This document shows, piece after piece, positions 1 to 45,472 of a stretch of 45,472 nt of DNA. The position numbers and the translations under genes were made by a program. Position 1 is the stretch's first letter; each line of letters begins with the position of its first letter. Source of the DNA: Candidatus Fermentibacteraceae bacterium (GTDB lineage Bacteria > Fermentibacterota > Fermentibacteria > Fermentibacterales > JCC-6); assembly GCA_021162285.1 (NCBI GenBank), contig JAGGYZ010000329.1, positions 1-45,472 on the forward strand, given 5' to 3'. The notes beneath the pieces were generated by a model. The model was given only the letters and a program-made list of their open reading frames with translations. It did not search any database and had not been told where the DNA came from.

Positions 1-831
1 CATGAGCCGTGGGAATTGGTGATGCGGGCGCAAGCAGCACTGCATAAAGCGAGTAAGAAGTGTGTCTGCAATTCCGGAATGATTGCTGAACTTCATGAGA
101 TTACCGATGAGCTTGAAATCGCATTGAGTGGCGATGAACCCACTGCAGGGGAGGTGATGCGGATACTGGGGCATGAGCTGAAGTCTCCTATTGCTGCCAT
201 TGTAAGCCTTCTGCATGCTGTTGAGATAGGTTATGTGAAGAATCCGGAGAATTCACTGCGGATGATAGGGCGGGCAAGGAAGAGGGCAGAGGAGCTTGTC
301 CCGCTGGTTAATGACATCATGGTTCTTGGTAACCTTTCTGAAACGGATCCGTCGGAGCTTAACGAGAAGGTCAGTATGCTTGAGGTATGCAGGAGCGTGC
401 ATGAACTCATGGAACTGATGTTTGAGGAGAAGGGGATCTGCTTCAAGTTCAAGTACCCGGAATCAGAGCCGTTTCTTCCTGTAAGAGGGAGGGAGAGCTT
501 TCTCAGGAGAGTTGTTCAGAATCTGTGTGTAAATGCATTCAAGTACAACAGAACCGGAGGATGTATCTATCTCAGGGTGTTCTCAGAGGGCTCCGAGGTT
601 GTTGTTGAGATCAAGGATACTGGAATGGGAATCCCAGCAGATGATCTGCCGCATGTGTTTGATTTTCTTTTCAGGGGAAAGCAGGCAAAGAGAAACCCTG
701 ACGGGGGGCTTGGTCTGGGGTTATCAATGGTGAAGCAGATTGTTGATGTTCATGGTGGTTCTATTTCTGCTGAAAGTGAAGAGGGCAGTGGAACAACCAT
801 GACAGTTCGCCTTCCCCTGTACGGGGATTAG
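1..831 (+). CDS. Sensor histidine kinase, transmitter part (HisKA + HATPase_c); the 5' end runs off the window
   Basis: Frame 1 is open from nt 1, upstream of the listed Met at 16. Motifs present: H-box HELKSPIAAI, N-box QNLCVNAFKYN, G1 IKDTGMGI, F-box FDFLFRG, G2 GGLGLGLSMVKQIV. Confidence 0.9.
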   Translation, partial: HEPWELVMRAQAALHKASKKCVCNSGMIAELHEITDELEIALSGDEPTAGEVMRILGHELKSPIAAIVSLLHAVEIGYVKNPENSLRMIGRARKRAEELVPLVNDIMVLGNLSETDPSELNEKVSMLEVCRSVHELMELMFEEKGICFKFKYPESEPFLPVRGRESFLRRVVQNLCVNAFKYNRTGGCIYLRVFSEGSEVVVEIKDTGMGIPADDLPHVFDFLFRGKQAKRNPDGGLGLGLSMVKQIVDVHGGSISAESEEGSGTTMTVRLPLYGD

Positions 832-837
832 GCTGAT

Positions 838-1461
838 TCAGTCGGCATCTTTCATGCTTACAGGCCAGGTGTAGCCTTTGCTGTCTACAGTTACATCCCA
901 AATGGTGTAGGTGTTTCCGGATTCGTCCTCTACATAGATATCATAGGTGTCTGACTGAACATAGGCGGTGTAGGTATCACCGTGATACAGTCTTTCACCG
1001 TTTATGTGATTGTTACCCCAGTCACCACTGCTGGATGGTGACAGCCAGACACCACTGAGGGTTCTGCTTTCAAGATTGTTAGTTACCGCAACTGCACAAT
1101 GTCCTGCGTACTGAACTGTCGTAGCTATATCGATATCATCCAGTGTAACAGTCCAGTTAAATCCGTCTGTGCCTATGCGAACACCCTGAACTGTATAGGT
1201 ATCACCGTCTTCGTCGGTGACCTGCAGGTCGTACACTCCTGGCCTGACCATTACCTCAGCCTCCCGGCCTGGAGCCAGGATATCGGTGCCGGGAAGATGA
1301 TTTGTGCCCCAGATATTGTCTGTGCCTCTGCTGATGTATACGCAGGTGATATCGTAGTTTTCAAGGCCGTTTGTTACAACCAGGGGTACTTTCTCCAGAC
1401 AGCCGGTTGAAAGCACAACACCGACGACTGCCGCCAGGTAGAAAATTGTCTTTCTCTTCAA
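838..1461 (-). CDS. Array gene A: predicted lipoprotein with 2 copies of the unrecognised ~90-aa acidic W-rich module
   Basis: TTG start with AAGGGG about 7 nt upstream. The N-terminus MKRKTIFYLAAVVGVVLSTGC has a basic n-region, a hydrophobic core and Cys21. The two modules each carry VTN-x-L, W-G-x-N, G-x-YD-h-x-V-x-DE-x-G-x-TYT and a D-x-D end. Paralogy with five neighbouring genes supports coding. Confidence 0.88.
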   Translation of the reverse strand: MKRKTIFYLAAVVGVVLSTGCLEKVPLVVTNGLENYDITCVYISRGTDNIWGTNHLPGTDILAPGREAEVMVRPGVYDLQVTDEDGDTYTVQGVRIGTDGFNWTVTLDDIDIATTVQYAGHCAVAVTNNLESRTLSGVWLSPSSSGDWGNNHINGERLYHGDTYTAYVQSDTYDIYVEDESGNTYTIWDVTVDSKGYTWPVSMKDAD

Positions 1462-1512
1462 AACACTGCCCCTTTTTAAACAGTATTACCTGGATGCTTC
1501 AAATTTATTCCA

Positions 1513-1839
1513 TCAGTCCATGTCTGATGGTGCTACTATCCATTCGTAATCTTCAGTCTCTATCTCGATGTCCCATACTGTGTACGTTTTTCCGTATTGA
1601 TCAACAACCTGCAAGTCGTATGTATCCGGAAGAACAGTAATTTCATGGGACTCTCCAGGCTGCAGCACTTTCCAGTCTGGAAGATTGCTTGTTCCCCATT
1701 CTTCCTCGGAGCCACTGCTGACATACACATACTCTATATTCCTGTCCTCCAGACCGTTGGTGATGATGACCTTTGCAGGATCGTAGCATCCCGTTGCAAC
1801 GAGAAACATGAATAGTGCTGTAATTAACAGTTTTGACAT
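1513..1839 (-). CDS. Array gene B: predicted lipoprotein with 1 copy of the module
   Basis: I prefer the ATG at 1839 (GAAAGGAAC SD-like, then 4 nt) over the GTG at 1860. N-terminus MSKLLITALFMFLVATGC. Module: ITNGLEDRNIEYVYV..WGTSNL..LQPGE..YDLQVVDQYGKTYTVWDIEI..YEWIV..SDMD. Confidence 0.85.
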   Translation of the reverse strand: MSKLLITALFMFLVATGCYDPAKVIITNGLEDRNIEYVYVSSGSEEEWGTSNLPDWKVLQPGESHEITVLPDTYDLQVVDQYGKTYTVWDIEIETEDYEWIVAPSDMD

Positions 1840-1855
1840 ATAGTTCCTTTCACTG

Positions 1856-1887
1856 CACACAAAAACAGGGGGCAGGATAGCCCCCTG
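1856..1887 (-). terminator. Rho-independent terminator or attenuator hairpin between array genes C and B
   Basis: An 8-bp GC-rich stem CAGGGGGC (1866-1873) pairs with GCCCCCTG (1880-1887) around a 6-nt loop. On the minus strand it is followed by TTTTT. The A/T flanks also make it potentially bidirectional. Confidence 0.7.
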
Positions 1888-1909
1888 TTTAATGAATCAG
1901 GGCGTGAAC

Positions 1910-2848
1910 CTAGTTCATGTCGGAGAGTTCAACTTCCCAGTAGAAACCGTCTTCAGCAACATCAATATCCCAGAGTGTATAGGAGTCGCCGTCTTCGTCT
2001 TCAACCTTGAAGTCGTAGGTGTTGCCGGCAGGAACGTAGAAAGTGAATTCCTCACCGGGCTCAAGGAGTTCGGAACCAAGGCGGTCTTCGCCCCATGGTC
2101 CGTCGCTTGGATCACCGTACATATACCAGATTGTCCAGTCGCCAAGACCGTTGTAGATGGTGATAGGGGCATCGCCTTCAACGACATCCTCAATGCTTGA
2201 ATCCATGTCGGAAAGCTGTACATCCCACTCAAAGCCATCCTCGCCTACCCAGACATCCCAGAGGTAGTAGTTATCGTCATCTTCATCGGTGCACATGAAG
2301 TCGTAGTAGTCGTTGGCCGGAACGGTAAAGGATACCAATTCTTCCGGTTCAAGAAGCTCGGAACCAAGCCGGTCTTCGCCCCATCCATCTTCTGATGAAG
2401 GGCTGGCGTATGCGTACCAGATTGTCCAGTCGCCAAGCTCGTTTACAAAGGTAACGGTTGCATCCGGAACATTCCAGTCTCCGTCTTCGTAGACAACTTC
2501 CCACTCGTAGTCGTGCTCGTCAATTTCAACGCCGTACCTTGTGTAGATACCGCCGTCTTCGTCTTCAATCCAGAGATCGTAGCTACCGGCATCATCAAGA
2601 GTCAGTGTGAATTCTTCTCCTGGAAGAAGAGGTTCATCAATGAGATTTTCTGACCATGCTGCAGCCTCTGAAGAATCGATCCAGATCTCTGTAACTTCAA
2701 GGTCTTCCAGGCCGTTGATGATAGTAGCCTCGACAATTACATCCTCAACTTCTTCAGTTGTGTCGTTTGCCGGTGCTTCGCCACCACCGCAGGCAAGAAA
2801 CAGTACCGGCAGAGCCAGTAGTGCAATAAACAGATTAAACTTCTTCAA
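1910..2848 (-). CDS. Array gene C: predicted lipoprotein with 3 copies of the module; extremely acidic
   Basis: TTG start preceded by GGAGGG with a 5-nt spacer. N-terminus MKKFNLFIALLALPVLFLACGGG. Three modules at aa ~38-125, 126-216 and 217-312. My hand count is about 85 D/E versus 6 K/R in 312 aa. Confidence 0.9.
   Translation of the reverse strand: MKKFNLFIALLALPVLFLACGGGEAPANDTTEEVEDVIVEATIINGLEDLEVTEIWIDSSEAAAWSENLIDEPLLPGEEFTLTLDDAGSYDLWIEDEDGGIYTRYGVEIDEHDYEWEVVYEDGDWNVPDATVTFVNELGDWTIWYAYASPSSEDGWGEDRLGSELLEPEELVSFTVPANDYYDFMCTDEDDDNYYLWDVWVGEDGFEWDVQLSDMDSSIEDVVEGDAPITIYNGLGDWTIWYMYGDPSDGPWGEDRLGSELLEPGEEFTFYVPAGNTYDFKVEDEDGDSYTLWDIDVAEDGFYWEVELSDMN
1913..2473 (-). repeat. Intragenic tandem duplication (period 288-291 nt) encoding modules 2 and 3 of array gene C
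   Basis: Near-identical DNA blocks recur. TACCAGATTGTCCAGTCGCCAAG occurs at 2124 and 2415. TCGGAACCAAG[G/C]CGGTCTTCGCCCCAT occurs at ~2070 and ~2358. Shared protein runs include GDWTIWY and WGEDRLGSELLEP. Confidence 0.85.
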
Positions 2849-3241
2849 CTTTCCCTCCTTTTGTGTACTTTAAAAATTACCATACCGAACAGGGAACAAT
2901 AAGAGAACACAGCAGCCGAGTAAAGACCATCGTGGACACGAGTCACCAGAGTTGCAGCTTGAACTGATTTCAAAGCTTAGCAGTACATTCCGATCGCTTC
3001 ACTTCGTGCCTGCTGCAGCAGCACAGTAGACACTCTACCATGTGTCTTCACTAACACTGAACCTGCTGTACAGTATTTCCAGGAGCTTGTCCGAGAATAG
3101 ACATTGAGCAACAGCGCCTCACGGACGAGACGAAAAGCATGCCGATTAGAGGATAACAGCAACGCTATTTGACGATGATTGGCGTGTTTTGCAGCCGTTC
3201 GTGTGGTGTCTAATGCCGATGTTGTATTTTCGGTCAGACTC

Positions 3242-3568
3242 CTAGTCTATGTCGGAAAGAGTAACTGCCCAGTCGTATCCGTCTGAACCGATTACAACAT
3301 CCCAGCGCGTGTAAGGATCTCCATCCTCATCAACAATCCTGATGTCATAGGTTCCGGCTGCAACACCGATTGTTACTTCGTCACCCGGCTCCATGATCTC
3401 ACTGATGCGGTTGGTGCTCCATTCGCTGTCTTCAGCAGGGTCAATATTAATTTCTTCGATGTTCCACGCGCCAAGATCGTTGGTAATTTTTACCTGTACC
3501 TGGCCTCCGCAGCCGGAAACAAGAGTTGCGGCAAGTGCCAAGACAAGCAATACTGAAAGCTTCTTCAT
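3242..3568 (-). CDS. Array gene D: predicted lipoprotein with 1 copy of the module
   Basis: I prefer the ATG at 3568 (GGAGGGATT immediately upstream) over the Met at 3607. N-terminus MKKLSVLLVLALAATLVSGCGG. Module: KITNDLGAWNIEEINI..WSTNRI..MEPGDE..GTYDIRIVDEDGDPYTRWDVVIGSDGYDWAVTLSDID. Confidence 0.88.
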   Translation of the reverse strand: MKKLSVLLVLALAATLVSGCGGQVQVKITNDLGAWNIEEINIDPAEDSEWSTNRISEIMEPGDEVTIGVAAGTYDIRIVDEDGDPYTRWDVVIGSDGYDWAVTLSDID

Positions 3569-3625
3569 AATCCCTCCATTTGACTGAGCAGTGTCAACCA
3601 CTGGCACCGCTGTATTTCACCCTCT

Positions 3626-3662
3626 ATAAAATAAGGCAGAGACTGCCGCAGGTAAAGCCTGC
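3626..3662 (-). terminator. Possible terminator after array gene E (two short adjacent hairpins plus a U-rich tract)
   Basis: Read on the minus strand: GCAGG-CTTTA-CCTGC, then GGCAG-TCT-CTGCC, followed by TTATTTTAT. The stems are only 5 bp each. Confidence 0.4.
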
Positions 3663-3692
3663 GCACACATTGAAGTGCTGAGACAGGGTGTG

Positions 3693-4661
3693 TTACGGAA
3701 AAAACTGATCGAGATCGCTCATGGAAACTCTCCAGCTGTTTCCGCCAGCAGACACTGCAATTCCGTACCTGGTGTAGCTGTCATTGTCTTCATCCACAAC
3801 TTTTACATCGTAGGTTCCCGGGTCAAGCAGCAGAGAGTACAGCTCTTTGGGCTCGATACCGGAAGATGCCAGATGGTTTTCACTCCATGTTTCCACTCCG
3901 GAGTTTCTGTGGTATAGACCTGTAATTATCCAGTCACCAAGAGCATTGCAGAGAATCAGTCTGCTGCTTCCCGTACCGGAGCTCTTCATGGTGTACAACA
4001 GACAGTTTTTCGTGATACTGCAGGCTGCAGCAGCCTGATCGGGCAGAGTCAGAGATACTCTGCAGCTGTAGCGATTTCCCATGTCATCTGTGGCGTTAAC
4101 TGTGTAGCTGCCCTGGGAGACTCTGGTGTTCAGTGCTTTCCCCGGGGGAAGAACGAAGGTGCCCAGGATGTTTGGACTGCTTACAGGGTCACCACCTTCA
4201 CAGGTAATGGTGACTGTGTGAATGTTGTGCCATTCCAGTCCATTTGTTATTCTGACCAGGCTTTCTCCGGACCCGGCATAGAACTCTGCATCGGACTCCA
4301 TGATGTGTTCAAATGTGTCGCGATTTGTCATGGATATCTGCACTCTAAGAGTTTCAGCAGCTGCAACGCTGCACCGGTACATCCCTCCTTCGGTATCAGA
4401 TGCCGTCAGTTCTGAACATGCAGCAGGAACAGACAATTGAAGTGTTTCGCCTGGGCGAAGATCACTTTCAATAAGGTTTACAGTTCCACCATCCAGCAGA
4501 ATTCTGTCAAGAGTAATATCTGGAAGTGAGTTTGTCACGAAAATGAGTTTTGTACTTTCGCCTGCACCCGGTTTAAGGAGAAACACAGCTGCAATAGCTA
4601 CAACCAGAACAACCAGCGGTATCGCAAGTTTTCCAGTATTCCTGGTGCTTGTTTTCAGCAC
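3693..4661 (-). CDS. Array gene E: membrane-anchored or secreted protein with 1 canonical and 2 degenerate, Cys-containing copies of the module
   Basis: GTG start 4 nt after the stop of gene F. The N-terminal hydrophobic helix LAIPLVVLVVAIAAVFLL has no lipobox Cys. The C-terminal module is canonical (CNALGDWII..WSENHL..GTYDVKVVDEDNDSYTRYGI..WRVSMSDLD). Two upstream modules keep only VTNSL/ITNGL, L-x-PG and D-x-x-G-x-x-Y. Confidence 0.85.
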   Translation of the reverse strand: MLKTSTRNTGKLAIPLVVLVVAIAAVFLLKPGAGESTKLIFVTNSLPDITLDRILLDGGTVNLIESDLRPGETLQLSVPAACSELTASDTEGGMYRCSVAAAETLRVQISMTNRDTFEHIMESDAEFYAGSGESLVRITNGLEWHNIHTVTITCEGGDPVSSPNILGTFVLPPGKALNTRVSQGSYTVNATDDMGNRYSCRVSLTLPDQAAAACSITKNCLLYTMKSSGTGSSRLILCNALGDWIITGLYHRNSGVETWSENHLASSGIEPKELYSLLLDPGTYDVKVVDEDNDSYTRYGIAVSAGGNSWRVSMSDLDQFFP

Positions 4662-4665
4662 GCGC

Positions 4666-5442
4666 TCAGTCCAATTCGTCCCGATCCAGAGCTGTTACCG
4701 GCCAGAATACTCCGTCCTCGTCAAGTTCAATCTGCCAGAGTGTGTATACGTTGTCGTCAGAGTCCACAACTCTTATGTCGTACACTCCACTTTCCAGCCA
4801 GATTCCCATCTCTGATCCTGAGCCCAGAATGCTTGCCTGAAGCCAGTCTTCACCCCACGAGTCGCTGTTGCCTGGCGAGCAGTACACATTCCATATGGAA
4901 AGATGTTCCAGGTCGTTTCTCAAGGCAAACTCACAGCTGCCACTGCCGGTTGATATGTATGTTGGTGAATCTGTGAGATCAGAGCTGCCACTGGGCAGCC
5001 CGGTTCCTTGCATTGCCTCATTGAAGTACTGCGTAAGGTCCTGAACAAGATTCAGTTTCCATCTGCTTCCATCTCTGATGAATTCGTAGGACCTCACATC
5101 GCCGCCCTGTTCGGAAAGGAGGTAAGCTTTCTCATTTCGAAATTCAACTGATACAACAACATCAGAGAACACAAGAAAGTCGGTTTCTGACACGAGAGAG
5201 GCAAGCAGTTCTTCACCCTGGTTGTTGAACGGAGCACCGGCAGCGGTGTAGATTACTGCTATATCGTCGAGGAGATCTGCAGTTTCATCGGAAAAACCGC
5301 GGGCAAGACCGTGCCAGTTCTCCTGTGAGGCATCTTCCATTAATGTGTTGTAACTGTCGACAACTTCCCTCTGATCGCTGTTCCATCCTATGCATGCAAC
5401 CGCAGACAGGAGAAGGGCGGAAACCATCAGTTGTTTTTTCAA
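4666..5442 (-). CDS. Array gene F: predicted lipoprotein with a distinct ~150-aa N-terminal domain plus 1 C-terminal copy of the module
   Basis: TTG start with AAGGAG 6 nt upstream. N-terminus MKKQLMVSALLLSAVACIG. C-terminal module: LRNDLEHLSIWNVY..WGEDWL..GVYDIRVVDSDDNVYTLWQIELDEDGVFWPV. The N-terminal part (..RSYEFIRDGSRWKLN..) is unrelated to the module. Confidence 0.85.
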   Translation of the reverse strand: MKKQLMVSALLLSAVACIGWNSDQREVVDSYNTLMEDASQENWHGLARGFSDETADLLDDIAVIYTAAGAPFNNQGEELLASLVSETDFLVFSDVVVSVEFRNEKAYLLSEQGGDVRSYEFIRDGSRWKLNLVQDLTQYFNEAMQGTGLPSGSSDLTDSPTYISTGSGSCEFALRNDLEHLSIWNVYCSPGNSDSWGEDWLQASILGSGSEMGIWLESGVYDIRVVDSDDNVYTLWQIELDEDGVFWPVTALDRDELD

Positions 5443-5572
5443 GGCAGACTCCTTTTCCGATTCATTCCAGAGAGAACTCTACCCATTTGAGGTGAGCTGG
5501 TCAACATCCACCTGTTGATTCCTGCTTTTTTGGGTTATTATCGGTGGTAATTAATCCCTTCCGGAGGACTTT

Positions 5573-6433
5573 ATGGATAGAGTTAGTTTTCCCCGTATGG
5601 TTGAGCTTGATGTTGTGACAGGGCTTCCACCAAGGAAAATGCTTGATCACGATCTGCCTGTGCTTCTCAGGTCAATGGGCACAGCAGGGTTGCCCATGTG
5701 CTCTATAATGATAGACATTGATCACTTCAAGAAATTCAACGACAGGTATGGGCATGACATCGGAGATCTGGTTTTAAAACATGTGTCGTCAATTATCAGA
5801 GAAGCTGTGAAATTCAGGGGGGAAGCATACCGTTACGGGGGAGAGGAAATCACAGTTCTTATGCTTAACTCCAGTGGACCGGAAGGGTTGGCAACTGCTG
5901 AGAGAATTTGTTCTGCAGTAGAAAACTCTGTGGTAAAAGCCGTTGTTAGGGGAAAAGAACAGCCTCTCTCAATTCAGATTTCTCTGGGAGTAGCTTCCAC
6001 AGGCTCTGTTGCAGGTTCGGAACTTATTGTTTGTTCCGACCAGGCTTTGTACAATGCGAAGTCAGCTGGAAGGAATCAGGCAGTTCTGTTTAAAAAAGGA
6101 AACAGTAAAGATGTTTCTACAACCGTAATTGATGTTCATTTTCCGTCCAGATCAGCTATTCTGGGAGGCAACTACATACTGCTGAAAAAGTGGTTCAGTT
6201 TCAGTAACCCCACGGACATAGAAGCCAGGGAGATAAAGGATCCAAACACAGACAGCAGTGAATTTGCCGACGGCCCTCCACCTCCATACGGTTTTGTGAA
6301 AGCAGAGATCAGGGGAAGGGTAAGCGAAATTGAACGGAGAGGTAACCATACCTATTTCAAGTTCGAGGTAAAAAGCGAGATCATTGATCTGATGTTCAAG
6401 TACATTCAGGATACCCGCAATGCAGCGAATTAG
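5573..6433 (+). CDS. GGDEF-domain protein (putative diguanylate cyclase) with no N-terminal sensor and an unassigned ~113-aa C-terminal extension
   Basis: GGAGG SD 5 nt upstream. Motifs: DVVTGLPPRKML, DIDHFKKFNDRYGHDIGD and the active-site motif RYGGEEI. There is no RxxD I-site in the expected position (KFRG there instead). Confidence 0.9.
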   Translation: MDRVSFPRMVELDVVTGLPPRKMLDHDLPVLLRSMGTAGLPMCSIMIDIDHFKKFNDRYGHDIGDLVLKHVSSIIREAVKFRGEAYRYGGEEITVLMLNSSGPEGLATAERICSAVENSVVKAVVRGKEQPLSIQISLGVASTGSVAGSELIVCSDQALYNAKSAGRNQAVLFKKGNSKDVSTTVIDVHFPSRSAILGGNYILLKKWFSFSNPTDIEAREIKDPNTDSSEFADGPPPPYGFVKAEIRGRVSEIERRGNHTYFKFEVKSEIIDLMFKYIQDTRNAAN

Positions 6434-7862
6434 ATGTCGTAATTTGTGGACTGGGGCCGGCTCATGTCTTGCAGGCGTTTCCGTTTTTGTCAATGACTCA
6501 GGGGTAATTTCATCCATAGAGAGTTGTTCTGATAGCACATTCGACTGTAATTTCGCCATGCCTTCCTTTGTGGATGCCCACACACATCTCACATGGATGG
6601 TTGTAAAGAAGGCTTCTCTGGACTTGTCTCAGGTACATTCTGCCGAAGAGCTTATCTCTCTTGTATCGTCAGCAGAACCTGCAGCGGGCGGTAGAATTAT
6701 CAGAGGTGAGTCTTTCGATGAGAGTGACTGGACCGATGCTGAACTGCCAACTCTTGATCAGCTTGACAGGGCGGGCGGTGATGTCCCGGTGTTTCTGCGC
6801 CGTGTGTGCGGGCACACTGCTCTGGCCAACTCAGCACTGCTCCAACTTTTCGATGGCAGTATTCCCGGAGTAAACAGGAAAACAGGGGTGTTGAAAGAGT
6901 GGCCGGTGTTGAACTTCGAACGATTGTTTCCATTGTCTGACGATGTTCTTACCCGTGCATTTTCCGAGGTGGAATCCGAAGTATTCAGCCATGGAGTTAC
7001 AGGTGTGTTCACTTTTGAGTCACCTCACGGTGCGGAGCTTGTTCTGAAGTCCGATCCCCTTCTGGATCTCTCCGTGGCTGTTATGGTGGAAAGTGTTGAT
7101 GATCTTCCAGATGACAGATTGTCTGTGCAAACGGTGAAGCTCTTCCTTGACGGTTCTTTTGGCGCAGAGAATGCAGCTCTTCTTTATCCGTATCCCAGTG
7201 GAGCTGCAGGAGAGCTGCACTATTCTGACAGCCAGCTTTTTTTACTGCTTTTTCGCTGTGGAGAACTGGGTCTTTCGGTGGCAGTTCATGCCATTGGAGG
7301 AAGAGCATTACAACAGCTTGACTGTGTTTCCGGCGATGTTTTTAAAGCTCTGGGACACGGGTTCGGTGTACGGGTTGAACATGCGGAGGAACTGCTCCAC
7401 GCCTGGCCTGGAACCTGGAGCAGGGAATACCATGTTTTCAGTATGCAGCCTAACTTTGTGGAGAGGTGGCAGCAACCCGGCGGAATGTATGACACAATTC
7501 TTACACCTGACCGGGCTGTGGTTCTTAATCCTTTCAGAACTGTGGTTGATTCCGGTTTCAGGCTTGGTTTTGGAAGCGACAGTATGCCTCTTGATCCACT
7601 TTTCGGACTCTGCGGTGCAGTTGACCACAGAGCAGCCAGTCAGTCGCTGTCTGTTCATGAGGCGCTGTTTGCATATACTCTGGGTTCCGCCTCAATATCC
7701 GGGTTGGCCCATCTGGCAGTACCTCTGGCGGCTGGCAGAACGGCAGACATGGTTTTTCTTTCAGGCAGCCCATTTGAGAAAATGGAAGGTCTTGCAGTTG
7801 AAGCAACAATGAAGAATGGTGCTGTTGTCTACGGAAACACAGGTATTGCGAAGGGAATTTAA
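6420..7862 (+). CDS. Metal-dependent amidohydrolase (Amidohydro_3 / YtcJ-like)
   Basis: Motifs: FVDAHTHL (HxH), KLFLDGSFGAENAALLYPY, VHAIGGRA, RVEHAEEL, GSDSMPLDP. The N-terminus IRCRNLWTG..VFVNDSGVISSI is typical of the family. It overlaps the GGDEF gene by 14 nt. Confidence 0.85.
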   Translation: MQRIRCRNLWTGAGSCLAGVSVFVNDSGVISSIESCSDSTFDCNFAMPSFVDAHTHLTWMVVKKASLDLSQVHSAEELISLVSSAEPAAGGRIIRGESFDESDWTDAELPTLDQLDRAGGDVPVFLRRVCGHTALANSALLQLFDGSIPGVNRKTGVLKEWPVLNFERLFPLSDDVLTRAFSEVESEVFSHGVTGVFTFESPHGAELVLKSDPLLDLSVAVMVESVDDLPDDRLSVQTVKLFLDGSFGAENAALLYPYPSGAAGELHYSDSQLFLLLFRCGELGLSVAVHAIGGRALQQLDCVSGDVFKALGHGFGVRVEHAEELLHAWPGTWSREYHVFSMQPNFVERWQQPGGMYDTILTPDRAVVLNPFRTVVDSGFRLGFGSDSMPLDPLFGLCGAVDHRAASQSLSVHEALFAYTLGSASISGLAHLAVPLAAGRTADMVFLSGSPFEKMEGLAVEATMKNGAVVYGNTGIAKGI

Positions 7863-8737
7863 TGAGTTCTATTGACTGGACCGATCCGGTTGCCGTTGCC
7901 GAAGTACTGGTAAAAAATGCAGTTCTCGAGGACAGAGCACTGGATGACGAGGCCTCCGGAGCACTGGCTGAATCAGGTAATACCCTGGTTTCGTGCATTG
8001 TTAACGCCAGGGAAAACATTGTAGTGGCCGGTGTTAAGCTTGCAGCAGCAGTTTTTCCCCTGATACCGGGAAACATCCGGGTAGAGAGTTTCGTTGAAGA
8101 AGGGCAAAGCATCGAGACCGGAGGGAATATTGCCGGTATATATGGCCCGGCTGCGTCAATACTCCGCGGAGAAAGAATATTTCTGAACATCCTGGGGCGG
8201 TTGTGCGGGATTGCAACTGAAACTGCAGAGTTCGTTCGAGCCTGCCAGGGTACAGGTGTTGAGATACTTGATACCAGAAAAACAACTCCAGGTATGCGTG
8301 CACTTGAAAAGTATGCAGTCCGTATGGGGGGTGGAGTAAACCACAGGTTTTCACTTGCAGACATGGCTATGCTCAAAGACAACCATCTTGCTGCTGCTGG
8401 CGGTGCCGGAAGTCTCGCTCCAGTTGTGCAGAGACTGCGTGAAAGGGATGTTTCCATTGAAATAGAAGTTGACTCTCTTTCTCAGCTGAAGGCAGTTATT
8501 CCCCTTGAACCTGACAGAATACTTCTTGACAACATGTCCGCAGATGAGCTGAGGAGAGCAGTCTCGCAGGCAGCAGGAAGCGGTATATACCTTGAAGCAT
8601 CTGGAGGAATTACTCTGGAAACGGTCAGAGCTGTTGCAGAAACAGGAGTTGACGGTATTTCTGTGGGCATGTTGACTCACTCGGTAAAGTCGTCGGATAT
8701 TGGCCTGGACTGGCTGTATACTAAGGAAGGTAAATGA
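7862..8737 (+). CDS. nadC: Nicotinate-nucleotide pyrophosphorylase (quinolinate phosphoribosyltransferase)
   Basis: Motifs: ILDTRKTTPGMRALEKYAVRMGGGVNHRFSLADMAMLKDNH, then EVDSL, LLDNM and EASGGI. Its start overlaps the previous stop (TAATG). Confidence 0.93.
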   Translation: MSSIDWTDPVAVAEVLVKNAVLEDRALDDEASGALAESGNTLVSCIVNARENIVVAGVKLAAAVFPLIPGNIRVESFVEEGQSIETGGNIAGIYGPAASILRGERIFLNILGRLCGIATETAEFVRACQGTGVEILDTRKTTPGMRALEKYAVRMGGGVNHRFSLADMAMLKDNHLAAAGGAGSLAPVVQRLRERDVSIEIEVDSLSQLKAVIPLEPDRILLDNMSADELRRAVSQAAGSGIYLEASGGITLETVRAVAETGVDGISVGMLTHSVKSSDIGLDWLYTKEGK

Positions 8738-9501
8738 CAAGACTCGCTATTGATGTTGGAAACACGAAGACCGCTCTTGCTCTATTTGAAGCAGACAAAC
8801 TTCTGGGGCAGTGGAGAATCAGAACTCAGAGGTGGACTGCTGATGAGCTCAGAATTTACACAGAGGCGTTGCTTCGCGGTGAGAATTTTTCTAATCCAGA
8901 TGATGTTGCCTTCGCCTGCGTTGTTCCCCAGGTTCACCACACCATTATCAACATGTGCAGAAAATGGTTGAAAATCACACCGGTGGATGTATCTTTCTCC
9001 ACAGCCGGGATTGAACTGAGCTACAGGTATCCCCATGAAATAGGACCGGACAGGCTTGCTAACGCAGTTGCGGCAGTAATATACGGTAGGCTTCCTGCTA
9101 TTGTGGCGGACTTTGGAACGGCAACAACTTTCGATGTGATTGACAGCAGCGGAAAGTACCTTGGAGGGGCAATAAGCCCCGGGGTGGGAACATCTGCCGG
9201 AGAACTGTTCAAGAAAGCTGAAAGACTGAATCCCATCGACCTGTCATTTCCTGAGAGCGTAGTTGGAAAAACAACTGCTGATGCTATCAGATCAGGTGTT
9301 CTTTTCAGTGCCGTTGGTGCAGCTGATCACATCATAGACTTGATTTCATCCGAGCTGGATTCTGCTCCCGAGCTCTGGGCTACTGGAGGGTGGGGAACTG
9401 CTCTTGGAGATAGATGCAGGAACAAATTCAGGATATGTCCGGAACTTACATTGCTGGGAATAAACGAGATTGGACGAAAAAACAGAGAGGAAGGGAATTG
9501 A
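8734..9501 (+). CDS. coaX: Type III pantothenate kinase
   Basis: Motifs: LAIDVGNTKT, GPDRLANAVAA, VADFGTATTFD, ATGGWG. ATGA overlap with nadC. Confidence 0.92.
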   Translation: MTRLAIDVGNTKTALALFEADKLLGQWRIRTQRWTADELRIYTEALLRGENFSNPDDVAFACVVPQVHHTIINMCRKWLKITPVDVSFSTAGIELSYRYPHEIGPDRLANAVAAVIYGRLPAIVADFGTATTFDVIDSSGKYLGGAISPGVGTSAGELFKKAERLNPIDLSFPESVVGKTTADAIRSGVLFSAVGAADHIIDLISSELDSAPELWATGGWGTALGDRCRNKFRICPELTLLGINEIGRKNREEGN

Positions 9502-10049
9502 TGGCTGAAATCCTTCTAGGTGTAACTGGTGGTGCTGCGGCTTTTAAGGCTGTCAGCGTTGCTTCGCTTCTGAGGAAATCGGGGCACACGGTGAACTGCA
9601 TACTTACAAAAGCCGCCACTGAATTTGTTACTTCCGTGCAGCTTTCATCGGTCTCCGGAACACCTTGCTACACGGATCTGTTCTCATCTCCTGCGGAAAA
9701 CTCCATTCCCCACATTACCCTTACTGAAAATGCAGATCTGATGGTTATCGTTCCGGCAACTGCTCATTTTCTGGCAAGAGCGGCCCATGGTCTTGCTGAT
9801 GATCTTCTCACCACATCTTTCCTGGCCTGTTCAGCACCGGTTCTGATTGCTCCTGCGATGAATACCAGGATGTGGAACAACCCTGCTGTTCAGGCAAATG
9901 TGAAGATTCTTTACTCCCGTGGTATCAGTTTTGCAGGTCCCGTATCAGGCAGCCTTGCCTGCGGTACCACCGGAGAGGGAAGAATGGTGGAGCCCGCTGA
10001 TATTGTGGAGGTCTGTGCCGAAATTCTGAAAACCGGCGGTAAGAAATGA
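9501..10049 (+). CDS. coaC: Phosphopantothenoylcysteine decarboxylase, stand-alone flavoprotein (CoaC domain only)
   Basis: The start is the in-frame ATG at 9501 (TGATG overlap with coaX), not the Met at 9414. Motifs: GVTGGAAAFKA, VPATAHFLARAAHGLADDLLT, APAMNTRMW, GSLACGTTGEGRMVEP. At 182 aa there is no CoaB (CTP-ligase) half. Confidence 0.85.
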   Translation: MAEILLGVTGGAAAFKAVSVASLLRKSGHTVNCILTKAATEFVTSVQLSSVSGTPCYTDLFSSPAENSIPHITLTENADLMVIVPATAHFLARAAHGLADDLLTTSFLACSAPVLIAPAMNTRMWNNPAVQANVKILYSRGISFAGPVSGSLACGTTGEGRMVEPADIVEVCAEILKTGGKK

Positions 10050-11065
10050 AACCAGTCCCGACCCTTGAGTGGCGTGATGACCATCTGGTACTGCTGGATC
10101 AGAGACTTCTCCCTTCAGAAGAGGTTTACCTTGCCTGCAGATCAACAGCAGTGCTTGCTGAAGCAATCAGAACACTTGCCGTCCGGGGTGCCCCTGCAAT
10201 CGGCATAGCGGCGGCATACGGTGCTGTTATCGCTGCCATGGAGACTCCCGGGTCATCCGGGTTTGTGAAGGAATGCAGCAGCCGTCTGGATCTGCTTGCC
10301 TCAACAAGACCCACTGCGGTAAACCTGTTTTACTGTCTTGATATCCAGAGAGAGATTCTGCTGGCATCAAAGTCGAAATCGGATGCTGTAGACCGTTTGC
10401 TTGTCAGTGCTCAGCGTCTCTTCAGGGAAGATCTGGAAGCCAGCAGGATAATGGGCAGCCTGGGTGCCGATCTGCTTCCGGAAAGCTGTACTGTTCTTAC
10501 TCACTGCAATGCAGGAGGACTTGCAACTGCAGGTCTTGGAACAGCTCTATCGGTAATTTACGAGGCTCATTCCAGGGGAATTCTCTCTGGAGTTTATGCC
10601 GATGAAACAAGACCGCTTCTTCAGGGGGCCAGACTTACCTCATGGGAACTGCAGAAAGCAGGTATTCCTGTAAAAGTACTCCCTGATTCTGCAGCTGCTT
10701 CGCTGCTTTTGACAGGAGCTGTTGATGCTGTGATTACAGGTGCGGACAGGATAGCAATGAACGGCGATTCCGCCAACAAAATAGGAACTTATCCTCTGGC
10801 TCTGGCAGCTTTTGAAGCAGGTGTACCTTTCTACATAGTAGCACCAGTCTCCACATTTGACCCTGCAGCTGCAGACGGCGGTTTCATCGAGATAGAGGAG
10901 AGAGGCAGAGAAGAGCTGGCGGTTTGGGGAGGTAAAAAAACTATTCCTGACGGTGTCGGTGTCTATAACCCAGCTTTTGATGTTACTCCTGTTAGATTAA
11001 TTACATCCATTATCTGTGAGAAGGGTGTAATTTCAGCTCCGAACACTATTGAATGGCGAGGTTGA
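10046..11065 (+). CDS. mtnA: S-methyl-5-thioribose-1-phosphate isomerase (eIF-2B alpha/beta/delta family)
   Basis: Motifs: VRGAPAIGIAAAYG, STRPTAVNL, THCNAGGLATAGLGTAL, DETRPLLQGARLT, GADRIAMNGDSANKIGTY. ATGA overlap with coaC. Confidence 0.88.
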   Translation: MKPVPTLEWRDDHLVLLDQRLLPSEEVYLACRSTAVLAEAIRTLAVRGAPAIGIAAAYGAVIAAMETPGSSGFVKECSSRLDLLASTRPTAVNLFYCLDIQREILLASKSKSDAVDRLLVSAQRLFREDLEASRIMGSLGADLLPESCTVLTHCNAGGLATAGLGTALSVIYEAHSRGILSGVYADETRPLLQGARLTSWELQKAGIPVKVLPDSAAASLLLTGAVDAVITGADRIAMNGDSANKIGTYPLALAAFEAGVPFYIVAPVSTFDPAAADGGFIEIEERGREELAVWGGKKTIPDGVGVYNPAFDVTPVRLITSIICEKGVISAPNTIEWRG

Positions 11066-11187
11066 CACTGCACTATGTATGCGATACTATTTCCAGATGA
11101 TTAACAGCTTGATTGACGTGACAAAATATATTGTTTACCGGGGTTTGACTGCTGGCGGGACCGGGTTTTATTACTGGAGGATTTGAT

Positions 11188-13062
11188 ATGGGAAGAACCA
11201 TAGGAATTGACCTTGGAACAACAAACTCCTGCATCGCCTTCAGCGATGGAGGGCTCCCTGCAGTTATACAATCCAAGAGCGGTTCGAGGGTCATGCCTTC
11301 TGTGGTGGCATTTTCAGCCAAGGGGGAAAGACTGGTTGGCCTTGTAGCAAGAAGACAGGCTATTACCAATCCCAGAAACACCGTGAACAGCATAAAGAGG
11401 CTCATGGGCCGTCGTTACGCTGAGGTTGCCAATCACGTAAACGATGTATCTTACGAAATCGTTGAAAACAGCAACGGTGATGCCGCGGTTAGAATTATGG
11501 ATCGGGTGTACACCCCGCCGGAGATTTCAGCAATTATCCTGCAGCAGCTTAAACACACTGCAGAGGAATTTCTGGGGGAGGAGGTCACCGACGCAGTAAT
11601 TACTGTTCCGGCTTATTTCAATGAGGTTCAGCGTCAGGCGACAAAAGCAGCAGGAAAAATTGCAGGATTCAAAGTCAGAAGGGTTCTTAACGAGCCTACC
11701 GCTGCTGCTCTGGCCTTCATCGAGCCGGAAGGTAAGAAAAAACTGGTTGTTTACGACTTTGGTGGTGGAACATTTGATGTGAGCGTTCTGCAGGTGATAA
11801 ATGGAGTTTTTGAGGTAAAGGCTACCCTGGGAGACACCAGTCTTGGCGGTGATGATCTCGACACGAAGCTTGTCAAGTGGATAATGAGCGAGTTCAAGTC
11901 GGAATCCGGAATAGATTTAACGACTGATAATATTGCGCCACAAAGGGTTAGAGAGGCTGCGGAGCGGGCAAAGTGTGAGCTGTCCATGACTCAGGAAACC
12001 GATATAAATCTGCCTTTTATTGCCACTGGTGAGTCCGGTCCCGTTCATCTGGAAATAACCATTACGAGAAAACTGTTTGAGGAACTTGCAGGTGAACTGA
12101 TCCAGAAAACTATACCGCTGTGCAGAGATGCTCTGGAAGATGCAGGAATGAAGATAGAGGAGCTTGACCATGTTGTTCTTGTGGGAGGCTCAACAAGGAT
12201 TCCTATGGTACAGAAGCTGGTTGAAGAGTTTTTTGGAATGAAACCTGCGCAGTCGGTTAACCCCGATGAAGTTGTGGCACTTGGTGCGGCTATTGAGAGT
12301 TCCGTGCTTTCCGGCCAGAGAAAAGATCTCGTTCTTATCGATGTAACACCGCTGACTCTTGGTGTTGAAACTCTCGGTGGTGTTCTTGCACCTATTATCC
12401 GAAGAAACAGTCCAATCCCCACTCGAAACAGCAGAATCTTTACAACAGCCAGCGATAACCAGTCTGTGGTTGGTGTGCATGTGGTGCAGGGCGAGCGGGA
12501 AGTTATCGATGGTAACAGAAGCCTGGGAACATTCGAATTACGTGGAATTGCCGCAGCCAAACGCGGAGAGCCACGTATTGAAGTTGTCTTCGAAATTGAT
12601 GCAAGCGGTATTCTTAATGTTTCCGCCAGAGATACCACAACCGGGCAGGAACAGAGTATAAAGGTTAATCCCAGCGGTGGCTTAAGCAGTTCAGAGATAG
12701 AGAGACTTCGCAGGGAAGCGAGGGCCAATGCCGATGCAGACAAGATAAGAATCAAGTTTGTAAGCCTCCGGAACGAAGCGGATGAGGTTATCTACAGGGC
12801 TTCCCGAACACTTAAGGTCGCACGGGAAGAGCTGGACAAGGCTTCATGGGAAGAGCTTGACGGAGAGGCGAAGAAACTCAAGGTCCTTCGCGATGGCGAA
12901 GATTCACTGGCTCTGGAAAAAGCGATTGATGAAGTACGGCAGCTGAACGGTTCGATTTCAAGACTTGTCGAAGTGTTTGAATCTGATGAAGATAACGCTG
13001 CCTCGGACTTTCTTGATTCCATAACAAAAATTGATACCGGGAAGAAAAATCCGGAGCAATAG
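11188..13062 (+). CDS. dnaK: Hsp70 chaperone DnaK (somewhat divergent)
   Basis: Motifs: IGIDLGTTNSCIA, ITVPAYFNEVQRQATKAAG, VLNEPTAAALAF, YDFGGGTFDVSVL, VLVGGSTRIPMVQ, EVVFEIDASGILNV. GGAGG SD upstream. Confidence 0.93.
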   Translation: MGRTIGIDLGTTNSCIAFSDGGLPAVIQSKSGSRVMPSVVAFSAKGERLVGLVARRQAITNPRNTVNSIKRLMGRRYAEVANHVNDVSYEIVENSNGDAAVRIMDRVYTPPEISAIILQQLKHTAEEFLGEEVTDAVITVPAYFNEVQRQATKAAGKIAGFKVRRVLNEPTAAALAFIEPEGKKKLVVYDFGGGTFDVSVLQVINGVFEVKATLGDTSLGGDDLDTKLVKWIMSEFKSESGIDLTTDNIAPQRVREAAERAKCELSMTQETDINLPFIATGESGPVHLEITITRKLFEELAGELIQKTIPLCRDALEDAGMKIEELDHVVLVGGSTRIPMVQKLVEEFFGMKPAQSVNPDEVVALGAAIESSVLSGQRKDLVLIDVTPLTLGVETLGGVLAPIIRRNSPIPTRNSRIFTTASDNQSVVGVHVVQGEREVIDGNRSLGTFELRGIAAAKRGEPRIEVVFEIDASGILNVSARDTTTGQEQSIKVNPSGGLSSSEIERLRREARANADADKIRIKFVSLRNEADEVIYRASRTLKVAREELDKASWEELDGEAKKLKVLRDGEDSLALEKAIDEVRQLNGSISRLVEVFESDEDNAASDFLDSITKIDTGKKNPEQ

Positions 13063-13119
13063 TATTCTGTCCGGGGTTCTCTTTGTTTTTTCCCCTCTGC
13101 GATTGTTATATTTCGCCCC

Positions 13120-14205
13120 ATGAATCCATACGAAGTACTGGGCGTGGACAGAAGTGCGTCCCCTGAAGAAATAAAAAAGGCCTACCGTGCTGCTGCCATG
13201 AAAAATCATCCGGATAGAAATCCCGGTGATCATCAGGCTGAAGAGCGGTTTAAAGAGGCTGCGAAGGCCTATGAAGTACTCAGTGATCCCTCGAGAAGGG
13301 ATGCCTTTGACCGTTTTGGAACTACCGAAGCTGCCGGTTCTTTCGGTGGCATGGGTGGTATGCAGGATATTTTCAGCGGTTTCGGTCTTGACGATGCTCT
13401 GCGGGCGTTCATGGAAAATTTCGGTTTTGCATCAGCTGGTTCCCGCTCTGGAGCAATAAGAGGCGATGATCTCGTTGTAAAAGTTGATCTGGATCTGCAG
13501 GATGCGGTTCTTGGCGGCAGGCAGGAGATAGAAGTAGAGAGAAATGTTCCCTGCAGCAACTGTTCCGGTACAGGGGCAGACCCTGAAGCTGGATCAGATA
13601 CCTGCAGACAGTGTAAAGGCTCCGGAAAAGTTGCTTCTGTAAGAAACACACTGCTGGGCAGTTTCCGGACTGTAAGCAACTGCCCCACCTGCGGGGGCAG
13701 CGGAAGTATTCCAAGAAAGATCTGTTCCAGCTGCAGGGGAAAAGGGTACGAAAAAAAGAAGTCTACAATTGCCGTTGACCTTCCGGCAGGTCTCTCAAAG
13801 GGGCATTACATAAGACTGCGGGGGCAGGGGCATCACCCGGGGCAGGGCGGAGTTCCAGGTGATTTGAAACTGCTGATAAACAACATCGATTACGGTCCGT
13901 TCAGCCGCGAAGAAGACGACCTTGTTTATCCATTGACCATCTCATACCCTCAGGCTGTGCTGGGTGCAGAATTTACAATTCCCCAGCCTGATGGAGACTC
14001 AACCGGGATCAAGGTTGGAAGTGGGACTGTCGCCGGTACAAGACTTAAGATCAGGCATCAGGGAATGGGCCGGCTCAACAGGCGGGGACGGGGCGATCTG
14101 ATTGTAGAGATAGACATCCATGTTCCATCCAGAGTCAAACGTGGAGAGAAGGACCTTCTCAAAAAGATGGAAGAGCTGGAGTCATTCAAAGTAAAGCACA
14201 GATAG
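13120..14205 (+). CDS. dnaJ: Co-chaperone DnaJ
   Basis: J-domain [19 protein letters not shown], a G/F-rich linker and four CxxCxGxG zinc-finger repeats ([32 protein letters not shown]). Confidence 0.93.
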
Positions 14206-14324
14206 CATTTGTGATACGGTGAGTTCCCGGTGGTTGCAGTGGTCTGGAGAGGGAATAGTGTTATTACCGAAACTCAGCTGCACTGTGGCCAGGGTTCTTA
14301 TGGTATACAGGGGAGAACCCGCTT

Positions 14325-16667
14325 ATGTCTGACAGTTCTGTACTGCAGGTAACTGAAGATCAGGATCTTTCCCGTCTGGAGTTTTTTAGAATTCTGGAAA
14401 TTGTTCAGGGTTATGCAGGTAGTCAGGCCGGAAGGGCTCTTGTGTACAGGCTTCTTCCGTCGGAAAGCAGATCCGGTGCCGGGGTTCTGATGAATGAGAC
14501 TCTGCATGCTTCAGAACTTATCAGTGCAGGTGTGGAACCGCCTGTTTCAAATTTACAGGGCATTATCGAGGCAGTAAGCAATCTTGACAGCGGGGTTGTT
14601 TCTATTGAACCGTTCCGCCTCCGTGCAACAGGTGGAATGCTCCGCGATATGATAGCGTTCTCAGGCAGAGTTAAGAGTGTTTCCGAATCTGTATCGGGAA
14701 TTCTAGACTCTTCTGTAAACAGGATCCCTGTTCTGAAGGATCTTTCCAGACAGCTGCTTCGTATAACCACCCCCGAGGGAGAGCTGGCCGCAGACGCCTC
14801 TCCGCAGCTCAGGAAACTGTCTGGAAGAATACAGAGTCTTCGCTCATCGCTTACATCAAGGCTTTCGAGAATCTCAAGCCGGCTTGCTGGAAAGGGAATT
14901 CTGCGGGACTCTCCTCCAACTGTGAGGTCCGGCAGGTATGTTCTTCCTGTTAACTCAGGAAAAAGAGGGCTTGTAAAGGGTCTGATTCACGACAGATCTG
15001 AAAGCGGGGCAACTCTGTTTATCGAACCTGCAGAGCTGGTTGAAGCGGGGAATGAACTTCAGGAGGCCGTTCTTGATCTTCAGCAGGAAAGAAGAAGAAT
15101 TCTTCGCGAGGCAACTCTGGCGGTAAGGGAGAGACTTGAAGAGATAAGAGAAGGTATTTCCGTACTCAGCGGTCTTGATGCAGTATTCGCCAGAGCCCGT
15201 TATCACACCAGATGCAGCACCGTATTCCCTCAGGAAGGAAGGATGGACCTTCACGATCTGGCGCACCCGCTGTTGTCCCCGGATACAGTGGTAAAAAGCA
15301 GGGTCGTACTGGCACAAGACTGGCGCATTCTGATAATCAGCGGACCCAACGCAGGGGGGAAGAGCGTTCTTCTCAAAGCTCTGTCACTTGCTTCAATCTG
15401 TAGTAGATGCGGGCTCGGTGTTCATGCAGGTTCAGGATCGTCCATGCCGTTTTTCAGCAGGGTGATGGTTTCCATGGGAGACAATCAGTCCATAGACATG
15501 CATCTTAGCACATATTCTGCGCGACTGTCTGAGCAAAAAAACATCCTGCTGTTCGGAAATTCTGAAACACTGGCTGTCATCGATGAACCGGCGGCTGGAA
15601 CAGATCCCGTTACAGGTGCCGCACTGGCAGCTGTTTTTCTTGAAGAACTGGCTGATACTGGTGTGAGGTGTGTGGTAAGTACCCATATGGGGCAGTTAAA
15701 GCTGCTTGCCGGGGAAAAACCGGGGTTTTACAATGCATCCATGTCATTTGATCCGGAGTCTCTTATCCCGGGGTTTAAATTTGTACCGGACATTCCAGGG
15801 GCATCCTGTACCCTCGAAGCTGCTGCCATGGCTGGTTTTCCAGATAAATTACTGGAAAAAGCATCCAGTCTTGCAGGAGATTCTTTCAGTCTTGACAGTC
15901 TTGTTACAAGTCTTCGGGAACTGGAGGAAAAGCGTCAGAGAGAGGTGAAGAAGCTTTCTGAAGACAGAAAACATGCCAGAAAGAGCAGAAAGTATCTGGA
16001 GAAACAGCTTCGGGAGACAAGAGCCGACCTGGAGAAAAAAATGGCTTCAGTAGATGAAGAGAAGAACCGGACACTGAAAAGCATTCAGTCCAGAGCGGAT
16101 TCCCTTCTGGTTTCCATTGCAAACTCCCGGTTACCTGCAGACAGGCGGAAGGCGAGGAAGATGCTCAGTCAGCTCGCCGCCGCGGAAGCTGTTAGCGGAA
16201 AGCCAGCGAAAAATACAGGACCTGAAAAGGGTGTATCAGAGATTCATACAGGTGACAGGGTTATGATTGAAGGATGGTCCATTCCCGGTGTGGTGGAAAA
16301 GGCAGGCCGTTCTACAGCGATGGTCAGAATAGGCTCTGTTCTTGTAAAGAAGAAGTTAAACGGTCTTGTTGTAATTGATACTCCGGAAGAAGAATACTCC
16401 GGCTTTTCTGAATATGAGCTTGTGCAGGAAAGTCCGGAAGCGGACCTTCTTGGAATGACAGTTGAAGAAGCCATTGCCGAACTTGATATAAAGCTGGATA
16501 ATTGTATTGCAGTCGGTCTGAAAAGAATCAGGGTCGTACACGGTAAGGGTCGGCTGATGAAGGGAATAACCGATTGGCTCAGACACGACAGAAGGCTTGA
16601 AAGTGTAACGATTGCTTCGCCTGAAGAAGGTGGAACCGGGGCATCGATAGTAGTACTCAGGGGGTGA
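14325..16667 (+). CDS. mutS2: Endonuclease MutS2 (MutS domain V ATPase + C-terminal Smr)
   Basis: Walker A GPNAGGKSVLLK, Walker B LAVIDEPAAGTDP, a coiled-coil linker and a C-terminal Smr domain (VVHGKGRLMKGITDWL). Confidence 0.9.
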   Translation: MSDSSVLQVTEDQDLSRLEFFRILEIVQGYAGSQAGRALVYRLLPSESRSGAGVLMNETLHASELISAGVEPPVSNLQGIIEAVSNLDSGVVSIEPFRLRATGGMLRDMIAFSGRVKSVSESVSGILDSSVNRIPVLKDLSRQLLRITTPEGELAADASPQLRKLSGRIQSLRSSLTSRLSRISSRLAGKGILRDSPPTVRSGRYVLPVNSGKRGLVKGLIHDRSESGATLFIEPAELVEAGNELQEAVLDLQQERRRILREATLAVRERLEEIREGISVLSGLDAVFARARYHTRCSTVFPQEGRMDLHDLAHPLLSPDTVVKSRVVLAQDWRILIISGPNAGGKSVLLKALSLASICSRCGLGVHAGSGSSMPFFSRVMVSMGDNQSIDMHLSTYSARLSEQKNILLFGNSETLAVIDEPAAGTDPVTGAALAAVFLEELADTGVRCVVSTHMGQLKLLAGEKPGFYNASMSFDPESLIPGFKFVPDIPGASCTLEAAAMAGFPDKLLEKASSLAGDSFSLDSLVTSLRELEEKRQREVKKLSEDRKHARKSRKYLEKQLRETRADLEKKMASVDEEKNRTLKSIQSRADSLLVSIANSRLPADRRKARKMLSQLAAAEAVSGKPAKNTGPEKGVSEIHTGDRVMIEGWSIPGVVEKAGRSTAMVRIGSVLVKKKLNGLVVIDTPEEEYSGFSEYELVQESPEADLLGMTVEEAIAELDIKLDNCIAVGLKRIRVVHGKGRLMKGITDWLRHDRRLESVTIASPEEGGTGASIVVLRG

Positions 16668-18376
16668 ATCTTGTGTCTTACGACGGCAGCGAGGTAGAAC
16701 TGGTCAAAAATTCTACAGATATAGTGTCAGTTATCCAGCAGTATGTGGAATTAAAGAGAGCAGGTAACTCGTGGAAAGGGTTGTGTCCCTTTCACAAAGA
16801 GAAAACCCCCAGTTTTATCGTTTTCCCGGCAACCGGAACATACAAATGCTTCGGGTGCGGCGCAGGTGGAGATGTGTTCAGTTTTCTTATGGCCGAGAAA
16901 AACCTGGAGTTTCCGGAAGTTCTGGAGGAGCTGGCAGAAGCCGCCGGTATTACACTGAAAAAAGGTTCAGGGGGCGGCAGGGTGTCTGCCGGTTTGTCAA
17001 AGGGTCTTTTTGAAGTAGTTGCTGAGGCTCAGGAGTTTTTCAGAAAGTGTTTTGCAGGAACCGACGGAAACACCGCCAGAGATTACCTGAAAAGCAGAGA
17101 CATAGATCCTGAAGAAACTGGAATAGGAATAGGTTATGCACCAGGCGGAAACGCCCTGCTCAAGCATCTTCGCAGGCTTAATTATTCTGTTTCAGTTATT
17201 GGTGACGCTGGTCTGGTTATTACCGACAGAGGAGAACCCTATGACCGTTTCAGAGAACGGCTGACCTTTCCCATCCACGACAGGAGGGGAAGGGTTGTTT
17301 CATTTGGGGCAAGGAGTATGGGAGATGCTGTTCCAAAGTACCTTAATGGTCCGGAAACGGTCATTTACAGGAAAGGTTCCTTTCTGTACGGCTACAGCAG
17401 TGCACAGGAAAAGGCAAGGCAATCAAAGATCGCTATTCTTGTTGAAGGCTACTTTGACCACGCAAGACTTGTCTCCGTGGGATTTTCCGAAACAGTAGCA
17501 ACCAGCGGAACTGCTCTCACAGAGAAGCAGGCAAGGAATCTTATGGGAATGGCTGAAAAACACTACATCTGTTACGATGGAGATTCTGCAGGCAGGAAAG
17601 CTGCTGTAAAGGCAGCCGAGATACTGCTGGCCCAGGGTGCATATCCGCTTGTGGTCAGGCTGCCTGACGGTATGGATCCCGACGATTTTGTAAAGAATCG
17701 AGGCAGGGAAGCGTTTGAGGAGCTTCTTCGCTCGGCGTATGATCCTGTTTCATTCTGTGTGTCTCTGATAGATGGTAAACTTACCGAAGGGCCTGACAGA
17801 ATAAGGCTGGCAGAACGACTTCTTGAAGTAGCGGTTTCTTCTTCCAATCCACTGGTGGAAGAAGAACTTCAGAAGAAAGTTGAGGAATCTACCGGCTATT
17901 CCAGAGAAGCTCTTACGAAGAAGAGTAATGAGATCAGGAGTTTTGAAGAGCACACCAGGTACGTCAGGAATAAAGCAGGTAATATCGGAAGTGGAGACAT
18001 CATTGTACTGAAGGTTGCCACAGCCGGAGGGGTTTACAATACCGATTTTTTAGACTTCCTCATGGCTGGGGATTTGACAACAGAGCTGGCTGTCAGGCTT
18101 TTAAGTGTATTCAGGGGCCAGATTGCCAGGGGTTTTTCATCTGTTGTTCCAGGTGAGCTTCCGGAGGATCTGTCTGCCCTGTGTGCAGACATTGCAGGAG
18201 CGCTGCAAGATGTTACACCACAAGAGATTCAGAAGTTGAAGAAAGATATTATAAGGAAAAGGAGAGAGCTTCCCCGGCTAAGAGAATTGCAGGAAGATCT
18301 TGCAGGTTCAGATCCGGAACGTAAAGCAATTGCTCTGGAGGAATTTGCTGATATGAGAGTGGAAGATGAACGGTAA
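16664..18376 (+). CDS. dnaG: DNA primase
   Basis: GTG start overlapping the mutS2 stop (GTGA). Zinc finger CPFHKEKTPSF..CFGCGAGGD; TOPRIM motifs ILVEGYFD and YDGDSAGRKA. Confidence 0.92.
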   Translation: MNLVSYDGSEVELVKNSTDIVSVIQQYVELKRAGNSWKGLCPFHKEKTPSFIVFPATGTYKCFGCGAGGDVFSFLMAEKNLEFPEVLEELAEAAGITLKKGSGGGRVSAGLSKGLFEVVAEAQEFFRKCFAGTDGNTARDYLKSRDIDPEETGIGIGYAPGGNALLKHLRRLNYSVSVIGDAGLVITDRGEPYDRFRERLTFPIHDRRGRVVSFGARSMGDAVPKYLNGPETVIYRKGSFLYGYSSAQEKARQSKIAILVEGYFDHARLVSVGFSETVATSGTALTEKQARNLMGMAEKHYICYDGDSAGRKAAVKAAEILLAQGAYPLVVRLPDGMDPDDFVKNRGREAFEELLRSAYDPVSFCVSLIDGKLTEGPDRIRLAERLLEVAVSSSNPLVEEELQKKVEESTGYSREALTKKSNEIRSFEEHTRYVRNKAGNIGSGDIIVLKVATAGGVYNTDFLDFLMAGDLTTELAVRLLSVFRGQIARGFSSVVPGELPEDLSALCADIAGALQDVTPQEIQKLKKDIIRKRRELPRLRELQEDLAGSDPERKAIALEEFADMRVEDER

Positions 18377-19346
18377 AAGACAGATTGCAATCGATACAAG
18401 AAATAAATTCAGTTCTGTGGTGGACACAACCGATGTGTCAACACGGGAAAGAAGATCACAGCTGGCGGAAACAATAAACAGTACCAGGCTGAAGCTTCTG
18501 AAGCTTATGGACATGGAGTCGGAATACACCGGTAGAGCAGACTGGACAGATGTGCAGAAGAAACTGTGGCAGAAACTGAAAAAAGTCACAGATCCTGCGC
18601 TGAGAGAGGAAGTCAACAACAGTATAGACATCCTTCTTGATGCTGAGGCAGAGCTTGTAGAAGGTAATCTCCGGCTTGTGCTTATCGTTGTCAGAAGGTA
18701 CACAAAAGGAAGCACAGGGGCTCTGGAGGAAATGGATTTTGTTCAGGAGGGATGTGTAGGTCTTCTGGATGCTGTAAGGAGGTTTGACTTTTCGGGAAGC
18801 AGAGGTTTCATAAGCTACGCATTGATCCGTATCAGAAAAAAAGTACTCCTGGCACTGGAGAGGCAGCACAGACTGGTGCGGGTGCCTGCTAATGTTATCA
18901 GAAAAGGGAGGTACCTCCGGGAGGTAATTGACGATTTTGCCGCGGCTGAAGGGAGGTATCCGGCGCCTCATGAAATAGAGATGGAGACCGGCGGAAAGAT
19001 GGACTGGTCAATTCTGCTGAGCCTCTCTGAGGTTGTCGATTCAATACACAGTCCTGTTGGAGAAAAAGGGCTTGTTCTGGAAGAACTGCTGGCTGCAGAT
19101 GTTCCGAACCCTGCAACAGTTCCTCTTAGCGAACTGGTGGAAGATGCATTGAAAAAGCTGGACGGAAGAGCAAAGTTTATTATTGTAATGCGCTACGGGC
19201 TGCTTGACGGCAGTGCCCACAGGCTGGCAGAAATTGCAGAGGTTCTCGGGCTATCTGTGGAAAGGACGAGACAGATTGAGAAGGCTTCCATTAAGGTACT
19301 TCGCGAAGGTTTCCGCGATTTTGATGTTGCTGAGTGGCTGCAGTGA
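18366..19346 (+). CDS. Sigma-70 family RNA polymerase sigma factor (regions 2-4; short and divergent) in the rpoD position after dnaG
   Basis: Region 2.1 LVEGNLRLVLIVVRRY; region 2.2-2.4 FVQEGCVGLLDAVRRFD..GFISYALIRIRKKV; region 3 HSPVGEKGLVLEELL; region 4.2 LAEIAEVLGLSVERTRQIEKASIKVLR. It overlaps the dnaG end by 11 nt. Confidence 0.88.
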   Translation: MNGKRQIAIDTRNKFSSVVDTTDVSTRERRSQLAETINSTRLKLLKLMDMESEYTGRADWTDVQKKLWQKLKKVTDPALREEVNNSIDILLDAEAELVEGNLRLVLIVVRRYTKGSTGALEEMDFVQEGCVGLLDAVRRFDFSGSRGFISYALIRIRKKVLLALERQHRLVRVPANVIRKGRYLREVIDDFAAAEGRYPAPHEIEMETGGKMDWSILLSLSEVVDSIHSPVGEKGLVLEELLAADVPNPATVPLSELVEDALKKLDGRAKFIIVMRYGLLDGSAHRLAEIAEVLGLSVERTRQIEKASIKVLREGFRDFDVAEWLQ

Positions 19347-20124
19347 AGAAAACGTACCTTCACAGGAACTCATTGACGGCAGCGGGAATACCGATACGGC
19401 AGCGGTTGTGTTTGGACCGTCACTCACCGAGATGTTTTTTGTATCGGGAGCATGGAACAGAGTCGTCGGTGTAGACCGGTTTTCCACATGGCCACCGGAG
19501 GCACTGGGGCTTGCTGTGATTGGAGATTTCCTCACTCCTTCAATGGAGATGATAACTGCACTGGAAGCAACTTCTATACATGTAGTAGGAACCAATCAGT
19601 CTTTGAAGAGTTTGTCTGTGCGTCTTGGTATTCCTTACTATCAGTATTCTTTTGACAGGCTTTCGGATGTGTATGATTCGTGTGACAGAATTGAACGCCT
19701 GTATCCCGAGGCTGACTTCGGCGGTTTCAGAGAGAGGATAGATACAACGCTTGATTCTCTTCACACAATTTTCGTGCAGGATTCTCTTCGGGTAATGATC
19801 GTTGTATTTCTCGACGCAGACGGTTCAGTATCAGTGGCAGGAGAAGGAACCTTTTTTGCCGATATCATAAGCGGTATGGGCTGCGTGACAGCCGCTCCTG
19901 AAGCAGGCAGTTATCCGGCGGTGTCCGTAGAGGGCATAATGTCTTTGGCCCCTGACCGTATTGTTATTATGGACCCCTACAATGCCGGTGAGGCGAACCT
20001 TGACCTTTGGAGAGGAAGTGGGCTTAATGACTCCAATGTTCGTGTTCTTTCCGGTGACTATGTACTTGTTCCCGGGGCCAGACTGCATGAGCTTGTTGTT
20101 GGAATTGCACAGTGCCTGAACTGA
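19276..20124 (+). CDS. ABC transporter substrate-binding lipoprotein (Peripla_BP_2; BtuF/FecB-like, iron-siderophore or cobalamin class)
   Basis: An in-frame TTG at 19276 (AAGGA 9 nt upstream) gives the signal peptide MRRLPLRYFAKVSAILMLLSGC. The ATG at 19324 leaves only MLLSGC, and the ATG at 19204 gives a 45-aa leader. Body motifs: VVGVDRFSTWPPEA..VIGDF..EMITAL. The start codon is uncertain. Confidence 0.75.
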   Translation: MRRLPLRYFAKVSAILMLLSGCSEENVPSQELIDGSGNTDTAAVVFGPSLTEMFFVSGAWNRVVGVDRFSTWPPEALGLAVIGDFLTPSMEMITALEATSIHVVGTNQSLKSLSVRLGIPYYQYSFDRLSDVYDSCDRIERLYPEADFGGFRERIDTTLDSLHTIFVQDSLRVMIVVFLDADGSVSVAGEGTFFADIISGMGCVTAAPEAGSYPAVSVEGIMSLAPDRIVIMDPYNAGEANLDLWRGSGLNDSNVRVLSGDYVLVPGARLHELVVGIAQCLN

Positions 20125-20900
20125 CAATAAAAGATCTGAGCGTAGGTTACACAGCAGATTCCACTGCAGTTTCCGGTGTATCGATGAAAATTACAGAGGG
20201 AAGTGTAACTGCAGTAATCGGGCCTAACGGCAGTGGAAAGAGTACTTTTCTTAAAGGTATTCTCTCCTTTCCTGGAATTCACAGCTCGGGGCTGGTTAAT
20301 CTGGATTCTGTTGATGTTCGATCTATGAAAAGAACCGAAAGGGCTCGGAGAATTGCTTACCTTCCCCAGTCTCCGCTTGTTCCAGCAGGGCTGACAGCGA
20401 TAGAAACAGTTCTTCTGGGAAGATTTCCCCACAGAAGCGCGTGGTCAAATGACTCCGGGAAGGATGTAGAAATAGCTCAAGAAGCGCTGGAGATGGTGGG
20501 AGCAGGTCATCTGTCGCAGAAGTTTACAGATGAGATGTCCGGTGGGGAGAACCGCCTGGTTAATCTTGCCGCTGTTCTTTCCCAGAAAACCGATGTTATT
20601 CTTCTTGACGAGCCGGGTTCATCTCTGGATTATGGTCATGCTGCACAGCTGTGGAAACTGCTTTCTGATCTGGCAGCAAAGGGAATAATCATTCTGGCCA
20701 CAACCCACAGAATTGAGATGTCCGGCAACGCATTTGACAAAGTTATGCTTCTTTCTGAAGGCATATCTCTTGCCTTTGGAGAACCTGAAGGGGTGTTCAG
20801 CTCCGGTGATCTTCTTTCCACGGTGTACAACACCCCGATTGAAGTAAAGCGAAGTTCACCTCACGGCGGCTGGATTGTTTTTCCAGGCGGTTCATCATGA
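20112..20900 (+). CDS. ABC transporter ATP-binding protein (FepC/BtuD-like)
   Basis: GTG start overlapping the preceding gene. Walker A GPNGSGKST, signature MSGGENRL, Walker B ILLDEPGSSLD, H-loop TTH. Confidence 0.9.
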   Translation: MPELTIKDLSVGYTADSTAVSGVSMKITEGSVTAVIGPNGSGKSTFLKGILSFPGIHSSGLVNLDSVDVRSMKRTERARRIAYLPQSPLVPAGLTAIETVLLGRFPHRSAWSNDSGKDVEIAQEALEMVGAGHLSQKFTDEMSGGENRLVNLAAVLSQKTDVILLDEPGSSLDYGHAAQLWKLLSDLAAKGIIILATTHRIEMSGNAFDKVMLLSEGISLAFGEPEGVFSSGDLLSTVYNTPIEVKRSSPHGGWIVFPGGSS

Positions 20901-21829
20901 AAAGAACACTTGAAGTTCTGCTGGTTCTTGCCGTTCTGGGAATTTTGCTGTCTCTGATCACAGGACCACTTGGCTGGAGAGCTCCCACCCGTGTGATATT
21001 GTATCTGAGACTTCCAAGAATTCTTCTTGCAATTACAGCAGGCGCCAGCCTTGCCGTGTCCGGATGTATTCTTCAGGCTGTACTGAGAAATCCTCTGGCT
21101 ACACCCTACACACTGGGAATAAGTGCCGGAGCCGGGGTTACTGCGGGGTTTATCATACTCTCCGGGGTTACTCTGCCTGTATTTCTTGTTTATCTGTCAG
21201 GTACAGCCGGGGCTCTTGCTGCATCAACACTTACCTGGTTTCTAGCCGGCCGTGGCTCCCGGGACCATTCCAGCCTGATTCTGGCCGGAGTAACGGTGAA
21301 CCTTCTCGGAGCCTCTGTTCTGCTTCTGATAGAGTACATGAGTCCGGCGTCCCGTCTGGTGGAAATTGTAAGATGGATGATGGGTGACCTGGCGGTGGCT
21401 GGATACAGGAGAATACTGTTTCTTGTTCCATTCCTGGTGGCTGGAATGATTCCCGCTCTGATGAAAACCGGTACCCTCAACCAGTTTCTTACAGGAACTG
21501 AGGTGGCAGAGTCCCGGGGTGTAAACACAGTTCGTGAAAGGCTGTTTCTTCTTGTTGCAGCTGCAGTTCTTGCAGGCGGAGCAGTCGGAGCAGTGGGGCC
21601 TGTGGGGTTTGTTGGGCTCATCGTTCCGCACACTGTCAGAAGGCTTGCCGGTGGAGACTACAGAAGGCTTCTTCCTCTGTCCGCCCTTGGCGGGGCGGTT
21701 CTGATGATATGGGCGGACATTTTCTCAAGGGTGATCATAACACCGGCAGAACTCCCTATTGGTGTTATTCTGTCCCTTCTTGGCGGACCGTTCTTCCTTT
21801 ATCTGCTGGTAAAGAAACCGATGTTGTAA
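20897..21829 (+). CDS. ABC transporter permease (FecCD/BtuC family)
   Basis: ATGA overlap with the ATPase gene. LRLPRILLAITAGASLAVSGCILQAVLRNPLATPYTLGISAGAG is the characteristic FecCD N-terminal block, and the protein is multi-TM throughout. Confidence 0.9.
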   Translation: MKRTLEVLLVLAVLGILLSLITGPLGWRAPTRVILYLRLPRILLAITAGASLAVSGCILQAVLRNPLATPYTLGISAGAGVTAGFIILSGVTLPVFLVYLSGTAGALAASTLTWFLAGRGSRDHSSLILAGVTVNLLGASVLLLIEYMSPASRLVEIVRWMMGDLAVAGYRRILFLVPFLVAGMIPALMKTGTLNQFLTGTEVAESRGVNTVRERLFLLVAAAVLAGGAVGAVGPVGFVGLIVPHTVRRLAGGDYRRLLPLSALGGAVLMIWADIFSRVIITPAELPIGVILSLLGGPFFLYLLVKKPML

Positions 21830-22077
21830 CTGCGAAATTCTCCTTCTGTTCTTCAGGAAATTACAGAAGTGTTAACATCGGAAAAGTGTCTGTACAGGAA
21901 ACCGGTATGTCAGAGATTGCATCCGTGGAGTGTGTCCCCCATATTGCAGGGACAGATGTAAAACACAGGGAGGATAATGCACACAATACCGGTGGGACGG
22001 TGCTACAGTTTTAACGGTATCTTCAGCGCGTCGGAATACTCCTGGTGTATTGAACAGATTATACGCCGGAACCTGAG

Positions 22078-24288
22078 TTGAGTACCCCCCAGAAGGAAAG
22101 TGCTGCAAAGTTTGGAACCTTTCTCGGCGTTTACACGCCCAGTGTTCTGACAATACTGGGTCTTGTTCTTTACCTGAGGATTGGATGGATTGTTGGAAAC
22201 CTTGGTCTCCCCAAAACAATTCTGATAGTTCTTGTTTCCAGCTCTATTACATTTATCACCGGGTTGAGTGCCTCAGCAATTGCCACAAATATCAAGATCG
22301 GTGTCGGCGGTGAGTACTACATGATCTCACACAGCCTGGGTCTTGAGTTCGGAGGAGCAATCGGCATCCCCCTGTACCTCTGCCGTACCCTGAGCCTGAC
22401 CTTCTACAGCTACGGACTTGCTGAAGGTGTTTCGCTGATGATGACAAACTTGTGGGGACCTCTCCCCGGTTTTGCTGTTCCAGCAATTGCAGCAACCATC
22501 ATAATCGTGGTTACAGCACTATCAGGCAGAAGTGCTTCTCTGGCACTGAAGCTTCAGGTTCCCATAATGATAGCAGTTGTACTTTCCATTGCGGCGCTTG
22601 TTGCAGGTGCTGTTTCTTCCGGTTTCAGGGCACCGGAAATGGTATCCACATACAGAACAGCTCCACACGGTTTGTGGTATGTATTTGCCATTTTCTTTCC
22701 TGCTGTAACCGGCTTCACGGCAGGAATCGGAATGAGTGGCGACCTGAAAGATTCCAGCAGAAGTATTCCAAGGGGAACGCTGCTGGCTGTTCTGACTGGA
22801 ACGGTTATCTATGTTCTTGTTCCCGTTGTGTTTTCTGTAACCAGATCAGTAAGTTTTGAAGCACTGGCACAGCCTGGTGTGAGAGCCTGGACAACAACAG
22901 CTTTTCTCGGGAGCATACTGGTGTTTGCCGGTATGTGGGGGGCAATACTTTCATCTGCATTTGGAAGCATTCTCACAGGACCAAGGGTATTACAGGCACT
23001 TTCGGAAGACGGCCTTGCTCCAGGGTTTCTTTCGCGGCTGTCTGAAAGAGGACAACCTTCAGTTGCCACATGGATTACAGGCATACTGGCTCTTGCTGCA
23101 GTTCTGCTTGGTTCTCTTAATGCAGTCGCACAGTTTGTAACAATTCTGTTTCTTACTCTGTACGTTATCATCAACTTCAGTGCTGCTGTGGAAAAACTTG
23201 TAAGAGATCCTTCCTATCGGCCCACTATAGATGTTCCGTGGTATGTGTCTGTACTGGGATCGCTGGGTGCCGTTGTCGTGATGCTTCTGCTCAACCCTTT
23301 TGCCTGTATGGTCGCCATTGTGATTGAAGTGGGTATCTACATGATACTTCGCAGAAAAGCTTTCAGAAAGAGATGGGGGGATGTCAGGGCAGGTTTCTGG
23401 TTCGCCCTGACCAGATACTCACTTATCAAACTGGAGGATCACCACATAGAACCGAGAAACTGGCGGCCCAACATTACAGTGTTTGCAGAAGAGATAGAAA
23501 AAGAGATCGATCTGGTATACCTTGCAACATGCTTCAACAGGAAAAGAGGAGTTGTAAGTGTCTGCAGGATACTGGAGGGACGACTCAGCAGGGAGAGTCT
23601 CGATATTGATAAAATGGAATCAGTGATGAAGGAAGTGCTGTTCGATCACGGTATTTCAGCCTTCTGTGAGGTAAGTGTTTCACCTGATTTTATTCAGGGT
23701 GCCATTGATGTGGCACAGATCAACGGTGTGGGACATCTGAGGTCAAACACTGTGATGTTCGGATGGCCAAGTGATGATGTGAAGCTTGATCTGATGCTGA
23801 TGATCATGCGAACAATTGCCACCATCGGCAGAAGCACAATAATAACCAAGCTGAGCAACTTGAAAGATCGGGGTTTTTACAGACAGATCGACATCTGGTG
23901 GGGAGGGCTTGAAAACAACGGAGATCTTATGCTGCTGCTGGCTCACCTGCTTCGTCTCAGTCCCATGTGGCACGGAGCGAAGATTGTTCTCAGATCGATA
24001 GTCGACAAATCCAGTGGGAAAGCAGGTGTTGAACAGAGTCTGGCGGATATCATCAGTTCTGTGAGGATAAAAGCGGACGCTGAGGTTATCGTTAACGATT
24101 CCGGGCTTGATCTTGCGGAAATAATAAAAGTCAACAGCGTTCAGGCTGACATTACATTCATGGGATTGATGATACCCGAAAGCGGACATGAGCAGGAGTA
24201 CAGCAGAAAACTCATTGAGCTTTCCGAAGGGCTGGACTCTGTTGTCTTTGTAAGGAATGCAAGCGAATTCTCCGGTAAATTGTTGTAA
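22078..24288 (+). CDS. Cation-chloride cotransporter family protein (APC-fold permease + SLC12-type C-terminal cytoplasmic domain)
   Basis: TTG start. KFGTFLGVYTPSVLTILGLVLYLRIGWIVGNLG is the signature first-TM block of CCC/SLC12 homologues. About 12 TM segments are followed by a ~290-aa soluble C-terminal domain. Confidence 0.8.
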   Translation: MSTPQKESAAKFGTFLGVYTPSVLTILGLVLYLRIGWIVGNLGLPKTILIVLVSSSITFITGLSASAIATNIKIGVGGEYYMISHSLGLEFGGAIGIPLYLCRTLSLTFYSYGLAEGVSLMMTNLWGPLPGFAVPAIAATIIIVVTALSGRSASLALKLQVPIMIAVVLSIAALVAGAVSSGFRAPEMVSTYRTAPHGLWYVFAIFFPAVTGFTAGIGMSGDLKDSSRSIPRGTLLAVLTGTVIYVLVPVVFSVTRSVSFEALAQPGVRAWTTTAFLGSILVFAGMWGAILSSAFGSILTGPRVLQALSEDGLAPGFLSRLSERGQPSVATWITGILALAAVLLGSLNAVAQFVTILFLTLYVIINFSAAVEKLVRDPSYRPTIDVPWYVSVLGSLGAVVVMLLLNPFACMVAIVIEVGIYMILRRKAFRKRWGDVRAGFWFALTRYSLIKLEDHHIEPRNWRPNITVFAEEIEKEIDLVYLATCFNRKRGVVSVCRILEGRLSRESLDIDKMESVMKEVLFDHGISAFCEVSVSPDFIQGAIDVAQINGVGHLRSNTVMFGWPSDDVKLDLMLMIMRTIATIGRSTIITKLSNLKDRGFYRQIDIWWGGLENNGDLMLLLAHLLRLSPMWHGAKIVLRSIVDKSSGKAGVEQSLADIISSVRIKADAEVIVNDSGLDLAEIIKVNSVQADITFMGLMIPESGHEQEYSRKLIELSEGLDSVVFVRNASEFSGKLL

Positions 24289-24301
24289 CTCTATACAGCC
24301 A

Positions 24302-24331
24302 GCCCCCGCCTTTCGGCAGGGGCCTTATTAT
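24302..24331 (+). terminator. Probable rho-independent terminator after the CCC transporter gene
   Basis: GCCCCCGCC (24302-24310) pairs with GGCAGGGGC (24315-24323) with one mismatch around the loop TTTC. It is followed by CTTATTAT. Confidence 0.45.
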
Positions 24332-24352
24332 CATGAAGAATTGTGTTACAGG

Positions 24353-26200
24353 TTACTGCTGAGTTTCGTGGGTGGCAGCGTAGTCTGCCCTGAGAGAGTC
24401 CATGGTGTTGTAGTACTGGTCTCTCTGATCCTGTATGTCGGCGTTACTCCGTATGGATGCCATCAGTCTGCCGAAGAAAACCTGGTTGTGGCCGTTCTGA
24501 ACGGAGAGATAGAAGCCTGCAAGCTGTGATGCATTGTCAGGAATCTGTGCTTCTGTGCGGGTTACTATTTCTGCGAGATATGAAACTCCATTGTTGCTGA
24601 ACGGGCCCTGAACCGTGTACTCATCTGCCAGTAGAGAAATATCAGCAAAACCTTCGCAGCCCAGAAGACCCCGGTACGCAGACTGGTCAGATCCAGCCCA
24701 CTGTCTTACCGATACAGGGTTGAACTGCTGTGTGTCATAAACCTCCATCGATTCAGCTGCAGCCCATTCATCCAGGCTGAGTCCGCTGCTTTCGATGGCC
24801 GAAAGAGCTCTTGATGCCAGAGCCAGAGACTCGTCCTGCTGTCTCCGGGTGTAGAGTTCGAGAAGTATTGCATTGTTATCCAACGCTTCCTGAAGGGTTA
24901 ACTGCCCACCTGGAATTTCTTCGAGTTTTCTTGCCACCATGAGAGCAGGGTACCCAGTGGTAAGGCTGGGTACATAGAACACAGGACCGATGCTGTCTGC
25001 CCAGATGGAGTCAGTAGCAAATGAGATCAAAGACTGGGGAATAGTTGCCGAAGGGGAGGTTTCTCTGCTGACAACCAGCTCGCCGTAATCAACAAGAGAC
25101 AGCTGTTCGTAAACGGGATACTCTGTGAGAAGAATGGACTCGGCACCTTCCTCAAGATCCCAGAGAGTTTCTCTTACCGTTCTGTAGCTTGGAAACAGAG
25201 GTATTTCCCAGTGAACAAGGGTAAGGGTATCACTGTCTTCAGTGGTGTCATCAACTGCACTGTTCACAGACAGAAGCTCCACTGAATGGCCTGCCATCAT
25301 TGAAGTCTGGTTCATGGAAGCCGCCAGAAAAGGTTCCGAAAGGTCACCTGTGGACAAGTCAACATCCCACCCGGAGAATCCGGCAAGCTGGATTCTTGTG
25401 ACAGAGAAAGTGTCCGGCATTCCTGTACCGCTTAGTGCCAGAGAATCGACCATGGCAAGGGTTGCCTCAATGTCTTCCTGCGTCGGTTGAACGGAAAATG
25501 TAGCGTATCTGATCGCTGCTCCGGGAGATGACACGAATAGATCCGTGTTTGCATTGTAGAACTCTTCGAGCTCATTTTCTGATGGAAGTTCTGGAGACGA
25601 GTTGAATGGAATGTACCTTGCTGAAACCGATGTCATAGCATCTCTGACAAGAAACTCAACCTCATCTGCAGAAATAAGGTTTTCAAGGGAAACTGCAGCT
25701 CCAAACATGGCCATGTCCGCCTGGGCAATCAACTGGTAAAGTGTAGACCTGTAATTTGGGTCGTTTTCGTATTCCTTCATGTAACCGTCGGGATCTTCAA
25801 TACCGAACATCTGAAGCTGTGTTTTCAGAAGAGCCTGCGCCATAGAAGGTTTTACCGGTTCCCATCCGAGCTGCTTCAGGTATTCATCCTGAAGTGTTCT
25901 GTCAACCATAATTTCAAAAGCAGAGTTGTTGATGTCGTTGAACATCAGTGCAAGCTGGTTTTCCGGGTCAGGGTCTCCCATCTGCTGCATCTGATTTTTC
26001 ATGTTGTTGTAAACTTCGTCGCGTACAGCGTCGTACGATGCAGGCTGAAGCCCTGTTCCGTTTACGGTACCAACAACAAGTTTGTCAACTTCAACGCTCT
26101 GGACACCCCCTCGTCCCCACTGAAGAAAAATCATACCAACGAAGATGACAACGATCGCAATAAGGAATATCTTTGCATTGTTTCTGAACCAGGTTAACAT
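24353..26200 (-). CDS. PpiD-like periplasmic chaperone (N-terminal membrane anchor + SurA_N-like domain); parvulin domain not recognisable
   Basis: I prefer the ATG at 26200 (GAGGGGA SD-like upstream). MLTWFRNNAKIFLIAIVVIFVGMIFLQWG matches the typical PpiD N-terminus. I could not find the parvulin signature by eye. Confidence 0.7.
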   Translation of the reverse strand: MLTWFRNNAKIFLIAIVVIFVGMIFLQWGRGGVQSVEVDKLVVGTVNGTGLQPASYDAVRDEVYNNMKNQMQQMGDPDPENQLALMFNDINNSAFEIMVDRTLQDEYLKQLGWEPVKPSMAQALLKTQLQMFGIEDPDGYMKEYENDPNYRSTLYQLIAQADMAMFGAAVSLENLISADEVEFLVRDAMTSVSARYIPFNSSPELPSENELEEFYNANTDLFVSSPGAAIRYATFSVQPTQEDIEATLAMVDSLALSGTGMPDTFSVTRIQLAGFSGWDVDLSTGDLSEPFLAASMNQTSMMAGHSVELLSVNSAVDDTTEDSDTLTLVHWEIPLFPSYRTVRETLWDLEEGAESILLTEYPVYEQLSLVDYGELVVSRETSPSATIPQSLISFATDSIWADSIGPVFYVPSLTTGYPALMVARKLEEIPGGQLTLQEALDNNAILLELYTRRQQDESLALASRALSAIESSGLSLDEWAAAESMEVYDTQQFNPVSVRQWAGSDQSAYRGLLGCEGFADISLLADEYTVQGPFSNNGVSYLAEIVTRTEAQIPDNASQLAGFYLSVQNGHNQVFFGRLMASIRSNADIQDQRDQYYNTMDSLRADYAATHETQQ

Positions 26201-26281
26201 TAAAGGATCCCCTCTGTTGAATTGAGGATGGAAAATAAGCAAAATGCCGTTCAAGGGGCAATACCCGAGAGGTGCTGAGAA

Positions 26282-27274
26282 TTGATAGTCAAGAACTTTG
26301 CCGTTATGATGAAGAGAGTCGAAACTGCATCCCCGGGAGATTTATTTGTGGTGTCCGGAGAAGAGTTTTACCAGTCAAACCGACTTCTTGATGCTTTTTG
26401 CCGCCGTGGAGTTGAATTGTCTTTTGAACCTGTCAGAATTGTTCCCGACGATCTGAAAGAGGCAAACCTCACTGCAGTGTTCAGCGAGGCATCACTTTTC
26501 AGTCCGGGGAAATATGTGGTAATCAGTGAGGTTGATAAACTCACCAGCTCTCAGAAGAGCGAGTTTGAGAAGCTTGTTTCAGGCAGTTTTGAACACATTG
26601 TGTTTTGCCGTACAGCAGGAAGGAAGCCCTCAAACATATTTATGACAAAACTTGAACGAGAGGGAACAGGCTTTGTGTGCTGGGAACCTTTTGCTGACGG
26701 GATGCGGAAATGGGCTGGAACACTTGCTGTAGAAGAGGGGATTACTCTTAACAGAGACGGATCTCAGGCCGCGGAAGCCATTGCGTCAGGAAAGCTGGAA
26801 AGGCTTGCGGATGCTGTAAGGCGCACTGCTCTTTTTCACGGCAGAGGGTCCGTTGTTAATTCTCAGGGTGTGTACGCTGCAGTACTCGGTTCCGCAGAAG
26901 CTACGGCCTTTCAATTCACGGCAGAAGTTCTTTCAGGAAACAAAGCGGCTGCACTGCGCTCCCTTTCTGTTCTGATTAATTCGGGAGAAGAGCCTATCAG
27001 GTTGCTGGCACTTCTTTACAGCCAGTGGAAACAGACTGCTGCGGCCAGAGAATTACTTCAAGCCGGGATATCAACGCAGGCGGCGGCAAAAAGGCTGGGT
27101 ATCCCACCTTTCAGATGGAGGAGTGTTGAGGCCCGGGCTGGGAGACGCGTAAACTATGCAACTTCCGAAATACTAGAGTCTTTCGCTGCTGCTGATCATG
27201 CGCTGAAAACAGGATCGGATGCTCTTGCCTCAATAGCGTCTGTTGTTCTCTCCTTGACATCCACTGGTAAATGA
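26282..27274 (+). CDS. holA: DNA polymerase III delta subunit
   Basis: N-terminal LFVVSGEEFYQ and ASLFSPGKYVVISEVDKL, with a helical C-terminal half, match HolA. The start is ambiguous between TTG 26282 and ATG 26306/26309. Confidence 0.7.
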   Translation: MIVKNFAVMMKRVETASPGDLFVVSGEEFYQSNRLLDAFCRRGVELSFEPVRIVPDDLKEANLTAVFSEASLFSPGKYVVISEVDKLTSSQKSEFEKLVSGSFEHIVFCRTAGRKPSNIFMTKLEREGTGFVCWEPFADGMRKWAGTLAVEEGITLNRDGSQAAEAIASGKLERLADAVRRTALFHGRGSVVNSQGVYAAVLGSAEATAFQFTAEVLSGNKAAALRSLSVLINSGEEPIRLLALLYSQWKQTAAARELLQAGISTQAAAKRLGIPPFRWRSVEARAGRRVNYATSEILESFAAADHALKTGSDALASIASVVLSLTSTGK

Positions 27275-27334
27275 AGAAAGATATCGCAGTGTATGGTGAT
27301 TATTAAAAAACGGGTAATTGAGAATGGAGGGGTA

Positions 27335-28021
27335 ATGGCGCTGGAAAGGAAGATCCAGGATCTCCTGGCGAGACGCACAGAACTTGCCGAAAGGCTGTCT
27401 AATCTTGAGACCATGAAGCCGGAGACTAACCAGAGGGTTTACTCCAGAATCAAGAGCGATTACGATAATCAGCTCAATGATGTTCTGGGCAAGCTTGGTG
27501 CCGAAAAGGGTTCTTTAGAGGGAAAAGTCAGCGATCTCACAACGAAGATCAATGAACTTGAGCAGAAGCATCAGAACGAGGCTGACCTTGTAGAAGAACT
27601 CAAGATCAGAGCAAGGCTCCGTGAGCACGATGAAAATGATCCCAGTTTTCAGAAGGATCTAGATGCTGCGACCAAGAAAAGCAACACAACAGCTGGCGAG
27701 CTCGATGGTTTCCGTTCGGAACTGGGAGACCTGAAGAAGGTTCTTAGAGATGTTGAGGAAGCTACACAGGGTAAAGCGGCTAAAGGTGGTTCATCCAAGG
27801 CAGCACAAGCACCTTCCGACGATGACAGCCTCGATGAGCTCGATCTCGATGATGACGATATTGACTTGGAAGAAACGGAAGATGAATCAGTAAAATGTCC
27901 GTCATGCGGGCATATGAATCCTCCGCAGAAGCTTTTCTGCGAGGATTGCGGTGCCGCTCTCGATGAAGAGGGTGAAGAAGACGATTTTGATCTTCTAGAC
28001 GATGCGGATCTCGACATCTAA
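27335..28021 (+). CDS. Hypothetical coiled-coil protein with a poly-acidic tract flanking a C-terminal zinc ribbon
   Basis: ATG at 27335 preceded by GGAGGGG. About 150 aa of heptad-like, K/E/L-rich sequence come first. The C-terminus reads DDDSLDELDLDDDDIDLEETEDE, then CPSCG..x11..CEDCG, then EEGEEDDFDLLDDADLDI. Confidence 0.8.
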   Translation: MALERKIQDLLARRTELAERLSNLETMKPETNQRVYSRIKSDYDNQLNDVLGKLGAEKGSLEGKVSDLTTKINELEQKHQNEADLVEELKIRARLREHDENDPSFQKDLDAATKKSNTTAGELDGFRSELGDLKKVLRDVEEATQGKAAKGGSSKAAQAPSDDDSLDELDLDDDDIDLEETEDESVKCPSCGHMNPPQKLFCEDCGAALDEEGEEDDFDLLDDADLDI

Positions 28022-28042
28022 AGCCGTTGTTGTTTAAGACTT

Positions 28043-28075
28043 CCGGCCCTGTTTACTCAGGGCCGGTTGTTTTTT
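28043..28075 (+). terminator. Rho-independent terminator after the zinc-ribbon gene; its right arm overlaps the 3' end of the convergent asd
   Basis: CCGGCCCTG (28043-28051) pairs perfectly with CAGGGCCGG (28058-28066) around a 6-nt loop. It is followed by TTGTTTTTT. Confidence 0.75.
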
Positions 28076-29021
28076 CTGCTACAAGTTCCAGAATCTGAAC
28101 TGCATTCAGAGCTGCGCCTTTTCGAACATTATCGGCGGTTACCCAGAACTGAACAATCGTACCATCTGCAGGGTGGTTTCTCACCCTTCCAACAACGGTG
28201 TGGTTTGTACCCTCTATCTGAACAGGCTGACAGCCAAGGTCCTGTATATCCACTCCCGGGGCTTTTCCAAGCGTCCTTTTTACTGTTTCAGCGGAGACTT
28301 TCTGCTTGAATTTTACAGTTATACTTTCTGTGTGACCTGTTACAACAGGAACCCTTGCACATGATGGATATACTGGAAATTCCACTCCCAGTATCTTCGG
28401 GGTTTCCTTTATGAGTTTGAGTTCTTCTGCTGTGTATCCGGAAGGTTCAGGTACTCCTATTTCGCATAGTACATTCCGGTGGAATGAGTTTACCTCTGGT
28501 ACACTGTTCTCCTGTCTTTCAAGGGCAGCTATACCTTCTCTTCCTGCTCCGGAGACAGCCTGGTAAGTAACGACTGAAACCCATTCCACAGCAGCAATAC
28601 TTCTGAGAGGACCCAGAGCCATGACAAGTTGTATTGTGGAACAGTTGGGATTGGCAATCAGTTTGTGATGATATTTTACTGCCTGAGGATTGACCTCTGG
28701 AACAACCAGAGGAACGCCTTCATCCAACCTGTATGCCGATGAATTATCTATTACACAGGCACCTGCCCGAAGAGCTTCGGGCACCCAGTTCCGTGCAACT
28801 TCGGACGAAGTCGCACCGAGAATAATCATGCCCTTTTCCCAGGAGGACTTTTGTATTATTTCAACTGTATGGGGGATACCCCTGAACAGCACAGTTTGAC
28901 CGGTGCTTTTTGCCGTTGCGAAGAGCCTTAATTCATGGACGGGAAGGGAACTCTCCTGAAGTACGGAAATCATTTTATCGCCGACGAGGCCAGTTGCCCC
29001 GACAATACCAATTTTTACCAT
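28053..29021 (-). CDS. asd: Aspartate-semialdehyde dehydrogenase
   Basis: Motifs: MVKIGIVGATGLVG (Rossmann fold), the active-site block NPNCSTIQLVMAL, and QAVSGAG. Confidence 0.92.
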   Translation of the reverse strand: MVKIGIVGATGLVGDKMISVLQESSLPVHELRLFATAKSTGQTVLFRGIPHTVEIIQKSSWEKGMIILGATSSEVARNWVPEALRAGACVIDNSSAYRLDEGVPLVVPEVNPQAVKYHHKLIANPNCSTIQLVMALGPLRSIAAVEWVSVVTYQAVSGAGREGIAALERQENSVPEVNSFHRNVLCEIGVPEPSGYTAEELKLIKETPKILGVEFPVYPSCARVPVVTGHTESITVKFKQKVSAETVKRTLGKAPGVDIQDLGCQPVQIEGTNHTVVGRVRNHPADGTIVQFWVTADNVRKGAALNAVQILELVAEKTTGPE

Positions 29022-29024
29022 GTC

Positions 29025-30455
29025 ATGACCTCTCTGGCTGGCTGGCTAAAGTATTTTCATATAACTGCTGTAATATTGTTCTTTTCGTCATGTTCAGGCA
29101 TCAGGCTTTACAATTCATCAGATTCTGCAGTTGATTCTGCGGAATCACAGACAGCTTCCGAAATCACTCTCTATTCGGTAAAGCCTCTGTTTCCGGTTCT
29201 TCACGGCAGTTCCGGAAGGGTAGAACCTTCCGGAACCATTCCACTGTACGCACCCCATCTCAGCGACCTCAATTACACTCCGGAAGGATGTCCGGCGGAC
29301 GATGGAACACTTCGGTTGCTGGAAGCCATTCTAAAAAGCCAGGGTGCACCATCAGACCTGGCGGCGCTGCCCTGGGTTGAAAGTAATTACTATGTAGGCG
29401 ATTACTCAAGAGTGGGGGCTGCCGGTCCGTGGCAGTTTATGAGCGGTACGGCCAGGCAGTTCAGAATGAACATGACCGATCAGGTGGATGAACGTTATTC
29501 CTGGACAGCTTCCACAAGAACAGCTTCAAACTATCTACTGTATCTGAACCGGATGTTTGATGACTGGCATCTGGCTCTTGCAGCATACAACTGCGGTGAG
29601 GGGGCTGTGCAGCGGGCGATCTCAAATGCTACCAGAAGAGAGTACGGAGTAATAGAGCTTCCCGGAGAGACAGACGCTTTCGTTCCCAGGTACTCTGCAG
29701 CACTTCTGGCCATCCGCCAGATGGAAACTGTTGAGCCTTCGCTCTCCGTTATTCTGGTTCCCCCGGGTCTTGATCTCAGACTGCTGGCTGCAGAGAGCAG
29801 TATAGATCCCGAATTCCTGGCAGAGCACAACAGGGGATTCTTGAAAGAGGTAACCCCCCCAGGTCTGAGAAACTGGGAAGTAGTCGTACCTACACTGCAG
29901 GCTTCAGTTGCATTCCAGACGGCGTGGTCTATACAGAGGGACAGGTATGTTGTAAAGAGTGGCGATTCATGGGCATCGATTGGGCAGGCCACAGGTGTAG
30001 CTGCAAACGACCTTATGGAGGCTAATAATTCGTCGATGCCCAATCCCGGAGGATCCATACTGTTACCGGAGAGTTCCAGGGTTCCGGTGAATTCGAGTGC
30101 CGCTGTCAGCGCCGGTTTTTTTCAGTATACTGTACGGTCAGGAGATACTCTGGGAGGAATTGGTGTTCTGGTTGGAGTATCTTCCAGAGAAGTTGCCCAG
30201 TGGAACGATATGTCTACTGCAACGATGATACACCCGGGGCAGAAGCTGCTTTTACGGGGTACACCTCCTGAAGGGTCCGGGGCGGTTTCAATAGTTAGAG
30301 CAGACAGTGTGGTTACTCACACAGTTGAGGCAGGTGATTCAATGTGGGCGCTTGCCAATCGGTACGGAGTCAGTGTAGAACAGATTATGGAATTAAACAA
30401 CAAGGATTCAGCAGCATTATCAATTGGTGAAAACCTGATCATTAAACCGGAGTAG
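29025..30455 (+). CDS. Membrane-bound lytic transglycosylase (SLT domain) with three C-terminal LysM repeats (MltD-like lipoprotein)
   Basis: I prefer the ATG at 29025, because the listed Met at 28935 lies inside asd. Signal: MTSLAGWLKYFHITAVILFFSSCSG. SLT motifs: LPWVESNY..GAAGPWQFM and LALAAYNCGEGAV. LysM repeats: YVVKSGDSWASIG, YTVRSGDTLGGIG, HTVEAGDSMWALA. Confidence 0.85.
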   Translation: MTSLAGWLKYFHITAVILFFSSCSGIRLYNSSDSAVDSAESQTASEITLYSVKPLFPVLHGSSGRVEPSGTIPLYAPHLSDLNYTPEGCPADDGTLRLLEAILKSQGAPSDLAALPWVESNYYVGDYSRVGAAGPWQFMSGTARQFRMNMTDQVDERYSWTASTRTASNYLLYLNRMFDDWHLALAAYNCGEGAVQRAISNATRREYGVIELPGETDAFVPRYSAALLAIRQMETVEPSLSVILVPPGLDLRLLAAESSIDPEFLAEHNRGFLKEVTPPGLRNWEVVVPTLQASVAFQTAWSIQRDRYVVKSGDSWASIGQATGVAANDLMEANNSSMPNPGGSILLPESSRVPVNSSAAVSAGFFQYTVRSGDTLGGIGVLVGVSSREVAQWNDMSTATMIHPGQKLLLRGTPPEGSGAVSIVRADSVVTHTVEAGDSMWALANRYGVSVEQIMELNNKDSAALSIGENLIIKPE

Positions 30456-30460
30456 GTGTC

Positions 30461-33400
30461 ATGGCATTTCTATTCGGATCAAAATCACAGAGAGCGTTCA
30501 AGAAAATCCAGGATTTGGCTGATAGCGATATGGTCGACCAGGCAGCGGTCATGGTTGAAGAAGACCTTGATCTGCTTCTGGCAGACCATGAAGTAGCAAC
30601 AAAACTGGTCCCTTTTCTTATGGATATAGGTCATCCGGATCTGGGTGGCAGAATCGGTGAGAAAATAATGAGAACTCATTCTGACTTAAGGATGAGTATT
30701 TCCAGACTTCTGGAAGAAAAACAGTCTCAGTTTCCCCGGTCAATAGAACTGTTGCGGGTGATCTGGCGAACAAGACTTCACCAGAGGGATTTCAACGGTT
30801 TAATGGAGTTGCTGGGAAACACCGAGAGGTTAACGGTAAGCCGTTTTGCTGAATCTGTTCAGAGTGCCTATCAGACCCTGGACGGGGTTACGGGAAGAGA
30901 ACTGGGTTCAAGCATCGACAGAGTTCTGGCCTGGTCTGTTATTCAGCTCCACAGGGGAGACCCGGGAGCAGCTATGGATGTGCTGGTGGATTCTGCCGAG
31001 AGATGCAGATTCCCCGAGGAGAGTCTTGCAAGGCTCAGCGGCTGGATAGCTGCCAGAACCGGTGGTACCGATATGGATGTTAATCTGAAAAGAATAACCG
31101 TACTTACCGCAATCGGAGACTCGGAAAGGGCCATATCAGAACTGCCCAGCCTCTACGATGCTGAAGTTGATGTTGTTAACAAAGCTGTTGCTCTTGTTGA
31201 AAAGGATCTTGTTCCCTCCGACCAGACACCGAGAGCCAGAGTTTCTCTTGCCAGGCTGATAAGTGCCAGTGGAAGGCCGGATGATGCCAGTCTGATCCTG
31301 GACAATCTTATAGATGAACACGGTAATTCGTCTCTTCTGGAACAGGCTGTTACACACCTGGTAATAAGTGCTTCAGGTCATGCAAGGGTACATCTCCTTC
31401 AGGCCCGTCTCAGGCTTACAAGGGGAGAGAATACGCAGGCTCTTGACTCGGTGGACAGGGCGTTTCAGTGTGATGATGTGGTAGATTCTCCTATTGTAGA
31501 AACCTGCAGAAAATTCATTAATTCCGGCGTTGACAGAGAAGGGCTTATCTCCGGGAAACTGGGAGAATTCCTTGTTAACAAGGGTGCTGTGGAAGATGCG
31601 GTGGAAGTCCTGGGGCTCCGTGCCAGACAGACCCCGGAATGGGTTCTTGAGCAGATTCAAAAACTCCTGAAGCGTGACAGAACAAGTGCGGCAGTTCTAA
31701 CCCTCCTGGCAGTTGTTCTTCTCATCGACAAAAGAGGTGGAGAAGCTGCTGCAACTCTGAAGCATCTTTCTGCCAGGCAGGATGTTAAATCAAGACAGGA
31801 TATTGTTTCAGTCCTGGCGCATTTTGATGATCTCATGGGAACACACCACGAGTTAAGAAGACTCAGGGCAGCTGCCGGTTACAAAACAGGTAAAGGAGCG
31901 GAGGCTGCTTCAGACTGGCTTGAACTGCTTCTCGTGGGCGAAGAAGTTAACGACGCCGGACTCCTGGAGATTTATGACCGGGAGATCCTGCGTGATCGTG
32001 GAGCAGAGGTTCTCTCATCGGGGTTTGTACCCGGATCGCCGGCAGGAGAACTGGTGATCGCTGCTGCAAACATTTTTTCCGGTAACCTTAAAGACTCCTC
32101 TGCACATTTCACAGCAGCTCTCTCTGACACCAGTCTTGTTGAAAGAGTAACCAGCCTGATTTCTGCTCTGCCTTTTTCTTCTATATCTGCAATGAAGCCG
32201 GCAAAGCTGTTCGAGACTCTTAACGAGAGCGGCAAGGGTAAAGTTGTGGAAAAGCTGCTGCCTGTTATGGCTTCCAGCGGTATCGAAGACTGGATGGATG
32301 AACTTGCTTCCAAACTGGTTCTTGACACTGATGGTGAAACTGTTCTTTTCCGATTGAGCTACTTTATAGACAGAGGAATGCCTGGAACTGCAGCTTCTTC
32401 AGTTCATGGAGTGGGAAAAACAGGCGATGACATTATGCAGCTGGTTCGCGGCTGTGAGCTGCTTGCAGCAGGAAAAGGGGAGCAGGCAACCGAATTCCTT
32501 ACGAAAGCTGCAGTTTCTGACAGAACTGCATTGCTCGCCAGAGAAGTTCTTTCAGGATATCTTGAGTCGGGAAAGGCATCTTCAGCAATGGCGATTGCTC
32601 TGGCCCAGGCTCAGTTGAAGACTGACGACAGTTCAGGTGCTGCTGACACACTTAATGCATTCCTTGATCGGCCGGCAGTTCTCGAATACCTGGAGAGTGC
32701 TGTTGTTGAGGTTCCAAGCTCTTCGGTACTTCAACGAAGCCTTGCTCTGGCCAGATTGTTTGCCGGCGATCCCGAGGGATACAGGGTTGCTGCTGGAACG
32801 GCAGTTGAGGGCAATCCAGATATTGCTGCTGAGCTTGTTCAAGCCGGTATCGACTACTCTGTAGAGCACGGCTATGCCGAAGGTCTGGTTTTTGCTGCTG
32901 AGCTTGGAATAAAATATATCGAGGAATTTGATTCTTCGACTGTGCTTGCACGAGCTTTGTGCATGCAACCGGAACTCGCAGAAAAGATTACCGGTCTTTC
33001 TGCTGGCGATGAGATACTGGGCATGCTGCTTCTGCTTGCTTTCAGTAATCCTGAGGGTTTTGTCTACCGGGAGTTACCGGAAGATATCATCCTGCCTGTA
33101 GAGATGCTGGAGAAGCCTCTCTACAAATGGAGAGAGTCTGAAAACACTCAAGCGCTGGAACAGCTGGAGATGATGGCAATGGAAAACGGGCATCTCAAGC
33201 AGGCTCACGATATACGGATCGCTCTGGCTGAACTTGGAGTTGATCGTTCAAAAGCTCTGCTGCAGGATACAGTAGACAGCCGGGAGTACAGAATGGACTT
33301 TTTGAAGCTGTGCTCTCAGCGTGAGCAGGCTGCGGAGTCTGTCAGCCAGCTCTTCCCGGACGGAGCTGGAAATTCAGACAGTGGGGAAATCTCTGCAGCA

Positions 33401-34009
33401 GTTGATATGCTGGTCAGATGCAAGTCTACCGATGAACTGTTTGTATTTGCTGTTGATATTCTTGAAAATGGCTCCGAGCAGAACAGTGAAGCCGCCGGGA
33501 AAATTGTGGACATATTTATTCCCACAGCCAACGAAGACGGTTCTCTTACCGTTCCGCAGGTTGTGGAACTTCTGCTGATGTCCGGTAGAATTTCTGAGGC
33601 ATTTTTGTTTGCCAGGGGAGATTCGGAACTTTTGAACAAGTTAAAGGATGCGGTAGCAAAACGGGATTCCGAATCTGATTCCGCCCGTGCGCTTTTGCGG
33701 AATGACAGAGCTTTCGAGGTTTTTCTTGCTCCCAATATCTCCGAAGACTCGATGTCACTTGGCGAGGCTCTGTGGCAGCTGGGGAAAAGGGTGGCAGCCT
33801 GCTCTGTGTGGCGAGGTGCCTATACCAGAACCGGGAATCCGTCATTTCTTTACAGGCTTGAATACGCCCAGAGGTACATGGGAGCTCTGGACGAGGCAAG
33901 CGCTGTGTCAAGACTTCTGGCAGAGAAACACCCGGAGAGTGTAAAGCCAGGAATTATAGACTCATTGCCCAACAGTTCACTAAAAATGATAATGTACAAT
34001 ATTAAATAA
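30461..34009 (+). CDS. Large (1182 aa) alpha-helical, TPR-like repeat protein with no signal peptide; function unknown
   Basis: A long uninterrupted ORF starts 5 nt after the preceding gene, with GGAG upstream. Composition is A/L/E/R-rich and consistent with all-alpha repeats. I saw no catalytic motif. Confidence 0.8.
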   Translation: MAFLFGSKSQRAFKKIQDLADSDMVDQAAVMVEEDLDLLLADHEVATKLVPFLMDIGHPDLGGRIGEKIMRTHSDLRMSISRLLEEKQSQFPRSIELLRVIWRTRLHQRDFNGLMELLGNTERLTVSRFAESVQSAYQTLDGVTGRELGSSIDRVLAWSVIQLHRGDPGAAMDVLVDSAERCRFPEESLARLSGWIAARTGGTDMDVNLKRITVLTAIGDSERAISELPSLYDAEVDVVNKAVALVEKDLVPSDQTPRARVSLARLISASGRPDDASLILDNLIDEHGNSSLLEQAVTHLVISASGHARVHLLQARLRLTRGENTQALDSVDRAFQCDDVVDSPIVETCRKFINSGVDREGLISGKLGEFLVNKGAVEDAVEVLGLRARQTPEWVLEQIQKLLKRDRTSAAVLTLLAVVLLIDKRGGEAAATLKHLSARQDVKSRQDIVSVLAHFDDLMGTHHELRRLRAAAGYKTGKGAEAASDWLELLLVGEEVNDAGLLEIYDREILRDRGAEVLSSGFVPGSPAGELVIAAANIFSGNLKDSSAHFTAALSDTSLVERVTSLISALPFSSISAMKPAKLFETLNESGKGKVVEKLLPVMASSGIEDWMDELASKLVLDTDGETVLFRLSYFIDRGMPGTAASSVHGVGKTGDDIMQLVRGCELLAAGKGEQATEFLTKAAVSDRTALLAREVLSGYLESGKASSAMAIALAQAQLKTDDSSGAADTLNAFLDRPAVLEYLESAVVEVPSSSVLQRSLALARLFAGDPEGYRVAAGTAVEGNPDIAAELVQAGIDYSVEHGYAEGLVFAAELGIKYIEEFDSSTVLARALCMQPELAEKITGLSAGDEILGMLLLLAFSNPEGFVYRELPEDIILPVEMLEKPLYKWRESENTQALEQLEMMAMENGHLKQAHDIRIALAELGVDRSKALLQDTVDSREYRMDFLKLCSQREQAAESVSQLFPDGAGNSDSGEISAAVDMLVRCKSTDELFVFAVDILENGSEQNSEAAGKIVDIFIPTANEDGSLTVPQVVELLLMSGRISEAFLFARGDSELLNKLKDAVAKRDSESDSARALLRNDRAFEVFLAPNISEDSMSLGEALWQLGKRVAACSVWRGAYTRTGNPSFLYRLEYAQRYMGALDEASAVSRLLAEKHPESVKPGIIDSLPNSSLKMIMYNIK

Positions 34010-34012
34010 AAA

Positions 34013-35440
34013 ATGGAGGAAACCATGGCTGAAAATTCCACCGGATTGACCACAGAGCAGCTTCTTATGGAGCTTGGGAAAGTGGTGCTGGGACTTGGCA
34101 GAAAAATTGAGGTTATGGGAGAGAAGATGGATGCTATTCATTCTGTTCTTGCAGATGATATAGCTCCTGCCTTGAAAGCAGATGAACACAAGCCGAATGG
34201 AGAAGCTGCTGCAGTCGATCTGACTCCGCTTCTTGAAAAGTTTGATGAGCTGAAAGCAGTACTGGAGAAGGGTTCTTCTGAAACTGCACCGGATGGCTCA
34301 GGAACATCTGATGCTCTGGCCGAAAAACTTCAGGCTATTGAAACAGTTCTTTCAAGCGAAATTCTGCCGTCCATCAAAGAGGCAGGTGGTAAAGAGACTG
34401 CTTCCACAATAGATCTGACTTCTGTTATCGAGAAGATTGATGCAGTGTCGGCAGCTATGGAAAAAACAGTGGCTATGGATGAATTGAAACCTCTTCTTGA
34501 GGGTCTTTCCGCCTCTTTTGAAAAGCTTCCATCAAACATGAGTGATTCTCTGAGAAAACTGAAGGAGTCGGATTCTTCGAATCCAATGGAGACAGTGGAG
34601 AAGAAGCTGACTGAAGTTTACAACAAACTTGAGGAAATACTGAAAACATCCAGTGACAGAAAATATGTCGATACCATTACAACGGGTATGACAGAGGTAA
34701 AACAACAGCTGGCATCTTCAGGTGTGCAGATTCTGGAGGTTGTAAAGGCTGTTCCGGACAAGATAGACAAAATGGGCGGGGATCTTTCCGAGGCAATAAA
34801 AGTTCTGTCAGAAAACACAGGCGCCATGCTTGACAAGACCGAGAAGAACATCAGCGAATCCGGCAAGTCTCTCGGGTCGATCAGAGAAGAGCTTGAAAAG
34901 GGTTTGAAGATGAACACGGATATGACCAGTCAGATGGTTGATCTTACAGCGAAATTCGTGGATAGAGCAGAAGAGGACAGAATAACTGATTTGAATACCA
35001 GAGCGATTGGCCACTTCAACCGTGGAGAGTACACGGAATCCGAGGCTCTGTTCAGCCAGGCTCTGAACCTGGCTCCGGAGAATTCTGAGCTTCTGTGCAA
35101 CACGGCTCACCTTAAAGCTGCCATGGAGGAGATGGAGGAGGCAGAGCAGTTGTTCCGCAAGGCTCTGGAGATAACACCAGATCTCGAACCGGCAGTGTCC
35201 GGTCTTGGCCTGCTTATGGTTAAAACGGACAGAGCAGAAGAAACTATTGAATTCCTCAAGAATGCCATTCCCGGAACGGATATGTCTGTACGAACTGTGA
35301 TAGCTCTTTCCCGTGCTCTTGCTGCTGTGGGCAAGCATGCAGAGGCAGTAGAACTGCTGGAGACATCGCTTCGGGGTGCTCCTGAACATCCGGATCTTAA
35401 ACAGGAGCTGGCTGGCTACGGTCAGGAGGAAAAGAGCTAG
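34013..35440 (+). CDS. Coiled-coil protein with an internally duplicated N-terminal half and C-terminal TPR repeats; no signal peptide
   Basis: An alternative start, ATG 34025, is preceded by GGAGGA. TPR-like C-terminus: AIGHFNRGEYTESEALFSQALNLAPEN..AEQLFRKALEITPD. The N-terminal duplication is detailed in the findings. Confidence 0.8.
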   Translation: MEETMAENSTGLTTEQLLMELGKVVLGLGRKIEVMGEKMDAIHSVLADDIAPALKADEHKPNGEAAAVDLTPLLEKFDELKAVLEKGSSETAPDGSGTSDALAEKLQAIETVLSSEILPSIKEAGGKETASTIDLTSVIEKIDAVSAAMEKTVAMDELKPLLEGLSASFEKLPSNMSDSLRKLKESDSSNPMETVEKKLTEVYNKLEEILKTSSDRKYVDTITTGMTEVKQQLASSGVQILEVVKAVPDKIDKMGGDLSEAIKVLSENTGAMLDKTEKNISESGKSLGSIREELEKGLKMNTDMTSQMVDLTAKFVDRAEEDRITDLNTRAIGHFNRGEYTESEALFSQALNLAPENSELLCNTAHLKAAMEEMEEAEQLFRKALEITPDLEPAVSGLGLLMVKTDRAEETIEFLKNAIPGTDMSVRTVIALSRALAAVGKHAEAVELLETSLRGAPEHPDLKQELAGYGQEEKS

Positions 35441-37603
35441 TTGAAACGGATCGCTGTTGCCTGTGTCTTTGTAATTCTCTCCTGTGGAAAGGTGTCAGAT
35501 TCTCCTGAATCTGTGAGTGGAGCTGAGCGAAGCTATCTCATGGAAGTCGCCGGAGACTCACTTCTTGTTTCCGGAGAAGGGGATGCAGCCTCGCTGATGT
35601 TCACCTCTGCTGCTCTGCTTCTTCAGCCAGGTTCGGAGAGAAGAGCGGAGCTTGCTGAAAAGGCTTCAGATGCTTCAGTTTCAGGATCAGTTGTTGTTGC
35701 AAGGCTTCTGCTGGAAACGCCTGGTGGAACCACACCATTCAGGGCGCTGAGAACCGGTGGTTCCCGGATTGCTCCCGACATAATGTCCGGACTGACCGCT
35801 GGCAGGTTTGTTCTTCCGGACTATGTCGCCCTTGTGGCTGCTGAGTCTCTTGTTGTAACAGACCCTGCTTATGCACTGGAGTTTCTTCAGATGATCCGTT
35901 CTGAGTTTCCGGGAACAGCAGAAAAAGACAGGCTTCTTGCAACCTACAGGGCTGCCCTGGGATCAGGAGATATTGATTTACAGCAGCAGTGCTGGAACAC
36001 GGCTTTTGACCGTGACGATGATATATTGAGATCAAAGTTCTACCATTTTCGGGGTATGGCCCGGGGTGTATACGGATTCAACGACTTTGTCGATTCATTC
36101 AACCTGTGGCCTGCAGGAGATATCCATGCAGCAGCATACCAACTGTTGCGGGACACCCTTCTTGCAGATTCTTCGCTTGCAAACATGGTTGCAGACCCCT
36201 TTTACAGTGGTGGTCTGTGGAATGAGGTTTACGATCTGTCGGTAAACTCAGCCTTCCCGCCGGCGCACATTGTGTATCTGGGAGGGAGAACCAGAGACAG
36301 GCTTGGAAGACACGACCTGGCAGTCGAGGTTTTGAGCGGCTATCTGGATAAGTGGCCCCGGGGCAGCGATGCTCCAAATGCATGTATCTACCTGGCCCGC
36401 GACATGGCTGCTCTTGGACTGGTGGATCAGGCAATGCAGAAGCTGGATTACTATGAAAACACATGGCCGGATCACAGCAGAATAAGTAATCTGCCCTGGT
36501 ACAGGGGAAGTCTTCTCGCAGAGAACGGTTTCTGGGAGAGGTCAATACCTTTCTTCGCAGAAACTGTAAGCAGGTATCCGGCAAACACAACTGTGGATGA
36601 TGCTCAGTTTTATGGATGTCTTGCCCTCATGAAAACAGGAAGAACTGCAGAAGCGGTTGAGGCATTCGGTAATTTCAACAGCAGATGGACACAGAGTGTC
36701 TACCGCCCGTCATCAAGATACTGGTATGGAGTACTGAAGATGCAGTCCGGTGATGAATCCGGAAGAGGAGTACTGGAAAGACTGATCAGTGACAAACCAT
36801 TCAGTCTTCCAGCTCGTTTTGCAAGACAGTATCTAGGTGTTCCGGGGTGGCGTCCTTTCTACACAGATGAGCAGCTGGAAGTCTGGATGGCCAGGAATGG
36901 AAAACCATCAGCAGTACCACCGCAGAGTGCCGTGGACGGGGTAATTCTGCTTCAGGCCGGGTGCAGAAAGTGGGCTCTGGATCTTTTCAGCCTTGCAGAG
37001 CAGGAGGTGGGCAGTGTATACGGGCTGGCTGCCTTTTATCTGGAAAACAATGTCTGGGAGAGAGGACCGTCGGCAGCCTGGCAGATATGGAGCCTTGAAG
37101 GCGACAATCGACCACTTGACCTCTGGAGACTTCGTTACCCTGCGGCATGGACAGACGATGTTACAGATGCAACAGCTCAATTTAATATGGATCCAAAACT
37201 GCTGTGGTCTATTATGAAACAGGAGAGTGCTTTTCAACCGGAGTGTTTTTCTTCTGCTGGTGCCAGAGGGCTGATTCAGATGATACCCAGTACTTCCGAG
37301 TATGTTGCCATTGAACACGGATGGCAGGATTCCTATACCCCGGATATCCTGTACGATCCGGCAACATCAATTCTTTACGGTACCGCGTGTATAAGCGGGT
37401 ATGGCGAAGACTTCAGCTGGGACATACCTGGAACCCTTGCAGGTTACAACGGTGGACCGCACAATGCGCTCAGGTGGGGATGGGGAACCGTTTCAACTGA
37501 AGAGTTTTTCAGCCGCATCACCTACAACGAAACGAAGAAGTATGTGGAAATAGTCAGTCACAACTACGACATCTACAAAGAAATCTGGCCTGAATTCAAC
37601 TGA
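35441..37603 (+). CDS. Soluble lytic murein transglycosylase (Slt70-like: superhelical N-terminal domain + C-terminal SLT domain), predicted lipoprotein
   Basis: The TTG start immediately follows the previous stop, with AGGAGGA 10 nt upstream. Signal: LKRIAVACVFVILSCG. Catalytic block: LLWSIMKQESAFQPECFSSAGARGLIQMIPST and LAGYNGGPHNA. Confidence 0.85.
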   Translation: MKRIAVACVFVILSCGKVSDSPESVSGAERSYLMEVAGDSLLVSGEGDAASLMFTSAALLLQPGSERRAELAEKASDASVSGSVVVARLLLETPGGTTPFRALRTGGSRIAPDIMSGLTAGRFVLPDYVALVAAESLVVTDPAYALEFLQMIRSEFPGTAEKDRLLATYRAALGSGDIDLQQQCWNTAFDRDDDILRSKFYHFRGMARGVYGFNDFVDSFNLWPAGDIHAAAYQLLRDTLLADSSLANMVADPFYSGGLWNEVYDLSVNSAFPPAHIVYLGGRTRDRLGRHDLAVEVLSGYLDKWPRGSDAPNACIYLARDMAALGLVDQAMQKLDYYENTWPDHSRISNLPWYRGSLLAENGFWERSIPFFAETVSRYPANTTVDDAQFYGCLALMKTGRTAEAVEAFGNFNSRWTQSVYRPSSRYWYGVLKMQSGDESGRGVLERLISDKPFSLPARFARQYLGVPGWRPFYTDEQLEVWMARNGKPSAVPPQSAVDGVILLQAGCRKWALDLFSLAEQEVGSVYGLAAFYLENNVWERGPSAAWQIWSLEGDNRPLDLWRLRYPAAWTDDVTDATAQFNMDPKLLWSIMKQESAFQPECFSSAGARGLIQMIPSTSEYVAIEHGWQDSYTPDILYDPATSILYGTACISGYGEDFSWDIPGTLAGYNGGPHNALRWGWGTVSTEEFFSRITYNETKKYVEIVSHNYDIYKEIWPEFN

Positions 37604-37772
37604 CTGCACACTTATTCGTAGCATACAGCATATCGTTAACTGTTTCTAACATGTTTAGACTGAATAAGATACAGCGAATTTGGTGTTTCAATTCGCGGAA
37701 TTGTATAATCGGGGCAGTACCAGTCTGAAAGGCTGGACGGCACATCTGTTTCATACACAGAAGGGAAACACA

Positions 37773-39017
37773 ATGTCTCGCAGAATATACAGTGATATTA
37801 CAGACCTTATCGAAAAAAGAAGAGCAGAGGGTTTGATAAAAGAGGAGAGAGTTATCACCTCTCCACAGGGCACAGAGATAGAAGTCGGTTCCAGAAAGAA
37901 TGTACTTAATTTCTGTGCAAACAATTACCTGGGGCTGTCAAATCACCCTGCCGTGCGTCAGGCGGCAAAAGACACTATGGACAGCAGAGGCTACGGGCTT
38001 TCCAGTGTGAGATTCATCTGTGGCACACAGGACATTCACAGGGAGCTTGAGACAAAGGTATCTGAATTCCTTGGCACCGATGACACAATTCTCTACGCTG
38101 CCTGCTACGATGCCAATGCCGGTATCTTTGAACCATTTCTTGATTCAGACAGTGCAATAATAGCGGATCAGCTGAACCATGCTTCGATAATTTCAGGGGT
38201 AAGGTTGTGCAAAGCAAAGAGGTACATCTACAGTCACAATCAGACAGGTACTGGTTCCTACAGTTTTGACGGTAAAGATCTTCCCGGTCTTGAGGCGATA
38301 CTGTCAAGTGAAGAAGTGCAGAACTGCAGGTATCGCATGGTATCAACCGATGGTGTTTTCAGCATGAACGGTGACATTGCTCCACTGGATAGAATTGTAA
38401 AGCTATGCAACAAATACGATGCTCTGCTGATGGTTGATGACAGTCATGCCACCGGGTACATCGGAGCAACCGGCAGAGGTACCCATGAGCACTACGGCGT
38501 TATGGGCAGTGTAGACCTGATCACAACAACCTTCGGAAAAGCACTTGGAGGCGCAAGTGGGGGCTGTACTTCCGGCAGGAAGGAACTGATCGACTGGCTC
38601 CGACAGATGTCACGCCCCTACCTTTTTTCCAACACTGTTGCACCGGCAGTGGTAGGTGCAACAATAAAGGCAATTGACATGCTCACACAAAGCACTGCCC
38701 TGCGCGACAAAGTTCATGAGAATGCCAACTATTTCAGAGATGGAATCAGAAAAGCAGGGTTTTCCATCATCGACGGTGAAACTGCAATTGTTCCAATTAT
38801 GTTCGGAGGTTATGAAAACGACGCAGTGCTTGTGCAGAAGTTTGCGAACGATCTTCTGGAGCACGGTGTCTATGCAATTGGCTTCTTCTTTCCTGTTGTG
38901 GCGCTGGGACAGTCAAGAATCAGAGTGCAGCTCAGCGCGGCGCACACTCGGGAACAGCTTGACAGAGCAATACAGGCTTTTGTAGCTGTGGGAAGAGAAA
39001 ACGGAATCGTAAACTGA
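37773..39017 (+). CDS. kbl: Glycine C-acetyltransferase (2-amino-3-ketobutyrate CoA ligase)
   Basis: ATG at 37773 with AAGGGA upstream; the listed upstream extension has no homology signal. Motifs: NFCANNYLGLSNHP, DQLNHASII, MVDDSHATG, and the PLP-lysine block TTFGKALGGASGG. Confidence 0.88.
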   Translation: MSRRIYSDITDLIEKRRAEGLIKEERVITSPQGTEIEVGSRKNVLNFCANNYLGLSNHPAVRQAAKDTMDSRGYGLSSVRFICGTQDIHRELETKVSEFLGTDDTILYAACYDANAGIFEPFLDSDSAIIADQLNHASIISGVRLCKAKRYIYSHNQTGTGSYSFDGKDLPGLEAILSSEEVQNCRYRMVSTDGVFSMNGDIAPLDRIVKLCNKYDALLMVDDSHATGYIGATGRGTHEHYGVMGSVDLITTTFGKALGGASGGCTSGRKELIDWLRQMSRPYLFSNTVAPAVVGATIKAIDMLTQSTALRDKVHENANYFRDGIRKAGFSIIDGETAIVPIMFGGYENDAVLVQKFANDLLEHGVYAIGFFFPVVALGQSRIRVQLSAAHTREQLDRAIQAFVAVGRENGIVN

Positions 39018-39050
39018 TATCCAGGGAGTATTGACATACCCAGCAATAGT

Positions 39051-39704
39051 ATGAATATACCCAATATGAGTAACAACCCGAACGAATTGATTGGCGAGAG
39101 CCTTTTTGGAAAGGTTCGCAGGAAGGTTCTTTCCACATTTGTGCTCAATCCAGAGCGTACATTCTATCTGCTTGAACTGATCAGATTTCTTAACTCCGGC
39201 AGGGGAGCAGTTCAAAGAGAAGTTACCCGGCTTTCAGGCGCTGGGATCATTACGCGAACGAAGGTGGGTAACCAGGTACACTACAGAGCGAACACAAACA
39301 ATCTTATCTACAGAGAACTCAGGTCAATATTTTCGAAAACGACAGGTTTGATTGATCTTCTCAGAGCAGACCTTGAAAGCTGTACTGATGAACTGGGGAT
39401 GGCTTTCATATACGGTGACTATGCCGCTGGAACAGCAGGCGAGAATTCACCGGTCAAGCTGATGGTTGTTGGCGATACTGCAATGGATGCTGTTCGTGCA
39501 TGTACTGTAGAGTTTTCAAGGGAGGCGGCGAGAGAACTTCATGTTACTGTTCTGACTGCTGCTGAGCTGAAGAGGAGACTGGCATCCCACGACCGACGGA
39601 TTAATGAGATTCTTGCGGACAACAAGATATTTCTTGCAGGAGGTGGAAGGGAGCTTCAGGTTCTATCAACTACCGGGGATGACCTTTTCGATGGAATCTT
39701 TTAG
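39051..39704 (+). CDS. Winged-helix (ArsR/MarR-like) DNA-binding domain fused to a degenerate minimal nucleotidyltransferase (MNT-like) domain
   Basis: wHTH: LFGKVRRKVLSTFVLNPERTFYLLELIRFLNSGRGAVQREVTRLSGAGIITRTKVGNQVHYRAN. The NTase-like block reads FIYGDYAAGTAGENSPVKLMVVGD where the canonical family has FGSxARG..SDxDLxVV. An alternative start is ATG 39066. Confidence 0.75.
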   Translation: MNIPNMSNNPNELIGESLFGKVRRKVLSTFVLNPERTFYLLELIRFLNSGRGAVQREVTRLSGAGIITRTKVGNQVHYRANTNNLIYRELRSIFSKTTGLIDLLRADLESCTDELGMAFIYGDYAAGTAGENSPVKLMVVGDTAMDAVRACTVEFSREAARELHVTVLTAAELKRRLASHDRRINEILADNKIFLAGGGRELQVLSTTGDDLFDGIF

Positions 39705-39745
39705 ATTGTCTGTGAAGTGCAGCTGCAAATAAAGACATAAGGCGG

Positions 39746-40978
39746 ATGAAAATGACTGATAAAGTTACCCGGTTTCAGGAAGATGTTACAAGAACCATCC
39801 TGGGGTTAAGAAAATCCATAGGCATTGTTGTTAGCAAACTGCCTGACAGGATAGACAGTCCCCACGATGTGTATCAGGTACTGGGTCTCGACAAGAAACT
39901 TGGCTGGAGAATCTACAAGATAATACACGAAGACGATCTTTTTTTTGCAGCACAGTTCGTGCCTGGTAAGCATTCTTTTGGTCGCTTTATAAGAAGCTGC
40001 AAGGCAAAAGGCGTGGAAAAAAGCTACCTGGATGCGGCGTTGGAAGCAGTAGAGGAATTCTACGAGATAATAGAGATTCATTCCGGGGACAGACAGTCTA
40101 TGGATATGATGCTCATGGCCAGTTCGCGTGATGGCAGAGATCAGGCCTACAACACTCTTAGAAAACAGGCGTACTACGCACAGAGTCATCTGCTGGGTCT
40201 TCAGGCAGAAACGCAGCTTGATGCCTGGATTTTCGGACCGTCTGTTGAAGAGGGAATGCTTGACGTGGCTGAAGTCAAAGGTCTTTTTGATGTAAGAAGG
40301 AACAGACCCGGGGTGAAATGGGTTATAGATACACCTTGTTTTTATGCTGGAAACGAGCATGAAGAACATGTATTTACAAATTCAATTGACCCGGGAGCAA
40401 CATGCAGCCTGATGGACAAGGTTCCTTTTCTGGAAAGCTACTGCAGTACCCCTCTGCCTTCACTGAAAACAGTTACTTCCCACAGCTGTGGTCCGGTTTA
40501 CGAGCTTGAAGACGGACCACTGGGAAATACGAACCTTATAGATACAGTTACAGGAACCGTTTCAAGGGGTATTTTTCCCATAAAACCCGAAGAGGGTGAA
40601 GAGCACCACGAAGTGTCTGTAAAGATATATACTCCTGTTCAGAACCTGGTTCTGGATCTGTTTTTCCACGAAACCATGGCGGAAACCATGTCCGGTAATC
40701 CTCAGGCTAAAATGCTGTTCGATTACTACACCCACGGAGGTGCACTTGCTTACCGTTCAGACAGAGACAGGATTCCCATGGATGTGAAACCCATGATGAT
40801 AGGTACAGGTACAAGCTGTGCCTACACACCTCTGATTCCGAAGTACTCCGACATGCTCGCGGAAGTGTTCCAGTGTCTCAGGTGGGATCCGGACGAGTTT
40901 GTGGTGTACAGAACACGGGTGGAGTTCCCCATTGTTCCCTCATCACTTTACTACTCTGATGCAATGGTGAGAAGCTAG
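39746..40978 (+). CDS. Hypothetical protein (410 aa) with no recognisable domain; downstream partner of the wHTH-NTase gene
   Basis: This is the longest ORF at the locus, 41 nt downstream of the regulator gene, with AAGG upstream. Its composition looks ordinary and protein-like. The 187-aa antisense ORF is F/L/S/K-rich and looks like a shadow. Confidence 0.7.
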   Translation: MKMTDKVTRFQEDVTRTILGLRKSIGIVVSKLPDRIDSPHDVYQVLGLDKKLGWRIYKIIHEDDLFFAAQFVPGKHSFGRFIRSCKAKGVEKSYLDAALEAVEEFYEIIEIHSGDRQSMDMMLMASSRDGRDQAYNTLRKQAYYAQSHLLGLQAETQLDAWIFGPSVEEGMLDVAEVKGLFDVRRNRPGVKWVIDTPCFYAGNEHEEHVFTNSIDPGATCSLMDKVPFLESYCSTPLPSLKTVTSHSCGPVYELEDGPLGNTNLIDTVTGTVSRGIFPIKPEEGEEHHEVSVKIYTPVQNLVLDLFFHETMAETMSGNPQAKMLFDYYTHGGALAYRSDRDRIPMDVKPMMIGTGTSCAYTPLIPKYSDMLAEVFQCLRWDPDEFVVYRTRVEFPIVPSSLYYSDAMVRS

Positions 40979-42273
40979 TCCTCATCTTCCATCATTGCTC
41001 TGCGACTTGTTTTAAGAGCGCAGAGATGTCCGCACATTGAACAGACATCTTCGTCTTCCGGAAGTACCTCGTCACGAAAGTTTCTTGCTGTTACAGGATC
41101 CATGGCGATTTCAAACTGCTGTTTCCAGTCAAATGCCGCTCTTGCTTCGGCCATGGCATTGTCCGGATTCATAGCTCCTGGAATTCCCCTTGCAATATCC
41201 GCTGCATGCGCAGCAATCCTGGCAGATATGACTCCCACTCTAACATCATCTATGTCTGGCAGTCTCAGGTGTTCAGCCGGGGTTACATAGCACAGGAAGT
41301 CCGCTCCGTTCCACGCGGCTATTGCTCCTCCGATAGCACTGGTGATGTGATCGTAACCTGGTGCAATATCAGTTACTATAGGGCCGAGAACATAGAACGG
41401 AGCTCCACCGCACAGACTTTTTTGAATTCTGATATTTTCTGCGATCTGATCCATCGGAACATGGCCTGGACCCTCTATCATCGTCTGCACATCCGCTGCC
41501 AGAGCCTTCTTCTGCAGCTCTCCAAGGGAAACAAGTTCTTCTATCTGGCCTCTGTCTCCAGCATCGGCGATGCAGCCCGGGCGGAGACCATCACCGAGAG
41601 AAAATGTAACATCGTATTCTCTGAGGATTTCAGTCAGCCTGTTGAAACCGGAGTACAGAGGGTTCTCCTCTCCCCGTTTTTCCATCCACTCTGCCATGAG
41701 AGAGCCTCCACGGGAAACTATCCCCATTTTACGCCCCTGTTCACGCAGAAGTGCCACTGACCGTCTTGTAACCCCGCAGTGCAGTGTAAGGTAGTCTACT
41801 CCGGCTCTGCAGTGATCTTCCACGGCGGAGAAAATTTCTTCAGCCGATACATCTGCCACATCACGGTTATCATCCATTGCAACTCCGAAGACCTGGTAAA
41901 CAGGTACAGTTCCGAGAGGAACCGGGCTGGCTGCGGTAATACCTTTAAGAATAGTCTTCCAGCCTGTACCTGTGGAGAGGTCCATAACCGTGTGCGCTCC
42001 GGAGGAAACAGCCATTTTCAGCTTTTCCAGTTCCTCTTTAACCGACTCGTGGTCCATTGAGCTGCCGATGTTTGCGTTTATCTTTATCCTGCTTCCACCG
42101 CCTATTATGCAGGGCGATGATATTCTTCTTGTGTTGTTGGACGGAACAACGGCGTGACCGGCAGCAATTTCCCTGAGAGCATCTTCAACACAGAGGCTTT
42201 CATCCTTGATCGCAAGGAGTACAACGCTGTCTGCTTTTCCCATGCGTGCCTGTTCGATAATTGTATTTGACAT
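40975..42273 (-). CDS. thiC: ThiC-family radical-SAM enzyme, short form (phosphomethylpyrimidine synthase; a BzaF-type paralogue cannot be excluded)
   Basis: Motifs: PVYQ, DYLTLHCGV, GIVSRGGS, LSLGDGLRPGCIADA, MIEGPGHVP, GPIVTDIAPGYDHITSAIG, and the C-terminal cluster motif CSMCGHLC. Confidence 0.85.
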   Translation of the reverse strand: MSNTIIEQARMGKADSVVLLAIKDESLCVEDALREIAAGHAVVPSNNTRRISSPCIIGGGSRIKINANIGSSMDHESVKEELEKLKMAVSSGAHTVMDLSTGTGWKTILKGITAASPVPLGTVPVYQVFGVAMDDNRDVADVSAEEIFSAVEDHCRAGVDYLTLHCGVTRRSVALLREQGRKMGIVSRGGSLMAEWMEKRGEENPLYSGFNRLTEILREYDVTFSLGDGLRPGCIADAGDRGQIEELVSLGELQKKALAADVQTMIEGPGHVPMDQIAENIRIQKSLCGGAPFYVLGPIVTDIAPGYDHITSAIGGAIAAWNGADFLCYVTPAEHLRLPDIDDVRVGVISARIAAHAADIARGIPGAMNPDNAMAEARAAFDWKQQFEIAMDPVTARNFRDEVLPEDEDVCSMCGHLCALKTSRRAMMEDED

Positions 42274-42365
42274 GTCGTCCTTTCCAGTTCTAATTTTCCG
42301 GCGATTTCACCGAACATGAATTATAGTTTACTTCTCAGTGAACCGCATTCAATCTGGAGGAAACC

Positions 42366-43688
42366 ATGATCTGTGCCGTCATTTCTGCTCTGTTGTCTAT
42401 TGTTCCGTCTTCCGGGGAGGCTCTTGAAGCCATGCTGGAAGAACATCCGTTCCCTGCTGCCCAGGAAGCTGTGCTTATAGAGTACGGTGACCGGTTTCTT
42501 GTGCCTGAAAGCCCTTCTCTTGTGAAAGCAGCTGTTCTGCGGCAGTTTCACCGGATGGCATTTCAGCTTCAGCCCGAGCCTGTCAGCAGTCTTGCAGATT
42601 ACATAACAGAGAACTGGAGTTCCCTGGATACAGAAACAAAGAATCTCTGGAGAGAGTTTGCTGGAAGAACCGGGCTCATGGTACCGGCAGAAGCTGTCTC
42701 AGGTGAAAACCTCACTTCCATTCTTCGTTACTGTTCGGAAACCGGCAGTACAGTTCCTGAAGTGAACACAGGGAATCTCACAGATCTGCAGCGCTTTTAC
42801 TACACACTGGCTCTTCCACCGGACCAGTCTCTTCAATTCATTGAAGACCCCGGCTGGGCTGTAAGAAATGCAGTGCTTCAGAATAATCCCGGCGCTGCTT
42901 TTGAGATGCTTGATGACCCTTCACCTTACGTAAGAATGAATGCGGCACTTGCAGCCGGCCGCGATGACCTGCTTCTTGAAATGGCATCTGCAGACGGCCC
43001 TCTGGGACATATGTCTCTGGCTGGCGTAGGGCAGGTTCCAATACTGGAAGATTCCCTTTTCAACAGCGATGATCCTGCAAAACGGGTTTCAGCCCTGTTA
43101 ACTCTTCTCGATCTGGGATGGACTGTTCCCCAGACGAAAGTTGATTATCTGCTCACAGATGACTATGTAATGGTAAGAGCAATAGTCGCAGATGCCACAG
43201 GTAGAAACTTCGCAATGCCGGAAGAGGGAGATCTTCCAGAGGAAGCACCTGCTCTGCTGGATGTACCAGACCGCCTTGTGCTGGTTACCGACGCAGGAGA
43301 TTTTACAATGACCCTGCTGAAGGAAGCTGCCCCTGTAACCTGCAGAAGTTTCTGGTACCTTGCCGAAACAGGTTTTTACAACGGAATCTATTTCCACCGG
43401 GTTATTCCGGGATTTGTTGCCCAGGCAGGCTGTCCGGAAGGCAATGGATACGGCGGGCCTGGCTATACAATACCGGCGGAAAACAACACCGTTCCCTACC
43501 GGAGAGGCATTGTTGGCATGGCGGACTCCGGTCTTGATACAGGAGGAAGCCAGTTCTTTATAATGCTTGACAGTCAGAGACGACTGGACTGCCGTTACAC
43601 GGTTTTTGCCTCTGTAGACAACACAGACAATCTGGATAACATTGAGGTTGGAACAAGGATACTTGAAATTCATATGATAAATCCTTAG
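42366..43688 (+). CDS. HEAT-like repeat domain fused to a cyclophilin-type peptidyl-prolyl cis-trans isomerase
   Basis: C-terminal 150 aa: FWYLAETGFYNGIYFHRVIPGFVAQAGCP..GGPGYTIPAE..RGIVGMADSGLDTGGSQFFIML. N-terminal ~290 aa carries HEAT-like units (DPGWAVRNAVL, DPSPYVRMNAALA, DDPAKRVSAL, DDYVMVRAIVA). Confidence 0.85.
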   Translation: MICAVISALLSIVPSSGEALEAMLEEHPFPAAQEAVLIEYGDRFLVPESPSLVKAAVLRQFHRMAFQLQPEPVSSLADYITENWSSLDTETKNLWREFAGRTGLMVPAEAVSGENLTSILRYCSETGSTVPEVNTGNLTDLQRFYYTLALPPDQSLQFIEDPGWAVRNAVLQNNPGAAFEMLDDPSPYVRMNAALAAGRDDLLLEMASADGPLGHMSLAGVGQVPILEDSLFNSDDPAKRVSALLTLLDLGWTVPQTKVDYLLTDDYVMVRAIVADATGRNFAMPEEGDLPEEAPALLDVPDRLVLVTDAGDFTMTLLKEAAPVTCRSFWYLAETGFYNGIYFHRVIPGFVAQAGCPEGNGYGGPGYTIPAENNTVPYRRGIVGMADSGLDTGGSQFFIMLDSQRRLDCRYTVFASVDNTDNLDNIEVGTRILEIHMINP

Positions 43689-43734
43689 GATTGCCGGAGC
43701 AAAACAATATTAACCATTCAGCGGAGAGCATTAC

Positions 43735-44685
43735 ATGACGCACAAAAAAGTACTTGTGACCGGTGCCATGGGGCAGATTGGCAGTGAGCTGACCGGTGTG
43801 TTGAGAAGGAAGTATGGCCGGGAGAATGTAGTTGCAACGGACATTCGTAAACCTGAAGGGGTTCTTGCGGGATCAGGCCCCTGTGATGTGCTTGATGTTA
43901 CAGATAAAACCGCAGTTTTTACCATGCTGCAAAAGTACGGAATAAACACGGTTTACCACATGGCAGCCATTCTAAGTGCAACCGGAGAGAAACACCCTGC
44001 TTTGTGCTGGAATGTAAACATGAATGGCTCAATAAACATCATGGATGCCGCAGTAGAGCTTGGTCTGGAAACGGTTATAATTCCCAGCTCCATAGCAGCT
44101 TTCGGGCCGGAAACACCCAGATTCAACACACCCCAGGAGACGATTTTGCGCCCGAGAACGATGTATGGTGTAACGAAAGTGTGTGGCGAACTGCTTGGAG
44201 ACTACTACGTGAAAAGATTCGGTGTGGATATCCGTGGTGTGCGCTATCCGGGAATCATCAGTTCTGAAACTCTTCCCGGAGGCGGCACAACAGACTATGC
44301 CGTGGACATATTCTACAAAGCAGTGGAAGAAGGTACTTACACCTGTTTTGTTAAAGAGGATACAAAACTGCCAATGATGTACATGCCTGATTGTATCAAA
44401 GCCACAATTGATCTGGCGGAAGCGGATAAAGAGTCTCTGGTTCACAGCTGCGAATACAACCTGGCTGCACTTTCATTTACCGCCGGCGAGCTTGCTGCGG
44501 AGATAAGAAAGCATGTGCCCGGATTTGAGGTCACCTATGAGCCGGATTTCCGCCAGGCCATCGCGGATACATGGCCAGCGACAATCGATGATTCGGCTGC
44601 CAGAAACGAATGGGGCTGGCAACCGGATTGGAACCTTGAAAACATGACAATGGATATGCTTGAGAAGCTGAGAGCTAAAATCTGA
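43735..44685 (+). CDS. tdh: L-threonine 3-dehydrogenase, SDR / NAD-dependent epimerase-like type
   Basis: Motifs: KVLVTGAMGQIGSEL..ATDIRKP, the catalytic YGVTK block, and RGVRYPGIIS. The length (316 aa) and the kbl gene nearby fit the SDR-type TDH family. Confidence 0.8.
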   Translation: MTHKKVLVTGAMGQIGSELTGVLRRKYGRENVVATDIRKPEGVLAGSGPCDVLDVTDKTAVFTMLQKYGINTVYHMAAILSATGEKHPALCWNVNMNGSINIMDAAVELGLETVIIPSSIAAFGPETPRFNTPQETILRPRTMYGVTKVCGELLGDYYVKRFGVDIRGVRYPGIISSETLPGGGTTDYAVDIFYKAVEEGTYTCFVKEDTKLPMMYMPDCIKATIDLAEADKESLVHSCEYNLAALSFTAGELAAEIRKHVPGFEVTYEPDFRQAIADTWPATIDDSAARNEWGWQPDWNLENMTMDMLEKLRAKI

Positions 44686-44770
44686 TTCCTGTGCTGTCCC
44701 CAGGCTACCTGCAGGACTTTGTATCGGTTATTGTGCTACCTGGGGTTTAACTGCGCTACAGGAGATACAA

Positions 44771-45472
44771 TTGAATACACATGTTCAGCAGCAACTGTTC
44801 TTCGGCAGAGAGAAAGAGCTGTCGGAGCTGTCCCGGAAACTCATGGAGCCGGGATGCACCGTTTTAACCATTACCGGAATAGGCGGAGTTGGTAAAACAT
44901 CCACAGCTATGAAACTTGCTGAAGATCTGCAGTTCCGCTTTGATGATGGAGTGTATTTTGTTCCCCTTTCCGGTCTGGAGCACTCCGGGCAGGTTGCACC
45001 GGCAATAGCGTCAAAACTGGGTCTGAGAATATCCGGCGGAAGTTTTGCCAGACAGCTTAAGGATATCCTGAAACAAAAGAACCTGCTTCTGGTACTCGAT
45101 AACTTCGAGCATCTGATCAGTGCATCGTCACTTGTTGAAGAAATAGGGCTTGCCTCGGAACAGGTAAAGATGCTTGTTACTTCCAGAACAAGACTGAACA
45201 TTGCCGGCGAATTTGTCTATGAGCTGTCAGGCATGACTATCCCGGAAGAGGATACTCATGAGATTCTTCTATCTTCACCGCCGGTGAGGCTGTTTCTGTC
45301 CAATCCGGATGTTGACGGGAAACTTGACCTTGACGACATGAAAACTGTTGTTCAGATATGCAGGTCGGTTAACGGTGTACCGCTGGGGATCGTTCTGGCA
45401 TCATCCTGGCTTATCGAAATGACACCTCTGGAAATACTGCGCCGGATTTCCGAAACAGAAGATCTTCTTAAC
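44771..45472 (+). CDS. NB-ARC / STAND-class P-loop NTPase, 3' end runs off the window (absent from the supplied ORF track)
   Basis: My own translation of frame 2 is open to the window end, from a TTG start at 44771 with GGAGA 6 nt upstream. Motifs: FFGREKELSEL, P-loop TITGIGGVGKTS, Walker B LLLVLDNFEH, MLVTSR, and a GxP-type motif NGVPLGI. Confidence 0.8.
   Translation, partial: MNTHVQQQLFFGREKELSELSRKLMEPGCTVLTITGIGGVGKTSTAMKLAEDLQFRFDDGVYFVPLSGLEHSGQVAPAIASKLGLRISGGSFARQLKDILKQKNLLLVLDNFEHLISASSLVEEIGLASEQVKMLVTSRTRLNIAGEFVYELSGMTIPEEDTHEILLSSPPVRLFLSNPDVDGKLDLDDMKTVVQICRSVNGVPLGIVLASSWLIEMTPLEILRRISETEDLLN

Follow-up and report, generated by a model that had tools for sequence, protein, structure and literature searches.

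Tandem copies of a widespread extracytoplasmic module, a putative non-catalytic beta-sandwich, in a six-gene array of an uncultured Fermentibacterota bacterium

We analyzed a 45-kb stretch of DNA (the window, 45,472 nucleotides) from an uncultured Fermentibacterota bacterium, in which the region 838-5442 carries an array of genes for putative membrane-tethered proteins built from a module of roughly 88 residues. With a probability of roughly 0.5, the module is a non-catalytic beta-sandwich that most likely serves in ligand binding or targeting and forms a family new to the libraries searched. Our best reading of its ancestry is a family new to Pfam-A and NCBIfam that is distantly transthyretin/CarboxypepD_reg-like.

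ORF calling placed six neighboring genes (g1 to g6) on the minus strand, in the order given by a first-pass annotation of the same DNA. Membrane anchors were called with a PROSITE PS51257-type lipobox rule, i.e., a basic n-region, at least 6 uncharged residues, and [LIVMFWSTAG]2-[LIVMFYSTAGCQ]-[AGS]-C in the first ~35 residues. The locus contains the following features (iE, domain i-Evalue).

16-831, plus strand: histidine kinase gene (HATPase_c, Pfam 2e-28), convergent with g1
838-1461, minus strand: g1, ORF for a predicted 207-aa lipoprotein (lipobox rule)
1399-1461, minus strand: g1 signal peptide and lipobox LSTGC (Cys21)
1129-1398 and 841-1107, minus strand: modules g1a and g1b (iE 4e-33 and 2.5e-29)
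1513-1860, minus strand: g2, predicted lipoprotein (lipobox VATGC) with one module at 1516-1785 (iE 1.3e-30)
1861-1890, minus strand: intrinsic-terminator hairpin between the end of g3 and g2, CAGGGGGC-TATCCT-GCCCCCTG, then T5
1910-2848, minus strand: g3, predicted 312-aa lipoprotein with lipobox FLAC (Cys20), an acidic linker and three modules
2477-2743, 2201-2470 and 1913-2179, minus strand: modules g3a, g3b and g3c (iE 1e-25, 1e-32 and 5e-37)
2849-3241: g4-g3 spacer, 393 bp, non-coding
3242-3607, minus strand: g4, predicted lipoprotein (lipobox LVSGC) with one module at 3245-3508 (iE 6e-33)
3693-4661, minus strand: g5, 322 aa, no lipobox, three modules
4575-4628, minus strand: g5 residues 12-29, N-terminal transmembrane (TM) segment or uncleaved signal anchor
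4296-4559, minus strand: g5a, marginal module (iE 5e-5) without W30, G31 and D57
3996-4271, minus strand: g5b, degenerate module (iE 5e-13)
3708-3974, minus strand: g5c, canonical module (iE 1.5e-26)
4666-5442, minus strand: g6, predicted 258-aa lipoprotein with lipobox AVAC (Cys17) followed by an invariant I-G-W
4678-4944, minus strand: g6 module (iE 2.7e-30)
4993-5391, minus strand: g6 N-terminal alpha+beta domain, about residues 18-150
5476-5504, minus strand: consensus match to a sigma-70-like promoter, within the 130 bp that separate the divergent g6 and GGDEF genes
5573-6433, plus strand: GGDEF diguanylate cyclase gene (Pfam GGDEF 1e-33), divergent from the array

Lipobox N termini were found in g1 (Cys21), g2 from ATG 1839 (Cys18), g3 (Cys20), g4 from ATG 3568 (Cys20), and g6 (Cys17). 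The internal ATGs of g2 and g4, the latter with GGAGG ahead of it, are likely the true starts; each gives a 108-aa product that matches relatives, the g2 counterparts having 108-109 aa and P0163, 99% identical to g4, having 108 aa. GGAGG also lies immediately upstream of the g3 start. The g5 protein has an 18-residue hydrophobic segment without Cys in place of a lipobox, so that the proposed division into five lipobox-like proteins and one with a TM anchor was borne out. The C termini were likewise described correctly as lying near the terminal module motif, all six proteins stopping 0-4 residues past D-x-D/N. The N-terminal domain of g6 was modeled by AlphaFold2 (pLDDT 80.9) as four helices, a four-stranded sheet, and a helix, and a PDB fold search with it gave no significant match. 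Among the regulatory elements, the hairpin at 1861-1890 folds as RNA with -22.7 kcal/mol and was not picked up by the consensus scan; the promoter match is a weak candidate, being a single consensus match where fewer were found than in shuffles.

A seed HMM from two single-module proteins assigned 2, 1, 3, 1, 3, and 1 modules to g1 to g6. We also used a second HMM, made from 156 modules taken from external homologues, with which ten copies had domain i-Evalues between 5e-37 and 5e-13. The score of g5a, 12.2 bits, is no improvement on the maximum of 12.1 bits reached among 1,200 shuffled proteins, and we therefore consider this copy degenerate or marginal. Hence, the eleven copies of the first-pass annotation comprise ten unambiguous ones, but g5a is marginal and the second copy of the same protein, g5b, is degenerate. 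The external HMM found the module in no other ORF of the window, and a six-frame HMM search of the g4-g3 spacer found no module remnant. In Ca. Sabulitectum this spacer is much shorter, at about 134 bp. Over the stretch coding for YD..V.DEDGD, ten copies share 60-77% DNA identity, so the duplications are old and not recent.

Related genera keep the six-gene array syntenic with one-to-one orthologues. In Ca. Sabulitectum these are 46-72% identical, and gene order and flanking genes are unchanged. Since orthologues correspond one-to-one, in the same order and between the same flanking genes, the paralogues appear to be stable and non-redundant. The GGDEF gene adjoins the array also in L121, L122, and L124, and the histidine kinase gene in L001, L121, and L123, the loci in which we identified g1 orthologues. 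Orthologues of g5 have the same three-module layout, anchored by a TM segment (P0026, P0039) or a lipobox (P0025). Outside Fermentibacterota, inspection of the neighborhood ORF lists by eye revealed no recurring gene partner.

The module itself is very widespread, and the locus therefore reflects the multiplication, within a single lineage, of a domain in broad use and is not an invention of its own. An exhaustive profile search returned 2,450 representatives (clusters at 50% identity) at E≤1e-3, 547 at 1e-10, and 64 at 1e-30. Genome loci were retrieved with the back-translated signature; all 119 contained an HMM-positive ORF, and phyletic mapping placed them in at least 10 phyla, including Chloroflexota, Fermentibacterota, Latescibacterota, Myxococcota, Alphaproteobacteria, and Spirochaetota. 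Where a name is given, it is either "hypothetical protein" or an automatic label of a generic kind.

Comparison of 515 distinct modules revealed the signature N10 ... W30-G31-x-D33-x-L35 ... Y56-D57 (as a pattern, N...YxY[IV]SP-x5-WGxDxLG...G-x-YD), with N10 conserved in 99%, W30 in 95%, L35 and D57 in 92%, and G31 in 91%. Family-wide conservation is confined to the N-terminal two-thirds (N10, Y21, W30-G31-x-D33-x-L35, G44, Y56-D57, and D62). The consensus drawn up in the first pass was broadly right, but its DEDGD..YT.W and terminal SDxD elements are typical of the Fermentibacterota lineage. The signature is essentially intact in 9 of the 11 window modules, which score 78-115 bits, with conservative substitutions of G31 by Ser (g3a, g4a, g5c) and of L35 by Ile (g1b, g3a, g4a). 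The membrane-proximal g5a and g5b have kept N10, as have all other copies, and lost W30, G31, and D57. Joint loss of W30 and D57 has an odds ratio of 18.5, with modules counted without regard to phylogeny. This pattern is consistent with a site rather than with bare fold maintenance; alternatively, the conserved Trp-Gly loop and strand Asp could have a purely structural role. Strand periodicity alone would place W71 and D57 at exposed positions.

In every context the module is extracytoplasmic. Lipobox-like N termini occur in 86 of 151 top matches and in 62 of 134 genome ORFs, and stand-alone lipoproteins carry 1-8 copies. Such arrays, in which as many as 8 tandem copies are separated by Pro/Thr-rich linkers, could mean that the module is an inert architectural spacer, i.e., a rigid bead, perhaps Ca2+-stabilized, that sets periplasmic or surface distances or projects catalytic or kinase domains. 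Its match to generic Ig/transthyretin-like folds and the retention of the signature-less g5 copies in orthologues agree with such a function. However, the single-module lipoproteins g2 and g4 are kept across genera with nothing to space, five positions conserved at 91-99% across many phyla are rare for spacers, and in Ser/Thr kinases, mainly of Chloroflexota (L034, L046, L051, L056, L063, L111), the module follows the TM segment outside the membrane and is the only ectodomain. A spacer function thus seems unlikely.

The commonest fusion partners are peptidases. The module sits C-terminal to Trypsin_2 with or without PDZ (P0008, P0049, P0095, L026, L080, L094; a trypsin-like motif is present in 12 of 134 genome ORFs) and is likewise fused C-terminally to the caspase Peptidase_C14 (P0088) and to matrixin (P0124). 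These fusions, and a weak match of g3 to the proteinase inhibitor BsuPI, raise the question of whether the module binds proteins or peptides in connection with proteolysis, as a substrate recruiter, inhibitor or pro-domain, or holdase, with the stand-alone lipoproteins regulating, or protecting against, envelope proteases. We consider this quite unlikely. The BsuPI match has 11 bits, far under the threshold of 22.9, and no protease gene was identified beside the array in the window or its relatives. Moreover, PPC, PKD, and PDZ often ride on secreted proteases merely for targeting, and neither the kinases nor the proteins with cohesin/dockerin require a link to proteases. The module also co-occurs with TIR+PPC, and PPC is a separate domain in P0133.

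The array proteins contain 11-27% D+E and 1.2-5.1% W (window medians, 12.7% and 1.06%), with g3 at the upper end (27% D+E, 5.1% W, pI about 4). Acidity and Trp content belong to the whole family and are not peculiar to the array. With 18.8% D+E versus 4.0% K+R family-wide, and Asp/Asn kept at positions 10, 33, 57, and 62, the proteins might buffer cations or metals (Ca2+, Mg2+) near the membrane. We judge this very unlikely, as the acidity lies largely in variable positions and linkers, Pfam scans matched no known Ca-binding motif family, and buffering would leave the Trp/Gly/Leu signature and the kinase and protease fusions unexplained.

An AlphaFold2 model of a single module is all-beta with six strands (pLDDT 92.5, pTM 0.80). 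Foldseek matched it to generic non-enzymatic beta-sandwiches only (TM about 0.5-0.65), the best at 0.61-0.65, including the luminal domain of HGSNAT (0.63) and 2mca (0.61). The beta domain of pVHL was also listed, as was the transthyretin-like domain of carboxypeptidase D. The model, these matches, and sub-threshold hits to CarboxypepD_reg and its clan-mates are in line with the earlier suggestion of a small PEGA- or CarboxypepD_reg-like beta-sandwich. The module had also been called unplaceable in Pfam and, indeed, none of the six proteins was matched by a Pfam-A (2025) or NCBIfam model at or above the cut-off. The module profile matched no PDB sequence at threshold, and searches of Pfam-A, NCBIfam, and PDB gave no match to a catalytic family.

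Several known families were compared, and no window protein reached the threshold of any of them. For CarboxypepD_reg (PF13620), the best window protein, g5, scored 13.0 bits (E 0.14; gathering score, 32.3). PEGA (PF08308) matched none of the six proteins and 1 of 117 relatives (E 1.6e-4). The commonest sub-threshold match among the 117 relatives was ATS3 (PF06232; >27 bits over the full 125-position profile required), followed by CarboxypepD_reg and its clan-mates; ATS3 matches covered positions ~66-100 only, no stretch passed, and the window proteins had none. Pfam carbohydrate-binding families gave sub-threshold matches only (CBM49 in one relative and X25_BaPul_like in three), and Foldseek placed CBM41 at TM 0.41-0.47 (E 0.07-0.1). 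What points to glycan binding is thus generic and weak, with X25, CBM49, SusE, and fn3_3 all below threshold and SGBP-B at E 0.7.

The module could still be an ordinary divergent member of the CarboxypepD_reg/transthyretin-like clan, a subfamily rather than a new family. Single modules of the distant relatives P0109 (profile positions 10-77 of 82) and P0037 (5-80 of 82) align with almost the whole of CarboxypepD_reg, 10 of 117 relatives have sub-threshold matches to it, NOMO_5th, fn3_3, SpaA, and SdrD_B also appear, and 5aq0 (TMq 0.49, E 0.036) and 3e8v (TMq 0.50) are in the Foldseek list. Yet P0109 (45.8 bits) and P0037 (34.1 bits) pass as sums only and, taken singly, no stretch of any protein passes, 13 bits is the maximum among the window proteins where 32.3 are required, ATS3 matches more relatives (18 of 117), and the Foldseek match to the transthyretin-like domain is marginal (TM about 0.5, E 0.04). 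We know of no counterpart in CarboxypepD_reg of the long conserved WGxDxLG loop, which we count against membership. Clan membership, in our view a possibility, if a somewhat unlikely one, would leave the function unsettled, the clan being functionally heterogeneous.

Under the preferred reading, a ligand-binding or targeting beta-sandwich, the array would produce six extracytoplasmic proteins consisting almost entirely of modules, five lipid-anchored through the lipobox Cys and one held by a TM helix. The beta2-beta3 loop (W30-G31-x-D33-x-L35), packed on beta4 (Y56-D57), would form a site for a component of the cell envelope or extracellular matrix. As ligand we would first suspect a glycan or cell-wall polymer, and the conserved Asn/Asp may hold Ca2+. 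With six paralogues of one to three modules each, binding would then be multivalent and close to the membrane; elsewhere, the module may bring binding to secreted peptidases and serve as sensory ectodomain of Ser/Thr kinases. Because of the lipoboxes, the lack of a catalytic family match, and the accessory use on peptidases and kinases, the sequences are consistent with a surface or periplasmic binding or matrix role and not with an enzyme. A more specific version, tentative and on balance rather doubtful, is an as yet unrecognized extracytoplasmic sensor or recognition domain, spread over many phyla, that binds a specific envelope-derived molecule through N10, W30-G31-x-D33, and D57, possibly with Ca2+. 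If true, the ligand might be a cell-wall or exopolysaccharide fragment. Many Ser/Thr kinases of Chloroflexota would receive their sensory input through the module, in functional analogy to PASTA, and secreted HtrA-like, caspase-like, and matrixin proteases would be targeted by it. The six paralogues between diguanylate cyclase and histidine kinase would then be a membrane-tethered matrix- or envelope-binding set. The novelty is real but moderate, on par with a new DUF having informative fusions.

Of the known systems, the transthyretin/prealbumin-like clan (CarboxypepD_reg, PEGA, fn3_3, SpaA, SdrD_B, NOMO) is similar in being made of small (80-90 aa) all-beta accessory modules, frequently in tandem, in secreted or surface proteins with peptidase neighbors, and in the G-x-Y-D-h-x-V hairpin and weak profile and Foldseek matches. 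The module differs by the absence of a domain-level Pfam pass, its strong acidity, and the family-defining 20-residue conserved loop SP-x5-WGxDxLG with an invariant Asn ending beta1. The transthyretin-like fold has seven strands, and six are predicted for the module. ATS3, a plant embryo-specific protein 3 family, reaches 40.8 summed bits at best, but only about 30 of its 125 positions are covered, by the CYVYISP..WG stretch, once per module. Accessory beta-sandwich domains such as DUF4384, PPC, PKD, and PEGA ride on bacterial caspases, proteases, and Ser/Thr kinases, and the module occupies the same C-terminal or extracellular niche on Peptidase_C14, trypsin-like, matrixin, and Pkinase proteins, but matches none of them in Pfam scans. 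SusE/F and SGBP-B of Bacteroidota are lipid-anchored, with several small beta-sandwich modules and exposed aromatics, and the array shares their multivalency and paralogue expansion. However, the matches are insignificant (SGBP-B, E 0.7; SusE, 18 bits), and the array has a GGDEF protein and a histidine kinase as neighbors instead of SusC/D or a glycoside hydrolase. The PASTA domains of PknB-type kinases are unrelated in fold and sequence, and the kinases with the module are mainly from Chloroflexota. The likeness is a functional analogy only: both are small extracellular modules in tandem after a single TM segment of a Hanks-type kinase, and non-kinase envelope proteins also carry the module.

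The six tandem genes (g1 to g6), all on the minus strand, and the elements beside them are located as follows.

Features of the module gene array and its borders
838-1461, minus strand, g1 ORF
1513-1860, minus strand, g2 ORF, with a lipobox-giving internal ATG at 1839
1861-1890, minus strand, intrinsic-terminator hairpin 3' of g3 and before g2 (8-bp GC-rich stem, T5 tail, -22.7 kcal/mol)
1910-2848, minus strand, g3 ORF
2849-3241, g4-g3 spacer, unusually long at 393 bp (~134 bp in the related genus Ca. Sabulitectum)
3242-3607, minus strand, g4 ORF, with a lipobox-giving internal ATG at 3568 and a GGAGG Shine-Dalgarno-like sequence ahead of it
3693-4661, minus strand, g5 ORF
4666-5442, minus strand, g6 ORF
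4993-5391, minus strand, N-terminal domain of g6 (residues ~18-150), ~130 residues, alpha+beta, preceding the module
5573-6433, plus strand, GGDEF protein divergent from g6, with the GGDEF domain at residues 12-169

A seed HMM built from the two single-module proteins found 2, 1, 3, 1, 3 and 1 copies of the module in g1 to g6, the numbers counted by eye in the first-pass annotation. The 11 modules have 22-42% identity to the first module in the alignment, and N10, L12, D62, Y68 and D88 (module positions) are invariant among them. With an HMM built solely from the modules of external homologues, ten copies were clear (i-Evalues of 5e-37 to 5e-13) and there were zero further matches elsewhere in the 45-kb window. 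The N-terminal module of g5 (g5a) is marginal, since its score of 12.2 bits about equals the 12.1 bits of the best of 1,200 composition-matched shuffles.

The proteins encoded by g1, g2, g3, g4 and g6 satisfied a PROSITE-type lipobox rule, those of g2 and g4 from internal ATGs that yield proteins of 108 aa, matching the size of their relatives. The g5 protein has a hydrophobic helix of 18 residues without Cys, in line with the proposal of five lipoproteins and one TM-anchored protein. The predicted anchors show six membrane-tethered, extracytoplasmic proteins. As also described at first pass, all six finish at or near the module terminus, with 0-4 residues beyond it. They have a pI of 4.05-4.8 and are mostly Trp-rich (1.2-5.1%, versus a window median of 1.06%). 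We rejected halophile-type proteome acidity as the source of the low pI because the other 30 ORFs examined in the window have a median pI of 5.4 and contain 12.7% D+E, as against 18.8% D+E and 4.0% K+R over the entire module family. The family also has 3.5% W. Bulk cation binding is one of the rival explanations for what the module does.

DNA identity between module copies is only 60-77% in the best-conserved 35-42 nt, indicating that the duplications are old. In Ca. Sabulitectum the gene order is the same as in the window (GGDEF, g6, g5, g4, g3, g2, g1, histidine kinase), and identity to the Sabulitectum orthologues is 46-72% for the six array proteins and 64-85% for the flanking genes. This one-to-one orthology argues that g1 to g6 are old, individually retained paralogues and not a hypervariable family; together with the DNA divergence of the copies, it led us to reject a recent amplification or a hypervariable surface antigen. 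In a more distant relative (GCA_002900505) g5 is absent and g3 has two modules, and by these comparisons the array is stable in Fermentibacterota. A related JGI contig carries an extra two-module gene (L001, 9683-10297, plus strand) ~6.7 kb from its array, from which genes for a glycosyltransferase, an aminotransferase and a methyltransferase separate it; this gene has no counterpart in the window. An alphaproteobacterial MAG (CBDDFZ01) contains at least six dispersed single-module genes (L013, L031, L035, L061, L086 and L119), a mode of expansion different from the tandem array of Fermentibacterota. Around 12 diverse loci outside Fermentibacterota, compared by ORF sizes and N-termini only, we saw no recurring partner genes.

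The array probably comprises several transcription units rather than a single operon, given the strong hairpin after g3, which a consensus terminator scan did not list, and a terminator-like site after g5. The gap between g6 and g5 is 4 bp. The g4-g3 spacer had no Rfam match at gathering thresholds, and its sole ORF (61 aa, 2977-3162) is of doubtful reality; a module remnant inside the spacer was considered and rejected, as none was detected. In relatives, too, the GGDEF gene sits beside the lipoprotein array, and the C-terminal ~115 residues of the GGDEF protein have no Pfam match. The remaining window is ordinary chromosome, encoding DnaK/DnaJ, MutS2, DnaG, a sigma factor, NadC, CoaX, an ABC importer, a SurA/PpiD-like periplasmic chaperone, HolA and Asd. 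The CoaX ORF (8734-9501, plus strand) and a flavoprotein ORF (9414-10049, plus strand) overlap by 88 bp as listed; the true start of the flavoprotein is probably a later codon, since the Sabulitectum orthologue has 182 aa versus 211 aa in the window. A 242-aa ORF at 27293-28021 (plus strand) is also very acidic (25.6% D+E), with zero Trp and no Pfam match, and is unrelated to the module.

The module of g6 follows a separate N-terminal domain, predicted by AF2 to have four helices followed by a four-stranded sheet and a helix (core pLDDT about 85-90). This domain had no Pfam match and no significant PDB fold match; a faint likeness to designed NTF2 folds suggests that it is possibly NTF2-like. 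Thirteen Fermentibacterota orthologues retain it, and a C-I-G-W at their lipidation site is invariant.

We asked whether the module belongs to a catalogued family. With all six proteins, every Pfam-A (2025 copy) and NCBIfam model stayed below its cut-off, in line with the first-pass failure to place the module in Pfam, and the best matches in these libraries were of 11-17 bits to assorted beta-sandwich families. No PDB sequences were found below E 0.1 with the module profiles. AlphaFold2 run on the 11-module alignment predicted six strands, with strands 2 and 3 joined by a long ordered loop (mean pLDDT 92.5, pTM 0.80). The sole PDB match below 1e-3 in Foldseek was the luminal beta-sandwich of HGSNAT (TM 0.63); weaker matches were to generic sandwiches (2mca, the pVHL beta domain, the transthyretin-like domain of carboxypeptidase D and DUF3858), and a search of viral folds in BFVD gave nothing below E 1e-3. 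Together, the library and PDB negatives, the model and the fold matches indicate that the module is a small beta-sandwich without a close solved or catalogued relative among the libraries searched.

A Pfam scan of 117 relatives most commonly matched ATS3 (18) and CarboxypepD_reg (10), and more rarely EMC7, fn3_3, NOMO_5th, X25, PEGA and others. In all cases inspected the scores were sums of partial per-module matches, and no single stretch passed. The relatives' modules match only ~30 of the 125 ATS3 profile positions, whereas the CarboxypepD_reg matches in two homologous proteins (P0109 and P0037) cover nearly the full 82-position profile and one entire module. We read these sub-threshold, per-module matches as pointing to a remote kinship with the transthyretin/prealbumin-like clan, which agrees with the first-pass guess of a PEGA or CarboxypepD_reg-type sandwich and makes the module a candidate member of that clan. 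It is rather unlikely, in our estimate, that a sensitive profile-profile search would make the family a divergent CarboxypepD_reg-like subfamily, whatever its function.

A word-index homologue search retrieved almost only close g4-like proteins, and the family became visible when 1.84 billion cluster representatives (50% identity) were searched exhaustively with the profile. This search returned 2,450 representatives at E<=1e-3, 547 at 1e-10 and 64 at 1e-30; the ~2,450 clusters are a lower bound for module carriers. Homologues typically have 2-8 tandem copies. Where a source names them, the name is 'hypothetical protein' or an automatic label of a generic kind (for example 'archaellum component FlaF' or 'predicted small secreted protein'), and Pfam labelling is erratic or absent. 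Named sources include Candidatus Fermentibacteraceae, Sabulitectum, Aegiribacteria and Fermentibacterales, which puts the window in Fermentibacterota. Uncultured lineages, among them Chloroflexota, Fermentibacterota and Latescibacterota, account for most carriers. Scanning one genome per GTDB species with the back-translated signature Y[VI]Y[VI]SP-x5-WGxDxL gave at least 119 loci, and all 119 listed contain an ORF matched by the family HMM. The loci listed are mostly from Chloroflexota (Anaerolineae, Thermoflexia, Ardenticatenales, Dehalococcoidia) and Fermentibacterota, and also from Latescibacterota, Marinimicrobia, Cloacimonadota, Myxococcota (Sandaracinaceae), Spirochaetota, Bacteroidota, Acidimicrobiia, Bacillota and Alphaproteobacteria, including the cultured isolate Zavarzinia sp. 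CC-PAN008 with a three-module gene (L022).

Taken over 515 distinct modules, the signature comprises N10 (99%), W30 (95%), L35 and D57 (92% each), G31 (91%), Y56 and G44 (84% each), D62 (82%) and D33 (78%, plus 17% N). The core of the consensus first drawn from the window is family-wide, whereas its DEDGD-x-YT-x-W and terminal S-D-x-D elements are lineage-specific. Many Chloroflexota-type modules (e.g. those of L046, L056 and P0016) have two conserved Cys, in strand 2 (I-C-Y-V-Y) and in the turn between strands 4 and 5 (D-C-D-G), a pairing that suggests a subfamily-specific disulfide; the window modules have E at the second position.

A lipobox-like N-terminus was present in 86 of the 151 best profile-search matches and in 62 of the 134 module ORFs of the genome loci listed; 12 of these ORFs have a trypsin-like catalytic motif and six a kinase motif. 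Module-bearing Ser/Thr kinases (P0078, L034, L046, L051, L056, L063 and L111) consist of a kinase domain, a Pro-rich linker, one TM helix and two C-terminal modules, an order that puts the modules outside the cytoplasm. Pfam matches also revealed fusions to Trypsin_2 with or without PDZ (P0008, P0049, P0095, L026, L080 and L094), Peptidase_C14 (P0088) and matrixin (P0124), as well as TIR and PPC (P0133) or cohesin/dockerin (P0105) in proteins with the module. Domain architecture thus shows that proteases and kinases elsewhere use the same module as an accessory ectodomain; as a rival explanation, it could be a protease-linked protein-binding or inhibitory module. Several Anaerolineae lipoproteins have two modules (L006, L007, L088, L090 and L092) or a single one (L069 and L091); next comes a conserved C-terminal domain of ~190 residues that terminates in ...VCLDNLRVWRLE. 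With no Pfam match at 1e-4, it may be a second uncatalogued domain travelling with the module. A DUF1080/LamG identity for this domain in L006, L069 and L091 and a discoidin-like domain in L003 were dropped, each having no Pfam match at 1e-4.

Profile scans gave no catalytic family match within the module itself, and by all profile tests applied it is non-enzymatic, as had been anticipated. We propose, with a probability of about 0.5, that the module acts outside the cytoplasm as a non-catalytic unit for binding or targeting. Its putative site would be formed by the conserved loop W30-G31-x-D33-x-L35 and by Y56-D57 on strand 4, pointed to by 91-95% conservation across many phyla (with D33 at D or N as above) and by the coupled loss of W30 and D57: D57, too, is usually missing from modules without W30 (odds ratio 18.5, p 7e-17, uncorrected for phylogeny). 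The membrane-proximal modules g5a and g5b lack both residues and keep N10 and the strand hydrophobic pattern, which suggests that the fold requires N10 and that W30/D57 have another role. As a further rival explanation, the module might be an inert spacer or architectural bead. For the binding unit that we favour, the leading guess at a ligand is a glycan or cell-wall polymer, perhaps with Ca2+ held by the Asn/Asp set. This guess, drawn from a signature that is both aromatic and acidic, from the multivalency and from the types of protein that carry the module, is circumstantial, and we rate it well below even odds.

Overall, the analysis confirms the observation of the first-pass annotation and, as far as it is testable, bears out its interpretation. 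Defining the family would open a way into the ectodomains of a group of Ser/Thr kinases with unexplored signals, notably in Chloroflexota, and into the putative targeting domains of HtrA-like, caspase-like and matrixin proteases that are secreted. It would also provide a new profile for genome annotation, which concerns thousands of 'hypothetical' envelope proteins, and g4, a small single-domain protein (mature ~88 residues, well predicted), is tractable for structure determination and ligand screening. The module is a genuine domain family uncatalogued in the profile libraries searched (Pfam-A and NCBIfam), and its fold class and architectural role are familiar; no concept is overturned, as envelope proteins are well known to carry accessory beta-sandwich modules in tandem.

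Follow-up and report, generated by a model that had tools for sequence, protein, structure and literature searches.

A degenerate winged helix–nucleotidyltransferase gene and its downstream neighbour in Fermentibacteria: a probable lineage-specific adjacency rather than a conserved module of toxin or defence type

Two neighbouring genes in a 45,472-nt stretch of Candidatus Fermentibacteraceae DNA (the whole stretch analysed, hereafter the window) represent a lineage-specific adjacency; the toxin or defence module that a preliminary description had tentatively proposed for them is not supported. Both are genuine genes, two same-strand ORFs at 39051–39704 (gene A, 217 aa) and 39746–40978 (gene B, 410 aa) with a gap of 41 nt between them. 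We think it probable that they have separate origins and do not constitute a conserved system, gene A being a domesticated antitoxin and gene B a stand-alone member of its own protein family.

The pair is flanked by kbl (37770–39017) on one side and by the convergent thiC (40975–42273) on the other, with a cyclophilin-HEAT gene and then an NAD-epimerase-type tdh beyond thiC; it thus lies between kbl and tdh, as had been described. The stop codon of gene B and the convergent thiC have the bases CTAG in common. Within the spacer between the two genes, a purine-rich AAGGCGGA precedes the ATG of gene B and looks Shine-Dalgarno-like by eye. The spacer is poorly conserved except for this Shine-Dalgarno sequence, and a terminator scan detected no terminator-like site in it. 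A composition scan across the pair detected no break or anomaly and no signature of horizontal transfer. Features of the locus are collected in Table 1.

Table 1 Features of the gene A–gene B locus, in window positions.
Feature	Position	Strand	Evidence
Promoter/operator of gene A, conserved, putative	39031..39072	+	Layout common to orthologues and canonical PDC-M05A loci
Gene A (regA), 212 aa from conserved ATG	39066..39704	+	PADLOC PDC-M05A, family profile
Decayed catalytic motif G122-D123-X10-P134-V-K136, replacing GSX10DXD	39414..39458	+	Alignment A3
A–B intergenic spacer, 41 nt	39705..39745	+	Sequence, terminator scan
Gene B N-terminal all-helical domain, residues 1–152	39746..40201	+	AlphaFold2 domain model, conservation
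Gene B C-terminal beta-rich domain, residues 153–410	40202..40978	+	Full-length AlphaFold2 model

Gene A combines a winged helix, tentatively ArsR-like, with a degenerate, MntA-like minimal nucleotidyltransferase. It matches the PADLOC family PDC-M05A (PDLC04368) over its full length (E 1.2e-53), with residues 14–203 aligned to profile positions 6–196 of 201 (191 positions). The C-terminal half of a gene A family profile (alignment A3) hits the MntA structures 5yep (E 1.5e-5) and 6m6u (E 6.6e-5) and other minimal nucleotidyltransferase structures, and the N-terminal half hits ArsR/SmtB structures (PDB 6uvu and 1r1t, E 1e-3 to 1e-2). The family match and the profile together uphold the earlier view of the first protein as a winged helix-turn-helix joined to a nucleotidyltransferase-like domain. 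General domain libraries recognize it poorly: NCBIfam matches are at about 1e-3, far below cut-offs (HTH_metalloreg, E 1.6e-3), and Pfam returns only sub-threshold matches, the nucleotidyltransferase model Polbeta among them (E 0.11, not significant). Orthologues of gene A are 46–95% identical to it and belong to Fermentibacteria wherever they are named. Invariant positions in alignment A3 fall mostly in the winged helix.

Gene B had been regarded as an orphan, a view that does not survive a phmmer scan of 1.84 billion representatives, which recovered homologues in 1854 clusters at 50% identity (E≤1e-3), 1280 of them reaching E≤1e-10 and 365 reaching E≤1e-30. Family members are ~400–430 aa long, match end to end and come mostly from Phycisphaerae. 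All are named ‘hypothetical protein’ except for one evident mis-annotation, and a second, alignment-based word search of a large protein database found no further annotation or relatives. Gene B itself has no Pfam or PADLOC match and only a chance-level NCBIfam match (E 0.18), and no Pfam, NCBIfam or PADLOC family recurs among 36 diverse members. Invariant residues of the family include G114 and D115 together with W54, P73, H112, G151, R187, G260, R389 and P395, the last eight of which gene B retains in its end-to-end alignment with the Phycisphaerae/Planctomycetota proteins (25–34% identity). R116 is near-invariant, and the N-terminal domain bears the motif H-[AS]-G-D-R.

The AlphaFold2 model of full-length gene B (pLDDT 89.4, pTM 0.83) has eight helices in residues 1–150 followed by a beta-rich domain, and the N-terminal domain modelled alone reaches a pLDDT of 92. 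Fold and profile searches, which had been proposed as a check, gave nothing convincing. Foldseek with the full-length model found a best PDB TM-score of ≤0.30 and no BFVD match at E≤1e-3, the N-domain model matched no PDB fold, its best hit being at E 0.49, and PDB profile searches yielded chance-level hits (E 0.68) or designed helical-bundle proteins only. Gene B and its relatives might represent a new fold with two domains, one common across Phycisphaerae. No transmembrane or hydrophobic segment was detected in gene B, and its pI is 5.3.

Two assignments of the N-terminal domain were tried and rejected. An LGxDxxLAWK pattern raised the possibility of a helix-turn-helix or winged helix. The domain has no such fold match and no profile match to the winged helix of gene A; HTH_20 (0.005) and BTAD (0.003) each appear in one of the 36 members, and designed helical bundles are the only PDB hits. 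Gene B had also been described as not HEPN-like and as devoid of an Rx4-6H motif. The second part is not literally correct, with two such strings present (R35–H40 and R55–H61), but neither is conserved in the family and the first part therefore stands. Comparison of a gene B profile with an M05B protein by hhalign gave a probability of 0.1%, and the N-domain Foldseek search likewise returned no HEPN fold. We do not think that gene B is a toxin. With low confidence, we would suggest a ligand- or nucleic-acid-binding protein with a housekeeping or regulatory role that uses the invariant His/Asp/Arg cluster.

An A-like protein within 5 kb was found in none of 52 non-orthologous B loci (L002, L005, L006 and 49 genome loci, nearly all from Phycisphaerae or other Planctomycetota), a sample biased towards Phycisphaerae because loci outside Fermentibacteria were drawn with one peptide pattern. 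The 91 immediate neighbours of these B homologues are heterogeneous and mostly housekeeping (glycogen synthase, PolA, aldehyde dehydrogenase, transporters, kinases and beta-propeller proteins among them), with no recurrent defence family. Co-occurrence of B homologues with winged helix–nucleotidyltransferase genes, one of the comparisons proposed at the outset, was observed in none of the 52 loci. At these loci B homologues live without the regulator and mostly beside housekeeping genes, the very observation that had been named in advance as refuting the two-gene module. A conserved partner within Planctomycetota was also considered; a cluster of beta-propeller and unknown proteins occupies ~10 of the 91 neighbour slots and is unconvincing because its repeats are heterogeneous. 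Several genomes carry at least two B copies, some of them in tandem, and searches of plasmid, phage and viral-contig collections found no B. Planctomycete members are multi-copy and found in varied contexts, whereas the Fermentibacteria branch is single-copy and occupies a fixed syntenic site near gene A.

Within Fermentibacteria, genes A and B adjoin in the window and at loci L064 and L001. At L003 and L004 they are separated by an oppositely oriented GT87 gene, and at L062 and L063 gene A stands in the same synteny without B. L001 and L062 are ~80% identical in both flanks, and what sets them apart is a clean 1.3-kb indel containing nothing but B. At L059–L061 gene A occurs in another context and is followed by a DUF2259 gene, which was examined as a relative of B and rejected (hhalign probability 0.1%). 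Where Fermentibacteria carry B, it invariably follows A at a distance of ≤1.7 kb and takes the place that a HEPN toxin would have, and this constant place makes a lineage-specific functional tie between the two possible. All the adjacencies trace to one Fermentibacteria lineage and therefore count as one evolutionary event. In a quick tree with biased sampling, the Fermentibacteria B sequences, including the distant paralogue P0028 (L005), form one supported clade among Phycisphaerae.

Upstream of gene A, part of the spacer that follows kbl is almost invariant among the window, L064 and L003 despite saturated synonymous sites. The ATG at 39051, which opens the longer ORF, is not conserved (ATT in L064, ACT in L003), and the start is therefore likely to be the ATG at 39066, which is conserved among orthologues. 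The protein is most likely 212 aa long, beginning MSNNPNE, as judged from these alignments. The TTGACA noted previously is present at 39031–39036 as a -35-like element. It is followed by a first palindrome, TACCC-N5-TAGTA, at 39037–39051, a 6-nt spacer, and a second palindrome, TACCC-N5-GAGTA, at 39058–39072, which overlaps the start codon at 39066–39068. By anchoring the gene A upstream regions from all loci we derived a common layout, TTGAC[AT] - (0 or 4 nt) - TACCC-N5-[TA][AG]GTA - N6 - TACC[CT]-N5-GAGTA. It is seen in the window, L064, L003, L001, L062, L059 and L061, irrespective of whether kbl, a divergent M28 peptidase gene or a 160-aa ORF precedes gene A. Paired palindromes of the TACCC-N5-RRGTA type, 21 nt apart, occur at these seven Fermentibacteria loci and at two canonical PDC-M05 loci, L058 and L057, which have a purer TACCC-N5-GGGTA twice, with the same 21-nt spacing, upstream of the PDC-M05A ATG. 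The string TACCCNNNNNRRGTA occurs a single time in the 45-kb window against 0.15 expected.

We read the TACCC-palindrome pair as an ancestral operator of the PDC-M05A family that the orphaned gene A has retained, and from the conserved layout we propose that the gene A protein binds at its own promoter. Gene A may resemble the ArsR/SmtB repressors in its N-terminal domain and in a putative palindromic operator placed over the regulator's own promoter. It differs from them in scoring far below the family cut-offs and in having a C-terminal domain derived from a nucleotidyltransferase. The putative promoter is supported by conservation, not by consensus. A consensus promoter scanner called no sigma-70 promoter upstream of gene A, owing to a weak -10 element; at L059 a TACAAT stands at 17-nt spacing. 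The -35-like hexamer ends 29 nt upstream of 39066, and no Shine-Dalgarno sequence precedes that ATG. A start behind a conserved TTGACA and without a Shine-Dalgarno sequence makes a leaderless mRNA plausible. The earlier leaderless proposal is thereby supported, with the weak -10 element and the missing promoter call counting on the other side.

This arrangement allows a closer relationship between the genes, in which A would be a dedicated transcription factor of B and the product or ligand of B would feed back through the dead nucleotidyltransferase domain. Co-transcription is probable in the window, L064 and L001, where an operator at the A promoter would control B too. We regard such a dedicated regulator–target operon as unlikely, since at L003 and L004 a promoter separate from that of A must serve gene B, which has no TACCC-N14-18-TACC[CT] repeat pair upstream, and since gene A and the same operator persist where B is absent. 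The Fermentibacteria-specific C-terminal tail of A (…DLF…) also occurs where B is absent, so it is not a B-specific adaptation. A looser relationship is possible, with read-through from an autoregulated gene A promoter into B making the two a lineage-specific operon.

The canonical relatives of gene A have a different partner. PDC-M05 consists, by its published description, of a nucleotidyltransferase and a HEPN protein, and antiviral activity of the system is unconfirmed (PMC12988326). At L058 an overlapping 139-aa gene that matches PDC-M05B (E 8.6e-62) lies downstream of an active relative of A, the two being part of a type I restriction-modification operon, and at L057 the relative adjoins hsdR and hsdS. 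On the Sulfuricella plasmid pSCD, an M05B homologue (58% identity to the partner at L058) and an integrase come after a relative with an intact GS...SDVDL motif. A search for M05B- or HEPN-like frames or remnants found none, either in the window or across six related Fermentibacteria loci; for the absence of an M05B neighbour, the L058 139-aa gene is the positive control. Gene A matches M05A in full length, and has in common with L057 and L058 the winged-helix recognition helix GRGAVQRE and a tandem operator laid out like their TACCC-N5-GGGTA pair. It departs from them in having no M05B/HEPN neighbour and a destroyed catalytic motif, and in a second palindrome that overlaps the start codon. 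Its position in the Fermentibacteria loci examined is a conserved chromosomal one, not a defence island (L059–L061 being another context).

A vacant HEPN slot could in principle have been refilled. Partner exchange is known in toxin-antitoxin families, and gene B lies directly downstream of A, co-oriented, behind a 41-nt gap with no terminator, in just the canonical HEPN position. Gene B might then be an effector with a fold absent from the PDB that replaced the HEPN protein behind a dead nucleotidyltransferase antitoxin; gene A would neutralize it by binding or repression, and the dead domain would neutralize or sense B. If true, this would be a previously unseen module derived from a toxin-antitoxin system. 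We consider it very improbable. In 52 of 52 other loci B stands alone among housekeeping neighbours with no defence enrichment, the plasmids, phages and viral contigs in the collections searched lack it, and neither profile nor fold comparisons liken it to HEPN proteins. The locus keeps its synteny and is inherited vertically instead of lying in an island, and the GT87 gene splits the two genes at L003 and L004. Gene B also evolves as slowly as its metabolic neighbours, with pN against L064 of 0.090 for gene B, 0.093 for kbl, 0.098 for thiC and 0.160 for gene A, pS being saturated at ~0.75 for all four.

The decay of the catalytic motif in gene A, described earlier as a change of G-S to G-D and of S-D-x-D-L to S-P-V-K-L, is confirmed by alignment A3. 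Gene A reads Y-G-D...S-P-V-K-L (G122-D123; S133-P-V-K-L) where relatives 33–39% identical to it retain Y-G-S...S-D-[IV]-D-[LV]. Other Fermentibacteria orthologues have S-R-V-N-L, S-P-I-N-L or T-P-I-R-L, and the most divergent, basal-clade orthologues, P0228 and P0237, have S-E-I-E-L with acidic residues retained. The HepT/MntA type VII system (Shewanella SO_3166/SO_3165; 5yep; PMC7641770) offers a direct comparison. Its minimal nucleotidyltransferase core is homologous to that of gene A, and its antitoxin gene likewise lies upstream of, and co-oriented with, a downstream gene. MntA, however, has no winged helix and is an active AMPylase with GSX10DXD, whereas gene A has GD-X10-PVK and no adjoining HEPN protein with RX4HXY. 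Changing GS to AT or DXD to EXE in MntA abolishes AMPylation (PMC7641770). Motif decay and these mutants together give good grounds for a loss of activity, and support the earlier proposal that gene A is a catalytically dead protein with a regulatory or binding role. That gene A is still an enzyme working through a non-canonical active site can hardly be credited: the acidic S-E-I-E-L of P0228 and P0237 and purifying selection on the nucleotidyltransferase-like domain would favour it, but in the window's clade Pro and Lys occupy both metal-binding Asp positions and Asp replaces the GS serine, even the conservative DXD to EXE change abolished MntA activity (PMC7641770), and Pfam nucleotidyltransferase models are without significance (Polbeta, E 0.11).

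We return to separate origins as the preferred explanation. The ancestor of gene A would have been a PDC-M05A/MntA-type winged helix–nucleotidyltransferase that worked alongside a HEPN protein. The gene for the latter was presumably lost and the GSX10DXD motif decayed, with the winged helix and the operator being retained. Gene A may now bind the two TACCC-N5-RRGTA palindromes over its own promoter and start codon and repress its own, probably leaderless, transcript, with the dead nucleotidyltransferase domain serving as a dimerization or ligand-binding scaffold. Gene B would be a soluble cytoplasmic protein from a large family of stand-alone proteins best represented in Phycisphaerae. It was probably acquired by the ancestor of part of the Fermentibacteria, landing downstream of A, and it would function without depending on gene A. 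In the window it is most likely co-transcribed with A, which would place it indirectly under gene A autoregulation.

Neither result alters current understanding of defence or toxin-antitoxin biology. Gene A nonetheless offers a candidate case of antitoxin domestication, in which the HEPN partner and the catalytic residues are lost and the winged helix and ancestral operator are kept; gene A is present with this operator in every Fermentibacteria locus examined. It also provides a testable candidate operator sequence for the whole PDC-M05A family, and a warning against counting a locus as a defence system when its sole match is to the M05A model. The gene B family, at >1800 clusters at 50% identity, invites structural and functional study: it lacks annotation, its structure is predicted with confidence, and none of its relatives has been solved. 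DNA of the locus is present in hydrothermal-vent metagenome runs and in no RNA run, and proteins nearly identical to those of the pair bear the names Candidatus Fermentibacteria or Sabulitectum.

Immediately 5' of the annotated ATG of the intact PDC-M05A gene on the Sulfuricella plasmid pSCD (L065), TTGACA is followed by TGCCC-N5-GGGGC, a palindrome that is related to, yet a variant of, those in other PDC-M05A-type operators. This combination suggests that the promoter-operator design may be family-wide in PDC-M05A with half-site specificity varying, and some PDC-M05A start codons are possibly mis-called.

The C-terminal tail of gene A (…L.V….DDLF.G.F) is clade-specific, being common to the Fermentibacteria orthologues and absent from active PDC-M05A relatives. 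Because it is also found where gene B is missing, the tail is not a B-specific adaptation. In place of gene B, one Fermentibacteria clade has genes for a DUF2259 protein and a PAS-GAF-GGDEF protein behind gene A, and the slot 3' of gene A thus varies among clades.

Coordinates of features in the window and in related loci
Feature	Locus	Positions	Strand	Remark
pSCD promoter-operator	L065	1459-1500
Gene A tail	window	39657-39704
Region after gene A	L059	5739-6551		DUF2259-type clade
Region after gene A	L061	5729-6589		DUF2259-type clade
Gene B/thiC overlap	window	40975-40978		CTAG
Gene B/thiC overlap	L064	7227-7230
B-family duplicate/multi-copy loci	L008	2387-3643 and 4974-6266
B-family duplicate/multi-copy loci	L018/L054; L048
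thiC leader	window	42274-42365	minus	no Rfam match at E<=0.1 (37000-45472 searched)
ORF 3' of tdh	window	44771-45472		cut by window edge
Gene 3' of tdh	L064	11180-13230

Gene B and thiC converge, and their stop codons overlap within a common CTAG. The same 4-nt overlap occurs in L064, a related Fermentibacteria locus; the two genes abut without overlap in L001 and are separated by 4 nt in L003. Neither a TPP riboswitch nor any other Rfam family was found in the searched interval, which includes the thiC leader.

Phycisphaerae MAGs carry the gene B family as tandem or nearby duplicates and in several copies per genome. About 10 of 91 immediate neighbors of B fall into a loose cluster of proteins with beta-propeller or unknown repeats, and these often lie in divergent orientation.

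An ORF truncated by the window edge lies 3' of tdh. At the equivalent position in L064, a gene encodes NB-ARC and TPR domains, which places a STAND NTPase behind tdh in at least that related locus.
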